From NCBI GenBank assembly GCA_027923505.1, contig BROI01000038.1:62001-126000 (forward strand): 64,000 nt of DNA, given 5' to 3'. This DNA is from Mayamaea pseudoterrestris (lineage: Eukaryota). Below the pieces are notes generated by a model, which worked only from the letters and a program-made list of their open reading frames with translations, did no database searches and was not told the origin of the DNA. The first letter of the stretch is position 1. The number at the start of each line of letters is the position of its first letter. Shown piece by piece: positions 1 to 64,000 of this stretch. Both the position numbers and the translations under genes were made by a program.

Positions 1-903
1 TGCGAGCCATGTGAAGGATAATTCCTTGAGCGAGGCAATGGCGACACCTCCAATAATGGGAAGCAACGTCAGGTAGACTGGCGTTGGCAAGATCTGGTTC
101 AGAAAGGCCGCGTTCAACACGCAGGTAACGACTGGTTCGGACGCCTTGACAATGTGCGCAAAGGAAACGGCACCGGCGCCCAAGGCAATGACGGCACCAA
201 CGTGCACTCCGGTGTGGCAAAGAGCAATGGGCAGCAATGTCTTTAAATCGTTAAAGCTCAACTTGGGTGCCTTGCGAATGCCGAGAACCCAGAGTGGAAC
301 AAAGTAAAAGATACCAATCGCCATTTGAATGGTTGCCACCGTCCATGGGTAGTCTAAAACATTGAGGGATTGCTTGTTGTAAATGTTGTAAGCAATGTTA
401 AACAAGTACCAGAGCGCAAAGTAGGATGCAGTCTGGAGAGTGTCCTTCAAGCCCGAGTCCAACAGTTCCTTGTTGGTGTTCTTAATGTTCTTGTTGTTGT
501 TATTGTTTCTGGCGCCACCTGCATCAACCGAAAGAGCCAAAGCAGTCGGTGATGATAGTTTACTGATTAGAAATGGTAATGTTGGGTAGAGAGAGAGTGT
601 GAGTGACGAGAGAAATGTGACAGCGACTAGCGTTGCGAATCGCTCTCAACAGCAGAATCACAGAGTCATCGCTGACTTGACATGTGCGAGACTGGCATGC
701 AGTTATACCAGACTCTAGCAAAACCATGTATATATAACTTACTTGCTGCTATTGGGCAGAAAGGGACGCTGGACGCTCGACTGACGGTGCGTTGAAGCCG
801 TCACGCCCGTCTTGGAGGGAGACGTCGCAAAGGCCGATGCTCCGGCGACACCAACGACTGTCAGAAGCAGCAAGAATACTCGTGGCTTCATCATCGTCAT
901 CAT
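1..903 (-). CDS. Plastid triose-phosphate/phosphate translocator family protein (3' end outside window); exon 903-743, intron 742-563, exon 562-<1
   Basis: Leader MMTMMKPRVFLLLLTVVGVAGASAFAT has the diatom ASAF motif. The GTAAGT...CAG intron keeps frame. Exon 2 reads YFALWYLFNIAYNIYNKQSLNVLDYPW...AVSFAHIVKASEP, typical TPT motifs. Confidence 0.9.
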
Positions 904-1339
904 GTTGTTATTGCTGTAGTATACTAAAGCAGAAACAGTATAGTACGCACTGACTGTCACAATGAAACAAGTTGCGAATCTCTTGCTTGGATCGGAGGGC
1001 AAGAAGCCTCATCGTCGCAAAAGGCGCGGCGGTGAGAACAAACGTCAGTCGTCGAATGTCGAGGGTTAAGGTTATGCAAATTTGCGCGCGAAACTGTTCC
1101 CAGTGATGCTGCGACATGAAGTTCGACCTCCACTTGGATCGTTCGAAACCGCACAAACGAGTGATCGCGCTTGTCGATAAGCCATCACCCTGTTACACTT
1201 TCTTACAAGCTACAACATTTTCAAAGCAGAAGAAGAAAATTAAGCTTGGGTTGCGACATAAGAAGAAGGAAGTGAAGAATAGGCTCGACATCATCTCATT
1301 AGTTCACATCATTCTCATCATTAAATACGCCTTGCCATC

Positions 1340-4228
1340 ATGCGACTCGGCATTCCACCAAAAAAGTCTCGCTCCAAACAATCTGCAGCTGCCGAGCAAG
1401 ACAAGAAACCTCAGCATATTAGCAGTGCAACGATAATTGGTCAGGTGTCGCTGGATTTGACCAAGACTATTTATGAACCATTGATCAGGGAGGTCGCAGC
1501 CAAGCAAATGGAGGATTATGCGGTTCTTCTCGCGGAACATGAAGATGCTGCTGCAGTGAAGGACGAGACGAGCGACGCGGAGATTGGAGCAGACGGTTCA
1601 ACAGTAACGAATCAATCAAGCCAAATTCCCCCAGAACCTCTCTTTTCGTCAACGACAGTCTTGCATGACTTGCTCGAGACTCTTCAGGAGACATCGGATC
1701 ACTTTTTCCCTGCGACTACCTCCAAAACTAAAGTAGCAGGTGGTTACAAGGTGTATGCCAATGCCGCAAAGTTTGAGCGCATGCTGGACGAAAAGTATGG
1801 AATTCTTCGTCCATTCATTACGCAGCATCCGCAGATTGAAAGAACGATTCGATCACTGCAGCGACAATACAGTATGGGACAGTGGAGTCCGATTCGAAAC
1901 TCACCTCCACCCATTCCACGATCAACGTCAATAATCATCTTGTTCATGATGCAGCGGGGTGGAATGCAGTGGCAAGTCTTGCTGCTGACTAGTTTGTTGT
2001 TGATTGTGGGTCTTCAGCCGTGGGCGCTGGTGGGATTGGTCGCGCTTGGTCACACTTTGATCAAGCGTCGCAAGCATCGAGCCATTGGAGGTATGTCTAG
2101 CAAAATTCCACAAATTGAAGCCTACTATCATCCCTCGCAGGACAATACAGATAAGCAAGTGGTGGGGGATGCAACGAATGAACTTGATCGCCGGCAAGCA
2201 GCCTTGCTTACGCCTGTCGGATCGCCATTATCAGCCGAGCAAGTCGTTGATACCTCAAACTTTGACACCATCATACTAGGACATGGACCGGGAACACTCT
2301 TTGCTGGATCACTGCTTTCCCGAGCGGGTCGTAAGGTACTCATCCTGTCGCCCAGGACTGACGCCAGTGGCTGCCTTGAACTGGAGCAATGCACCAGCGC
2401 AAAGTACAGAAACATTCCTTTTGACGTCGAAGCCAGCAACGTGTCCAAGATTTCCAAAATGCAGCAACTACTCGCGCCGGCGCTAGCCACAAAGACAGAT
2501 TACCAGGGAGGCATACGGTTTGCGCAGATTGGTTGCGAAGCGGATGGGTATGCGTTTGAAGTACTGGATATTCCTGGAGTTGGTGCGGATCGGTCGGATC
2601 AATCCATCCCGTTTGTACTTAAAGCAGATGGAGCGCCTTCGCTCATGAATGATGCAGCCACTTCTTTGGGCGACGGGTGGCCGGACTATGACGGCGGCAC
2701 TGGCAATTCAACTGTTGGAGCGTACCTGCTGGCTTGTGAAGCGATGAATGCATCGGCAAGCGCCTATTACGTTTCGAAAATCATACCCGACAATGTAAAT
2801 TCGCTGCGAACCGACTCGCAGTTTTACGAGAGCGCCATTCGACACACGGCACCCTTTTTGAACAAATGTTTTCCTGTCAATACGCATGTTAGGTCGCTCA
2901 TGGCTGGGATTGGAATGAAAGGCGAAAACATCAAACCGAGCGCCACAAGCATGGCAGCTCATGTTTCGAACGTCTGCGCCGTGACCAGCGGGGAAGGAAT
3001 GCACTATCCTATTGGCGGGCCGCGAGCATTGGGCAAAGCATTGGCAAATGTAATCGAAAGGAGCGGTGGTCAGATTTTGACTGGAATTGTCGTGAAAGAA
3101 TTTGTTTTTGACCTAAATTCTGCCCCAGAAATGGCCGCTGACAAGGTCAAAGATGCCGAGGAAGGTCTTCCTCCGCCCCGATGCATCGGTGTCAAGCTGC
3201 AAGATGGTCGTGAGATTTGTTTTGACAATGAGCGGTATGTTGACGGATCTACAACCACGCCGGCAGTAGTGTCTTGCGTTGGATTAATCGATACATTCAT
3301 CCGACTCCTTGATGAAGATACGCGGACAAAGTACAAAGTGCCAAGGGGACTTCCTGCGCTATCGGAACGACGACCTGTGTTCAAGATACTATATGTTTTG
3401 ACTGGAACGGCAGATGAGCTCGAGCTAACTGGAGCTGATTTCTACAGGCTTCCGAATGCAGCAATTGCAAAGGACAGAGTCGATGAATCTGGTGAAATTG
3501 TGTTTGGTGAGATTGGTGGTGCGGATATTGCAAGCACTGAAACTGGAATAGCGCAGATGGCTCTTGGCGAAAGGGTGGACAAGGATAGCACATCGAATGG
3601 CGTAACTCAAAGTAAGGCACAAACGAAAGGACGACGGACAAAGTTCCAAGCAGGCGAATCTTGGTTGCATATCGCCTTTCCCTCGGCCAAGGATCCGTCT
3701 TTCGATTCGCGCCATGGCAATTTGTCAACTTGTGTCGTAACCATAGAAGCGGATGACGATTTTGTGACAGCTTTTGATACAAAGCCCAAGCTATTCTTCA
3801 TGAATAAGGAAACTGCTGCAACTCCAGCAGAAATTAAACGCCTCCTTGATCGCGTGACCAAGGATCTACTCGATACATACCCACAGGTGAAGGGGAAAAT
3901 CGAGCATGCAGAAGTTCGAGGGCCATTTCAAAGAGGCTTGAGTCACAATCCGGAACGTTACGCTGCCAAAGGTGTCCGACCCGAAACTCCTTATCCTCGA
4001 CTGTTTGTGGGAGGATCCGACTTGACCGTCGGTGAGTCATTTGCAGGCGAAGCAGTCGCTGGATGGCTAGTAGCCAATCAAGTCATTGGGTACAGTGCGG
4101 CGGATCATTTGTTTTTGCAGAAGAACCTCACAACGGACCTGGAGCGGTTTCTCGAGTCCTCATTGCTGTTAAACGAGGACGACGTTGCAGTTCCTTGTCA
4201 CCCAAGAAATACCGCAATGGCGAGCTAA
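1340..4228 (+). CDS. FAD-dependent oxidoreductase, retinol saturase/phytoene desaturase-like, with N-terminal extension and TM segment
   Basis: 962-aa ORF with Rossmann-like DTIILGHGPGTLFAGSLLSRAGRKVLIL, YPIGGPRALGKAL, IAFPSAKDP and RPETPYPRLFVGGSD, motifs resembling the RETSAT family. Confidence 0.75.
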   Translation: MRLGIPPKKSRSKQSAAAEQDKKPQHISSATIIGQVSLDLTKTIYEPLIREVAAKQMEDYAVLLAEHEDAAAVKDETSDAEIGADGSTVTNQSSQIPPEPLFSSTTVLHDLLETLQETSDHFFPATTSKTKVAGGYKVYANAAKFERMLDEKYGILRPFITQHPQIERTIRSLQRQYSMGQWSPIRNSPPPIPRSTSIIILFMMQRGGMQWQVLLLTSLLLIVGLQPWALVGLVALGHTLIKRRKHRAIGGMSSKIPQIEAYYHPSQDNTDKQVVGDATNELDRRQAALLTPVGSPLSAEQVVDTSNFDTIILGHGPGTLFAGSLLSRAGRKVLILSPRTDASGCLELEQCTSAKYRNIPFDVEASNVSKISKMQQLLAPALATKTDYQGGIRFAQIGCEADGYAFEVLDIPGVGADRSDQSIPFVLKADGAPSLMNDAATSLGDGWPDYDGGTGNSTVGAYLLACEAMNASASAYYVSKIIPDNVNSLRTDSQFYESAIRHTAPFLNKCFPVNTHVRSLMAGIGMKGENIKPSATSMAAHVSNVCAVTSGEGMHYPIGGPRALGKALANVIERSGGQILTGIVVKEFVFDLNSAPEMAADKVKDAEEGLPPPRCIGVKLQDGREICFDNERYVDGSTTTPAVVSCVGLIDTFIRLLDEDTRTKYKVPRGLPALSERRPVFKILYVLTGTADELELTGADFYRLPNAAIAKDRVDESGEIVFGEIGGADIASTETGIAQMALGERVDKDSTSNGVTQSKAQTKGRRTKFQAGESWLHIAFPSAKDPSFDSRHGNLSTCVVTIEADDDFVTAFDTKPKLFFMNKETAATPAEIKRLLDRVTKDLLDTYPQVKGKIEHAEVRGPFQRGLSHNPERYAAKGVRPETPYPRLFVGGSDLTVGESFAGEAVAGWLVANQVIGYSAADHLFLQKNLTTDLERFLESSLLLNEDDVAVPCHPRNTAMAS

Positions 4229-4416
4229 GTTAAGTGTGTCTAGGTTTTATTATTATCAAGAATTGATGTTGTGGCCTTCTACTGGACACAGATTGACTGC
4301 TTGCAGATGCGGCAGTGGCGACGGACAAGGTCGTTTGCGAAGTATAACGTTAGCGTCGATACAAGGCCTATACGACGAAGCCGATTATAAGCATTATTGA
4401 CAAGTTTATACACTAA

Positions 4417-6162
4417 CTAGTAAGCTGCATTAAAGTCGTCAACCCATCCTTGTACTTGTAAGCGGATTTCCTCCGCCAGCCGCAGTCGTGCATTAAGGGC
4501 CGTGCCTTTCACTTCCGACGACGGCTTCTTGGTCCACGCGCCAAATGCAACCTCCAATTCATCGTGCGACGTGCTTTCAATATCCGGCAGGCAGACAGTG
4601 CCACTCGCAACAATCTGATTATTGTCAGGGAGCTTAACTTCGTACTTTAACTCTGCCTCGTACTCAAAAATGTAACGCTTCTTCCCCGCAGTAAAAGCCA
4701 CACTGCCATGGCCAGTGACGGACTTGACCTCCACAATATCAATTTCAAACTTGTCGCTGGAGACCGATGTGGCTTCCAGTCGCTTCTTCAGCCGATCGGA
4801 ACACCAAGTCGTCGTATCCTTTTCCTCCCATGTGCCTGCTGCATTCCACGCCGACGTGCTAGTTCCATTGTTTGTCAACGGCGCAGAAGCTGTGGTCGTA
4901 AGTGGTTGAGTAGCATCACTAGTAACTCCGTTCCCGGCACTATTCAACCGTTTGGGAGCAATGTCGTGGTAGTGCTTGGCTGTGTCGTCCGACAGTTCGC
5001 GAGTAAAGTAACTCGTCTTGCGACCATCCTTGGTAATCTTGTAGCCTCGCATCATGGCCAGCTCCTTTTCGGTAAGTTCATCATCGTCTGAGTCGTCGTC
5101 AACAGTTGATTCCTGCGCTCGCTTCGCTTTGAGCGCCTCCTTGCGTTTTCGTACATCCTCCTTTCGCTTCTTCTCTTCCTCCTCGCGTTTTGTCTTTTCT
5201 AGCTCCTTTTGCTCCTTCTCCCACTCATCGAAGGAAATGGCCGGCTCATTTTTGGCCATGCGCTTGACACATTCGTCTTCCCATTCTTGCTTGCGCTTCT
5301 TGTACTGCTCCTGCTCCTTCATTTGTCGCTTCTGAGCAAGGTCCTTCTTCTTTCGTTCTTCCGCCTCCTTGTCTTGATATAGACTGCCCTTGCCATTGGA
5401 TAGTTTGCCAGAAAATGCCATGGCAAGAGAACGCTTCTCTTGTTCCTTTAACGCTTGCATCTCTTGCTGGAGCGATGCAAGTTCCTTGCGACAAGCAGCG
5501 TTTTTGGCATCCAACTGGAGTGCCCGCAGTAAATCCGTCTTGGCAGCATTCAAGTCCTTCACGGCTCGTTGAGCAACGGATCGCCGGTACAATGCCTTGA
5601 CGTGGTCTGGTTGCACCAACAGGGCCTTGCCTGCAATATCTATGCTCTGCTTGTACTTTTTGAGCTGAAACATGACCATGCTGAGATTCGTGTGCAAAGC
5701 AAGGTGCAACGAAACAATTTGTTCATCGACAGTCTCTTGGACACGATTTCGCGGAAGCAAGCGCTTGATCGACTGACATCCCTTTCGATAGGAACGTGCC
5801 GCAAGCTCGAGTGAGCCTTGCTTGAAGTGATCGTTGCCTTCCTCCTTGTGCGAAATGGCCGCAACCATGATTTCGTCGGCTTGCTCCTGCGTAGGAGGAT
5901 CAGGATCCGCAGGATTGTCTGCTTCAGAGTCACTCGAGTCCTTGTTGTTCAAGACTGACGCTTCAAGGGGAGGCATTTCGTCATCGTCGTCAGTATCTTT
6001 ATCACTGTCCTTGTCCAACGATCCCAAGTCATCCTGCTCTTGTTTCGATGCCTCGGCATTGCCTGGTCGAGACGGCGATTCTTTGGCAGTTTCTTCGAGA
6101 CTAATCTGCTGCAAAGACTCGACAGCATCCAAAGTCTCGCTCGCCGCAGTTTCAGTATCCAT
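4417..6162 (-). CDS. TPR-repeat Hsp90 co-chaperone fused to a C-terminal Aha1_N domain
   Basis: TPR clamp (HKEEGNDHFKQG...NLSMV...KALYRRS), a charged coiled-coil, then SAWNAAGTWEEKD...GKKRYIFEY typical of Aha1_N. First ATG is at 6162. Confidence 0.8.
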   Translation of the reverse strand: MDTETAASETLDAVESLQQISLEETAKESPSRPGNAEASKQEQDDLGSLDKDSDKDTDDDDEMPPLEASVLNNKDSSDSEADNPADPDPPTQEQADEIMVAAISHKEEGNDHFKQGSLELAARSYRKGCQSIKRLLPRNRVQETVDEQIVSLHLALHTNLSMVMFQLKKYKQSIDIAGKALLVQPDHVKALYRRSVAQRAVKDLNAAKTDLLRALQLDAKNAACRKELASLQQEMQALKEQEKRSLAMAFSGKLSNGKGSLYQDKEAEERKKKDLAQKRQMKEQEQYKKRKQEWEDECVKRMAKNEPAISFDEWEKEQKELEKTKREEEEKKRKEDVRKRKEALKAKRAQESTVDDDSDDDELTEKELAMMRGYKITKDGRKTSYFTRELSDDTAKHYHDIAPKRLNSAGNGVTSDATQPLTTTASAPLTNNGTSTSAWNAAGTWEEKDTTTWCSDRLKKRLEATSVSSDKFEIDIVEVKSVTGHGSVAFTAGKKRYIFEYEAELKYEVKLPDNNQIVASGTVCLPDIESTSHDELEVAFGAWTKKPSSEVKGTALNARLRLAEEIRLQVQGWVDDFNAAY

Positions 6163-6382
6163 GTTGAGCGTTGTTATGATAGTTGGTTTAAAAACAATCG
6201 AGATTGAGGTAAAGGAAAAAGACAATCATGATTGCGATTCATGGCGGAGAAAAACTTGCGTGCGACGTCACACGCTTGGAAGTCGCTCATTGGCTGTAGA
6301 TATGTCGTAGCGGTTATGTCACGCCGCAAGGCGCGACGGCGCGCCCAAAACGCATCCATCATCCATTGCTTGCACCAATACC

Positions 6383-7013
6383 ATGGCGGCCATTGCACTA
6401 GCCATCCTTGGCAAGAAGAACGAGCCTCTCTACCTTCGAGAATTCCAAAGCAATCATCATGACTCTGCCGTGACGGAAGAAGAATTGTTTGGTCTCGAGT
6501 CTGCAGCAGACGATCACCAGTCGGAGGCAGAGAAATGTTCCGTCAAGCAACAATTCATTCTACATGCTGCCTTGGATCGATTCGATCAAATTGTTTCAAG
6601 AGGACAATGGAGAAAACAAGGAGATGCAGGAACGGATGCCATGTTTGTAGGCTTGCTTTGTCCTGTCGAAGATATGCGAGTCTATGGTGAGTGCTTGGAG
6701 GCATGGAGTGTCTCTCGTCGTGGTCACGAACAAGCGTCTTTCTATTGAATTCAATCACCTCACCATCTCTACACTGTTAATACACGTAGGCTACATGACA
6801 ACGACGCAGATACGAATTCTATTGTCGGTCCAAGACAATCCAGATCAGCCGCAGCATGCGGTCGATCAGTCCATTCAGCGACTCTTGGCGCAGATTCACA
6901 AGTTTTACGTTGAATACACTTTAAACCCATTCACCGAGCTGAATTCTACCATACAATCGCAAAAGTTTGACAAGAATATCCAGCAGACTGTAAATGCCTT
7001 TAACAACATGTAA
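6383..7013 (+). CDS. TRAPPC2L: TRAPP subunit 2-like (sedlin family); intron 6687-6789
   Basis: AILGKKNEPLY...HAALD...GLLCPVEDMRVYG|YMTTTQI...YVEYTLNPF. A GTGAGT...TAG intron joins two ORFs in frame. Confidence 0.88.
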
Positions 7014-7134
7014 ATCTTAAATTATATTGAATTGTATGCAACGTTGCCTTGTCACGAAAGCGAATGAGCAAAGGCAAAGAGGTCACTGGAGGTTTTGATC
7101 CGCCGATACGTTCATTTGAGCAATCACCGATCAA

Positions 7135-8535
7135 TCACTCGTAGGACAATGTATCCTCTTCCACCAAGTCAAAATCTACAGTGCCACTGCTTCCTTCGAC
7201 ATTGCCAACTATAGGCTCGTCGTCCACCTCAGTTTGAACGACACTCGACGAGACGGCTCCACCATTTGCCTTGTTGGCATTCATTTCGGCAAAGGCGATT
7301 CGAACGTCAGATTCCAACTGCTCCTCCAATTGGGCATTCTGCTTCATCATTTCAATGACATTCTGCCGACCTTGCGCCAACTGATTGCCTTTGTAATTGT
7401 ACCAACTGCCTCGACGCTCGACAATCTCCAAATCCAATGCGGCATCCAATGTACAGCCGCGTCGATCAATACCAGTGCCAAAGAGAATATCCAAATTTAC
7501 AACCTTGAAGGGAGCAGCAATCTTGTTCTTGACAACCTTGACCTTGACGCGAATGCCAGAATTGTCTGGTAACACTTCCTTGCGACGAGTGTCCAGGCGA
7601 ACTGATGCGTAAAACTTGAGTGCATTGCCTCCACTGGTAACTTCGGGGCTGTCAAAGGAAGAGCGATAGATATGATTGAGCAGTTAAATGGAATGCGTCA
7701 ATGCAAGAATAAAAGAGCAAGCCCAAGCAAAACCATCACCGGCAAGAACCTACCTTCCATAAATGACTCCTACCTTGCTGCGCAATTGATTCAAAAAGAT
7801 AACCGTCGATTGACTCAATGATAAGGATCCCGTAATTTTGCGCAGTGCCTTGCTCATCAGACGAGCCTGCAATCCAATCTGTGCATCCGACATGTCGCCC
7901 TCCAGTTCGGCTCGAGGCACTAGCGCCGCCACCGAGTCGCAAACAATGACATCGACGGCCGCGCTCCGGACCAACTGATCAATAATATCAAGTGCCATTT
8001 CACCAGAATCTGGTTGCGAAACGAGCAAGTCATCAATCTTGACACCCAGGGCTTCCGCGTAGGCAGGATCAAGCGCGTGTTCGGCGTCAACAAAGGCAGC
8101 CGTTCCGCCATTGCGCTGGACTTCCGCAATCGCATGCAAGGCCAATGTCGTTTTGCCACTACTTTCTGGTCCATAAATTTCAACGACGCGTCCCTTTGGG
8201 TATCCGCGGCCACCGAGTGCAGCGTCAAGTGTTAGTGCACCGGATGGCGTGCATTCGACTTGGTACTGCGAGGCGGAACCAAGACGAACGACGGATCCTC
8301 GACCATAGGCTCGTTCAATTTGATGCAAGACGCCATCAAGAGCAGCCTTTTTGGCCGGATTCATGTTACTGTCAGTCGAGTCATCTTCGTAATCTTTGGA
8401 TTCGGGTGCTGCCGCCTTCTTTTTGGCGGCAAACGAAGTGGAAGCAAATGGACGGCTTTCCGGCAGATTACGCAGTACAAAGCTACTGCCTGACACAAAT
8501 AGCAAGGCAGTCAAGAGTAGAGCGAACGACTTCAT
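7135..8535 (-). CDS. recA: Nuclear-encoded, probably plastid-targeted RecA; intron 7753-7649
   Basis: Walker [39 protein letters not shown] and [11 protein letters not shown]. Signal peptide ends GSS-F. Confidence 0.96.
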
Positions 8536-8906
8536 GATAGTATAATAATCACGTTGCTTATGTAATCAGTAGTGAGAAAGCGACTTTGATGGATTTGCGT
8601 CGCAGCAAGAGTTTCTCATGTCGGACCACGAACCAGTGCCACACACGCCGGAGTTTGCTCTCAGCTGTTTTGATGACTCCATTGTATACTATTGCCCATT
8701 GGATGACGGTGGTCGCGTCTCGTCCATCGAATCTGTGGACCGCGCCGATCGAGGTCACCTCGAGCTGCGTGGATGACGAAGGGTGATCGCACTTGCGTTG
8801 GAGCTGCGATAATTATACACTTGCCGTCGCCTTGTTTGCAAGCCTCCTTTCTTCACATTTTTATTACTCGCAAGCAGCACTAGCCCGGTTTCTGGGAGCC
8901 TCTTTC

Positions 8907-9115
8907 ATGCCTGTACGTTGCGCGCGAGCTGTTGGAACGAATGGAACAAATAATGGAAGAGGCAGCAGCCATCACTTTTCTCGCACAGCTTTTACTGACC
9001 CTTTTTTCAACAATTCTACTGCACAATTCAGCCGGTCCTCCAAGCAGAGATCAATCCGTTTGTTCTTCCCATTGTCTTGGCTGTCGAAGGAAAGGCCAAG
9101 AGCTATCCTTCCTAG
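8907..9115 (+). promoter_or_regulatory. Spliced regulatory uORF in SAMDC leader (8907-8912 + 9032-9115): MPPVLQAEINPFVLPIVLAVEGKAKSYPS*
   Basis: Donor GTACGT at 8913, branch-like TACTGAC at 8993-8999, pyrimidine tract, and first downstream AG at 9030-9031. The spliced frame ends CCT TCC TAG, 74 nt upstream of the SAMDC ATG. Confidence 0.7.
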
Positions 9116-9189
9116 CACGAATCAAAGGGACCTTTACTCTCTATCACGTACTCCAGTACTATTCACAGCAATACTGCTGACTGTAACGA

Positions 9190-10644
9190 ATGCCACTTAT
9201 TCTACCAGATATCGCTGAATCCTCCCATGGCAGCAGCAATGGCGATGGAGGAGTCGTGATGACGACAACGCTGCGTCCGTCGTCTCCAACGACTGTCTCG
9301 CCGACTCCAGACGCTCTGCAAGATGTTGAAATTGCTTCGACTGGATCAGGAGCCTTTTCATGGGCGGATCGAGAGTATACTGGCATGTTTGAAGGACCGG
9401 AAAAGACGCTCGAGATTGTCTTTCGTCGATCGCATGATGAGCATGTCGATACAAGCATTGGAGAAGTCATTGAACAAGGAAGCACAAATGGCTGCAATGG
9501 GAATGGATTGCTTCAGGTTGCACCGCACATTGTTGATGATGGCTTGGTGCAGCGCGTCGGCTTGCGCAAACTTCAGCGAGCTGATTTGGATCTGATTTGC
9601 GGACGCGCTCGCTGCACCATTCTTTCGTGCATCTCCAATCGCTACATGGATGCATACGTCTTGTCGGAAAGTTCCTTGTTTATCTATCCCTACATGCTCG
9701 TCTTGAAGACTTGTGGGACGACAACCTTGTTGCGATGCATTGCGACGGTTGTTGAACTTGGCCGTCGCATTGGCTTGGAAATTGATTGGGTCGGTTACAG
9801 TCGCAAGAATTTCAACTTTCCTGGCGACCAAGCGTTTCCGCATCAGTCCTTTCATCAGGAGCTTGACTACTTGTATAGTCACCGCAACTTGTGCGAGCGC
9901 CTTGACGGTAATGGTTACACCCTCGGACCAGTCAATGGTGATCACTGGTTTGTCTTTGTTGCGGATCAGACAATTCGCGCCAAGGCTTTGGACCAAGACA
10001 CTGACCGGGTCTTGAACATTATGATGTTTGACATTGACGAGTCGGTGAGCAAAAAGTTCATGTACGACGAGTATGACACAAACATTGACGGTGAAAGCAA
10101 GGAAGCGGAAGTGGAGCGTATTTCGCGCGAACAGACTTGCAAGTCGGGCATTAGCAATCTATGCCCTGGTGCAGTCATTGATCCGCGTGCGTTTGAACCT
10201 TGTGGCTACTCGATGAATGCAATTCTGTTTCGGTCGTACACAACAGTGCACATTACTCCGGAATCGGGAAGTTCGTATGCTAGTTTTGAAACGAACCAAA
10301 AGGTGGCCAGCTACAAGGCATTGATCAGCAATGTTGTTCGCAACTTTCGTCCGAAGCGTTTCGTCATGACGCTCATGGCCGACGAGGGTGGTTTGAAGCA
10401 AGTCAAGGATAATCCATTGACGGATAGTGGTGTGCATGCCAAGATTGTTGTACCATCGACTGACAAGGGTGGAACACCCATGGTGTACAAGCGGTCTTCC
10501 TTGGCGTCCATCAAGATGGAAGAAGATTGCTGCTGCATGATGGGAAATTGGGTCTTGGAGAAGGCGTCATCTGTTGCGTTGGACGGAATGGCGATTGTTC
10601 AGCGTCCGCGTGGATTTTCAGTTGGCGGAGTTGGTGCTGGGTAG
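9190..10644 (+). CDS. SAMDC: S-adenosylmethionine decarboxylase proenzyme (eukaryotic type)
   Basis: FEGPEKTLEI, autocleavage site YVLSE|SSLF, LKTCGTT, FEPCGYSMN and TVHITPE...SYASFE. Confidence 0.97.
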   Translation: MPLILPDIAESSHGSSNGDGGVVMTTTLRPSSPTTVSPTPDALQDVEIASTGSGAFSWADREYTGMFEGPEKTLEIVFRRSHDEHVDTSIGEVIEQGSTNGCNGNGLLQVAPHIVDDGLVQRVGLRKLQRADLDLICGRARCTILSCISNRYMDAYVLSESSLFIYPYMLVLKTCGTTTLLRCIATVVELGRRIGLEIDWVGYSRKNFNFPGDQAFPHQSFHQELDYLYSHRNLCERLDGNGYTLGPVNGDHWFVFVADQTIRAKALDQDTDRVLNIMMFDIDESVSKKFMYDEYDTNIDGESKEAEVERISREQTCKSGISNLCPGAVIDPRAFEPCGYSMNAILFRSYTTVHITPESGSSYASFETNQKVASYKALISNVVRNFRPKRFVMTLMADEGGLKQVKDNPLTDSGVHAKIVVPSTDKGGTPMVYKRSSLASIKMEEDCCCMMGNWVLEKASSVALDGMAIVQRPRGFSVGGVGAG

Positions 10645-10724
10645 TTAATATCTGATTTGTGGACGGCAGAGAGAATTGATGGACACTTTCGTGATGCGTT
10701 ATTGAATGACTATATGCCTGACTG

Positions 10725-10765
10725 TGAATGAATGAATGAATGAATGAATGAATGAAAGAAAGAAA
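10725..10765. repeat. (TGAA)8(AGAA)2 microsatellite downstream of SAMDC
   Basis: Directly visible tetranucleotide repeat. Confidence 0.95.
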
Positions 10766-11451
10766 TAGCAAGTATATGTATACCTTTCACTAGCTTTTTC
10801 TATTGTTAATTCCGTATACTAATGTTCTATCCACGTCCAAAGCGATACGTCGCCAAAATCTTGATCCGAAAGTTGACATAAACCTCTACCTACATGAGTT
10901 GTCGATTAAACGGATCATCATCTTCCAGTAGTGGTCTAGCATACCGCCATACTGCTGCACTGCTGCATTTTAATCGCAATGTCGCCGGGCCAAAACTACC
11001 GGCATGATCTCGGGAAGAACTACGTCGCACCACGACTGCTGCGACAAGTTACTGCTTCGACCGAATGGTTTGGTTCACAACGAGAGGATTCGTTCTTCGC
11101 CAAGTTGTAATTGTAAGCTTCAACTTCCTACTTAGTAAGTATGATGATTCATGTCGTACTGGAGTGGGAAAGCTTCTGTTGAGTACAATATACACTAATT
11201 AGACGACAGGACGCGACGAGAGTAAGCTCACAGTGACCGAAGCAACAATTGAGAAGAGCAGCCGTCGCTACAAGCGTGGCCTGCTGCCGTTGCCATCTTA
11301 CTGCGCCGTACTGTATATTATGGCAAGCTAGCTTCTCTCAAGTCTTTATATTGTTGCGTATTTCGGTCTTTGTAATTACTGCTTGACTTACGATCATTTG
11401 ACTCGTTTTGCAGCTACGTATCTTTCGTTCCATTACATTCAACGCATCAAG

Positions 11452-11655
11452 ATGCCGACGTTACCTCCAAACGATCCCAATCACAACCAAAACAATGCCA
11501 TGGCCGCCAAGGAAGCTCCACATGACGGAAGACGACAGCCTCGCAATGAAGAGATTTTGGATGTCTTTGGCGATTTGAGGGATGCACCAGCTGTCGCAGT
11601 CATGTTTCTAATTGGAATGGTTGCCTGGTTTTTGAGGGAGCGATGCATTTGCTAA
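11452..11655 (+). CDS. Possible small (67 aa) tail-anchored membrane protein
   Basis: ATG in good context (caagATG), hydrophilic N-terminus and a single C-terminal hydrophobic stretch (AVAVMFLIGMVAWFL). No homolog recognised. Confidence 0.4.
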   Translation: MPTLPPNDPNHNQNNAMAAKEAPHDGRRQPRNEEILDVFGDLRDAPAVAVMFLIGMVAWFLRERCIC

Positions 11656-11919
11656 ATATGGATTGGAAGCATGCAGCTTTTTTGTTGGCTGCTAATCACT
11701 CGATATGGATTACAGAGTCTTTATGAATGAGAATCTTTGCTGAATGATGCATATTCAACTGTTATTCTTCCAAACAGAAGTCGATAATTTGCGCTCGTTA
11801 AATTGCGTTTAAGCAAACTATTTTCAGATCAGCAATGGCTTTGCGTTTACATTATATTAGCAACAATCAAGGAAATGAACTTCACACAATTGAATAGGCT
11901 ACATCATGACAAAACAACC

Positions 11920-14430
11920 CTACTGATTCTCCTTCTCGCCAATTGTTGGCGATGGAGTGAGCCGATCATCCCTGGAATCAGTCTTAATAATTTCCACACT
12001 TCCGTCTGCATAACTTTGTCCCTGTACTGAGCCTTCTTGAAAACTCAGTGGACTGATTGCAATAGGAGACGCTAGTGTACGCATCACATGAGGTCGATTC
12101 ACTGACTCGCTACCTGCAGAATGGGCAACAATGTTGCGCGGCGGCGACTCATGGTGCAGCAACGGAGAAACAGACCCTCTGCTTGGTGGTGGTGTATTCA
12201 ACTGTCGCGTTCCTGGCTTGAATGGACTTCGTGGTGGCCGCATGGCCAAACGACTGGAGCGACCTGACATCCGAGATGCGTGCGTTTGAGGCGACGAGGA
12301 AGAATCGAACGATGAAATTCTTTCATAGATCACTTCGGGATAATTTCTCAAATTTGCCAGTGAACCAACCTCTAGCCGTCCGTGTCTCTCACTCACTTCG
12401 CGTACCGATGTAAGGTCGCTCGCACCTTGCCGCTCAAGATACGACACAAAGGTTGGTGGGTTTTCCTCGGTCGCCGCTGTGGATGCAGTCGTATCAGTGG
12501 CGGAGGATGTTTCGAGCGTACCCTGCGACACAGATTGGCCACTTTGCCGCGTGCCATGAGGCAACTGAAAGCTAACAGAGCGACTCCCAGTCAACATTGA
12601 TCCTTGCCGCGCAAACATTTCTTCAGCCGGAACATTCGCTCCGTCACGCAAGGGAGCGTGATTATTATTCAGCATCATATAGCCATTGAGTATCGAAAAC
12701 GGATTTAATAGCGCGTCAAGCTCCTTTTGGGCAACGGAACTTGCTCGATTTGCCATCATAACTTCGCGATCAGTCTCGGATATTGTCGTCAAACCCGACT
12801 GAGGATTGCTCCTAGACGATGCACACGTTCCTTGAGTTGTTGAAGTCGTGTTAAAGGTACAAGGCGATGTCGTGCCAGAGTCATTTGAATGAGTGGAATG
12901 ACTGCACTGGCTTGCCATGGCCGTCGGACTAGGAGTCGCAGCTCCAACAATATCCGGTAGCATCGCATGCTGCTGGCACATAGTCTTTGATAGATGGACC
13001 TGTGTCTTTATTGAGTTGTTGAGCCGCTCCGAATGGGGACTACTCAAGTCGTCAAGCATCTGCTGGTACGGGGGCAATGGACTGATTTCATTACTCTCTG
13101 CGTCATGACGCATATGCGGCCCAATCCTGCGAATCTCAAGCTCTTCTTCATCTCCGTACAGCTTTTGATAGTTGTGTAATGCCGGTACTTCTTTCAAGTT
13201 TTTTAACGGATGCTTTTCAACATCGCTGGCCGGAGATCCGTCATCTATTGTCATTGTATGCAATGAGTTGAGAACTGTCGACAAATCTGATCCGCCAGAC
13301 ATAACGGAATAGTCGTTTAAACTTGGCTCATGCTCGGTAAAGACAGTGACACTTGTTTCTGCTACATCCATTTCCACCTGTTGCTCAGTAATGGCCGTCA
13401 TGCTTGAATCCTGGCGTTCCATCATGGATGGAACCATAGATACATCGGTCTCGACAGTTGTAACCACATTCATTCGGTCATGTGCATGCCTGCGTCTTCT
13501 TCGCAACACTCCAACATCAGCCAAAAATTTGGCTGCCCTTGAAGCTGCACCACGGCTGCTCTTTCTTTCTTCCACTTCTGGCTCTGGAATATTGTTAACC
13601 ACTTCGATTGACGTTCGCTCCATCTCATCCAACGCGTACGTATAGTACCTAACTGGGTCAAATGCCGATTGCGATCTTGAAGTTGATCCAAATGCTTTGA
13701 GAGATGTATATGACGCTCTGTGGTTTAGCGTTGAGCCGGGTGTAAGCGTCTTGAAAGCTGAATTGACCGATCGGTGCCGAAACGACGATGGAGTTGAGCT
13801 TGATCGCTGGTACGGATCAAGCGGAATCGGTCCAGGAACAAAATTTGCCTCTTCATCTTCGAATACTGACGGTCCATTGTACTTGAGTGGCGTTGAATGG
13901 GTATGGCGGAATGCATGGGAAGGTAATGGTGCATCTTCTGGCGTTGGCATGAGAGGCCCAGTCAATCTTTGAAGGTTATAATGCCCTGTATTGGAGGGCG
14001 CGCAAAGATTAATATTGTGTAGTTTTTGCAAGGAGGCAAAGGGAACAGTCGAGCCTTCATCGGCGTCGTTAATGTAGGCTTCCCATCCCTGTACGAGTTT
14101 TGCAAATGCGTTTGACCGCCCATCGTCAAGCAGCGCCGCTGATACACCAGCAGAACGACCCATGGCGCCTTCTTGGACGAGCGAACCATGTGCAGAGTGT
14201 GATATTATACTGTCCGTCCGTGCTCGCACATTATTTCCTTCTTCCGCCAAGAGCTTCTCCGGTCGACACTTTTTTACTTCGCCCATGGCGCCAGCTAAAA
14301 ATGAGCTTACACCAAGTTTGACAGCTGAAGGAAAGTCATGAAAAGACTGTGCTGCACGGTCACACTCCTTATCGTCCATTGCGTCCAATGCGATAGGGCT
14401 CCATTCACGCCTGTAGATATACTTGGCCAC
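11920..14430 (-). CDS. Hypothetical Ser/Thr/Pro-rich low-complexity protein (start uncertain; first ATG 14379)
   Basis: Uninterrupted ORF of >800 codons with no recognisable domain; contains a basic RRRRR stretch. Confidence 0.75.
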   Translation of the reverse strand: MAKYIYRREWSPIALDAMDDKECDRAAQSFHDFPSAVKLGVSSFLAGAMGEVKKCRPEKLLAEEGNNVRARTDSIISHSAHGSLVQEGAMGRSAGVSAALLDDGRSNAFAKLVQGWEAYINDADEGSTVPFASLQKLHNINLCAPSNTGHYNLQRLTGPLMPTPEDAPLPSHAFRHTHSTPLKYNGPSVFEDEEANFVPGPIPLDPYQRSSSTPSSFRHRSVNSAFKTLTPGSTLNHRASYTSLKAFGSTSRSQSAFDPVRYYTYALDEMERTSIEVVNNIPEPEVEERKSSRGAASRAAKFLADVGVLRRRRRHAHDRMNVVTTVETDVSMVPSMMERQDSSMTAITEQQVEMDVAETSVTVFTEHEPSLNDYSVMSGGSDLSTVLNSLHTMTIDDGSPASDVEKHPLKNLKEVPALHNYQKLYGDEEELEIRRIGPHMRHDAESNEISPLPPYQQMLDDLSSPHSERLNNSIKTQVHLSKTMCQQHAMLPDIVGAATPSPTAMASQCSHSTHSNDSGTTSPCTFNTTSTTQGTCASSRSNPQSGLTTISETDREVMMANRASSVAQKELDALLNPFSILNGYMMLNNNHAPLRDGANVPAEEMFARQGSMLTGSRSVSFQLPHGTRQSGQSVSQGTLETSSATDTTASTAATEENPPTFVSYLERQGASDLTSVREVSERHGRLEVGSLANLRNYPEVIYERISSFDSSSSPQTHASRMSGRSSRLAMRPPRSPFKPGTRQLNTPPPSRGSVSPLLHHESPPRNIVAHSAGSESVNRPHVMRTLASPIAISPLSFQEGSVQGQSYADGSVEIIKTDSRDDRLTPSPTIGEKENQ

Positions 14431-14798
14431 AGCGACTGTTGGAGACTATGGCATGGCAACGCTTTACGAACAACGACAGCGTCCGGGATCAGAGTGCGAC
14501 AGCGAAAGTTGGCGACTCGAACCGAGGAAAATGTGTGCGTTTCAGAGGATCGCCGGCTCGCCACCTACTCTGCTGAACATAAGCCCTAATGTTAGTTAGG
14601 CACCAAAGATACCTAGCACGCTAAGTACTTCTAGCCTGGCAACAAGTTTTCAGTCTTGCGAACGGGGAAAATCATTTTGTCACGGTGCGACTTGCAGGAT
14701 TCTTGCCGCGCTGTCGGTCGCACCATTGTCAAACAAAAGCCGTTACTCTTTATCTTTACTACACTCTCCTGGGCTACTTCAACTCTGCAACTAGGGAG

Positions 14799-15982
14799 AT
14801 GAGTCATTCAACTCCTCCTCCAGAATGGGATCTGCTCCTGTCGGCCGCACAAAAGAACGACTCCCACCAAATCCAAAAGATGGTTGCGAGCGGTGTCGAT
14901 CCAAGTCACTCCAACGCCGTCGGCCAGTCAGCCTTGCACATTGCGGCGCTATGGGGAAATGGTGTGTATATATAACTCAATACAAGTCCGGTTTGCAGAG
15001 TCTTGCTTCGCTGACTATGTTCCATTTCATTCTCCTCACTTTGTTTCCAATTCAAGTGGAAGCTGCAGAGGCGTTGCTGACAGCAGGAGCTAATTCGAAT
15101 GCACAGAATCGCATCATGGGCTCAACACCCCTGCACATGGCGGCCCAGTCAAACAAGGCGACTGTCGAGCGCATGAAGGAAATTGTTGACCTTTTGCTTG
15201 CACATGGTGCCAATCTGCAGCTGGTTGATTCTAATGGAGCCATGCCGCTCAAGTATGTGACACGACCCGAACTCGAATCCAAGTTTCAAGTTCGAGCGCC
15301 GGACCTCTACTTGGCCATTGATCTAGCCGACATTGCAGAATTTACAACCCTGCTCCAGCAAAGCGACGGCAAATTGAATCAATACGACGGCAAGACACCA
15401 GTCGCGTATGCCGCTAATAAGCTGAATGCTACTTTTGATGAAATCAATGATTCGCATGAGCTGTCACGGCGAGTATCCACATATGCCTCCATGTTGGATC
15501 AATTGTTTGACACTGGCGCTATCAGCACGCAAGAAACGACGTACAACCTATTGCTGGCATTGGAGCGAGTCTACAGAAACAGTGAGGATGAGACCAGCGC
15601 TGAAAGTTTAGTCATCTTAGAGCTTGTCTCACTCAAGTCGCTGCAACGTCAAGAAGGGAATCCAGCGCCATCGACAGATGTTTGTTTGCTGGCGCATGCA
15701 GCAGCCCGTCGCGGCCATTTGCGCATGCTTCAATTTCTGCTGGAGCGCGTCAACATTGACCCAAACACTACGAATCGCCAAGGCATGACGGCACTACATT
15801 TTGCGGCGCGGTCGGGGCAGGAACCTATCGTACAGTACCTGCTGAGTTTGAACGATGCTGATTTAGCCGACAAGGTCGATGTCATTGCCAAGGATAGTTT
15901 GGGGCAGACAGCGTTGGATGCGGCACGAACTAACAACAAGACTCATGTTGTTCGACTTCTGGAGGCCTATTTGGGACGATAG
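14799..15982 (+). CDS. Ankyrin-repeat protein; intron 14962-15056
   Basis: GQSALHIAALWGN|VEAAEALL, GSTPLHMAA, GMTALHFAARSG and GQTALDAA. The intron joins two ORFs. Confidence 0.88.
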
Positions 15983-16366
15983 CATGCGGAAGTAGACGGA
16001 TGAGTGACGCAAGATGTCCACATTAAAGGCAACCGAACAGGTGACTGGCATACCGGATACCTATCGGTATTGGGGAGCTCGAGGCAATAGCACCAGCATG
16101 ATCCAGCCTTGCTAGTAACACTTTGAAATTGTCCTTGCAGCCCATAGGTACTTTTTGACTGCAGGAAGAATAACACTGTGCTTCTTATCCATACTATTTA
16201 TCCTGATTGTAAGACGAACCGTAGTCGCACCGTAGAAACATTTTTTGTACCTCTGCGACACTCATGTTTTGGAAACTGCTCGCGTAGTCGACCATTTTTT
16301 CTTCTGCATTGACAGTAATCACTGTCAATCACTGCTGACTGTTTATATCTGCTCGACATACACAGC

Positions 16367-18133
16367 ATGGAGTCAAATGAGAGACTTCCGGTAGCTGCAC
16401 GTCCTTTAGACATATTGTTACACCGACAAGTCGATCATTTACTTTCGCGCAAGAATCTGTCGGACGAAAATGTTCTTTCGTATTTCCTGCAGGGTTTTGA
16501 CGGCGACAGTCAACTTGAAGAGACGAATGATGGACATCTGGATCACCAATTTTATCAAAATCAGATTGAAAGGTTTTGCGACAGAAAGAGGGAGCTCAAT
16601 CGTTTGGAAGAACAACTCTCACTGGGGCGAGCGAGAATACACGATGATGGTCGGCTGCTTCCATTCCAAGAAGACGACGAAAATATTCCAGAGAATCGCC
16701 AAATAGACGAAGATCCCAATCATCCACCATTTGTGGCCAATCTACCGAATGTTAATAACCGTATGATGATGTTTCCGCTATTTCTGGACAATGGAAACAA
16801 CGATGACATGCACGACAGGGAACAACGCGAAGCTCAATTCCTCCGTCAGCAACAGCAAGAGGCAGCTCAGGCTATTCGTCGAGTCCTGCTGACGCGATAT
16901 AAAGATGCTCCATATAGCAAGCTTGAACTCGTTCAGCCACCTCAACCTACGCCGCAACGCACGACTGATTTGACTCTACGACGCATTTGCTACGCAGTCT
17001 TGGTTGTTGCTGGAGCTTTTGTGGCCACCATGGTGAGAGCTCTACCGTCGACGTTTGATACAGGAACAGTAAGTAAGGGAATCCACCATGCTAGGGGCGA
17101 CGATGAAAACTTGATGGATAGGTTGCTCCACACTGTGGCAAGCGTCCGCCTACCCGATCAACACATTGCTGAATGTTTCTCGCTTCAAGACCGAAATACA
17201 CGCTATCCCTGGCCTTTTCAGTGGCTGAAAGATTGCTCCAACGGCGTGCTGCTAGTTCCTTCGCTGCAGCAATCTACTTGGCACTATAGTAATGACCTGA
17301 CGTGGTTCCGTCCATGCACATGGAAGAACAGCGGACCGCCGTCTTGTTTCAACGTCGGCGTGACAGCAAGTAACGCATACCCTTTGAACAATAACAAAAC
17401 AGTCAACGATGTCAAACAGTGCGTCCGAGGTGTTCACGACAAATTGCTTACCAAGGAAGAGATTGCCAAGGTCATTTCACTGGGCAAGGATCTATCGCGC
17501 AACAAACGACGTGCCGAGCCTTTCCAAATCCACTTTAGTGACATTGATCGCTTGCCGTCCAGTCTTGTTATTACGTTAAGACGCTTGCTGATTAATATAT
17601 ATGAAATGCCGAAAAGCATTCGACCAGTGGCTTTTCGCATTCATGCTAGCGCACCGCTAAATGGCGACACGTCCTTCACCACCAAGGCTGGAACCGTGAC
17701 GCAGCATCCGCTTGCCAGATTGTTGCACCGCCAACGAAACTACGAAAACAATGCTTCGACGATTGTGTCGTGGCCGTGGTCTTGGTTTGTTGGCATGATT
17801 GCGTCGCGCGGGCGCGCAACAACTAATGTCGATGCTTGTCGCGTTTTGTCGGATCACCAGGTTGACGAGCGTCTTCAACTTTTGACGAGTATATACCTGA
17901 CAGACGACTACTCTGGTGGAAGCATGTTGTTTGTTGATGATACTAGTGACAATTGTAAGTGGTGGTGGTGGTGGCGTTGGAGAAGAACTTGTCGTGGACC
18001 GATCCGCCGAGGGCTGGCAGTGATCGGCCAGCTTGGGCGAGTCGTTGTCTCCAGCGGCGACAACTCTCGCTGCCAATTGCCCGTCCGGCATGGCATACGA
18101 GCCATCTTGCAGGTGTGGTGGAGCTGTGGATGA
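16367..18133 (+). CDS. Membrane-anchored protein with degenerate 2OG-Fe(II) oxygenase (OGFOD3-like) C-terminal domain
   Basis: 588-aa ORF with TM ICYAVLVVAGAFVATMV. CVRGVHDKLLT, TSIYLTDDYSGGSMLFVD, GRVVVSSG and GIRAILQVWWSC resemble a 2OG-Fe(II) fold. Confidence 0.6.
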   Translation: MESNERLPVAARPLDILLHRQVDHLLSRKNLSDENVLSYFLQGFDGDSQLEETNDGHLDHQFYQNQIERFCDRKRELNRLEEQLSLGRARIHDDGRLLPFQEDDENIPENRQIDEDPNHPPFVANLPNVNNRMMMFPLFLDNGNNDDMHDREQREAQFLRQQQQEAAQAIRRVLLTRYKDAPYSKLELVQPPQPTPQRTTDLTLRRICYAVLVVAGAFVATMVRALPSTFDTGTVSKGIHHARGDDENLMDRLLHTVASVRLPDQHIAECFSLQDRNTRYPWPFQWLKDCSNGVLLVPSLQQSTWHYSNDLTWFRPCTWKNSGPPSCFNVGVTASNAYPLNNNKTVNDVKQCVRGVHDKLLTKEEIAKVISLGKDLSRNKRRAEPFQIHFSDIDRLPSSLVITLRRLLINIYEMPKSIRPVAFRIHASAPLNGDTSFTTKAGTVTQHPLARLLHRQRNYENNASTIVSWPWSWFVGMIASRGRATTNVDACRVLSDHQVDERLQLLTSIYLTDDYSGGSMLFVDDTSDNCKWWWWWRWRRTCRGPIRRGLAVIGQLGRVVVSSGDNSRCQLPVRHGIRAILQVWWSCG

Positions 18134-18342
18134 GGTATGAGTGGCAGGGACACTAACTTTGCTTATGGCAACAAACAGGCGCCCTAACGTCACTTGCACT
18201 CGAGAAATAACGCAGCAGCTGACGACTCGCGAGTTGTCTCCACGCATTTCTACGATCATGACAAAATACTATAGACAAACGTCATAAAAAGCGTCGCAGA
18301 GAACGGAAATGGGGACTATTCAGCAATATACACTCGTATAGC

Positions 18343-19294
18343 TTAAAACAGCAATCCCTTGAGCTTGTAATAAATTACTGCCAAAACAATGATTCCAATC
18401 AAACCCTTTGGCCCATATTGCTGTAGCCGCGCTTGCCAGGTGAGCTTCTTGGCTCCCCACTTGAAGTCCTTTGATTTTGCACGAAGCTCATTGGAGATGC
18501 TGGAAACATGCTCCAGCTTTTCGCCCCTATTCAGAATCTCATCTATATTCTTCTTCATAATGGTATGAATCTCGGACAAGTCTTCATTAAGTTGGGACTT
18601 AAATTGTTGCTGTGGCGCATTCGAGTCTTTAAAGTCACGTTGCTTGCGTTGAATGACAGGGTCGCTGTGCGAACGAGATTGTGAATGTAGCAAGTAGCAA
18701 TGGATAGGTTAGTTAAACGATTTCGCTAGTCCCTATCCAATTTCGGTATCCGTTCAGGCTTTATTACTTACTACTTGATAAAGGCAAACGGTCTTGCCGC
18801 TTGATCAACAGCTTGTCTCCAATTGCCTCCAAAGTCTTTGATCATTTCCTGCGTGAAAACGTCAGCTACTTGCTCCAAGTATAGAAATGCCAATCGCTTT
18901 GGATATGACTGTTCGCACAGCGTCAAGAAGCAGAGATTGTCGCGCGCCATGTAGTAAAACATCATGTTTCCAGATTGAATGGACATTTTGGGAGAGCTGT
19001 TAAGTGACAGATAGCGGGTGTGCATAAAGTGGGCGAGTGAGTGATGCATGATGTGATGTTAAGTGCTCCGTCAAGAGTCAAGAGCAGCAAGTCGAATCGT
19101 TCAGCGCTCCGACATCACCAATAAACATTGTCTTTTCACTAACTTATGCCTTACGCAGTTGTCATGGAACGCATCAATCGCTTGGCATCCTGCTGATGTT
19201 CATTTGTTGCTGCCAAAGTTGGCGTTGGCGTGGAGGTTGCAACGAGAGGAAGAGCGTCCGCCGCTCGAGCCACTTGCGTCAGTATGGGAGGCAT
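18343..19294 (-). CDS. SEC22: Longin R-SNARE Sec22; introns 19154-18997 and 18771-18665
   Basis: VARAADALPLVA, SYPKRLAFLYLE, AFIKY|DPVIQ, SNARE core IMKKNIDEILNRGEKLE and a C-terminal TM. Both introns are GT-AG and restore frame. Confidence 0.93.
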
Positions 19295-19551
19295 GCCTTT
19301 TATATGTTATTGCTACTGCTGTCGAGCATATACTGTATGAATGACACTGAACGAAGAAGGCGCTGCTGAAGAGAAATAATGAAGGTCGCGTCGAAACGTT
19401 AAAACGTCATGGTGGCAGTCGGCGCGGCGCTGTGGCTGAGAACCGGTCCGACGCCATGTCAACCACACGATTTGCGCGCGCCGTCGCGCCATGGAGATTC
19501 GTTCCGCCAAGCAAAATCAATGAAACCGACAAGCATCAATCTTGCATCAAT

Positions 19552-19979
19552 ATGAGCAGCTTTTTCGGTGGAGGACAAGCGCAGCAGCCGCAAGGGCCTG
19601 ATCCTGTCTATGCTGCCAAGACGGAAATGGAAATGTACACTGGTAAGCGAATCGATGTTGATGAAATGAGCATGAAGATGAATAATGAGAGTCGATGATG
19701 AAACAAACGCAGCAGCGTTTCAAAGCCTACCGATACTCATTACTCCAAATTTTAACAGACTTGTTCAACAAGATTTCGGGACAATGCTTCAAAAAATGCG
19801 CAGCCGTCAAGCACAAGGAAGCAGACTTGACGCTTGGAGAAATGGCTTGCACGGATCGGTGCGTTGCGAAATACCTCGAGTCGCAGCAAAGGGTTGGAGC
19901 AGTACTGCAGGAAGCCAATGAGCAGCAGCTTCAGCAGCAACAGCAATTGCAGCAGCAACAACAGCAGTTTGGTAGATGA
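19552..19979 (+). CDS. TIM10: Mitochondrial small Tim chaperone Tim10; intron 19643-19758
   Basis: EMEMYTD|LFNKI, twin CX3C (CFKKC...CTDRC), LTLGEMACTDRCVAKY and a polyQ tail. Confidence 0.93.
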
Positions 19980-20094
19980 AGCTGATCATACAACAATGTA
20001 ATGTAGTAAAAGTAACCATCTCGAAAAGATTTTACTCTTTCATGAAATGCGAACACGTTATTTATGCAAAATCTATGTTATGAATTTCACAGAG

Positions 20095-22023
20095 TTAGAT
20101 TGGAATGTACTGCTGCGAACTGGTGCCCTTTCGCGACAAGAATTTAATGGTGCAAGCTGCGGCCCCGCCGACAATTTTGCTGATTCCATTGATTATTGGC
20201 AGTTTTCCAATCCATTGTACCAACGGTTGCAGCAAAGGCAATTGGCCAGTTGCTTGAAGTATTCGTCTTGTGACCATGTACAGAAGAAAGTAGGTTGGAA
20301 TCGCCACGCAAATTCCATATGGCTTGAGCCGCATTGCTCGTCGTCGCCGTGGCGGCTTGCCATGATTCGACGAAGTAGCACTGCTTATCGTTTCATTCTT
20401 CATTCGCTGCTCTAATGTACTACGCCGCTGCTTCTTTTGCAAAAGCGTGGTCAATGCCGAATCCATGGCGATGGCAGCATCCACGTGGCCGTCACTCATG
20501 CTGCCTTGTGGTGGATAGGGATGCAATTGCTCGCCAACCCAGCGACAAGCGAGCGTGTAGTGAAATGGTGGCTGCGACGAGATATCTTTTATGTGGCTGG
20601 ACTGCTGCTGCGTTTTCCTTTCGTTTATTTTCAAGCTCTCCAACTCGGTCGGTGAACTTGCCTTGCTTTGATTGAACAAGGCTGCCGCCACGGCCAAGGC
20701 TGCTACATCGTCTCGGCCTATTCGTGAAGGTTCCGGCACGCGACCATGAATGCCAACTTGAATTGCCGTTGTGTTGACGTCTCGCTCGCCCATGTCATCT
20801 TCATCGTAGTCAATATCGGCGCCATTGTAATTCCAGCTCACCAGATCACCAGGGCGCAAAACAATTGTTTCCACCCAAGGAGAAGCATGCATGGTTTGTT
20901 CCGCCATTTCCTGATATCGCAAAACCATGGAGTGTAGCATGTTGGTAAAGAGTGGCACGAGATGCCATGGGGCTCTTGCGACGGAAAGGTCTGAGATTCG
21001 AACGAACCTGAGTCGCTCTTGTTGGTGTGCCGGCTGATTTTGCTTTCGGTGTTGAGAAAGTGCTTCATCTGCAAACGCTTTGGCTGGCGTTGCTGCCACT
21101 GTAGTATCCGCAGTCTGCTCCAGTTCTATGCGCCGCCTTCTTTCTCGCTCCTCCTGCTCGGCGAGTTGCAAGACGATTCGCGTACTTTCGTAGTGAACGT
21201 AGTATGGGTGCCTTGTGTCCCTGCACCATTTGTCAACATTTGGCCGCAAGAGCCTCCACAGTGGCCGCTCCAACAAATCCTTCCACAGATTGGTCGGACG
21301 AATTGCCCCGACGCAGCTAATGACAACGCTGGCTCCACGCATGGCGGATGCAAGTGAATGTAATGGATGATTGCTGCAGCTGTCAAAGACAGCATCGTCT
21401 TGCTGTAATGACTCATTGTAAAATGTCGACACAAAGGACGTAACATCCATTGCTGATTGCTGTCTTCCTGGTTGCACCAATTCGCCTTGTACAATCTGTA
21501 GCGTCGGCCCAGAGTCTGCTCGAGTCGTCGTCTTGACAGCAATCAAGTCGTCAAACAAAACCCGACAAGCCTTGTCGTAGTCGCGACAGTAAGCGACAAT
21601 CGTCGCATCAATGGAGGAATCGAGCAAATGGCGAACCACGAGTCGACCAATCTTGCCCGAGGCGCCCAAGACGACAATCTTTTTCCGTCGCGGAGGCTCG
21701 TAGACTTTGGGACGAGGACGCTCCGTCAGCGTATCCGTCGGCCGTTCTGCGACTCGCTGAGGCTCTCGCTGCGGAATCAAACTGCTTTCACTGTCATCAT
21801 CCTCTAGATTCATTGCTGATTTGTAGGTACGAGCAAAGTATAGCCTTGATGTTGATAATGATGCTGACTGTGGAATTCCTTTGCGACTTGCTCGATGACA
21901 GTGAGTGCTGCTCGCGGACCATCGTCGCTCAGCGGCAGATAGCGCCGACGTACATTGACTCCAAGACGCTGCTAACAGCAGTCTAATGACGAATGTACAG
22001 CAATCATTTCTTCCAAGAACCAT
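20095..22023 (-). CDS. NAD(P)-binding Rossmann-fold protein (atypical SDR/NmrA-like) with signal peptide
   Basis: IVVLGASGKIGRLVV, VISCVGA, TIVLRPGDL and RIGRDDVAAL. Confidence 0.8.
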   Translation of the reverse strand: MVLGRNDCCTFVIRLLLAASWSQCTSALSAAERRWSASSTHCHRASRKGIPQSASLSTSRLYFARTYKSAMNLEDDDSESSLIPQREPQRVAERPTDTLTERPRPKVYEPPRRKKIVVLGASGKIGRLVVRHLLDSSIDATIVAYCRDYDKACRVLFDDLIAVKTTTRADSGPTLQIVQGELVQPGRQQSAMDVTSFVSTFYNESLQQDDAVFDSCSNHPLHSLASAMRGASVVISCVGAIRPTNLWKDLLERPLWRLLRPNVDKWCRDTRHPYYVHYESTRIVLQLAEQEERERRRRIELEQTADTTVAATPAKAFADEALSQHRKQNQPAHQQERLRFVRISDLSVARAPWHLVPLFTNMLHSMVLRYQEMAEQTMHASPWVETIVLRPGDLVSWNYNGADIDYDEDDMGERDVNTTAIQVGIHGRVPEPSRIGRDDVAALAVAAALFNQSKASSPTELESLKINERKTQQQSSHIKDISSQPPFHYTLACRWVGEQLHPYPPQGSMSDGHVDAAIAMDSALTTLLQKKQRRSTLEQRMKNETISSATSSNHGKPPRRRRAMRLKPYGICVAIPTYFLLYMVTRRILQATGQLPLLQPLVQWIGKLPIINGISKIVGGAAACTIKFLSRKGTSSQQYIPI

Positions 22024-22516
22024 GATCGATTAGTTTAACATGGATCGGATCTTGTGATGGATGAATGAGCCGCGACGACATTGTTGCGTCTCTTTTCATT
22101 CACGCATTGCCACTACTTTTAGCTATCTACTACAGATACACAGCGTGGCTGAATCATGTGGGCAGTTGGCACAGCGTACGCACCATTACAATCTTCTAGA
22201 CTTGATTCATTTACACATGTTGTGTTCGTGCTCAGTGTTCAAATGCCACGCGCGTCGCAATATTGCTCGGTGGGGCCAAATGGCTTGTATCGTGTCGGAA
22301 CGCAACAATACGCAAGCTTGCAAGACTACTCGCAATAAAAAAAAAGGTCATCGTAGGATAAACTAAAAGCATTTAATAAAGGTTTATATTGCAAGCCAGC
22401 TAATGGTAGCGCTTGTCGACATCAACGCGTCGGGTGCGTGGCACATTTCCTGTTTGAAACTGCCCGACTCGAATGAATCAGTAACTGAGTCACAGCGTTA
22501 TGAATGCGCCATCAAT

Positions 22517-23206
22517 TTACAGGCGGACAGAGCTTGGCTTGACCATGACGGTGCGCTTGTTAGCGAGCTGGACATGATAGCGATCGAGGCTGGGCTGCGA
22601 GGTGCCATTGCCAGTGAATGTCGTGCCAGTGATTGTTCCGTAGACCCCGTTCAACTCTGGCGACAAAATGAGGCTTGTCAGCTTGACAACTGTACCAGGC
22701 GGAAAGATTACATTCTCTGGCTTGATGTTGATGGTGGTCGTGTTGTCCGATAGAACGACCGAGCAGCAAAGTGCGTTTTGATCAAAGCCAATGACGGTCA
22801 CCATGCTCCCGTTGAATGGACAAGACGGTAGATTATAAATAGTAGCAAAGATATGCTGCTGAATATTCTCCAAATTGACGCAAATTTGAACCAAGTTTGA
22901 GAGAAGGACGATGTAGCGACAAGCGACAAGGTCGTAACCAATGACGGTTCCAACCATATGATTGAGCGCGGGTTCATTCACCATTCCAATGACGTGGACA
23001 TGCGTCCCATTCTTATTGACGCCGAATGTCAGATCCGTCCCGACAAAAGCCGTGGTACCATTAACTCGCTCTCCCAAGACACTAGGGACGCCTCCCTTTG
23101 GTTTGCTTGGAATGACAAAGTTGTTGGTGCGAGGGTCAAAAATGCGTCCTTGAAACATTCCATGCTCACGCTCGTCCGATGCGTTTTCGAACTGAATCGT
23201 AACCAT
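22517..23206 (-). CDS. Hypothetical protein with three tandem ~50-aa SH3/KOW-like beta repeats
   Basis: Repeats of the pattern V-x-G/L...P-x-LNG..G.V/I..YD...RY.V.L....KP.N. ATG 23206 chosen as start; the ORF is open further upstream. Confidence 0.65.
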   Translation of the reverse strand: MVTIQFENASDEREHGMFQGRIFDPRTNNFVIPSKPKGGVPSVLGERVNGTTAFVGTDLTFGVNKNGTHVHVIGMVNEPALNHMVGTVIGYDLVACRYIVLLSNLVQICVNLENIQQHIFATIYNLPSCPFNGSMVTVIGFDQNALCCSVVLSDNTTTINIKPENVIFPPGTVVKLTSLILSPELNGVYGTITGTTFTGNGTSQPSLDRYHVQLANKRTVMVKPSSVRL

Positions 23207-25102
23207 CTTGCTAGCCAATCTGTGATTGTGAATAACGAGAGAGCGAGGGCACCGGCACCGGTAGAAGATGCAATGCAGTGTGTGTGATGAATGGAAAATG
23301 GCTGCAGCGTACATCGGCCGCGGCATTCTCGGACGCAAACGGTCGCAGTGGGTACCGATGTGATAGAGATGTGAAATGCATGGAGACGCACCGGTACACA
23401 AGCGCCAACCTCGGCGTCGCCTCTCGACGCGACCGCACCACATCACATTCGATTTCTTCTGCACCATGAGATTACATTTGGCTGCAAGTCGCGACAATCA
23501 CTTGCCATGAGCTCATCGAGAGTGGTTCGCCGATGGCTTGACATCACACCTTGATTATCGTGGAGCTACTGGAGGTTGCTCGTTGAAGCCGTCGCAACAA
23601 CCGACAACCGATATTGGCTGATTGGCTGATGTTTGTCGTTCCATTTCCATCAAACCTGCAACACATTGAGCGCGATACACTGTGAAACAAGACCAAATTG
23701 GCGGTTAGTGCTTTTATCGACATGTTTCTTGTCGGATCGTCACGACACTTGGACTTGGTTGAGCAGATAAGCAACGACAACACGTTGTGGTTGCAAACTG
23801 CAAACGAGCCGCAACGAGTCTACTCGATCGACTGGGGGTTTTGCTCTGCTATTACAACATGACGTCTAAAGGTGATGACGGACTGAGTCCATGCTTTGCT
23901 CGCAGCTTGCAGGCACTACGTGCTCATGTGGTCAAGAAAAATTATTCACAGGAAAGCGCGACATGCGAGCTTCATTTGCATTGCCGACAATGAACCAAGG
24001 ACTTTGCACATTGCGCCCATTGGGCCCTTACACTTATGCTGAAGCGATAATGATGCGCCGGAAAGTTCAACGCGAACGCTTAAGCTATCTTTTGGGAGCA
24101 TAAGTTTAAGCGCTGTCTCCTGGAGGCAGGTTTGTGACCTTGCCCATTCCGTATCCCGTTCCTTCTGCCCATGCTATTGAAAACCCTTCGAGCCATTTTT
24201 TGCCTTTTTTGCACCTTTATGATAGCAGACGCTTGTGCAAAATGAGGTGTCTTTGTTTAAATTGGGCTGGATCGGTCCGCCACATTGTGACATGCTGCAG
24301 CTAGTTGTCACAACTAGCAACACTGGAATCATTGGCGGATGGAGTATGGAATGATTTGTCGCCAGGTCCATTCTGGAAAGCTTTTTTCATTTTGTGACAC
24401 GAGCCATGCCAGCTTTTAATGTGCACCAACAACGAACCGTCGCTAAATCTGCGCTCACAAGTCAACTGTTAGGCCATTTGCTCGACAAGCAGAAGCGAGC
24501 TTGGAGAAGTTCTTTCACATGTAATGCGCCGACGGCAAAAATCTTTCCAAGTCGGCGATGAGAATCCGTGGCGTCGAGATCACAATGATCAACGATTCGG
24601 CTGCGTCGAGAGCCAGCGCGGACGATGGCGTGACGAATGCACCTTTTATCGTGGCATATAGTTGAATTGACGCGACGCGACGCTGAAAACGAGGCACGGC
24701 AGTTTGGTTATACGCTCAATGGCAACGAAATAGTTATAGCAGCAGACATGGATGTAATTGTAATGCCGAAAGAAAGACGCAAGTTTGTCTCCGAATAGTC
24801 CGCTGTTTGATGTATCGTACATCGTACCCACACCGAGTCTCAATGGAACCGACAAGACAATACAGCTATACGATAAGAGTACAGCATAGTGATATAGGCA
24901 GATCTTTTATTGATATCATTTTATATGCATCGATGAAGAGATGCGCAGTATATCAAATTAAGTACTGCATAAAATGAATCAAGGACAAGCGACCGACCAA
25001 GAGAGACAATCTCCTGCGTAGTGGCAATCTGTATGCTTGTAGTTGTAGGCCAGCGAGAACTGCAGGTATGCTCAATCGCCGCCATTGGTCTTTACAATGG
25101 CT

Positions 25103-25801
25103 CTAGCCGCCAAAGAATCCAGAACTTGGCGGAACCGGCTGGCTTTGCTGGTGGAGGGACGCCGTGAGAATTTGCAGCAGACCAATGACAGTATCCATCT
25201 TCCCTTCCAATCGAGCGACGGCCTTGTCGGTGTCAGTCTTAGACGCAGGCTTGATAGACGAGCCGTTATCTCCAAAAGAAGGTGCCTGATAGTTCAAGTG
25301 AGTCTCATTTGGCTGTCCAAAGGCAAATGATGATGAACTGTTCGCAGGAGCCGGCGTGGATCCGAATCCATACGTCGTTCGAGTAGCAGGCGTCGAAGCG
25401 CCGAAAGCGAACGAAGATGCCAAATTTTGTCCACACCCAGTAAAGGTAGCTGGCGCAGGCGTCGATCCAAAAAGGCTCGTGGAGCTTGTAGCGGTGGGTG
25501 CGGATCCAAAGGAAAAAGAACCAACATACGGCGACGAGGAGCTTCCACCATGAGTCGACATTCCAAATCCAGACGGCGATCCAAAAGTATGTTCAGCAGG
25601 AGCGGCGATGCTGGGCTTCAAAGAAGAGCATTTCTTGCACGCCGACAAAAACGAAATGTTCCATGTTGGGCCACCGCTCGTCGGGCAGCTAACACATTTC
25701 CAAGAGCGACACAACTGACACTCGCTTTCGTCGGCTTGATTCAAAAATTTACACTCAGTACATTTCCAAGTGACTAGGGCGAAGTCCGAAAGAGATGACA
25801 T
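25103..25801 (-). CDS. Small protein with RanBP2-type zinc fingers and FG-like repeats
   Basis: WKCTECKFLNQADESECQLC and WKCVSC...N...ACKKC, followed by FSFG/FAFG/FGSTPAP repeats and a short amphipathic C-terminal helix. Confidence 0.65.
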   Translation of the reverse strand: MSSLSDFALVTWKCTECKFLNQADESECQLCRSWKCVSCPTSGGPTWNISFLSACKKCSSLKPSIAAPAEHTFGSPSGFGMSTHGGSSSSPYVGSFSFGSAPTATSSTSLFGSTPAPATFTGCGQNLASSFAFGASTPATRTTYGFGSTPAPANSSSSFAFGQPNETHLNYQAPSFGDNGSSIKPASKTDTDKAVARLEGKMDTVIGLLQILTASLHQQSQPVPPSSGFFGG

Positions 25802-25947
25802 TATGCAAGAGATGATAATGGATACCAATAGAATGCAATAGGCAAGATGAGGGATAAAGAAGCGATGCTTCGCTGCGGCAGCTTGTAAGTGTCATCAATG
25901 CGGTCGGCAGTTTTCAAGGAGTCCGTAACGTGTCCGTCATTGAAATA

Positions 25948-26136
25948 AAGGCTTATTCGGAGATGACGCAGTTTTCACTGGCACTCGTTTCATATTATTG
26001 CCTAATGACGTAGTTTTCACTGGCACTCGTTTTATACTATTGCCTTGTGACGTAGTTATCACTGGCACTCGTTTCACACTATTGCCTATGACGTAGTTAT
26101 CACTGGCACTCGTTTCACACTATTGCCTATGACGTA
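25948..26136 (+). repeat. Tandem array, 4 x 41-42 bp (TGACGTAGTTTTCACTGGCACTCGTTTCATATTATTGCCTTG-like)
   Basis: Units start at 25964, 26006, 26048 and 26089, with a partial unit at 26130. Preceded by AAAGGCTTATT. Confidence 0.95.
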
Positions 26137-26716
26137 TCTACTATTGTTTTCATTAATGAATTGAAATGTTTTCATGCTCTTGCGCGTAATTCTGCAACCA
26201 GCGACCATGAATGAAACGCCAGTTCCTCTCCACATATCCACCATGAGCTGTCTGGGCCGTGAAAGGAAGCATCAAGAGCAATTTCTAAATTGCTAACGAA
26301 ATGAAGGCGTTGGAAAGATCGGTACGGAGAGCTGTGTACAAGCTGAGCCGATGGTTGTCTACCTACCGGTAGTGGAAGTTTAGATGTTGACTGGCTTTCT
26401 CTCATGTCAATGTGAAAGCACTACAAGCTGCAACTCTTGAAACAACCCTACCAATGGCTAGCGTCCTTGCGGTTTGAGATTTGTTGCTCTTGCGACTGTC
26501 CGTCCTAAATGACTTGTCGTCTTGACACTCGCGCTGCATCGCGCATCGCCAATCATGGAGTGCGCCTTGCTTCAGATTTTTTTCCAAGTTCAACTGATCG
26601 CGCATCAGTTGGACTCATCAATGACTGGAACGCCCGCTCCATGATCGTCAATGTGCAAACACAATATTTTAAACTACAGAACCATTGACCAATTCTAAAA
26701 CAAGCGACAAGCGACC

Positions 26717-27596
26717 ATGATGATGAAGTCCTACCTACTTGCTTTGACGCTACTGTTCGCACCATTTACTCAAAGCTTTGCTCAATCCACAAATGAGGAA
26801 GCTAGCGGTACGGGCAATCTTCGAGGAATTATTGACAACAATGAGATGGAAGTACAGCACCGACAACTCTCGTGGGGTTCAGGGTTTGATTTTTCGAATA
26901 TGCTTTGTAAGTTATGACCTCGAAATGGCCCATACGCTCGCACCAATAATTGCATTACAGTATACTCACGCAACCATTTCTTACTTCTACGCATTAGTCC
27001 ACTTGGGAGTTTGTACTGAACATTCTTGCGAATACTGCGCCCAACACAAGCAGGCTGGTCCACTTCCTCACTGCGGCTGCCCACGATGCGACTTGCCACA
27101 TGCCCACAAGCTGCCCCAGTGCTCGTGCTCAAGCAGCGGCTCCAGTGGTAGCAGCACCTCCAGCAGCACGGAGAGCGCCACGGAATTTGATGAAGCTGCC
27201 CAAGAAGAGGAAGAAGAAGAGGTTGAGGAGGTGGACGAGAGCGCGGCCAGTGGTGCCGAGGAAAGCAACAGCAACCTGGCGGATTCGCAGACGGCAACAA
27301 GAAGCTTCTCAATGGTTGTTTACTTTGCCGGCGCCGCAGCCTGCGCAGCACTTCTCGCAGCTGTTGTCATGCGGAAGCGACAGACGTCCCGAGAGATTGA
27401 TCTGGATAGTGACGGACTTTCGCCGGACAGTGCCAGCGCGGTTCATGCATCGCTCTCGAATAGATTCTCCGCGCTCATGGCAGGCCTAGGCGTCGGTGTA
27501 CCAGCGGTCGTCATGACTCGCGACTATGCCGGCATGGATGATGTCGCACCTTACCAACCGACTCCAGTGCGAGGTGCCGAGGGATATGCTATCTAA
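26717..27596 (+). CDS. Type I membrane protein with signal peptide, NLRG/RXL propeptide, Cys/His-rich, Ser-rich and acidic segments; intron 26907-26997
   Basis: A GTAAGT...TAG intron joins two ORFs. Contains NLRG, HRQL and TM MVVYFAGAAACAALLAAVVM followed by RKR. Confidence 0.8.
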
Positions 27597-27959
27597 CTCT
27601 CGCCAACAAATCGTTGTGCGTTCCCATTCGTTAGCGCAACATCATTCCATTGCCGCGTGGCCTGTAATTTACTTATAAACCTATTTGATGTATCCAAATA
27701 CTGACTCAGACTACTGTTGAACATGTACCGGTAGCTATTTGTAAAGTATATTTAGATGGGCCGCCATAAAAGAAAGGAGATGTCTGACGGGTCGCATCGT
27801 CCCAGGAGCCACAAACACATCCAATCGAGCCATCTGCCAATGGGATCCGCTTGCCGTATAGAATGTAACAAACGCTTACTACATCATAGAATGCTAATCG
27901 TTTTTTATGTTTAATAAGATAAGTCATACCATCATCCATTGTGACATGTCGCGTCAGAC

Positions 27960-29081
27960 CTATTTACTTTCTTGGTAAAGGTCCGCCTCAATAACGACGC
28001 TCACAGGAGAGAGATTAAGAGGTATAGAGTCATGTTCCGCTGCAAAACAATGGTCGCCGTCATCATTCTTGTCGCATGTCATGGCACCAATTGTTGTATT
28101 GCTCTGATTTGATCGAATCGCTGCAGCAACGTCGTAGTGGGCCTGTGGCGAGCTAGAGTACAATCGCCAGAGAGCCTCCTGCACGACAGCCAATCTACTC
28201 ACATCCAGGGCAGCAAGTGTCGAACATAGGCTTGACTGAACATTCTCCAAAAACTCGATGCCTTGGGCATTCGCTTGAGTTGATCCATCGATGCCCTCTA
28301 TCGCATTCAGTATGCACGATACCGCAATCAAATGTCGGCGCTCTGTCACAAGTGAATATTCGTACACGGATAGTTCCGCAAAGAAAGAAGCCCGCTGGTA
28401 GATTGACTTCACTGTCGTGGCTGAATCGTACGGAAGCAACGCGGCGAAACGAGCAATAAACGCTTGCACTGTTGGCGGATGCAATGTCCAGTCACACGTC
28501 TTGAGAATGATTCGTTCCATGTCGACAATGTGCTGCAGATCGAACTCGCCTCGACTCAAATCAGCCAAGTTTTCCATCGAAATGATTTTGGGATTGACTA
28601 ACTTGGCCGCCATGTGCAAAGCCGTCATGGACGCAAGCTTAAAGGCGGTGCGATCACAGCAGCATTTGTCAATGAACCGATCTAGCATTGAGAAAGCCAC
28701 GGCGACGGTTTCCCGACTTGCATCAAAGTGGTCGCATACGCGATAAGCCCATTCGCACATTTTAAAGCGACAAGAAGCGTCAACATCGTCCTCTGTTTCC
28801 TCATCTTCGTCGAGATGGGAGCAACGCGATGACGCACAAGAGGAAGGACTCTTACGAGACGCTCGTCTTGCGAAATAGTCGCGGCAATGGTAGCGCTTCT
28901 GGTCCGTCTCGGCCATGCAAAGAAACACGTCCAATGCTTCCGCAAATGACTCCTCGTTGGCAATATGCGATGTCGAGACTGCTTTGAGGCGAAGAGTCAG
29001 CTCTGGCGGTGGCATCTTGGGTAAATTGTAATGGTAGTCTCTTGGCCTGCAATATTTACTCTTGGCGCAATTAATGGTCAT
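27960..29081 (-). CDS. Cyclin, diatom-specific (dsCYC-like)
   Basis: Cyclin box RFKMCEWAYRVCDHF..SRETVAVAFSMLDRF, FKLASMTALHMAAKL, LSRGEF and MERIIL. Start could be 29015. Confidence 0.9.
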   Translation of the reverse strand: MTINCAKSKYCRPRDYHYNLPKMPPPELTLRLKAVSTSHIANEESFAEALDVFLCMAETDQKRYHCRDYFARRASRKSPSSCASSRCSHLDEDEETEDDVDASCRFKMCEWAYRVCDHFDASRETVAVAFSMLDRFIDKCCCDRTAFKLASMTALHMAAKLVNPKIISMENLADLSRGEFDLQHIVDMERIILKTCDWTLHPPTVQAFIARFAALLPYDSATTVKSIYQRASFFAELSVYEYSLVTERRHLIAVSCILNAIEGIDGSTQANAQGIEFLENVQSSLCSTLAALDVSRLAVVQEALWRLYSSSPQAHYDVAAAIRSNQSNTTIGAMTCDKNDDGDHCFAAEHDSIPLNLSPVSVVIEADLYQESK

Positions 29082-29846
29082 CGTGGGATGGGTTCGCAGC
29101 GAGTGTTTATTTCAATTGTACGAAATGCTTGTCTTCGATGGAGCGAAAGATGAGCTTTGAGGCGGATCTGTCGTGTGTGATTTCGTGAAGAATGACGAAA
29201 CGGAACGATGTGTGACTGTGAGCGAGCGAGCCTGTCAAGTTACATAAGGGACCCACATGGACGGGACGGATGCAACTGGCCAATCATACTGTGCCATCGC
29301 CCGACGTTATTGTTGGCGTACATACGGGAATGGCATTCTTTTCACGAAAAGTCTTCGCGCCGTTGGCACGCGTCGGCGACAACTCAAATTTTCCTTCCCT
29401 TCAATACTGTATCAGCAATATTTAATATCCGCGTGGTTGTACGTTCGGCACTGATCTTGTTGCCTGCTAGTTTATGGCACTCGTTCGATTGATCATAAGT
29501 GCTGTCAGATGACGTGAGTGTGCCGCTGCCTAGTTGGATCGAGACAATGCTCCTGGCAACATGACAGGACCGCTGGAGGCGCAGGAAATGCCCAAGCGTG
29601 CACAAATGCTCTTGACTGGTGCCAAGCTAGATCAATGGGATCTAACCTCGGTCCATCAATGCAATGCAGTTAAGATTGCTATACGAACATCAGCCGTACG
29701 TAGGAGGTGCGACAGAATTATGACGTCATTGAGTACCGTTCCTCTTTTTTGTTCGCCATCATCATGGCGCATGTGCGTGCGCTCATTCATTTTCCATCAC
29801 AATACATGTACCGTACTCGTAAGCTCATGCACTTGATCAACCTGTA

Positions 29847-30836
29847 ATGAAGACACTGGCTTATCTCTTCTTCAATGATTTCCAAAACTCAAGGAGCAGT
29901 GTATCTATGGAGCGATCATTGCTGTATTGCACGATTGTTTCTGCAGGTTTCGTCGGATCGTTATATGCTTTGGTGCCTCGTCGGATTCAGTCGTTAAACC
30001 GTGATGATGAGCAGCAGATAAAATGGAGAGCATTTGCTACATGCATGGCGAGTCTTGGATCATTGGCATTATATCCAGTCATGATTGCTTCTGACAAACA
30101 TCAAGTTGTAGCAGCAGCATCATCCATCGACTTGACGGCATGGATGCAATCTACAATGACAGCTTGCACTCAAGTCTTGGCGCATCTCACCCTTTTATAT
30201 ATTGGGCCATTAATCAAGAGTGTTTTGGACGTGCATGCTTCTGTACAGAATCGAGATGGTACTGAAAATATAAGTCATCGTCATCGACCCTATTCGTTTT
30301 GGAAAGTCTACTACCAATCATACATTCAACCAACCATTGATTCGTTAACTCGACCATTTACTGCCTCGGAGCGATGGATGACATTGCGGTGGCTAGTGAT
30401 AGCTCCGATGTGCGAGGAGCTCGTCTTTCGAAGGTGCATTGTATCGGCCTTGGTTGCCGCGAATCTACCAGCCGGCAAAGTCATTTTCGCGTCGCCACTT
30501 TTCTTTGGGACGGCGCATGTTCACCGCGCAACAACCAAAGTAAACCAAGGCGAGCCAATTAACAGAGTAATTATGCAAACGGCGGCTCAAATTGCATATA
30601 CCTCGCTTTTCGGCATGTACGCTTCCTACGCATACTTGCAAACCAACAGTGTACTTGCCGTCACACTTGGACATTCGTTTTGCAACGCCATGGGATTGCC
30701 CAGCGTTGTCAGCTTTTGTGAACAAGGCTCGTTGCTATATAAACGGCGGTACGAACTGGGGGGAGCTCATGCTGTCGGGCTAGCCGGGTTCTTGGTCGGA
30801 ATGAAGATATTCCTGCCGGGTCAACGACAATCATGA
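29847..30836 (+). CDS. RCE1: CAAX prenyl protease 2
   Basis: APMCEELVFR, PLFFGTAHVH, YTSLFG and HSFCNAMGLP, with multiple TMs. Confidence 0.92.
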   Translation: MKTLAYLFFNDFQNSRSSVSMERSLLYCTIVSAGFVGSLYALVPRRIQSLNRDDEQQIKWRAFATCMASLGSLALYPVMIASDKHQVVAAASSIDLTAWMQSTMTACTQVLAHLTLLYIGPLIKSVLDVHASVQNRDGTENISHRHRPYSFWKVYYQSYIQPTIDSLTRPFTASERWMTLRWLVIAPMCEELVFRRCIVSALVAANLPAGKVIFASPLFFGTAHVHRATTKVNQGEPINRVIMQTAAQIAYTSLFGMYASYAYLQTNSVLAVTLGHSFCNAMGLPSVVSFCEQGSLLYKRRYELGGAHAVGLAGFLVGMKIFLPGQRQS

Positions 30837-30923
30837 CGATAGTGTTTGACTTTTATTTACAACTGAGCTAGCTAAACAAAATAGTATACAGGCAACACTG
30901 ATTTATTTAATTTGCATGAGTAA

Positions 30924-32499
30924 CTATATGCAAAAGGAGAAGATGGTAACGAAGCTTGATAAAACTGCGGCCACCAACGCCCCGTCTCTCCGTCGCGATG
31001 CCACTCCCGATGTTTGCGACGATTCATCACTAGGCGCACGCGTCGGAGACGATACATCATTTGGTGCTGGGGTCGCTACTGGCTGTGGGGTTGGCACCGG
31101 ATCGGGTATCAGGTCGGCATCAATATCGGCCAAACACGTATCGGCATCGTAATCGGTGCATGTTACTTGCGACGCATCCTCGGGCTGCGTCCTCGAATAG
31201 GCCAAAAAGGTGCACTGCAGCTCATCGTCCGCGTCGCCGTAAACACCATCGACATTGAAGATACCCTTGTCCCATATATGGACTGGTCCAAATCCAATAA
31301 AGTTGTTTTGGATGAAGCATGTATTCCGAATGGCAACCTCTGATCCCCACGATTCAATGGCGTACCCTTGTTGCTATTTCGATGAAGAAAAGGTAGCACG
31401 TTAGATGGTATATTGTTGAATTCGCGGGTCAAAATTTTGCGAATCGATATCATCTAATCATCGTATCGACTTACAAAGGTCTCTCGATTTCCAAATTGGT
31501 TTTCCGCAAAAAGACAATTGTCAAAGGAAAGAAAGTTGCCACTTGCTCGCGCCGTAACGACTCCATATGTCGTGGCACCTTGCGTTGCTCCCTGTGTGTT
31601 GTTGCGAAAGACTGTTCCATTGAAATACACTTGACACACGTCCTGCTGCAAGTTTCGATGCCGCATATTGACGTCATGGCTGGCAGAAATCTTTGATCGA
31701 GCATTATACTTTCGTTCCTCCATTGCATCCGCCATGGCATCCTCCAAAAATGCTTCACTCACAGCATAACCAAGTCGGCGCTCGATGGATTCAAGTTCAA
31801 GACTTTGTGTGGCTTTCGTCAGTCGACGACGACGCCTGCTCGGCTGATACAAGGCAATGATGGTTCCAGAGTTTTGACTATCCTGTGAGTTAATGAGAAT
31901 TGCAAGAATGGCGTAAGCAAATGCAATCAGCAATTCCCAAAGCAATCATTCGTTTCACAAAAAGGTAAACTGCCAGCATAAGCAGCGTTTATTTTTGTCT
32001 ACCGTACCTCAAAGATGCAATCGAGAAATGTAACGTCGCCAGGGAGCGCGGGCGCCGACGCTAGCAGACCCGCCCTCGTAAAGGTCAAGCCTTGAACAAT
32101 AAAGTTGCTGACTTCAGATTCGGAAAAGGACAGTGCAGTGATGAGCAATTGCAGGCTTCCTCCAAAAATGACGCAGTTATTGGCACTCGATCCGTCTTCT
32201 CCGCACTGATACTTGGTGTTGGTTCTTGCGGCTAGCGGTAACTCTCCATCCTCGCAGCAGTCGCCATTACTATCCGTATATCCAATGTCGAAGACTGTAT
32301 TTGGACAAAAGATGTAAGTGTTGGAGGAAAAGGGCGGTGCGTCGGTGAGATGGTTGAATATTTCCGTCGTATTATCCCAGCATGAAGCGCCATTGGGCGG
32401 CGTTGCAATGGAAGTGTCGTTGGTACTTTGCGATGCAACTTGCTGCGCTAAATATCCTATACCAAGCAGTATGTTACAAAAGGAAGGATGTTTCATCAT
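30924..32499 (-). CDS. Secreted, probably GPI-anchored cell-surface protein; exons 32499-32008, 31882-31475, 31373-30924
   Basis: Signal peptide, Cys-containing region (FCPNTVFDIG, YQCGEDGSSANNC), internal RXL motifs, Pro/Thr linker and hydrophobic C-terminus. Two phase-0 GT-AG introns join three frames. Confidence 0.8.
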
Positions 32500-32912
32500 T
32501 CGCTGGTGCTGTCTTGCCTCGTCGAATGATGCCTTGCGGAAGAGCGATTGTATTCTTGCCAAATGTGTGAGAGGCGCCTTCGCAGGTTCATCCGATGATG
32601 CGACCACCCTTCGCACAGCCATCTGGGCTTAATGACCCACGCCTTAAGTAACCGAAGGTCACGATTGTAAGGCAATAGTATTTTGTTGCTTGTGTTTTTG
32701 GGGGCTATACAACAGAATGACCATGACGCATCAAAGACATCACGACTCAGGGTCACGGTACGACAGGTTTAAGCGCGCCACCATGGAGGCGTTCCGTTTC
32801 CACGGTTTCACCATGCGAAGGTTCTTCCATCGACAACCACGATCTTTCTCGCCCAGCTTACACGGACGGACAGTAGTCTTTTGCTACTAGAAACAATGAA
32901 TGTTCATACCTG

Positions 32913-34853
32913 ATGAATAATTCGCAGCATCAATACAGTCACCTTCCGCAGCCTCTTTCAAATGATGACGAGGAAATATCTGCACCGAGAAGATCCATTC
33001 ATGAGAATGAGGTCGACAACGATGAACCTCTTCCTTCCGACGCTAGTATATCTTCTTCATCTGTCAATTCATCCAGTATTCGATACATTCCAACGCAAAT
33101 ACAAAAGACAAGAGCCGTCGGTCTCTTCGCATTGACGGTGATTCTGCTCTTTGCCGACCAAAATCTAATGGCTCCCAACTTGACTGCCATGGCGCGTGAC
33201 TTTGGATTCACAGACACTCAGCGAGACGTGAAACTCGGAGGAGACATTGCTCTTGCATTCTTTGTTCTTGGAGCGCCAGCATCCTACGTGGTGGGCATTT
33301 TGGCGGATTCCAATCGCGTCAAGCGCGTTCGATTGTTTGCACTGGTGGTTGGTTTGGGAGAAGGTGCCTGCGGCATGACTTTTGCAACAACAAAGTACTG
33401 GCAACTTTATGTTTGTCGTGCCATAACTGGCTTTAGCTTGGGAGGAGCACTGCCGCTCATTTATTCCATTCTGGGCGACCTGTATCCAGCCGATCAGCGA
33501 CATTTGGTGAGCTCGCTCGTTGGAATTGGCGCCGGCATTGGAATTGCAGTAGGACAAGGCATTGCGGGCTATCTTGGACCAACGTGGGGATGGAGATTGC
33601 CGTTCCTGCTGGTAAGTATCCCAGCCATGCTTTGCGCTTTACTCGTCTTGCTCACAGTGGACGAGCCGGAGCGAGGAGGCATGGAGCAAGTTGTCAGGCA
33701 AGCGCAACATCAACATCATCATGACCCATGTCGGCAGGAAGAATTAGATGAACAAGAGTCGACTCTGTTTCGCAGTGACTACGACCAAGAACAAGACGAC
33801 AAAGAGGATGCATCGAGCGTAGCGAGTGACTTGAGGTCAACGGTGGAACTGCCGCCGATGGAACGCGAGGAAGAACCAGTGCATATTCCTCGTCCGATTA
33901 AGAGCGCATGGCCGAAAAGTGCCGACAATGAACCTGCTATATCGGCCTGCTCTATTGCGCATCGCATCGAGCACGATATTCTTCTCGTGAATGAATCGCC
34001 CGAGTTTGATCTGCGAAGAATTGAAAACGACGACCACTGTAACGCTCTGCGAACGCTTTTGCAGACGCCAACTGTCATATTATCTCTCATGCAGGGAGGT
34101 CCGGGATGTATTCCATGGGGTATAGTCAATACGTATCTGAATGACTACCTGGCGGAGGATCGTGGCATGTCCGTCGAGGTGAGTCAGATGCAATTTGTGG
34201 TTTGAGTGAGTGCGTTTGCGTAGCTCTCTAGCTCTCGCAAACAACAGTTCACACTCTTTCTTGCCGCGCTCCAGTTTGCAACAACGACTCTACTCTTGTT
34301 TGGTTTCGGCAACTTTCTTGGCATGCTGATCGGTGGAGCAGGTGGCGGTTATTTGTACAGAATGGATCGTCGGTATCCTTCGCTTCTCGCTGGAGGCATG
34401 GCATTTTTATCTTGCCTTTGCTTGTGGGTTTTGCTGAATGGCATCGATAATACCAGCTCATTCGGATGGATTGTCATTGTCGCTGTTGCGACTGGTATAA
34501 CTAGTGGAACGACTGGTCCAATAGTCAAGGCAACTCTGCAGAATGTAACACATCCGCAAGCCCGCGGCCAAGCGTTTGCGCTATTGAATACGTTTGACGA
34601 CTTTGGCCGTGGCTTGGGACCAGTCTTTGTTGCTGCCTTGATTACGTCCCTGAGTGGTAATCGCCGACGCGCCTTCACCATGGGAGCTGCTGGCTGGATG
34701 ATATGCGGCTTTTTAAACACCGGCATGTTTTGGACAGTGGAGCATGATCAAGATGTCGTACAGCAACGGCTTTTACTGGAGAGTCAGGTTAATCGCAGTC
34801 GAATCAGTAGTCGTTGCTTGGACGATGAACATGCAGAAGAAAGAATAGTATAA
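32913..34853 (+). CDS. MFS transporter (spinster-like); intron 34179-34274
   Basis: LLFADQNLMAPNL, RAITGFSLGG, GDLYPADQR, GWRLPF and DDFGRGLGP. Confidence 0.9.
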
Positions 34854-35024
34854 TGCAGCGACGATGACAGCTGGAGTGACAGTATCACTGCTTTCACAAA
34901 TGCTTTGCAAGCTTGTAAAAGATAGTGCTATTTAGAATCATTGGCGCTTAATAGTCATGGGTTTACTCTACTCATTTGCTGTTTGCTGTTAGCTCAGCAA
35001 ATTGCTAATTCGTCCCTGCGTGTT

Positions 35025-35456
35025 CTAGTCACAAAACCTTCCAACTCTCGCGGCAATCTCCAAGTAGTTGCTTTCCTCATAGATTCTCGTCACCGGACTT
35101 CCATCCTTGAAAAGAATCATGGAGGGACTCTTTTGGTCCGCGTCCCATAACTTGGCCAGTTCAGGGTAATCTTGTTGTTTTATGCTGACCAAAACGCATC
35201 TATCGGAAAGCAAATTCTTGGCCCGGACAATGTCCTCCTTGATGGTAGACTCTGTCTTGCTATCGTAAAAGTTGATTAGAATAGGCTTGTCATCTGGGAA
35301 CTTGGCTAGAATCTCATCCATGGTTTTGTACTTTGCGTAGAGGGACGTCGACGACGATAGAAATGCGGGTGTTGGAGAAGGGACAAAGGCGTCTGTCCTA
35401 GATAACGAGGCGACGAGCGCCATGCAAATGGAGACGATTGTTGAAGAAACTCTCAT
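35025..35456 (-). CDS. Plastid-targeted thioredoxin-fold-like protein lacking CxxC
   Basis: Bipartite leader (TDA-FVP). DKPILINFY...YPELAKLW...PSMILFKDG follows the Trx pattern. Confidence 0.7.
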   Translation of the reverse strand: MRVSSTIVSICMALVASLSRTDAFVPSPTPAFLSSSTSLYAKYKTMDEILAKFPDDKPILINFYDSKTESTIKEDIVRAKNLLSDRCVLVSIKQQDYPELAKLWDADQKSPSMILFKDGSPVTRIYEESNYLEIAARVGRFCD

Positions 35457-35681
35457 GATTACTTGCTTTTGTATAGAGGTGCAGTAGTTTGACGCAAGCG
35501 ATTATGATGTGATGGCTGTGCGTCTGCGCGATCTTCGAAGGAACACGTGGAAGCGTTCAATGAGAACCGCTGCGATGCCATCTACATCGTACCGGTTATG
35601 ACGACCGCGACGGCGCGGCCATGAAAAAGAACCGAGCGACAGATCATCTTCTCTTCTACCACTTACTGTTAGACTTGCACC

Positions 35682-37103
35682 ATGCCAGGCGCTTCTCCTT
35701 CCATGCAATCTGGAGCTGGCGCAGAAGCTGTTACGGAAAATGAGCGCTTATCATCCTCGTCATTAACTTGTTGCACGACAATCTTGCCTCCATTGCTCAC
35801 AGTTGGTGGTGGCCATGACGAACAATCAGCAAAGAATCCACTATCACTCGGACCATCCGCAACGACATTATCCTATTTAGACTCGTCCCCAGCATGGCAA
35901 GTTAGCTTCTCCTTGGATGGCGCGTGGCTGGTCGTTGCTATTGGATCGCCAAGCGCCTGCGTTCGCGTTTACCATAATGCAAAGTTTGCAAATGGTCGAA
36001 AGAATCTTGTCAATGACTCCATCAAAGATGAATGGATTCTACAAGCAACGCTACGCAGCAATGAAGCAACAAGCGCTAGGACCATTCGATCTGTTGCTGT
36101 TGCGCCGTTGCGATCGCTGCGTAACGAACTCACGACAGTGATTTTGGCGAGTGCGTCGTTCGACGGAAGCATTTCAATATGGGAGTATAACAGCAAAAAT
36201 GGCAATCAACACACACAAAAGGATTGCAGCAGTCATCGCCATGATCATGATCATCACGATTGTAATCATGATCACTCTTCCAATAATGGCTGGCAATGCT
36301 TGGCGCAACTCGAGGGACACGAATCGGAAGTCAAGTGCGTTTGCTGGAATGCTACTGCTTCGTTACTGGCGAGCTGCGGGCGAGACAAAACTGTTTGGAT
36401 CTGGGAGGCTTTTCTAAATGCAGCGCATGGCAATAACAGCAGCAGCGACTGGGAGTGTTTGGCAGTGCTCCCTGGTCATGATGCCGATGTCAAGTGCGTG
36501 CAGTTTGCTTCCTCGCATGATCTGTGGGGTGATGGCGACGAGATTTTGCTTTCTGGATCATATGACGACACGGTCAAGGTATGGGCCGAGGATGCCGGAG
36601 AATGGTATTGCGTCGCCTCTTTGGCGAATGTACACTCGTCGACGATTTGGAGTCTGGCTGTGGCACCCAGCAGCACGCGCTTCATATCCGGATCGGCGGA
36701 TGGGAGCCTCGCAATTTACAAGGCTTATACTAGCGCCGAATACCGTAACAGATTTCCCGAGGAAGCAGCTAATGTCATGGATGTTTCGTCGCATCGGGAC
36801 GGCGTCTGGAAATGCGTTGGCAAGTTGCCCGACGCTCACTCCGAACCAGTGTATTCCGTCTCTTACGCACCTGCCAGGTGCGGGCATGGACGAATTGCAT
36901 CCGGCGGAGGTGATGGGCAAATCAATGTCTACCGCGAGACTTTGCAGAGCATGCCTGACGAGCCAAAGTTTGTAATGGACGTGTCAGTAGCGACAGGTCA
37001 TGGCGATGTAAATCATGTCTGCTGGCATCCATGGGACGGCTCCTTGTTAACGTCGGTTGGAGACGATGGAGCCGTAAGGTTGTGGAAATATACAAGTTCA
37101 TAG
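35682..37103 (+). CDS. CIA1: Cytosolic Fe-S assembly WD40 protein Cia1
   Basis: RTIRSVA, LASASFDG, LEGHESEVKCV, LASCGRDKTVWIWE, GHDADVK and GDVNHVCWHP. Confidence 0.92.
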   Translation: MPGASPSMQSGAGAEAVTENERLSSSSLTCCTTILPPLLTVGGGHDEQSAKNPLSLGPSATTLSYLDSSPAWQVSFSLDGAWLVVAIGSPSACVRVYHNAKFANGRKNLVNDSIKDEWILQATLRSNEATSARTIRSVAVAPLRSLRNELTTVILASASFDGSISIWEYNSKNGNQHTQKDCSSHRHDHDHHDCNHDHSSNNGWQCLAQLEGHESEVKCVCWNATASLLASCGRDKTVWIWEAFLNAAHGNNSSSDWECLAVLPGHDADVKCVQFASSHDLWGDGDEILLSGSYDDTVKVWAEDAGEWYCVASLANVHSSTIWSLAVAPSSTRFISGSADGSLAIYKAYTSAEYRNRFPEEAANVMDVSSHRDGVWKCVGKLPDAHSEPVYSVSYAPARCGHGRIASGGGDGQINVYRETLQSMPDEPKFVMDVSVATGHGDVNHVCWHPWDGSLLTSVGDDGAVRLWKYTSS

Positions 37104-38088
37104 TAGATCTTTTGTATTAACGTTACAAAGAAACTGAATAACTACATTAAATTCTATGGCAGGTGTTAAATAAATTCGAGGCACCGGCCGATCTGCTCGC
37201 ATCCTGCTTGGCGGCAAAACGTTACCCATTGCCATATCAGAAGCGCAGCACATCACAACAATGGTATACCTTACCACGCAGGAAAGCTACCCTGCACTCG
37301 CGTTACGCAAATCCAAGCCTTTTACTAGCGCAATGTGTTGCATGATAGCAGCCTTTTCTGTGCTGGAAGCAATTCAAAGAAACACCCCAACGTCGTCTAT
37401 TGCACTGCGAGATGGATCGGACATGGTAAAGGAGCGTCAACGCCCACTTATCATCAATATCGCTGTCTTTGCTCGGATCCTCGACTAGTTAACGTCCAGT
37501 GTCTCAAGCGTACTAATCGGACCAAAAGGAAATTGTTGCCAAGCTTAAACGCCGTTGCAATCAAAGCGAGCCGATCCAGTTATGCTAAGCCGCGTGGAAA
37601 AGCTGCAAATCATCACCATTAATGCTATAATGTAGCCTTCCCCATTTGGCATGTATTTTTTAATTTGACGACTGAGTGCTGCAATGGAGGGCCGCCGAGA
37701 AAAAAGACGACATGATGAAAGATGAAAGGCAAATGGAAAGTCTCAACCATTGGTAATAGTCATCGACGTCCTTACTTTCAATTCCATTGGGAAGCTTTAT
37801 TAGCTGCTCATATCGTTGCGTCTGCATCTAGGCTCTTCCAAACGAAGTAAATTCTTCGTCAGCTTACGTCTCGATGCTCGCCTCTGCCGACGGCATAAAT
37901 ACATTGTGTATAGAACGTTGAATCAGGGCCAGCAATTTCCGACAATATCGCCGTCAATGCTTTTGTCGTCCATATTGTTGGTTAGTACTATCGTCTGCTG
38001 GATTGTTTATTGTCGATATTGATCTCCTTGCAACAACAGTTGTTGTTTGTTGTGCGACTTGACGATCGTGTCGTGCGTGTGCTTCTCA

Positions 38089-38272
38089 AAAGGCTTATTT
38101 AAATATGACGCACTTTTCACTGGCACTCGTTTCGTATTATTGCCTTGTGACGCACTTTTCACTGGCACTCGTTTCATATTATAGCCTTATGACGTAGTTT
38201 TCACTGGCACTCGTTTCGTATTATTGCCTTGTGACGTGGTTTTCACTGGCACTCGTTTTATTCTTATGCCTT
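38089..38272 (+). repeat. Tandem array, 4 x 42 bp, same family as 25948-26136
   Basis: Units start at 38106, 38148, 38190 and 38232. Preceded by AAAGGCTTATT. Confidence 0.95.
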
Positions 38273-38569
38273 CACCGTGAAGGTTCAACGGCGCTGGACT
38301 ACTGTGCAATCAAATGTACAGAGATCCTCAATTGGCTGCGTTGCCGCCAGCGCGCCTCTCTACATTACAAGTACCTTTAAGACCATCAGCGCTTGGATCA
38401 CTTTTGGTTCATGGTGGACCTGTTCATTTAGGTGAAGGCGGGACCTGCAAGTGGCTTGCCGTCAAGCAGTGTCGTGAAGCGGAAAGTGTCAGTCCCGGTT
38501 GAAGTAAATCCGCGAACGATTCGTTGTTCCATGCGCTCATCCAACACCGCATTGCATTCACCGTCGATC

Positions 38570-39472
38570 ATGAACTCGACTGGTAAACAGATTATGTTGA
38601 TAGTCCTGTTCTGCTTGCTATTAGACTCATCACATGCATGGGTTGGCGGCGTAAGGGTCTCTGCGGCAGCAACAACGCAAGCGCACCGACATGATCATTC
38701 CACCACTTTCTTGTCGGCATTCTCTGAAGGAACACCGTCCGATACGGCCGATTACAATACTCTCCCAATCAAGCAAGCTGTCGTTGATTTGAACGAGCAG
38801 GATGCTTACGTCAGAGACGCTCTCAAACGCGAGCTATTGATCCTAGCAAGTGTGACAGACAGGGGAGAATACTCAACCAAGGATGAGCAAAATATTCTTG
38901 TTGATTTGATATCGCAGCTAGAAGCTTTGAATCCAACGGCCAATCCAGCATCTAACTGTCAAGGAGAATGGGACTTGTGCCTTTCATCCACGCAGTTCTT
39001 TCGATCGAGTCCATTCTTTCAGTCCATGCGTGTGGCGGCTGGTGACGAAAACAAGGCTGTGGCAATCAATTTTTTCGATTTGCACGACAAGGCCACGTCG
39101 GCTTCGCGGTATGGACGTGTACGCCAGCGCATTTCGCGCGACAAACTGATAAGTGAAGTGGATCTAGTGGTTGGACTGCTTCCAGGAATTCCAATGCGAA
39201 TTCAAGGAACGGTTGTGACGGAATCCAATCTGAAAGTTGTTTCGGCTGAGACCATGGAGGTGTCTGTGGTGTCGACGCAAGTGAACGGATCCAACGTCCC
39301 TTTACTGAATCAATTCTTGGATGATTTGAAGTTTGAGCTACCCGTTGGTGATGTTTATAGAACAATACAGGGTAACGTGCCGGTGGTGCCACTGCGAACC
39401 TTTTACGTAGATGAAGCCATTCGGATCATGCGAGACATCGACGACAACTTTTTCGTCTTTACAAGGGCATGA
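38570..39472 (+). CDS. Plastid lipid-associated protein (PAP/fibrillin family)
   Basis: Signal peptide ending SHA-W; TDRGE...LEALNPT...GEWDL and FYVDEAIRIMRD...FVFTR. Confidence 0.88.
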   Translation: MNSTGKQIMLIVLFCLLLDSSHAWVGGVRVSAAATTQAHRHDHSTTFLSAFSEGTPSDTADYNTLPIKQAVVDLNEQDAYVRDALKRELLILASVTDRGEYSTKDEQNILVDLISQLEALNPTANPASNCQGEWDLCLSSTQFFRSSPFFQSMRVAAGDENKAVAINFFDLHDKATSASRYGRVRQRISRDKLISEVDLVVGLLPGIPMRIQGTVVTESNLKVVSAETMEVSVVSTQVNGSNVPLLNQFLDDLKFELPVGDVYRTIQGNVPVVPLRTFYVDEAIRIMRDIDDNFFVFTRA

Positions 39473-39544
39473 CGTACATATAAAGCAAAACCATATACTA
39501 ACTTTTATAGATATGCGCCGTATACATACACCTCGGCAGATCTG

Positions 39545-41527
39545 CTAAGTTTCCGGGTTGACCAAAGCAGGCATCAAGTGACAAAGCTGACTGCTCGAAT
39601 GGCTTGTCAGCTCCTTCAAACTACCACGCTCAACAATAGAACCATCCTTCATGACCAATATTTCGTCCACAAGAAGCAAACTTTTGGGCTGATGCGTCAC
39701 CAGTAGAATGCATCGCTTATTGTCGCCCTGTTGGCATGCGTGTAGCGCCTGTGCCACGGCAGATTCGCCAGCTGCATCCAACGATGACGCTGGTTCGTCC
39801 ATGATTAAGACGGCTGGATCGGATAGCAGCGCCCGTGCCAGTGCCAATCGTTGTCGTTCACCACCCGACAGCTTGTTACCGTGCAAACCAACTACAAAAT
39901 GTATATTGCCCGGGAGTTTCGAAACGAATTCGTCGCAGTTTGCCAACGACAATGCCTTGCGAACATCTGTCTCTGACGCACACGCGTCTCCGTACCTTAC
40001 ATTCTCCAATATTGACATGTTAAACAGGGCAGTGGATTGCGGAATGACTTGAACAAGCTTCTTTTTGGACCTCTTGTTCAACGTCAAAAAGTCAGTTGCA
40101 TTGTTGATAAGCACTCGTCCAGATTTTGGTGCATACAAGCCAGCCAAGATGGCTACGGCCGTACTCTTGCCGCTGCCATTTTTTCCGACGAGAGCGACCA
40201 CTCGTCCACGTTCCAGCTGGAAGGAAAGGTCTGAAAGCACATTGCCGGCAGAAGTACTATAGGCAAAGCATACATTGTCAAGACCAATGCTTGTCACATC
40301 CTCTGCGGCGACAATTTCGTTGTTCGATTCGTTTGCTTCCTCATCTATTTTCAACGCATTAGTGTCGTTGTTCGATGACTGTAACATCCCATAGTACCGC
40401 TCCGCCGCCACCATGCCCCTGGTAAGTTCACCCAAGGCGGCAACCACTCCGCTCGTTCCAAGTCCCAGCAAAAAGGAATATGCTGAAAAGCTTGTCAACT
40501 GACCCGACGTCATGCGACCTGCCGCCACGGCCCTGGCGCCCAAGTGTACGACAAACAAGAGTGCTCCCGCCGACGTGACAAAGAGTGTTCCCATTGTCAA
40601 GCCTTGCTGGAGTGCCGATTGTTTCGAAACAGCATTTGCTTGCGCATTGCGTTCCGCGTAGTTTTGTAGCTCCAATTGCTCGGTATGACAAAGCTTGACC
40701 ATCATAATATGTTCAAGTCTCTCCTGCACAAATTCAGCTCTATCGGAAGCCAATTGCTGGGCTTGCTGGGCAAGCTTTCGACCGCGTTGGCGAAGCAAGA
40801 TTGCAGCTGCGCCGACGAATGGAACGATTGAAAAGGAAACGGCAAATAGAGTAGGATTTAAACTGAGCATGTGATAAGTTCCGAACAAGATGGATGATGT
40901 TGATCGTAGCAAATTGGCAAGCGAGGTGGTCAATGTGCTCGCCATGACATCAACGTCGGTGGTGAGAATCGTGTTGATCGTTGCTGGAGATGCACCAGTC
41001 GACGACTTCTTAGTCGTTTCCTCGACTCTTGTTTCTTTCTCCTTCACTTTTTCATGCTTAATTTCAAGTTCATTATTGTCTATCGAATCAGTAGATCCCG
41101 CTTGAAACCATTCCAAATCCTTGGTCAAAAGGAGCGAAGCAAACGCGTCCTGTCGCAATCGACAAGCCATATCGTCCTTGGTTCGATTCAACATTGTCGT
41201 CCGAAGAAAACTCGCCAGTCCTCCTCCCAATACTACAAGTCCAAGTGAGTATGTCAGATTGATATTGTTGTAATTGCTGCTTCTGTTTTGCTTGTCTTGA
41301 TCCAGTACTTTGCCAAGCAACCGTGGCAATGCTTGATTTGATAAACTGCTGCAGAGCATGGCGACGCTACCGACGGCCAACGCGGGACCTTCTCGATAGA
41401 CTTGCTCATATAGGCGTCTTCGTATCTCCTTCTTGCGGATTCCATCCTCAGTTTGATTGCGTCTCGTGAAGGTCATGATCACTGGAGGAAAGGGGTGCTC
41501 GCATATATTTCGATTTGTGAGGTTCAT
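39545..41527 (-). CDS. ABCB-type half transporter (ABCB10/Mdl1-like)
   Basis: TMD followed by Walker A GKNGSGKS, signature LSGGERQR and Walker B LIMDE. Confidence 0.9.
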   Translation of the reverse strand: MNLTNRNICEHPFPPVIMTFTRRNQTEDGIRKKEIRRRLYEQVYREGPALAVGSVAMLCSSLSNQALPRLLGKVLDQDKQNRSSNYNNINLTYSLGLVVLGGGLASFLRTTMLNRTKDDMACRLRQDAFASLLLTKDLEWFQAGSTDSIDNNELEIKHEKVKEKETRVEETTKKSSTGASPATINTILTTDVDVMASTLTTSLANLLRSTSSILFGTYHMLSLNPTLFAVSFSIVPFVGAAAILLRQRGRKLAQQAQQLASDRAEFVQERLEHIMMVKLCHTEQLELQNYAERNAQANAVSKQSALQQGLTMGTLFVTSAGALLFVVHLGARAVAAGRMTSGQLTSFSAYSFLLGLGTSGVVAALGELTRGMVAAERYYGMLQSSNNDTNALKIDEEANESNNEIVAAEDVTSIGLDNVCFAYSTSAGNVLSDLSFQLERGRVVALVGKNGSGKSTAVAILAGLYAPKSGRVLINNATDFLTLNKRSKKKLVQVIPQSTALFNMSILENVRYGDACASETDVRKALSLANCDEFVSKLPGNIHFVVGLHGNKLSGGERQRLALARALLSDPAVLIMDEPASSLDAAGESAVAQALHACQQGDNKRCILLVTHQPKSLLLVDEILVMKDGSIVERGSLKELTSHSSSQLCHLMPALVNPET

Positions 41528-41815
41528 GGTTGACCTTTCGTCGTGAATGAATCAATCATTAAGTGTAGGCTGGAGTGTACTTTTGTTTCCTCTCAGTGAC
41601 TCATTTTTACTTAACAAAAGCTCGCACCTCTTAACAGTATGAGCAAGACTGTACTAAAATTTCAACGTTCGTGTCGGAAAACGGAGGCATAATTGGTGAG
41701 ACGTCACCACTGACAAGCGGCCAGCATCAATCTTCTCGTTCCATCGATTCATCCATTTCCGTCTGACCGAAGATCCTTCCATCAAGGCAATTTATCTCCT
41801 TACTGTACACGCAGC

Positions 41816-43867
41816 ATGGCTCGCAAGGGACCAAAGACAATCGCGACAAGCGATGGTGGAGCTAGTAGCAATAGAAGTAGCAATGTTGGCGCTGCGCTCG
41901 TAAACTTTCAGTACGCTCGACCTCCCTCCTCGGTTCAGGCACCAAGTCAACATCAGCGGCCTAATCAATCAAACCACCGGACCAACAGCAGTAATAGACG
42001 CAACGACAATCACAGAAATACTAGACAGCCTCTGGCCGCGAGATCCGCTCGCAAGCGCAACTCCAATAGTCAGTTTTACCTTCATTCTAGTCCAAATCAT
42101 GCCTTTGTTTTGACACGATTACCTGGCAGACTCGAGCAGGAGGCGTACACTTTCGACAATGTCGATGCGCCAGTGTCATGGCAGGCAGTACGCTTGGTGA
42201 AGTACTTTTCGACGTCGCTACAGAAGGAAGCTTGTCCTATTTGTTTGGACGAATTCACTTGCGCACGAATTACGAAATGTGGACACGTCTTTTGCTTGGC
42301 TTGCTTGATGCATCATATTCATTCGGTTGCGCAGACTAACATGAACAATGCGGCTCCAAAGTGTCCCTGCTGCGCCGTTCCGACCTGCCTGAGTGACGTG
42401 CGGCCCGTATTGCTGCAGTCCGTCACGTCTCCCGCAGTCAACCAAGCCATGAAATTCGTGAAATTGGCTCGCACGAAACATTGCAGCAGCCCCTATATAC
42501 TGCTTCCAGACGCCCCGAAACGATCATCGCCTCGGGCAGCGCCATGTGTAAATGATGTAGATGCCGCCTACTGCCGGTTCAACTATGTGCATCCAGATTT
42601 GTTTCAGGAGCACTTGCAGGCGAATCTAATAGAGTTGCAGCAACATGGACAAACGAGTCGATCTGTATTTGATACAATGTCGTTGCAATTTGTGCAGGAA
42701 GAGCTACGCAAAGCTGTTTCAGAGGCGGCGGCTGAGTGGAGCAAAATGGAGCAGTTTGCCAATTTGGCCACCGGCATGTATCAAGTGCAGAAGCCACAGC
42801 AGCAACACATGACGCTAGGCAAGGATATAGAACAGTTGACTCATCACAATATCGAGTGCGAAACTGCCGACGCATCGTGCGATACTTTACGAGACGCTTC
42901 AATCACTGACGAACGCTCTTGCCGGTCTCGCGGTGATTCCATAGTGTCGTATGATTCACAAGCAACAGGGACTGATGCATGCAGCAGGAGCGTTGGTAGT
43001 CGGCGTTCCCAGCACTTTATTGGCGGTTCCATGTATTTGGACAATCCAGAAGATCACATCTTTTATCAGGCCGAGGATGGAACGCTTTGTTTTCTTTGTG
43101 GATTCAACATGAAGTGTCTGCAAATGGAGTACGCTGCTTGTCCATTGGACGGGGATTCTCGATTTCCACTTCCGGATGCTATCGGAGGACGCATCGTTGA
43201 GTTGGATCGCGTATTGCTAACGCAGGAAAAGCGACAGCGATTCCGGTTCCTTTCGCATTTGCCAGTTGACTCCGAGATTGTTTTTGTCGAGCTTAGTTTA
43301 GGGCATGTGTTAAGCAGGGAAACGAAGCAGCACTTCCAAAAGGAGTTTGCCAAGAGAAAGCATGCTCGTTCGAGTCGGCTGAATGCCGAAAAAGCTGCTG
43401 ATAATCGTCAGAAGCGCATTGAACAGGCTCGCATTGACGACTTGAAAGCTCGATTTCAACAAATAGACCCAAATGACGACTTCTTTCGCTCGCCCGAACC
43501 AGAACCTTTGCACGTAATGACGGGAGACGAGTTTGGACCAAGCGTATCATTGCCATCGCGGACGACAGCGCCAATAGCTGCCACATTAAATGCGAACCCC
43601 GCTCTTAGTTTCTCGCACATGATTCGCACTACACATGGCTTGCGCGAGTATGACTTTCCTTCGCTTGGGTCGGACAATCCATCATCTGAAGCAAGATTGT
43701 TGCCGCCCAACCATCCTGCACCAAGCTGGGGCAAGCCGCTTGTCAAAGTTGCAACTGACACGGCGTCGACTCACAATTCAGCTGGGAGTACGCCGATAGA
43801 AGGAGGAAAGAAACGCAATAAGGGGAAGAAAGTACTGCTCTTTTCAATCGGTGGCGGTGTTCATTAG
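41816..43867 (+). CDS. RNF10: RING finger protein RNF10/Mag2-like
   Basis: CPICL...RITKCGHVFCLAC...CPCC, FYQAEDG and RQRFRFLSHLP. Confidence 0.85.
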   Translation: MARKGPKTIATSDGGASSNRSSNVGAALVNFQYARPPSSVQAPSQHQRPNQSNHRTNSSNRRNDNHRNTRQPLAARSARKRNSNSQFYLHSSPNHAFVLTRLPGRLEQEAYTFDNVDAPVSWQAVRLVKYFSTSLQKEACPICLDEFTCARITKCGHVFCLACLMHHIHSVAQTNMNNAAPKCPCCAVPTCLSDVRPVLLQSVTSPAVNQAMKFVKLARTKHCSSPYILLPDAPKRSSPRAAPCVNDVDAAYCRFNYVHPDLFQEHLQANLIELQQHGQTSRSVFDTMSLQFVQEELRKAVSEAAAEWSKMEQFANLATGMYQVQKPQQQHMTLGKDIEQLTHHNIECETADASCDTLRDASITDERSCRSRGDSIVSYDSQATGTDACSRSVGSRRSQHFIGGSMYLDNPEDHIFYQAEDGTLCFLCGFNMKCLQMEYAACPLDGDSRFPLPDAIGGRIVELDRVLLTQEKRQRFRFLSHLPVDSEIVFVELSLGHVLSRETKQHFQKEFAKRKHARSSRLNAEKAADNRQKRIEQARIDDLKARFQQIDPNDDFFRSPEPEPLHVMTGDEFGPSVSLPSRTTAPIAATLNANPALSFSHMIRTTHGLREYDFPSLGSDNPSSEARLLPPNHPAPSWGKPLVKVATDTASTHNSAGSTPIEGGKKRNKGKKVLLFSIGGGVH

Positions 43868-44041
43868 CCCGAAGATGTGTGTACCATGAAGGGCTACATA
43901 GTATATTAATGAAATGTACAGCGTACACTAAAGGCAGTTTTACTTTAATATTAAGGAGATTTCATTCTGTCGTGAGCTTATATTGCCTTTCATCGCTACA
44001 AATAGAGAGCGATCAATTTTAAGCTCTTGGTTAGACAAGAA

Positions 44042-46402
44042 TTAATCGCTTGTCTCCTTTCCTGCGCCAGTCGAACCACCCTTCTCCGAATCATCCTTTA
44101 ATGACGATGACGAACCGCTTTTCTTTGAAAGCAGTCCTCCTCCAGAAATTATCTTCTTAAGCATATGGCTCTTGCTCGCTCCATCGACATGAAACTTGGC
44201 CGCTTTCTCATCGGCGGCAACCATTCCGCTCTCCGTCCGCCTAGCCATTTCAGCCTCGGTTATCGCAGATGCCTTAAAAAGTCGTTCCGTCGCTCCATGC
44301 CACGACAACATGTGCACGTGCTTGTCGGCCAAATACTCCGGTCGATTTAACAAGGCATACTGCAGTTTAGCGACGCAATCATCAATGTCTTCGTAAGCCA
44401 AACAGTTGGGGAACTGGTAAAAGAATTCATTGGAAGGATGCTTGGGCAAGATAACGTACTTGCCCATGGCTAAGGCTTCCGCTGACGTTGTGCAAAGAAC
44501 CTCCGTTGTACTCATATTGAGAAAGATGGTGTGCTCCGGAACGTCTCTCAACAAGCTATGATCCTTAGTTCCCATGAAGCGAGTGGGAAGTGGCGAGCTC
44601 CTCCACTTGTAGCGGGCCCGCAGCGGTACCAGGTTCATGGAAGTGGACTTTTTCACCTTTGGTGTTCTATCCTTCTGACGCTTGCCTCTGTGACCATGGC
44701 TAAAGACCGCCTTGACAGCCGACTCGAGTAGAGTTGCCGTTGCCGCGGCCGTCTCCACTCCGGTGTTAAACGCCTTGCCGGAAGCATCTGTTAAAATCGA
44801 TATCACTGTGTTTTCCTTTTTATCTGCAGTAGCTGTAGCAGCCTTTGTCTCATTCTTTGCTTCCGTGCCCACTTCACCCCGGTCTCCTGCCGTAACATTT
44901 CCTCCGACTTCCGAATCACTAGCATAAGGCGTTTCATCATTGTCGGCGTTGCTCGTTGCGTCACTGTCATCGTCTGTCGAGTCGTGGTTGTGAGTTGGTG
45001 CAGGAGTAAGCAGATTGTCGCCATAAATAATGCTACGCAGCGACGTGGGCTTACCAAAGACGTCGTTTGCTGACACTGGTTCGTATTCAGCCCCTGTACC
45101 CCCGCGACCTTCATCGTCCGAAGTAAGAGGTTCTGCTGTTGGACTGCCCAATCCAGCTTTGCGTCCAAAACATGCGCGTTGAATGGCCGCCTCGTCGTTG
45201 CCCGTCCCATATATGTCCATTTGGAAGTAATCGCCTGTTTCTTCCTTGAAGCGTTCCTGCAGCGCCAGGACGCTGTCAAAACCCTTAGCCCAGATGACCT
45301 TTCCAATAAAGTAAACTGGAGCCAAGGCGTCTACATCACGATCCTTTTCCGGTTTCGGTTCATCCAGAAACTCGGGGCGGACACCGTGAACGTTGCTAGT
45401 GACTTCCTTGTCGCAAAGGGACGGAAGCGTTGCACTGAGACGAATAACCTGGTGGCAATAAGCGCGAACCACTAATGAACTGAGTGAGTTTAACGCTGGT
45501 GCTGTCACGACTGACGCGCCCATGGAGTACTCGCTATAAAAAGAACCATAGAAAGAAAGCGGATTAGATTGTGGTACAGAGAATAACAGGCACTTTCCTT
45601 CCCATTTCCCTAGCTCACCGAATATACTCGGCATAATTGGTATGCAAAATGCCCACCACATGCTGAAACATGTGCGCCCAGCCCAACGAAACCTTCTCGT
45701 CTTCGTCTCCATCAAAATTGGGTACGCGGAACCAGTTCAAATGTCTGTAAAGTAATGGATAACGCAAGCGAGTGAGCGAGAGGGCGAGCATACACTTAAT
45801 CATCCAATCCAGTTTCGTCATGATACGTACTCTGGTTCCTCCAAAATGGCAACATCAGCCTCATCCAATGGAATCAAGCTGCAAATGTCCTGCGTTGGAA
45901 AAATGCTTCCAAACGACTCTGAATAGGATCCTTCGTAGAAGCGAATCCTCAAATTTTCCGCTTCCTTTGGGTCTTTGCAGCAACGATCCTTTGAATACTT
46001 GCGAATATAGTCTTCCTGTTCCTTTGGAGACTCAAATTCTTCGTCGTTGTAGAGCTTTTTGCGATGAGCAGCGTCCGTTAGCCATGGCACCATGAGTGTG
46101 ACATGATCCTTGGGACGTCCTTGCGTTAGCGTTAATGCTCTCAGTAAGGGATTGACTGCCGTTCCGGTTCGCCACGGCAAGGCAGCCGTCGTAACAACCC
46201 AAATGCGACGATTCTTGTCCGAGAGATCGGATTCTTTTGTAATTTTGCTGCTGCTGCTCGTTTCCTCGCCATTGGAATTTTCGTTGGCATCCGACGACTT
46301 GGGTTCAATGTGAATCTCTCCCGACTCTGTCACTTCCAGGTCTTGGACGTCGACGACCATCTCTTCGTCCCTGTCCTTGCTTTCGTCTTTCGTCGTCGTC
46401 AT
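44042..46402 (-). CDS. DGD1: Digalactosyldiacylglycerol synthase; introns 45830-45745 and 45618-45534
   Basis: VTTAALPWRTGTAVNPLLRA, ILEEPE|HLNW, HTNY, YCHQVIRLS, NVHGVR and EVLCTTSAEALAMGK. Confidence 0.93.
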
Positions 46403-46523
46403 GATATAGCGGTCTATCAATTGTGGGAGACTGCCGAAGGAAGGTGCCGTCAAGGATAAAGATGCGAAAGGAAGAGTCGACGATGCAGAAAATTCTTGTC
46501 GTAGCGCGACTAAACATGTACGT

Positions 46524-46600
46524 CACTATTGCCTTGCCGACGCGCTTTTCAATGAAGCTGAATTTCGAATACTGCCCGTATGACGTACTTTTCACTGGCA
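46524..46600 (+). repeat. Degenerate ~2-unit copy of the 42-bp repeat family in the DGD1/IPK1 divergent promoter
   Basis: CACTATTGCCTTG...GACGCGCTTTTCA...TGCCCGTATGACGTACTTTTCACTGGCA, with about the same period. Confidence 0.7.
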
Positions 46601-46651
46601 TGGCAAAATCCTTCGCTCATCAATTGTATCGCAAACAACAACAAGACAAGC

Positions 46652-48268
46652 ATGGAACATGTAGCTTTAAAGGATTGGAGCGCAACTGACTGGACCTATG
46701 CAGGAGAGGGCGGAAAACATGCCTTGTTTGCGTTTCAAGGTGACATGAGTGATGATCGAACCGGCTTTTTACTGCGAGTGAGCAAGTCCGACCTTGCGCA
46801 GTCGGAATGGATTGTCAAGTGCGAACAAGAAACGTCCGACAAAGGCCTGGATGGTCATGGTGATGACAATTGTGTAAAATTCATTCAAGAAATGTTTGCT
46901 TGCAAAATTTCAAAGCATTACATTGACTGTCCGCGGCAAGTTTTGCTCCCCTGGTCGTTTCTACAAAGCCTTCGACGCCAGACGGTGTTTCAGCACGCCA
47001 ACGATATTCCTTCGCGACGAAAGCATGACTGGACCATGCCAAAGCCAGAAATGCAAATGAATGACTTTCCAGCACATGCATCTGGAATGCTTGTTCGTAA
47101 TTACAAGCATTGGACGAGCATTGATGATGGCGACTGCATTGCCGTCGAAATTAAACCCAAGGCTGGATACACGGCATTTTCGCCTCTCGTTGATCCACAG
47201 AGACGTTGCAAGTATCTGAAATCACGATTTGCACTACTGCAGGACCTGTATTGTCAAGGGGTCATCGTCAAGCAGTGGAGCAGCAGCAATAGTACAGTGA
47301 CAAGAAGCAATTACGATCCACTCGATCTCTTTTCCAACAATTATGCACGCATGGAAGCGGCAATACGCGCATTAATGGACAATCCGCAAAACAATCTACG
47401 CATCTGGTGTTGTGGGGGATTTATGATGGGAGTTGGTAATTGCCAGGACGGAAATCACGACGACTCGACACGAAACTGGAACGCCCTGGCTGACTACCTG
47501 CATGTTTCTCCAGATCAAGCACCATCCGCATTAATCAGTGCCTTAACGAGTATCCTTTTGCAAGAGCCATTACTACAACAAATATTAGCTTTTCAACGGC
47601 TTGATGTTATTGATGGAGATGGTGCCGTTCTCCTTTATCAGCGACTGGTACATCTGCTGGACGGGTCGAACGATTCGGCGCACGCTTTGCTCAACGATTA
47701 CTCGTCGAAAGAGATGAAAGATTATCATGTTGACGATATTGAGTACCTCTTGTCGCACTCGCCTGTCAGATCGCCTGCCGACATGAGTCGAATCAATCGC
47801 TTCTGTGAGCACACTGATGGCTTTCGGAGGATGCGTGATTCTTCTACTGCATGCAACAGCTATGCCATCATTCTGGATAAAACTAGAAACGTGGCACTCG
47901 ACATGATCAACTCCTTTGACGTGCATGACTGTCGCTATTTGCTCCAGAATTGGCTACTCTCACTGACAATGTGCGATGTTAGCTTATTCGTGCGATGTCG
48001 ACTCGTGGGCAAGCGCGATTCACTGGTTTCACAGTTGAGCAACGATGAACAATCTGGCCGAGTGCGTAGTGCACCTTTGACCGATACACTTGAGTACGAT
48101 TTGAAGCTTATTGACTGTGACCCAAAGCCTGCTAAAAAATTACAGAAACGGCTAGAGAAGGAAGTAATCTTTAATCGTTTAAAGTATGTTATACCTTACG
48201 TACATGTTGCTCATTGGACTGTCATTTTCATCTTGATGTTCATCGCCGCAAGCTCATTAACAAGATAG
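46652..48268 (+). CDS. IPK1: Inositol-pentakisphosphate 2-kinase
   Basis: YAGEGGKH, VEIKPKAG, YDPLDLFS, PQNNLRIW, TMCDVSL and KLIDCDPK. The 3' end is uncertain because it overlaps RPA2. Confidence 0.85.
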   Translation: MEHVALKDWSATDWTYAGEGGKHALFAFQGDMSDDRTGFLLRVSKSDLAQSEWIVKCEQETSDKGLDGHGDDNCVKFIQEMFACKISKHYIDCPRQVLLPWSFLQSLRRQTVFQHANDIPSRRKHDWTMPKPEMQMNDFPAHASGMLVRNYKHWTSIDDGDCIAVEIKPKAGYTAFSPLVDPQRRCKYLKSRFALLQDLYCQGVIVKQWSSSNSTVTRSNYDPLDLFSNNYARMEAAIRALMDNPQNNLRIWCCGGFMMGVGNCQDGNHDDSTRNWNALADYLHVSPDQAPSALISALTSILLQEPLLQQILAFQRLDVIDGDGAVLLYQRLVHLLDGSNDSAHALLNDYSSKEMKDYHVDDIEYLLSHSPVRSPADMSRINRFCEHTDGFRRMRDSSTACNSYAIILDKTRNVALDMINSFDVHDCRYLLQNWLLSLTMCDVSLFVRCRLVGKRDSLVSQLSNDEQSGRVRSAPLTDTLEYDLKLIDCDPKPAKKLQKRLEKEVIFNRLKYVIPYVHVAHWTVIFILMFIAASSLTR

Positions 48269-51200
48269 CGATACACGTAGGGCAAGACGACAGGTTCAAC
48301 AGCTTCGTCATTTCCTTCGTCGCTATCAGTTATTTTCACGCACTCAGGATTTCGGCAAAACAAGCGAAGCTTTGGCTTATTCATCACATCGCTCGCGCTT
48401 TGCCCCGTAGTTTGGACGGTACTGCGCTGCGTTAACGTCATTAGCATGTCACCACATCGACTGCAAACGTAGGCAACATGCCGATCGCTGCAATTCAGCA
48501 AGCGATCTTGTAGCAAAAATGCAGCACCATGGCTTAGCAGACTATCGCGTTCCATCTCACCCAGCCGAATACCTCCTCCCTTCTTACGACCCTTGATAGG
48601 CTGTCGAGTGAGTTCATTCACTGGTCCCGTTGCGCGTACCTGATACTTGTCGGAAACCATGTGGCGCAAACGCTGGTAAAAGACAACGCCAATATACAAG
48701 TCGGCGTTCATGACACAGCCAGACACTCCACTGTACAATGCCTCGCTGCCGTAGTAGTTATATCCAGCGGCTTGCAATTGCTCGCCGAAGTAATCGACTG
48801 AATTCTTATCACCAGACTCATGAAAAGAGAATGGTGTTGCGTCCTGGTATAAACCATGAAGCGCGCCGCTCTTCCCTGCCATGCTCTCGACAAGCATACC
48901 GATAGTCATTCGAGATGGAAAGGCATGAGGATTAATGATAACATCTGGAGTAATGCCAGACTCGCTGAACGGCATGTCCTCCTGAGGCCAAAGAATACTG
49001 AGAACACCTTTTTGCCCATGCCGACTCGAAAACTTATCACCAATAATTGGGTTTCTTGGATACCGAAGCGTTATTGATACCTTGTTGTCGGCAGCATTCG
49101 CCGCGTCAGTGCCAACGCCGCGAACAGATGCGACGTATGCAGTCTCGCGATCTTTATGTTTGATAATCTTTTCAGCGCCACTGACACTGTCAATCACACA
49201 GCAGATAGAATCACCTTCCTCGAGTCGGTCTCCAATTTGCGGCAAGCCATCCGTTTGCAAATTCTTGTAGTATGGTTCGTCATCCTTCATCTTGTTTGCA
49301 AACATCATTCTTACCTCCCCGCCAACCGAAATGGCTCCAGCATGCCTCGCTTCCTCCTCAAGGTCAACTTGAATGGTCTTGTACATTGATGCATGACCAA
49401 AGCCTCGCTCGTACGATGCCTTGTTTAATATCATTGCATCCTCCATGTCAAAACCGGTGTAGCTTAAGACAGCCACGACAGCGTTGGTACCGTTAGGGTA
49501 CTCGTCCATCTTAAAGTTACCATGCGTGGCTGTCTGGACGATGGGAGCTTGCGGAGTTAAAAGTCGATACAGTTTATTGTCCGGTCGATAAGGGAATGAA
49601 TGGCACGGTGTGCCCATCGTCTGCTTTCCCATCTGGCACTGATACATGTTTCGCGGCGACTGGTTTTGGTCGGAGAATGGAGTCAGATTGGCAATGAGAC
49701 TGAGCATGTTGGTCGGATCAAGCTCTTGATGCGTAGTGATTCCTTCGCGGACGTCTTCGTCCAGGCAAGCAATGTCCATGAAGCCTTGCTCAAGTGGTCC
49801 AATCCATTCAGTCTCGCCTGAAGCTCGCTGTAATACGGGCCGGACCAGTCTCGCCAACGTTGTAAACAGATACAATCCAGGGTACGGAGCGCCTGGATTA
49901 CCTGGCGGAGCAAGTCCAACTTCTAGCGTCGAGGCGACCCCGGATTTGTCGTCAACCTTCAGCTTGCGAAGATGAGCCGCGATTGACTTGCATGCTGTTG
50001 GTGTTGCGGCTCCAATGACCCGACCATCGAGACAAACAGGTATTTGCGTGTGGGATGAAATGGCGCGTCCACTGCCTGGTTGCCCCCCAGTGCCCACCGG
50101 TGCAACTCCAAGTGTTATGAAAAGATTGTCGAGGTTCTCCTTTGACTCGTCTGCATATGCGAGAACCTTGCATGATCGTGAAAGGTGACTCAAAAGACCA
50201 CAAGGGCCACCGTCGGGTGTATGTACAGGACAAAGGAAGCCCCATTGGTCGGGAAGCAACTTCCGAACCGCTGTTGTTTTCATTTCCATGAAGAACTGGC
50301 CACGATGAACGGATCGAAAGTGCGCGACATAACGTAAAAAGTTGAGCTTTTCGGCAACAATCGTATATCCGGAAACCTGCATGAGATCTAGGCCAGTTGT
50401 CGACACAATGTTACCAGTAGAAAGGAAGTGGTGCACCTTCTTGCCGACGCCTCCCGACTGCTTGCCGAATCGATCAACCATCTTTCCCCAGTATCGAGTG
50501 TCATTGATCCTCGTCGAGTTTAGTGCATAATTCTTTCTCAAGTCAGCCTGTAAACCCAGACGCAGATTCGCCAAACATTCTTCAAATTTCTCCTTGACGA
50601 ATGTGCACATCAGATGTCCAGGTAGCAAAATCTCCTGATTCTGAAGCGAGTCAGCGTTATCTATGCCGCAGTCACCCGCTGCAAACGAGTACATCTTTCG
50701 AATCATCATCAACAGCGACTCGAGCTTGTCTTGATAGCGCTGAACGTGAATCATAATGTAGCGGCGGATGACAAAGTGACCAATCTCAATGTCGGAAGTT
50801 GTCTCCGCCTTCTGGCTAATTCTGCGAAATCGACTACCAATGAAAGCAAGACACTCCTCAGGCGTATTCAAAGTGCCGTAACGCGCCCGAGCATCTTGCA
50901 GCAACAAGGCAGCCCGCGCCACGAGAAATGTATTTGACTCGTCGCCTTGTACAATGCGCTTGTATAATTCCTCGTCGGTAATGCCCATTGTTGATCCGCC
51001 GGCTGCAAAATCTGCCGCTGACGTTGACGATTCCAAACCACTCAAAGCTCGAATGAAAATAATAACTGGCACCAATAGCTCTTGCTTACGCGCAACGAAA
51101 CGCATCGTCGCTCCACCAGTGGTCAAGTAGTGCACCGTGTTGGTCACGCTACTCTGATCGCCGTTCCAGCGCGAGCAACGCATGGCGACACCCAAGTCCG

Positions 51201-51976
51201 AGTATGTATTGCCGCGGTTTTTGTAATTGGACCGCTGAATCGCCGTTGGATGATTACGTCGAGGAACCTGCAGCAGTCGAACACATCGCTCAATACCGGA
51301 AACAAGAAAATAACCACCAAATTCATTTGCCTGAGAGTAAAAATGAACGGCAAAGGTGAGTTTTGCATCACTCTCGAGAAAGCATATCAAATAGTGCAAA
51401 GTCCAGAAGGATACCGCAACTTACTTCTTCCTTATTCTTGACAAGACTCTTCGGCGACATTCCCTGCAGATGACATCCAGAACTCATGACCATGATTGGC
51501 ATCATTCCAAAGTTCTTCGCCTGCAGTCGAATCGGTTTGGCCGGCATGGCGTGTCCGTTACGTCGCTGAATAATCTGGTAGCAAAAGTCTGCCGTCATAG
51601 GTGCTGCATACATTAAGCCTCGCTCGCGGCATTCACGTGGCAAGAGTTTGCTCGAATTGCCGCAATTTTGCGGCTTGGATGGCTTGCCAACCTTGACATG
51701 CTCGACCCAAAACTTGAGGACTGTTGATTCATCCCAATCAATCGCAGATGGATTAGAGCGTTGTAAATTAGGATCGAACATATTTAATTCGGCCGGTTCA
51801 ATATCTTTGATGGCTTGTCCTAAGCCATAGTCAAGAAAGTAGTTGAACGATTCAACATGAGGAGCTGCGAGACTACGGTACTTTTCCACGTCGGTTTCGG
51901 ACGGTAAATGGCCGCTACGGAAGGATGGGCATGTCTCTACTGCAGCTCGTTTGCTATTCTTGGTTACTTTGCTCAT
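48211..51976 (-). CDS. RPA2: RNA polymerase I second-largest subunit; intron 51424-51331
   Basis: PHVESFN, GFLCPVHTPDGGPCGL, NQSPRNMYQCQMGKQTMG, GDKFSSRHGQKG, NPHAFPSRMTIG and GEMERD. Confidence 0.97.
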
Positions 51977-52222
51977 TTTTTGATACTAGAACGCAGGTAA
52001 ATATTGCATTGCTGCTGCCAAAGAACATGGCACACATTCGAAACGAATTGTTGGTCATCCAATCTCGTCTGCCCGCTGTCAGTCGTGTCGCTGCGGTTAC
52101 TTTGTGTACCGGTGCGATGTGTCGACGAAGTTGAACACGGAAGATCGCGCGCCAACGTCGGCCAAATCGCAGCTGCCTCGTTTGTTGCCATCTTCCTTGA
52201 TCACCAACAACCAATAAGCACC

Positions 52223-52828
52223 ATGATGAAGACTGCGCTACTCGCTTCTCTCTTGAGCACTACCGCCGCCTTTGCTCCGGCTCAGAATGCCAAGACCGCT
52301 TCGGCATTGACGGCGGAGAAGAGCCCGGCCATGCCATTCCTTCCCTACCCAGAGAACCTGCGAGGATATATTGGAGACGACATTGCGTTTGACCCACTTC
52401 GCATTAGCGACTATTTCCCCATGGACTATTTGCGCGAAAGTGAAATTAAGCATGGACGCATCTGCATGGCTGCCATTGTTGGCTTTATCACGACGGATCT
52501 TGGCATCATTATTCACCCGCTCGGCAAGGGCTTGAGCTCGATTGCGGCGCATGACGTTCTCGCCGAGAAGGGCGTCATGGGAAATGTTTTGCTGTGGATT
52601 GGCATTACCGAGATGGTTTCCTACATTGCTGTTGCGGAAATGCTACAAGGATCCGGCCGAGAGCCAGGATACTTTGGATTTGGCACCAAATTCTTGGAGA
52701 AGAAGAGTGACGCCGAGGTCAAGAAGATCAAGTACCAAGAGATCATGAATGGACGTTTGGCAATGCTTGCCTTTGCTGGAGCCGTCACGCAATCCGTCCT
52801 TTACGAAAAGGGATTCCCATACTTTTAA
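52223..52828 (+). CDS. Fucoxanthin-chlorophyll a/c light-harvesting protein (Lhcr-like)
   Basis: AAFAP leader, SPAMPFL, FDPLR, RESEIKHGRICM and EIMNGRLAMLAF. Confidence 0.95.
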   Translation: MMKTALLASLLSTTAAFAPAQNAKTASALTAEKSPAMPFLPYPENLRGYIGDDIAFDPLRISDYFPMDYLRESEIKHGRICMAAIVGFITTDLGIIIHPLGKGLSSIAAHDVLAEKGVMGNVLLWIGITEMVSYIAVAEMLQGSGREPGYFGFGTKFLEKKSDAEVKKIKYQEIMNGRLAMLAFAGAVTQSVLYEKGFPYF

Positions 52829-53081
52829 GGCGCAAGAATTTGTTGACATAATAAGATAGCAGCGATAGCTCATGCGTTTGTCTTACATGTACATACAGCT
52901 ATTTGAATGCGTAGTCAATGACGAAGCAACGAGGCGTATATGGGTTGAAAGACATAAGAGTAGATATTTCGTAGTATAGCTAACAAAATGTTAAGGGACT
53001 GTTCGTGTAACAAGAGTCATGCAGTCTTTCTATTTACGATAGCAGAAAACTATGGTCGTTTACTTCGCAAAAGCACTACCT

Positions 53082-54011
53082 TTACACGTATGGGAAAGGG
53101 CCTTGGGTCAAAACGGCTTGGGTAACCTGCAATGATCAAGGGAGCAATTGACAAGTTGTGAGCGTACTGTCAATCAATCATATCTTTTAACTCGCAAGAG
53201 CGCGACCGCAAAATTGCCAACGTACCATTCCCGAAAAGGCAAGCATGGCCAATCTTCCGTTAGTCAGTTCCTTTAATTCCATTTCTTCCTTCTTCTCCTT
53301 GGAGGCACCCTTAAGGAAACCGACCGGGTCGAATCCGAAGTAACCTGGTGCACGACCAGATCCTTGCAGCATTTCGACGACAGCGATAGAGCTAATGACT
53401 TCTGCCAAACTGACCCAGAGTAGAATTTGTCCCATGGCTCCCTGTTGGACAAGAGCATCATGCGCCGTAACCGATGTCAAGCCATCGTATGCCTCGGGCA
53501 CAGGGTAGACTCGAAGACCACAGTCAACGGCAGCAAAACCAGCAACGGCCAACATGGCTTGGCGAGAGTGTTTTAGCTCTGCCTCGCGAAGGAAATCCAT
53601 GGGAAGAAAATCCGAGAAGCGAAGAGGATCAAATCCAGCATCACCGACGTATCCAGCGAGGTTGGGCGGGTACTCCAAAAAGGGAAGTGCTTGACTTGCA
53701 ACGTACTTTGGTGCAGCCGGAGCAGCTGGTTCCGCTGGTGCTTCAACGGCGGCAGCGGCATCCTCGAACAATTTTGAGGTAGCTCGTCCTGTATAATTGC
53801 AAGACGAATAAATGATAAGACTACTACTTATACCCTCTCAATTGAAACACGGCGAATAGTTTCTGGTGGCAGTGGAAGACTATCAATCTATCAACGCAAT
53901 AAATTGCAGCAGCATTTTCCATAGAAATGGTCCCCACGTAGACATACCATTAGATGATGGTGCAAAGGCCGCAGCCGATGCTACAAGTGACGCGTAAAGG
54001 GCAATCTTCAT
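53082..54011 (-). CDS. Fucoxanthin-chlorophyll a/c light-harvesting protein (Lhcr-like); introns 53947-53789 and 53225-53127
   Basis: AAAFAP leader, SQALPFL, GFDPLR, REAELKH and ELTNGRLAMLAFSGM|VTQAVLTQGPFPYV*. Confidence 0.95.
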
Positions 54012-54201
54012 GGTTACTTGGTCCAAGTCGCAGCAACTGCACGTAGCGGCGTGAGGCGAGCGCCAAGCGCGCACACGCAGGAAGACCGCGATCTTGGAGA
54101 TTCAACTTGCATCGCGGCGGAAAATTTCGATTTGGTGGCTGAGCTTTTTCATTACCGGTAGGACCCCATTCAAGCCACTTTTCTGTCGCGCCAAAATCAC
54201 C

Positions 54202-55166
54202 ATGGCGTGCCGCCGCTCATTCAAGTCCATGACACTGCACAAATGCTCGCTCTGTTGCCTCCTTCTTCTCCATAATACAATCGCCTGGGTGAATCAACAA
54301 CCCACAAGGTTTGTGGCTTCCCAAACAGCCAGAATGGCCTCGAAAAGTAACTCGGGCGAACAGCATCATTCATCCGATTTATCCAATGCCACCGAGTCTA
54401 GCACTACGGACAGCATACGAATTCTTGGTGTCGGAGGAGGAATAGGATCCGGAAAAAGCACAGCATGCAAACTACTTGCGAATGAACTTGGTTGTATGGC
54501 GCATATTGGTACGTATCGGAGCAGTTTTACTCGTAGCTATCTGGACTTCTGGAGCAATTTGAATGATCTCATTCATCGTGTTAATCTCTACTACCGGTAG
54601 ACGCCGACGCGGTTGCTCATACAGTCTACCAGCCCGGCAGCCAATGCATACGCGATATAGCCAAACAGTTCGACTCCGGCATTGTTCAGGAGAATGGTGA
54701 GATTGATCGCAAGAAGCTTGGCTCTATTGTATTTTCTGATCGCGGAGAAATGAAGAAGCTGGAAGCCATTGTCTGGCCGCACACCAAGGGCGCGATTTTG
54801 AGGGAAATCGAAACAATCAAGTCAGAGAAAGGAAACGGCAGGGCGCAATGTAAATACCCAGTTATTGTCGTGGAGGCGGCCATGCTTTTGGATGCAGATT
54901 GGAACGATTTCTTAAATGGTCTTTGGATTGTCACGACGCATGCCGATAATGCACTAAAACGTCTAATGGAGACGCGAAATCTCTCTCAGGAGGAAGCGCA
55001 GAAACGAATAGACGCCCAAGTAACTCGCCGCGGTGTTTGCAATTTAGCGGAAGAGATTGACCGTGGCTTAGTGTCGGCAGTGATTGAAAACAACGGCGAC
55101 ACGAAAAAGCTGCTAAACACGTTAGCTATCAAACTAGAGGATAAAGATTCATGGTATAAACTGTAA
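54202..55166 (+). CDS. coaE: Dephospho-CoA kinase, organelle-targeted; intron 54509-54600
   Basis: GVGGGIGSGKST, ID|ADAVAH, IDRKKLGSIVF, LEAIVWP and VVEAAML. Confidence 0.9.
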
Positions 55167-56158
55167 TTACAATATAACAAGTCAGATCTTTTTACATGGC
55201 TGGGAATGCAATTTGATCTGGATGGAGTGGAAGGCACCTTGGCCAGTCTCATTTTCTGTGTCACGCCAATCGAAAGCTAGTTTTGAGCAAGCGTGCTTCA
55301 TTTCCAGTGAATCTGGTGATTGTCTCTTGAAAAAGTCGCACCATGTTAACGGTGTCAAGATGGCTTTGGCATGTGTCGGCAACAATAATTTGTGTGCGTC
55401 GATTGTCGAATAAATGTGGCGTCCTTTGACACATGATAGCCTGAACATGTGTGCAGGCAGTAGTGACTATATATAGATTGTTTATATTGTATTCAAATGG
55501 TTTGTTACGATATGGAACGAGCTATTTATTCAGAGTGGTGAATGGCGAATCGCACCACCTTACGTCCGTCGCGCTTATAGGCGACACGTCCGGTTTATCG
55601 AAACCCTCGGCAGACTCAGCAACTAATGGTACAGTATCATCTTTTGTTTGTTTGTGAATAAAACTCCATGTGACATCCACTGGTTCATGCGTGGAGTGAA
55701 TAGTGAATCATAGTCTTCGTCGCAGGGTCTCGCAGAGTGCAGAAACAAACCTTGGACTTTGGCTTAAAGAAGGGCGATCTAATCAAGAGCAAGAAGCTTT
55801 CCAATTCTTTACTTCATTCTCGACACGCAATATAGTCACGAGGTTTATTCGAAGATCCATTGAACTTAAACGAATGGTGAATGAGCAACGTTGGACCTTC
55901 TGACGCTTGACGTTGGCTGATGACGACGAGCAAAGCGACGTAGTAGCTTAACAATTTTTATCCTTCGCTTATCATTAATGGATCAGCTACAAATGACAGA
56001 AACCTAGCCGTGCAGATTGTAGATAGTGTGATAAAAGTCTTACTGTCAAGGAGCAATGGCGGAAAGTTATGCGTCGCGAAACCAAGCAGTGGATGCCCAG
56101 CACCGCAGCGGCGACAGAGCTGAGAACCGGTACGATTATGTGATGCACTCTTTGGATC

Positions 56159-56370
56159 ACAGTGCCAAAAACTTTGATTTTCAAAGTTTTTGGACTACAC
56201 TTTGTCTTACAGTGCCAATAACTTTGATTTTCATTGACATTTTGTGAGTACACTAAGCCGTATAGTGCCAATAACTTTGATTTTCATTGACTTTTATGCC
56301 TACTCTTTGTCTTACAGTGACAATAACTTTGATTTTCATTGACATTTTGTAGGTACACTTTCTATTACAG
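56159..56370. repeat. Tandem array, 4 x 50-53 bp, core AGTGCCAATAACTTTGATTTTCATTGAC
   Basis: Cores start at 56161, 56211, 56264 and 56316, separated by more variable but related linkers. Confidence 0.92.
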
Positions 56371-56561
56371 CTATAGCACCTTTCATGATATTCGTCGTGA
56401 ATAGATGTACTGTAAACGCTACAGTCACTTGTGAGGCAGCGCAACAAAGTCGACCATGAAGATCCTGTGCCTCCAGCAATTCTACTCAACAGTCTCGTCG
56501 TCTCTCGGTAGTTCAATACAACCTTTCAATCCATTAATCGCTTGCAAATCATCAATCTGAC

Positions 56562-59500
56562 ATGTCGGAACGCAAGCTTGTTAATCCCGAAACTCCATCG
56601 GGAGTAGCAACTGCAGCAAATACTTCTGCTTCCACTGCAGCAGCTGCTCGAAGCACTGCTGCTCCTCCAAGCATGACACTCCGAGCTCGTCGTCGTCGCG
56701 AGGAAGCAGTCAGACGTCTTGTCGCGGACGTTCAATCGACTGGAGTTTCCGCCACTGGAACTTCCTGGGAGCGTTCCGATGGTACAACGTCAGCAGCAGC
56801 ATCCAGTCGCGAGACGCAGGATTGGATTGTTGCTTGCACCGTCGCGACGGCACTGGAGAAGGGACTGGATCGAGATCTTCACGCGGAACTGGTACAGGAA
56901 GCCAAGGATAACGCCGGACGCATTGGTCAAATCTGTCACGACCACGCTGACGTATTTCTAGCTAGCGTTGCCAAGGTTGCAGCACTAGCCACGCCGAGTG
57001 CGGATTTGGCCAATGGTTTGCGCGACGCATGGAAGGAATTAGAGCACAAGACTTCTGGACCAATGTGCAACGCTGGTACGCAGTGGGAGGACGCCTGTCA
57101 GTCTTATGCGAGGGCAAGAACCTTGCAAATTATGGTGCAGGCCTGCAAAATGGTGGCAGTACAGTTGGAGCGGGCCCGCAAGCAAGCGACGCAGGGACGA
57201 CCGCGGGCGGCGCTCGATGCAGTTGACAAGGCACGTAAGGCTTTAAGCATGCCTATGCAGGAACTGATACTGCAGTATTCCGGATCGAATAGTGGGGACG
57301 CCATTAATTTGTGGAAGGAGGCGACTGCTGGGTCGTCTGGATCCATGGCCTTGGCGTCGCCGGCCAAGGATGGATTTGACAAGGAAGATGGCACGGGCAA
57401 AAGTGACAGCGACAACAACAACAAGATGCTGCTCAATCTTGAACAAACTCCTTTTGGACAGAGAGCTTTGTTAATTTTACCCAAAATTGAGAATGAGGTG
57501 CTCATGAATGCCCGACGCAATCTCAACAGATGGTTCTTGTCGTTGCGGAGTGGCGGCGATGGCGCCCGAATCGGTCGGGCTGTATTAAGGCAATGCGCCG
57601 AGTCGGTATCGATTGGTACAGGACAGCTGGGTTTGGGAGGGCAGTTGCCGTCGGCTTATGTTTGGCGAGCAAAGACGGCGGATAATCTCATGGCTCGCTT
57701 GCATCAAACGGGCAAGGTTGCCAGAGCCGTTCGACACGGATACTGGTTTGACCGAGATGCCAACAAGGAATCAGAGCGAATAGAAGGGTTCACAAAAATG
57801 GGCATGGAACGTCGCGCTGAAGCTGTCGCGTCTGCGTTTGGATGGTATCGTTGCTGGGATGACGCAGCGGCCCTCCTCGTCGATCCGAGTGAATTCATGG
57901 ATGGAGACTCGAGCAAGGCTGGGCTAAGTGGGAGCCGACATGGATTAAGTGGAAGCAGGCATGGAGGATTGAGTGGGAGTCGACATGGAATGCGAGGAAG
58001 TCGACATGGCAAGCGTACGCTTGGATTTCGGGCGACGACAAGCAGCAGGAGCCAGGCGTTCCAGGATATTTCGTCGACGCTCGGACCCGCTGGGGCCGCC
58101 GTCATGGCTACCACAGCGACGAGTAAATGGGGTGACTTGCTCCTTCCGCCGATTTTGCACGACAAGGGATCGAATAGGTACGATGGAAGATTTATCTTGA
58201 TTTTGCGATTGATACGAGGCACAAGTTGAATGACAATAACTCACCATGTATACCAAATGAAACAACGCGCAGGCAAGAAGAGGACGATAAACTATTGATG
58301 CTCGCTGAATCGGTTCACCCAGTGCGTCGAGCGGAACTTGCGTTTAACTTGCTAGGTCGGTCACAAGAGTTTGTCGCCTATTATGAACACAATCGTTTCG
58401 GCGAGATGATCATCAGTGACAGCAAGGAAGAGAAGAAAAGTACACTTTCATCGCTCACTGGTGACGACGTTACTGTCGGGACGGATCGCATCTTCTTTGC
58501 TAAGACCTTTCCGCACTTGTGCGCCAGCGTCGTGGGTTTCAGTGCTGTTGAAGCAGCCTTGGAACTTGGCACCTTTTCTGATGATCTCGAGGAGGACAAG
58601 AACATGCGGAAAGGCATGGCAGGAAATGCCAAGTCTAGTTCCATTAACCACAGCCGCTTTCGCGAGTCTTCCGAGCGTTATGAGCGATCACTGATAAGTG
58701 AATTGGGCCGTGTGGTTCGCAGCAGAGCCATTCGCGGAAGCTTGGCCGAACTGGTTAGATCTTCGGCCATTATGGCTGCTTTTCGCGGCTCGCTAAAGGT
58801 AGTCCATCCCAGTTCTACAACTCGCCGTCACGATAAAGATCTCATGGCGCTCGATGTGGACATCCTGGTCACAGCTGTCAAGATTGCGCAGGACGAACAG
58901 CTCCGGGCGACTAGCGCAAGTAAGTGCTTGCATCTGGTCCACATTTTGGCAGTTTATGTTTGCTGGTCTAACAAGTATATGTTTAATTTCTCATGTACAG
59001 TCGTGGCTGATGATATCAAGATTCCAATGCTCGTTTCCGATGCGCTCAGTTCGCTACCTATGTACGGACACTCGCCAAAGGCGACTACTGGCATTCCCGA
59101 GCCAGAAGAAGTTGGTCTTCCTTTCGGACTGGTGCAGATGAAGCAGATCCCGCAAAAAGCCGACACGGACCTACAAGAGCAAGCTCGAACAAGCTTCAAC
59201 CGTGCTCCTATAGATGAAGTATTTACGTTCTCCGCGTCTGTTCCAGTGGTTTTGCGTGCCCTCCACGCCCGAGCCATTGCGATTGCTGCCTTTGCGCTCA
59301 CTCAAGAAGAGCTGGGTCAAAAGTTTCCCGAGAAAAAAGGAAGTCCAGCCGCTGGCTTCGTGCTGGATTGTGTAGAAGAGTGCATTAATGTCACGGCCAT
59401 TGGCCTAAAAGACACAGACAATGTTCTCGAGGAAGGCTCAGTTGAAAAGGCAGTCCAAGTCATGGCCAATATTTCTGCGTTGCAGCATTGCTTGCCTCGA

Positions 59501-60283
59501 TTCTTTGGGACTTTGATGCGAGGCTTGTGCCACATTGGGTTGATTCGGGCTGACGAGCTAGAAGAAACTTTTGCGTATGCCGAAAAGACGCTGAAGGGAG
59601 CTGACAAAGCTTGCGACGCTCAAGTCGGCAGCACATACAGTCTTGTTTACGAGATTTGTCGCAATAAAATTGATTCTCATTTGAACTATGCACTCGAAAG
59701 CTTCAACTGGATTGCCAAGACTGTGCGCGACACTCCAAATGCATATTGCGAGGGCCTGATTGGTTATCTTCGCTCCGTTTTTGCCTCGCTAGGCCCAATG
59801 GACGAAGGATCGCGTGCAGGTTTACACTTCAGTTGCTTGGGTCACGTTGCGGAGCGCTTGGTGAAGCTTCTCGCTGGGAAACCGGGTGATACAACTACCT
59901 TTGACGATTCCGGTTTACCACCGTTAAGTCGCATTGACGCATTTGGACTCAAAAACCTTCGTCAGGATTGCCAAGCCTTCCAAGATTTTGCTGATGCTCT
60001 AGGTATTCCGCAGCTAAGCGACTGCTTTAATGAGCTCAAGACTTTGACAGATGTCATGTTGGACAAGGAGCTTCCAATGCTGTTGCTGCCTGAGAATTCA
60101 GCTATTCGCCGCCGCAAGTATCCCATTTTAAGCTTGGAGAAAGTTGGAAATATCCTTGAAAAGTACGTTGGAACTGGCCTTGGGGACAAGCTGATGGGTG
60201 GCGGTGGTCGCAATGTCGACATTCTCTTCATCGACAAAAAGGAAGTTGGTCAACTCGTAAAAATTGTTAGAAGTCAGTTTTAA
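56562..60283 (+). CDS. SEC15: Exocyst subunit Sec15/EXOC6-like; introns 58178-58272 and 58920-59000
   Basis: N-terminal ICHDHADVFLASV and C-terminal CFNELKTLTDVML...RKYPILSLEKVGNILEKY resemble Sec15. Introns are GT-AG. Confidence 0.78.
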
Positions 60284-60683
60284 GATGATTGAATAAGCTT
60301 TGAAAATGCCATCTATTGTACGTTTGTAAGTGCGTCTTGTGATGTCATTTGAATGACGAGACTGCAGGAACTCACTATGCAAGTGAGGTGCAATGGTAAG
60401 CTCGCACAGCAATGTTGTTGGCACCAACCTTGTGCAAGTTGGGCTTACACTTGCAACGGTATTTAATATTTATGATTTGACCAGTTGATGTTAAAGTTTT
60501 CCTCGAAGCTATAGCACAACACATCATCTACCGGTATCAATAGCTACTTCTGTCCGTCGGATCGCAGCGGTAATGGCTGCGGCGCGGGAACCGCGACAAA
60601 TGGCGCGCCATCCGTGAACAACCAACCTTCGTCACACCCGCCGTCATCGCTCCCGTCCAGCCGCTTTTTATTTTTAAACAATA

Positions 60684-62159
60684 ATGTTTCGTCGTGGCAA
60701 GCCATCCAATCGGCCAGAAGCCACAGTATTGGTTGAAAAGACTGCATCGACTGCCGTAACGACAACGACGAATGGAGGCAGCAGCAGTCTTGCGCTTTCT
60801 CCAGTGATTGCCGTCGCGCAAGTCAAGCGAAATTTCCTCGGAACAGGCCCCTTTGACAAGCACTGGTTCAACTATGACTGCTGCGGCATTGTATGCGCCT
60901 TATTTACGTACATGCTGCATGTATATGGCGTGTACTGCGTGTGTGTCGTGCTGGTGCCGCCGTGGATGAGTGAGTTCTACGAGATCATGACAATGGACGG
61001 TTCGACGCAAAAGACTCGCTTCTTGACAGCGACTGGTCGCTTCACATCAACGCTCTTTTGCTTGCTGGCATTCCTGGCTTGTGCTGCACACTTCAAGGCC
61101 ATGACGACCGACCCGGGAGCAGTTCCTCCAGATGCAAGACCTCTTGCTGATCCTGCTGACGATGTTTTTCAATCGAAGCAGCAGCAAGAGTCAACAGATG
61201 CTGGCTCAATCAGTACGATGAGCAACAGTGATGGAATTTTATCGTCATCAGATATGGCCAGTGTTACCAGTAAGGCAACGTCTCTCGAGGCGGCACACGT
61301 TGAATCGTTGTTGACGACGCCATCCAAGACGAAGCGGCTATGCCGGAAATGTAAAGCGTTCAAACCTCAAAGAGCGCATCACTGCAGCGTTTGTCGAAGG
61401 TGCATCATCAAGATGGATCATCATTGCCCATGGTACGTCTTTATAGACGCCGTCTATTGTTGTGACAAGGTGTTCGCAAAACAGGTGTTTCGCTCACCTT
61501 GCCCTTTTACATTACTCAGGGTCAACAATTGCGTTGGAATCGGCAACCACAAGTATTTTTTGCTCTTTTGTTTTTACACCTTTCTCACCTGCATAGTCAG
61601 CTTGATACTTGTGGTATTTCGATTCTCGACATGCGTTTCTAATCATCGCAGCCACTACCACTACCATCGTGGTGGCTCGCATGAGGAGCAAGTAGCGAGT
61701 GCTGCTGCAATGGCAGGATCAACTGCCACGCAAGCATCATGCTTGGACCAACCGTCGGACCTTTTACTTGTCTTGGGACTTTTAATTGAGGCACTTTTGT
61801 TTGGCATGTTCACCAGTTGCATGATGGCAGATCAGATGGAAGTCGTCTACACCAAGTTGACGCACATTGATCGACTCAAGGGAACTGAAGTGGGAGGCAA
61901 TTTGCAGGGCGTTGCAGAAGTCTTTGGCGTTGGCCGGCGACGAGAAAAGGATGACAGGTTTCGACCCGACTGGCTGTCGCCATTTCACAAGATTTGCTTT
62001 CCAGAGAGTGTAAATGACCAAGTCATGGGCTTTTGTCGGCCGATACTTAACAATTTGGGATGCACTAATAGTAGCGGCATTAAGGAGACGGAACTATCGA
62101 CAACGCCGTTGAATGGAACAAGCAACAATGGACGAAGGCATATATCCGATCTTGTCTAA
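60684..62159 (+). CDS. DHHC palmitoyl acyltransferase; in-frame intron 61433-61519
   Basis: [48 protein letters not shown]. Confidence 0.95.
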
Positions 62160-62266
62160 TTCAGCATGGCGCTACGAGGTTCATGACATGGAACAACAAC
62201 GTGAAAATAAGCTATAGCATTTACAAGTTTACCATCTATCAGAGCACTTTTATAAGAACCACATGA

Positions 62267-64000
62267 CTACCTTGGCGGCATTGTATCTGGCTGTGAAAAT
62301 GAGAAACCATCCAGTGCCGACGATCTTGGCATCGTCATGGTGCCAGTGCCGACTGGCTGCTGCGCAGCGGCGTCAAATCCATCCGTCTCGGTATCTCCAA
62401 GTGCCATATCTCTCCAGACATCCATTCCTGACATGCTAAATGCTCGGCCGTACGATCGCCCGCCGCCATCGCCCCTCATGGCTCCACTGCCGCTGCCTTG
62501 AGGTGCGCCTGGGGCGTAAGGTGACGGGTGGGCACCTGTCACTTGACCAAACGTGTTCGTTGACGTGTTTATGTCGCCTGCCCCAAAGCCAGCTTGTACG
62601 AGCAAGTTCTCTTGTCGCTGAACAATCTTGCGAAGCTCTGACACTTGCTCAGTCAGTTCCTCGTTGCTGCTTTCCGCGCCGCCATTTTCTTGCGTCCGAC
62701 GTGCGTACCGCAAGATATCCGAAACCACCACGTCGGTCGACAAGGCATTGTGATAGAGTAGCCAAGTCTGTATCATGCCGGGCAATTGCATGGCAGCAAG
62801 TGCAAATAGCGGAACGAAGATAATGTGCCCGCACACAATGTCATGCACCAAATACAAAGGCTTGACAAACTTGAAACCGTACAAGAGTCCGACGAGACAA
62901 ATCGCGCCGATATAATAGTACGCGGCAAGTGCCAAGCGAATGTAATTGGAGTCTTCAATGAAAAGAGTCGCGACGCCAGCGACAATGCCAGAAAATAGTA
63001 AAATCTGAACCGTCCGCCGAATAGGATATGGCACGAAACGCTCTCTCGAGCCAAAGATGCGGCTGATCACCAATAAGGTGAAGATGAAGATAAGAACGTG
63101 GGTAATGCTGACTGTCGACTGGTTAAGTGACATGTCTTTTCTAAACAGGCTTGATCGTCTGATGCCTTCTCCTACCAAAACGTATAGCGCGCACTTAATC
63201 ATGAAGAAGGATTTGGACATGACTGGCATGTTCTTGTAAAAAGCATTCTCCTCGTTCCACCACATCGACCAACTTTTAATGGCACCTCCCGAGGACCCTC
63301 TCATCCATCGCATCCATATATCGTAATCGGAACAGACTGTGTTCCAATCGAACGTGAGTGGGTTAAACCAAAAGGGGCTGCACAGAAAAGACGCAGACGC
63401 AAGCCAAAGCGACCATGATCGCCCCCAGTATTGCTTCGCGTCGGTGTAAACGCCCATGAGTATCAAGCCGCATGCCAGTTCAACGCCAAGGTATAAGTGA
63501 CTCGCCGCGAAAAATCGAAATTGCTCGTCAAAAGGAGCGTGCTGCGTCACAAACCCTCTTCCAGTGGGTCGGTATTTTGCTCCGCCAACGAGAATAGTCT
63601 GAGCCATGTACATTGCTTTCGTCTGGATGTGGAACATGAAATGTAGTGGACCACCAGTGACGAAGACCAGGAAGATTTCGCGAAGGCTCGTCCACCAGCC
63701 TCGCTCAACACCTAGAGTCGCGAAGAGCGGAATTGTCTGCAGCAGTCCCAGACCTCCGAGAAGCATCTGAATTGTACCCATTGGCGTTATCAGTCGATCA
63801 CCAATCTTTTCCAGATCGTAAATTGCCAGCACGGCCATGAGATAGACAACGATGTAGACCGTAAGAACAGTCAATACGTTCGAGAAATAGTGACCAATGC
63901 CACCGTAGTAAAACGAGAGCAGTCGGAAGAAATCGAGGCGGAGACACATCCGATAAACGTCGCGCGATAAACTTTGCTCTGCTGCGCCTTGGCTCAACTT
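62267..64000 (-). CDS. 1,3-beta-glucan (callose/chrysolaminarin) synthase GT48, C-terminal part (5' end outside window)
   Basis: EQSLSRDVYR, RLDFFRLLSFYY, GGAKYRPTGRGFV, SPFWFNP and SWSMWWNEE. Confidence 0.95.
   Translation of the reverse strand, partial: KLSQGAAEQSLSRDVYRMCLRLDFFRLLSFYYGGIGHYFSNVLTVLTVYIVVYLMAVLAIYDLEKIGDRLITPMGTIQMLLGGLGLLQTIPLFATLGVERGWWTSLREIFLVFVTGGPLHFMFHIQTKAMYMAQTILVGGAKYRPTGRGFVTQHAPFDEQFRFFAASHLYLGVELACGLILMGVYTDAKQYWGRSWSLWLASASFLCSPFWFNPLTFDWNTVCSDYDIWMRWMRGSSGGAIKSWSMWWNEENAFYKNMPVMSKSFFMIKCALYVLVGEGIRRSSLFRKDMSLNQSTVSITHVLIFIFTLLVISRIFGSRERFVPYPIRRTVQILLFSGIVAGVATLFIEDSNYIRLALAAYYYIGAICLVGLLYGFKFVKPLYLVHDIVCGHIIFVPLFALAAMQLPGMIQTWLLYHNALSTDVVVSDILRYARRTQENGGAESSNEELTEQVSELRKIVQRQENLLVQAGFGAGDINTSTNTFGQVTGAHPSPYAPGAPQGSGSGAMRGDGGGRSYGRAFSMSGMDVWRDMALGDTETDGFDAAAQQPVGTGTMTMPRSSALDGFSFSQPDTMPPR

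Follow-up and report, generated by a model that had tools for sequence, protein, structure and literature searches.

An Intron-Split Upstream Open Reading Frame in the S-Adenosylmethionine Decarboxylase Leader of Mayamaea pseudoterrestris: A Homolog of a Known Diatom uORF

Results and Discussion

The SAMDC Locus and Its Leader

The DNA analyzed here is a stretch of 64,000 nucleotides from the diatom Mayamaea pseudoterrestris (assembly GCA_027923505.1, contig BROI01000038.1, positions 62,001 to 126,000 of the forward strand); we refer to this entire stretch as the window, and all coordinates given below count from its first letter. The region of interest harbors a gene for S-adenosylmethionine decarboxylase (SAMDC, or AdoMetDC). 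Its main open reading frame, positions 9190-10644 with a coding capacity of 484 amino acids, matches the Pfam family SAM_decarbox (PF01536) with E=3.2e-89, which confirms the identity assigned to it in the original prediction, a note made from the DNA letters only. The deduced protein has 1379 relatives at E<=1e-20, all named ones of which are from diatoms, and its N-terminus agrees with the family consensus MPxxxP. Upstream of SAMDC, a RecA-like gene is encoded divergently on the minus strand (7750-8535).

Direct reading of the SAMDC leader reveals an ATG (8907-8909) followed by the codon CCT (8910-8912) and the donor GTACGT (8913-8918). A branch-like TACTGAC is present at 8993-8999, and the first AG downstream of it occupies positions 9030-9031, so that an intron of 119 nt (8913-9031) is delimited. 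The resulting 8912/9032 junction yields the peptide MPPVLQAEINPFVLPIVLAVEGKAKSYPS, followed by a TAG codon (9113-9115). This upstream open reading frame (uORF) comprises 29 codons, Met-Pro from exon 1 and 27 more thereafter, and terminates in Pro-Ser-stop (CCT TCC TAG, 9107-9115); with 74 nt between its stop codon and the SAMDC start codon at 9190, it is separate from the main open reading frame. The contig-covered part of the leader ahead of the uORF (8803-8906) was scanned for ATG triplets and contains none, the uATG thus being the first one there, and once the intron is removed, the interval bounded by the uATG and the main ATG contains no such triplet besides these two (positions 0 and 164 of 167). 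With T at -3 and C at +4, the uATG stands in a weak context, tttcATGc. All of these features, i.e., the uORF with its Pro-Ser-stop terminus, the 74-nt gap, the interval free of other ATGs, and the weak start, had been anticipated in the original prediction and are borne out by our inspection. The various elements of the locus are compiled in Table 1.

Table 1. Features of the SAMDC leader and gene in the window.
Feature	Position	Strand	Basis
SAMDC leader exon 1, minimum extent	8803..8912	+	Contigs X2, X3, X4; no ATG before 8907
uORF codons 1-2 (ATG CCT, Met-Pro), directly 5' of the donor	8907..8912	+	ATG-NNN-GT likewise in 10 distinct metagenomic loci
GT..AG intron, 119 nt, phase 0, after uORF codon 2	8913..9031	+	Contig junction, three of four runs
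uORF codons 3-29 (PVLQAEINPFVLPIVLAVEGKAKSYPS), conserved core FVLPIVLAV..AKSYPS	9032..9112	+	HMM, published diatom peptides
uORF stop TAG plus next base C (UAG-C)	9113..9116	+	C after the stop in 37/37 rows
ATG-free spacer of 74 nt, uORF stop to SAMDC start	9116..9189	+	Direct reading, ATG scan
SAMDC proenzyme, main ORF, 484 aa, without intron in the window	9190..10644	+	Pfam PF01536, 3.2e-89

If the leader is left unspliced, the ATG at 8907 opens a frame of 103 codons (8907-9218) that runs across the main ATG. We considered this frame as a candidate conserved feature and rejected it, since in all 10 of the other loci with a split uORF (see below), the unspliced frame ends within the intron. 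The overlap with the main ATG is consequently found in the window only (0/10 other split loci), and we assign no role to it.

Contigs From Three Sequencing Runs Join the Two Exons of the uORF

Four public sequencing runs (X1-X4), all stemming from one study and of unrecorded kind, contain the stretch, and their contigs were aligned over positions 8500-10800. One contig each from X2, X3, and X4, i.e., from three of the four runs, joins position 8912 to position 9032 ('skips 119, GT..AG'), exactly at the splice sites that had been proposed. The flanks of this junction measure 110, 80, and 107 nt in the X2, X3, and X4 contigs, respectively. These begin at positions 8803, 8833, and 8806, so that the uATG is included, and extend to 10713; the spliced contigs thereby carry the uORF and the main open reading frame on one molecule. 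Contig ends do not mark the start of transcription, and the extent of exon 1 given in Table 1 is hence a minimum. The contig derived from X1 is unspliced and colinear with the window, and we infer from this pattern that X2-X4 are transcript assemblies and that X1 represents DNA. Neither a retained intron nor an alternative acceptor was detected in the contigs of X2-X4, a type of assembly from which rare forms are dropped. Those parts that X2-X4 leave uncovered (8585-8802, and the intron apart from its junction) were excluded from the evidence. Single-base differences between the window and the contigs are found at positions 8654 and 8681 (T>C and A>T; both in X1 and intergenic) and at 9592 (C>T; in X4 and within the SAMDC open reading frame); they probably reflect alleles or differences between strains.

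The uORF Peptide Is Conserved Ahead of SAMDC and Under Purifying Selection

Starting from an alignment of 20 sequences, we collected 80 loci encoding SAMDC relatives from metagenome contigs and inspected their upstream regions without reference to the window. Many of these loci possess, on the same strand, a short upstream frame that ends in ..[IV]VFVVPI[LV]LAV..AK.[YF]PS-stop. A first hidden Markov model (HMM), built from 22 metagenomic uORF cores picked by this pattern and with the window left out, recovers the window frame 8999-9112 with E=1.1e-5, the next match on either strand of the 64-kb window having E=1.5. A second, iterated HMM, which likewise leaves out the window and is based on 33 sequences (the 22 seeds, 10 from the first round, and locus L066 added by hand), finds the window uORF with E=4.1e-7 and the next window match with E=1.2. 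At E<0.1, a uORF homolog is present in 36 of the 80 SAMDC loci, each time on the plus strand and upstream of the SAMDC match; these positives are composed of the 22 seeds, the 10 first-round sequences, L066 (placed by hand), and three weaker matches in L019, L048, and L052 (E 0.007-0.09). On the opposite strand, or outside of the upstream region of the 80 loci, no HMM match at E<0.1 was obtained (best value, 0.16). The uORFs that are contiguous have a length of 25-31 codons (21/21), which corresponds to 75-93 nt from the uAUG to the stop codon.

In the available DNA of the other 44 of the 80 loci, among them some entire clades of the SAMDC tree, no uORF match was found. We do not count these 44 loci as cases of absence, since the 5' exon of one of them, L010, falls outside its available DNA: L010 aligns to the uORF-bearing, transcript-like contig L012 only from position 315 of the latter onward, with 99% identity over 186 nt. 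Position 315 of L012 lies within the N-terminal coding part of SAMDC. The exon carrying the uORF is separated from the rest of the gene in this species, either by an intron exceeding ~1.4 kb or by a break in the assembly.

For a test of selection, 22 of the 37 rows were compared over 17 codons. Duplicates (L003, L060, and L074) were dropped, as were rows with insertions, deletions, or divergent tails (L002, L008, L011, L019, L020, L048, L049, L052, L053, L059, L067, and L068). In the frame of the uORF, pooled pS amounts to 0.665 and pN to 0.246, yielding a pN/pS of 0.37 and a Jukes-Cantor ratio of 0.18; when the very same nucleotides are read in the two shifted frames, pN/pS rises to 1.13 and 2.20. 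This ratio is low in the uORF frame only, and it is therefore the peptide itself that is under purifying selection, and not merely the nucleotide sequence that is conserved. Fourteen of the 17 core codons of the window encode the same residue as those of L001, a locus resembling Phaeodactylum tricornutum. The copy present in the window departs from the consensus at two sites: it has Asn-Pro ahead of the core where most of the homologs have Ile/Val-Val, and GAA at +7 to +9 after the stop codon, vs. CCC in most.

An Intron After the Second uORF Codon Is Shared by a Group of Loci

In 10 distinct loci besides that of the window, an ATG-NNN is directly followed by GTAAGT, GTGAGT, or GTACGT (L001, L002 [identical to L003], L004, L005, L018, L019, L049, L059, L065, and L067). 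All 10 possess an AG ahead of the conserved frame, and their introns, with acceptors chosen by us, measure 87-184 nt. Two related loci display both states of such a leader: the short contig L011 has ATG CCG joined straight to TAC AAG, and the genomic locus L019 reads ATG CTG GTACGT, continues for an intron of 87 nt, and resumes with AG|TAC AAG, which is exactly where the alignment to L011 begins. In a quick tree of the SAMDC proteins, from which eight of the 80 loci with a longest match of <250 residues were left out, the window falls into a supported group (SH-aLRT 97) of eight rows, seven of which have a split uORF.

The uORF is unsplit in six genomic loci (L025, L026, L042, L054, L057, and L075), and the intron is consequently not needed for the function of the family. 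Loci of this unsplit type display two further peculiarities. Some 10-15 nt upstream of the uAUG, they have a GCCUCG...CGAGGC hairpin with a conserved stem and a variable loop (L025:709-730, L026:1001-1024, L042:1018-1033, L054:1186-1207); its z score is -4.3 in L042 and weaker in the others, and nothing comparable exists in the window or in L001. In these two, no significant hairpin was found just upstream of the uATG (z=+0.75 for the window, z=-0.17 for L001). Furthermore, a donor-like GTGAG is located ~40-60 nt past the uORF stop in L025 (~866-875), L026 (~1154-1163), and L042 (~1178-1187), and the gap from the uORF to SAMDC amounts to 200-300 nt in the unsplit-type loci with this site. This suggests that the leader intron in this group is located downstream of the uORF and not inside of it.

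Start and Stop Signals of the uORF Family

At -3 of the uATG, 26 of 33 rows have T, five have C, two have G, and none has A, and the base directly following the uATG is C in all but one (32/33). The main start codons of these loci, by comparison, have A at -3 in 28 and G in two of 35 cases. Judged from these base counts, a weak uAUG context is common to the whole family, and it looks as if it were built for leaky initiation.

The uORFs of the 37 rows stop with TGA (26) or TAG (11), and TAA is not used. In each of the 37 rows (34 distinct ends), the base following the stop codon, +4, is C; +5 is A in 29 of the 34 distinct ends, and +7 to +9 are mostly CCC. The main open reading frames of the same loci served as the control: TAA is used in 11 of them, and +4 is C in nine of 33. 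In yeast, a C after any of the stop codons compromises sampling by eRF1 (PMC4748822).

The last sense codon is TCC in 30, TCT in three, and CAG in one of the 34 distinct ends, so that Ser is the final residue in 33 of them. The penultimate residue is Pro in 26 of the 34 distinct ends and a different one in eight, which read VS, FS, IS, AS, SS, YQ, DS, and YS (L008, L011, L019, L020/L074, L048, L052, L067, and L068). These homologs retain both the C after the stop codon and the hydrophobic core, and it follows from the eight ends that Pro-Ser-stop by itself is not the conserved determinant. Of the features proposed in the original prediction for a comparison of orthologous leaders (a conserved peptide, dN/dS<1, and a Pro-Ser-stop terminus), the peptide (homologs in 36 of the 80 loci) and its purifying selection are found, and the terminus is shared in part.

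Relationship to the Published Diatom uORFs

According to the original prediction, no such uORF is known to have been described in diatoms. This claim fails, since Ivanov, Atkins, and Michael (NAR 2010, PMC2811004) had already reported that diatom AdoMetDC mRNAs carry uORFs with a penultimate proline, and they printed two of these peptides, both homologous to that of the window. Supplementary Figure 2 of PMC2811004 lists MPSVPKVIFVVPIVLAVPGQAKSYPS for P. tricornutum, located 56 b from the main open reading frame, and MPIGSQISVDIFAFVSYLLAVASAKSFPS for Thalassiosira pseudonana, located 86 b from it. The published peptides derive from ESTs and are known there from sequence alone. Splicing of L001 at ATG CCT|GTAAGT...CAG|TCC produces exactly the published P. 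tricornutum peptide, with the same gap of 56 nt. The window peptide matches that of P. tricornutum in 18 of 26 positions when aligned by hand. The uORFs of the three diatoms have in common the gene, their place in the leader, the Met-Pro start, and the ..PIVLAV.G.AKSYPS* core and end; the window copy has 29 codons and a spacing of 74 nt, vs. 26 codons and 56 nt in P. tricornutum and 29 codons and 86 nt in T. pseudonana, and it differs from the P. tricornutum uORF by three extra residues and several substitutions within its N-terminal third. Based on these sequence comparisons, we regard the window uORF as the ortholog, in another diatom, of the conserved AdoMetDC uORF known from Phaeodactylum and Thalassiosira.

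In the wording of PMC2811004, the uORF peptide 'always contains a penultimate proline' save in vertebrates and the sea squirt; the eight non-Pro ends in our data set run contrary to this statement. Neither 'intron' nor 'splic' occurs in the text and supplement file 1 of PMC2811004, nor does 'context' or 'Kozak' occur in supplement file 1. A literature search in a library covering only a minority of subscription journals uncovered neither another article dealing with AdoMetDC uORFs of diatoms nor an experiment on their function. The intron after the second codon in 10 further loci, the uniformly weak uAUG, and the C after the stop codon in 37 of 37 rows hence appear to be unreported so far. What our analysis adds is the confirmation of splicing in one more species, and 36 further loci that show how widespread this uORF is.

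Comparison With Known Polyamine-Responsive uORFs

For both Arabidopsis AdoMetDC1 and the mammalian AdoMetDC, polyamine-induced stalling of ribosomes at the uORF stop codon has been described (PMC4330380). The sequence-dependent 'small' uORF of plants and green algae precedes the same enzyme as the uORF of the window, and there, too, a basic residue comes before the terminal Pro-Ser-stop (..KKPS*, ..KFPS*; PMC2811004). It is, however, 48-55 codons long, vs. 29 in the window, and only the ..PS* end is common to both when they are compared by eye. Plants possess, in addition, an overlapping 'tiny' uORF, for which there is no counterpart in the leader of the window, as no ATG is present in 8803-8906; leaky scanning at this diatom locus would rest on the weak uAUG itself. 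The yeast HOL1 uORF (MLLLPS*), at which termination depends on eIF5A and is inhibited by polyamines, with repression of the main open reading frame (PMC10855120), resembles the window uORF in its Pro-Ser-stop end. It differs from it in having six codons instead of 29 and in serving another gene, that for a polyamine transporter, and the diatom family, unlike HOL1, has a conserved hydrophobic core and lacks the Pro in eight of 34 distinct ends. The vertebrate AMD1 uORF (MAGDIS) again precedes the same enzyme, and its termination stalling is modulated by polyamines, but it is a hexapeptide positioned 14 nt from the cap and devoid of Pro, and one of the named exceptions to the penultimate-proline rule (PMC2811004). 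With respect to both its length and its sequence, the window uORF is not of the MAGDIS type.

A further point of comparison is the uCC of AZIN1, a homolog of ODC. A study by Ivanov from 2018 is said to describe for it a near-cognate start codon, a pause in elongation at Pro-Pro-Trp, and not at the stop codon, and the queuing of ribosomes. By analogy, the window uORF might resemble it in having its weak start codon placed 5' of a pause that responds to polyamines. The distance from the uAUG to the stop codon in the diatom family corresponds to about three ribosome lengths, and a queue behind the paused ribosome could increase the use of this start codon.

A Model for Polyamine Feedback and Its Alternatives

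A uORF that comes into being only by splicing, a true SAMDC gene downstream of it, the Pro-Ser-stop terminus, the weak start, and the purifying selection exerted on the peptide together make the window uORF resemble a sequence-dependent regulatory uORF. In these respects, the regulatory interpretation put forward in the original prediction is upheld; it loses its claim to a first description in diatoms, and the Pro-Ser-stop is weakened as its essential determinant, given that eight of the 34 distinct ends have no penultimate Pro even though 33 of them end in Ser. That stalling during termination responds to polyamines in the diatom uORF as well would be an extrapolation from plants, yeast, and mammals. 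Taking all of this together, we consider it probable that the window uORF is an ortholog of the known diatom SAMDC uORF that acts through a polyamine-enhanced arrest of termination.

According to this model, some of the scanning ribosomes would start at the weak uAUG. Once such a ribosome has reached the stop codon, Pro-Ser would be situated in the peptidyl-transferase center, and the FVxPIxLAV motif, 9-17 residues back, would reside in the exit tunnel; the stop codon followed by C would present a poorly read context. Release of the peptide would hence be slow, and polyamines would be expected to slow it further. The arrested ribosome would then block the scanning subunits behind it, so that synthesis of SAMDC would drop at high levels of polyamines. 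At low levels, either leaky scanning or reinitiation over the spacer would yield the enzyme. Any mRNAs that start downstream of position 8907 would bypass the uORF.

It is conceivable, albeit unlikely, that the uORF arrests ribosomes at its stop codon whatever the polyamine level, either as a constitutive damper that depends on the peptide or as a sensor of another metabolite such as SAM, dcSAM, or methylthioadenosine. The sequence data indicate selection on the peptide together with unfavorable start and stop signals, and they do not point to any particular effector; the Pro missing in eight of 34 ends loosens the tie to the Pro-Ser-stop mechanism that involves eIF5A and polyamines. Against this stands the fact that the effector is a polyamine in every one of the tested AdoMetDC uORF systems dealt with in PMC4330380 and PMC2811004. 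Moreover, SAMDC is the committed step for the supply of aminopropyl donors, so that feedback by the product would be economical.

Splicing might itself be the regulated step, with intron retention or an alternative acceptor toggling the sensor and the main effect being exerted via the fate of the mRNA. We judge this to be quite improbable. It draws on the position of the intron after the second codon in the window and 10 distinct other loci, and on the donor-like GTGAG soon past the uORF stop in three of the unsplit loci (L025, L026, and L042); furthermore, stalling in Arabidopsis AdoMetDC1 reportedly triggers nonsense-mediated decay, as the title of a 2014 report by Uchiyama-Kadokura has it. 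Yet, the uORF does without an intron in six genomic loci, rows with a split uORF group together in the tree, as would be expected from shared ancestry, and the unspliced frame overlaps the main ATG in the window and in none of the 10 other split loci. The contigs of X2-X4, from which rare forms would have been lost, are also free of a retained intron or another acceptor.

Highly improbable, in our assessment, is a function of the 29-residue product as a hydrophobic micropeptide that acts in trans, its place ahead of SAMDC being either incidental or serving co-expression. Such a peptide would be subject to purifying selection, as is observed, and the core FVLPIVLAV is strongly hydrophobic; by our reading, however, the hydrophobic run of ~9-11 residues is too short to span a membrane. 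The homologs occur only upstream of SAMDC matches and on the same strand, and both the weak start and the conserved bases past the stop codon (+4 C in 34/34; +5 to +9) fit control in cis and not the making of a peptide product. There is virtually no chance that the uORF is a functionless frame created by a fortuitous GT..AG interval, as nothing but its small size would speak for this, and the exact joint in three runs, the HMM score (E=4e-7 vs. 1.2), the frame-specific selection, and the published orthologs all speak against it.

Physiological Implications

SAMDC commits S-adenosylmethionine to the synthesis of polyamines, and the long-chain polyamines that diatoms use in silicification place an unusually heavy demand on aminopropyl groups. 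Given this demand, the control of SAMDC in diatoms is of real interest. The polyamine-arrest model that we favor has a variant that takes the architecture of the leader into account: the weak AUG and one further codon (6 nt) directly precede a phase-0 intron, whose place is kept in at least 11 distinct loci, and the putative arrest peptide and the stop codon follow on the next exon. In one large clade of diatoms, the sensor might consequently exist only after splicing, and the selection of splice sites or retention of the intron might, in combination with a ribosome queue that extends to the weak AUG and with inefficient reading of the stop codon, constitute a tunable gauge of polyamines, perhaps tied to the demand for the long-chain polyamines that form silica. 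We offer this variant as a speculation with a rather small chance of being correct.

Several features of the family are amenable to experimental testing, namely the pyrimidine at -3 of the uAUG, the UCC/UCU-stop-C end, and the length of 25-31 codons. That the penultimate Pro is common and not obligatory bears on the question of whether the eIF5A-dependent Pro-Ser-stop model is sufficient.

Observations in the Vicinity of the SAMDC Gene

The hexanucleotide GTACGT, the donor of the uORF intron and, according to the original prediction, of other introns in this DNA, is found 20 times in the window, vs. 14.9 expected, and is thus not enriched; the sole neighboring intron that can be deduced, that of the RecA-like gene, begins with GTAGGT and not with GTACGT. 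The RecA Pfam match of this divergent gene ends at profile position 197 of 262, and its frame apparently resumes after an interval of 105 nt (7649-7753, minus strand) that starts with GTAGGT and ends with ..gacAG, an intron similar in size to that of the uORF and different in its donor. Ahead of the RecA domain, there is an N-terminal extension of ~60 residues that may function as an organelle-targeting peptide. Just past the 3' end of SAMDC, a (GAAT)n run is present at 10727-10757, and positions 10714-10800 were masked as a repeat in the contig alignment.
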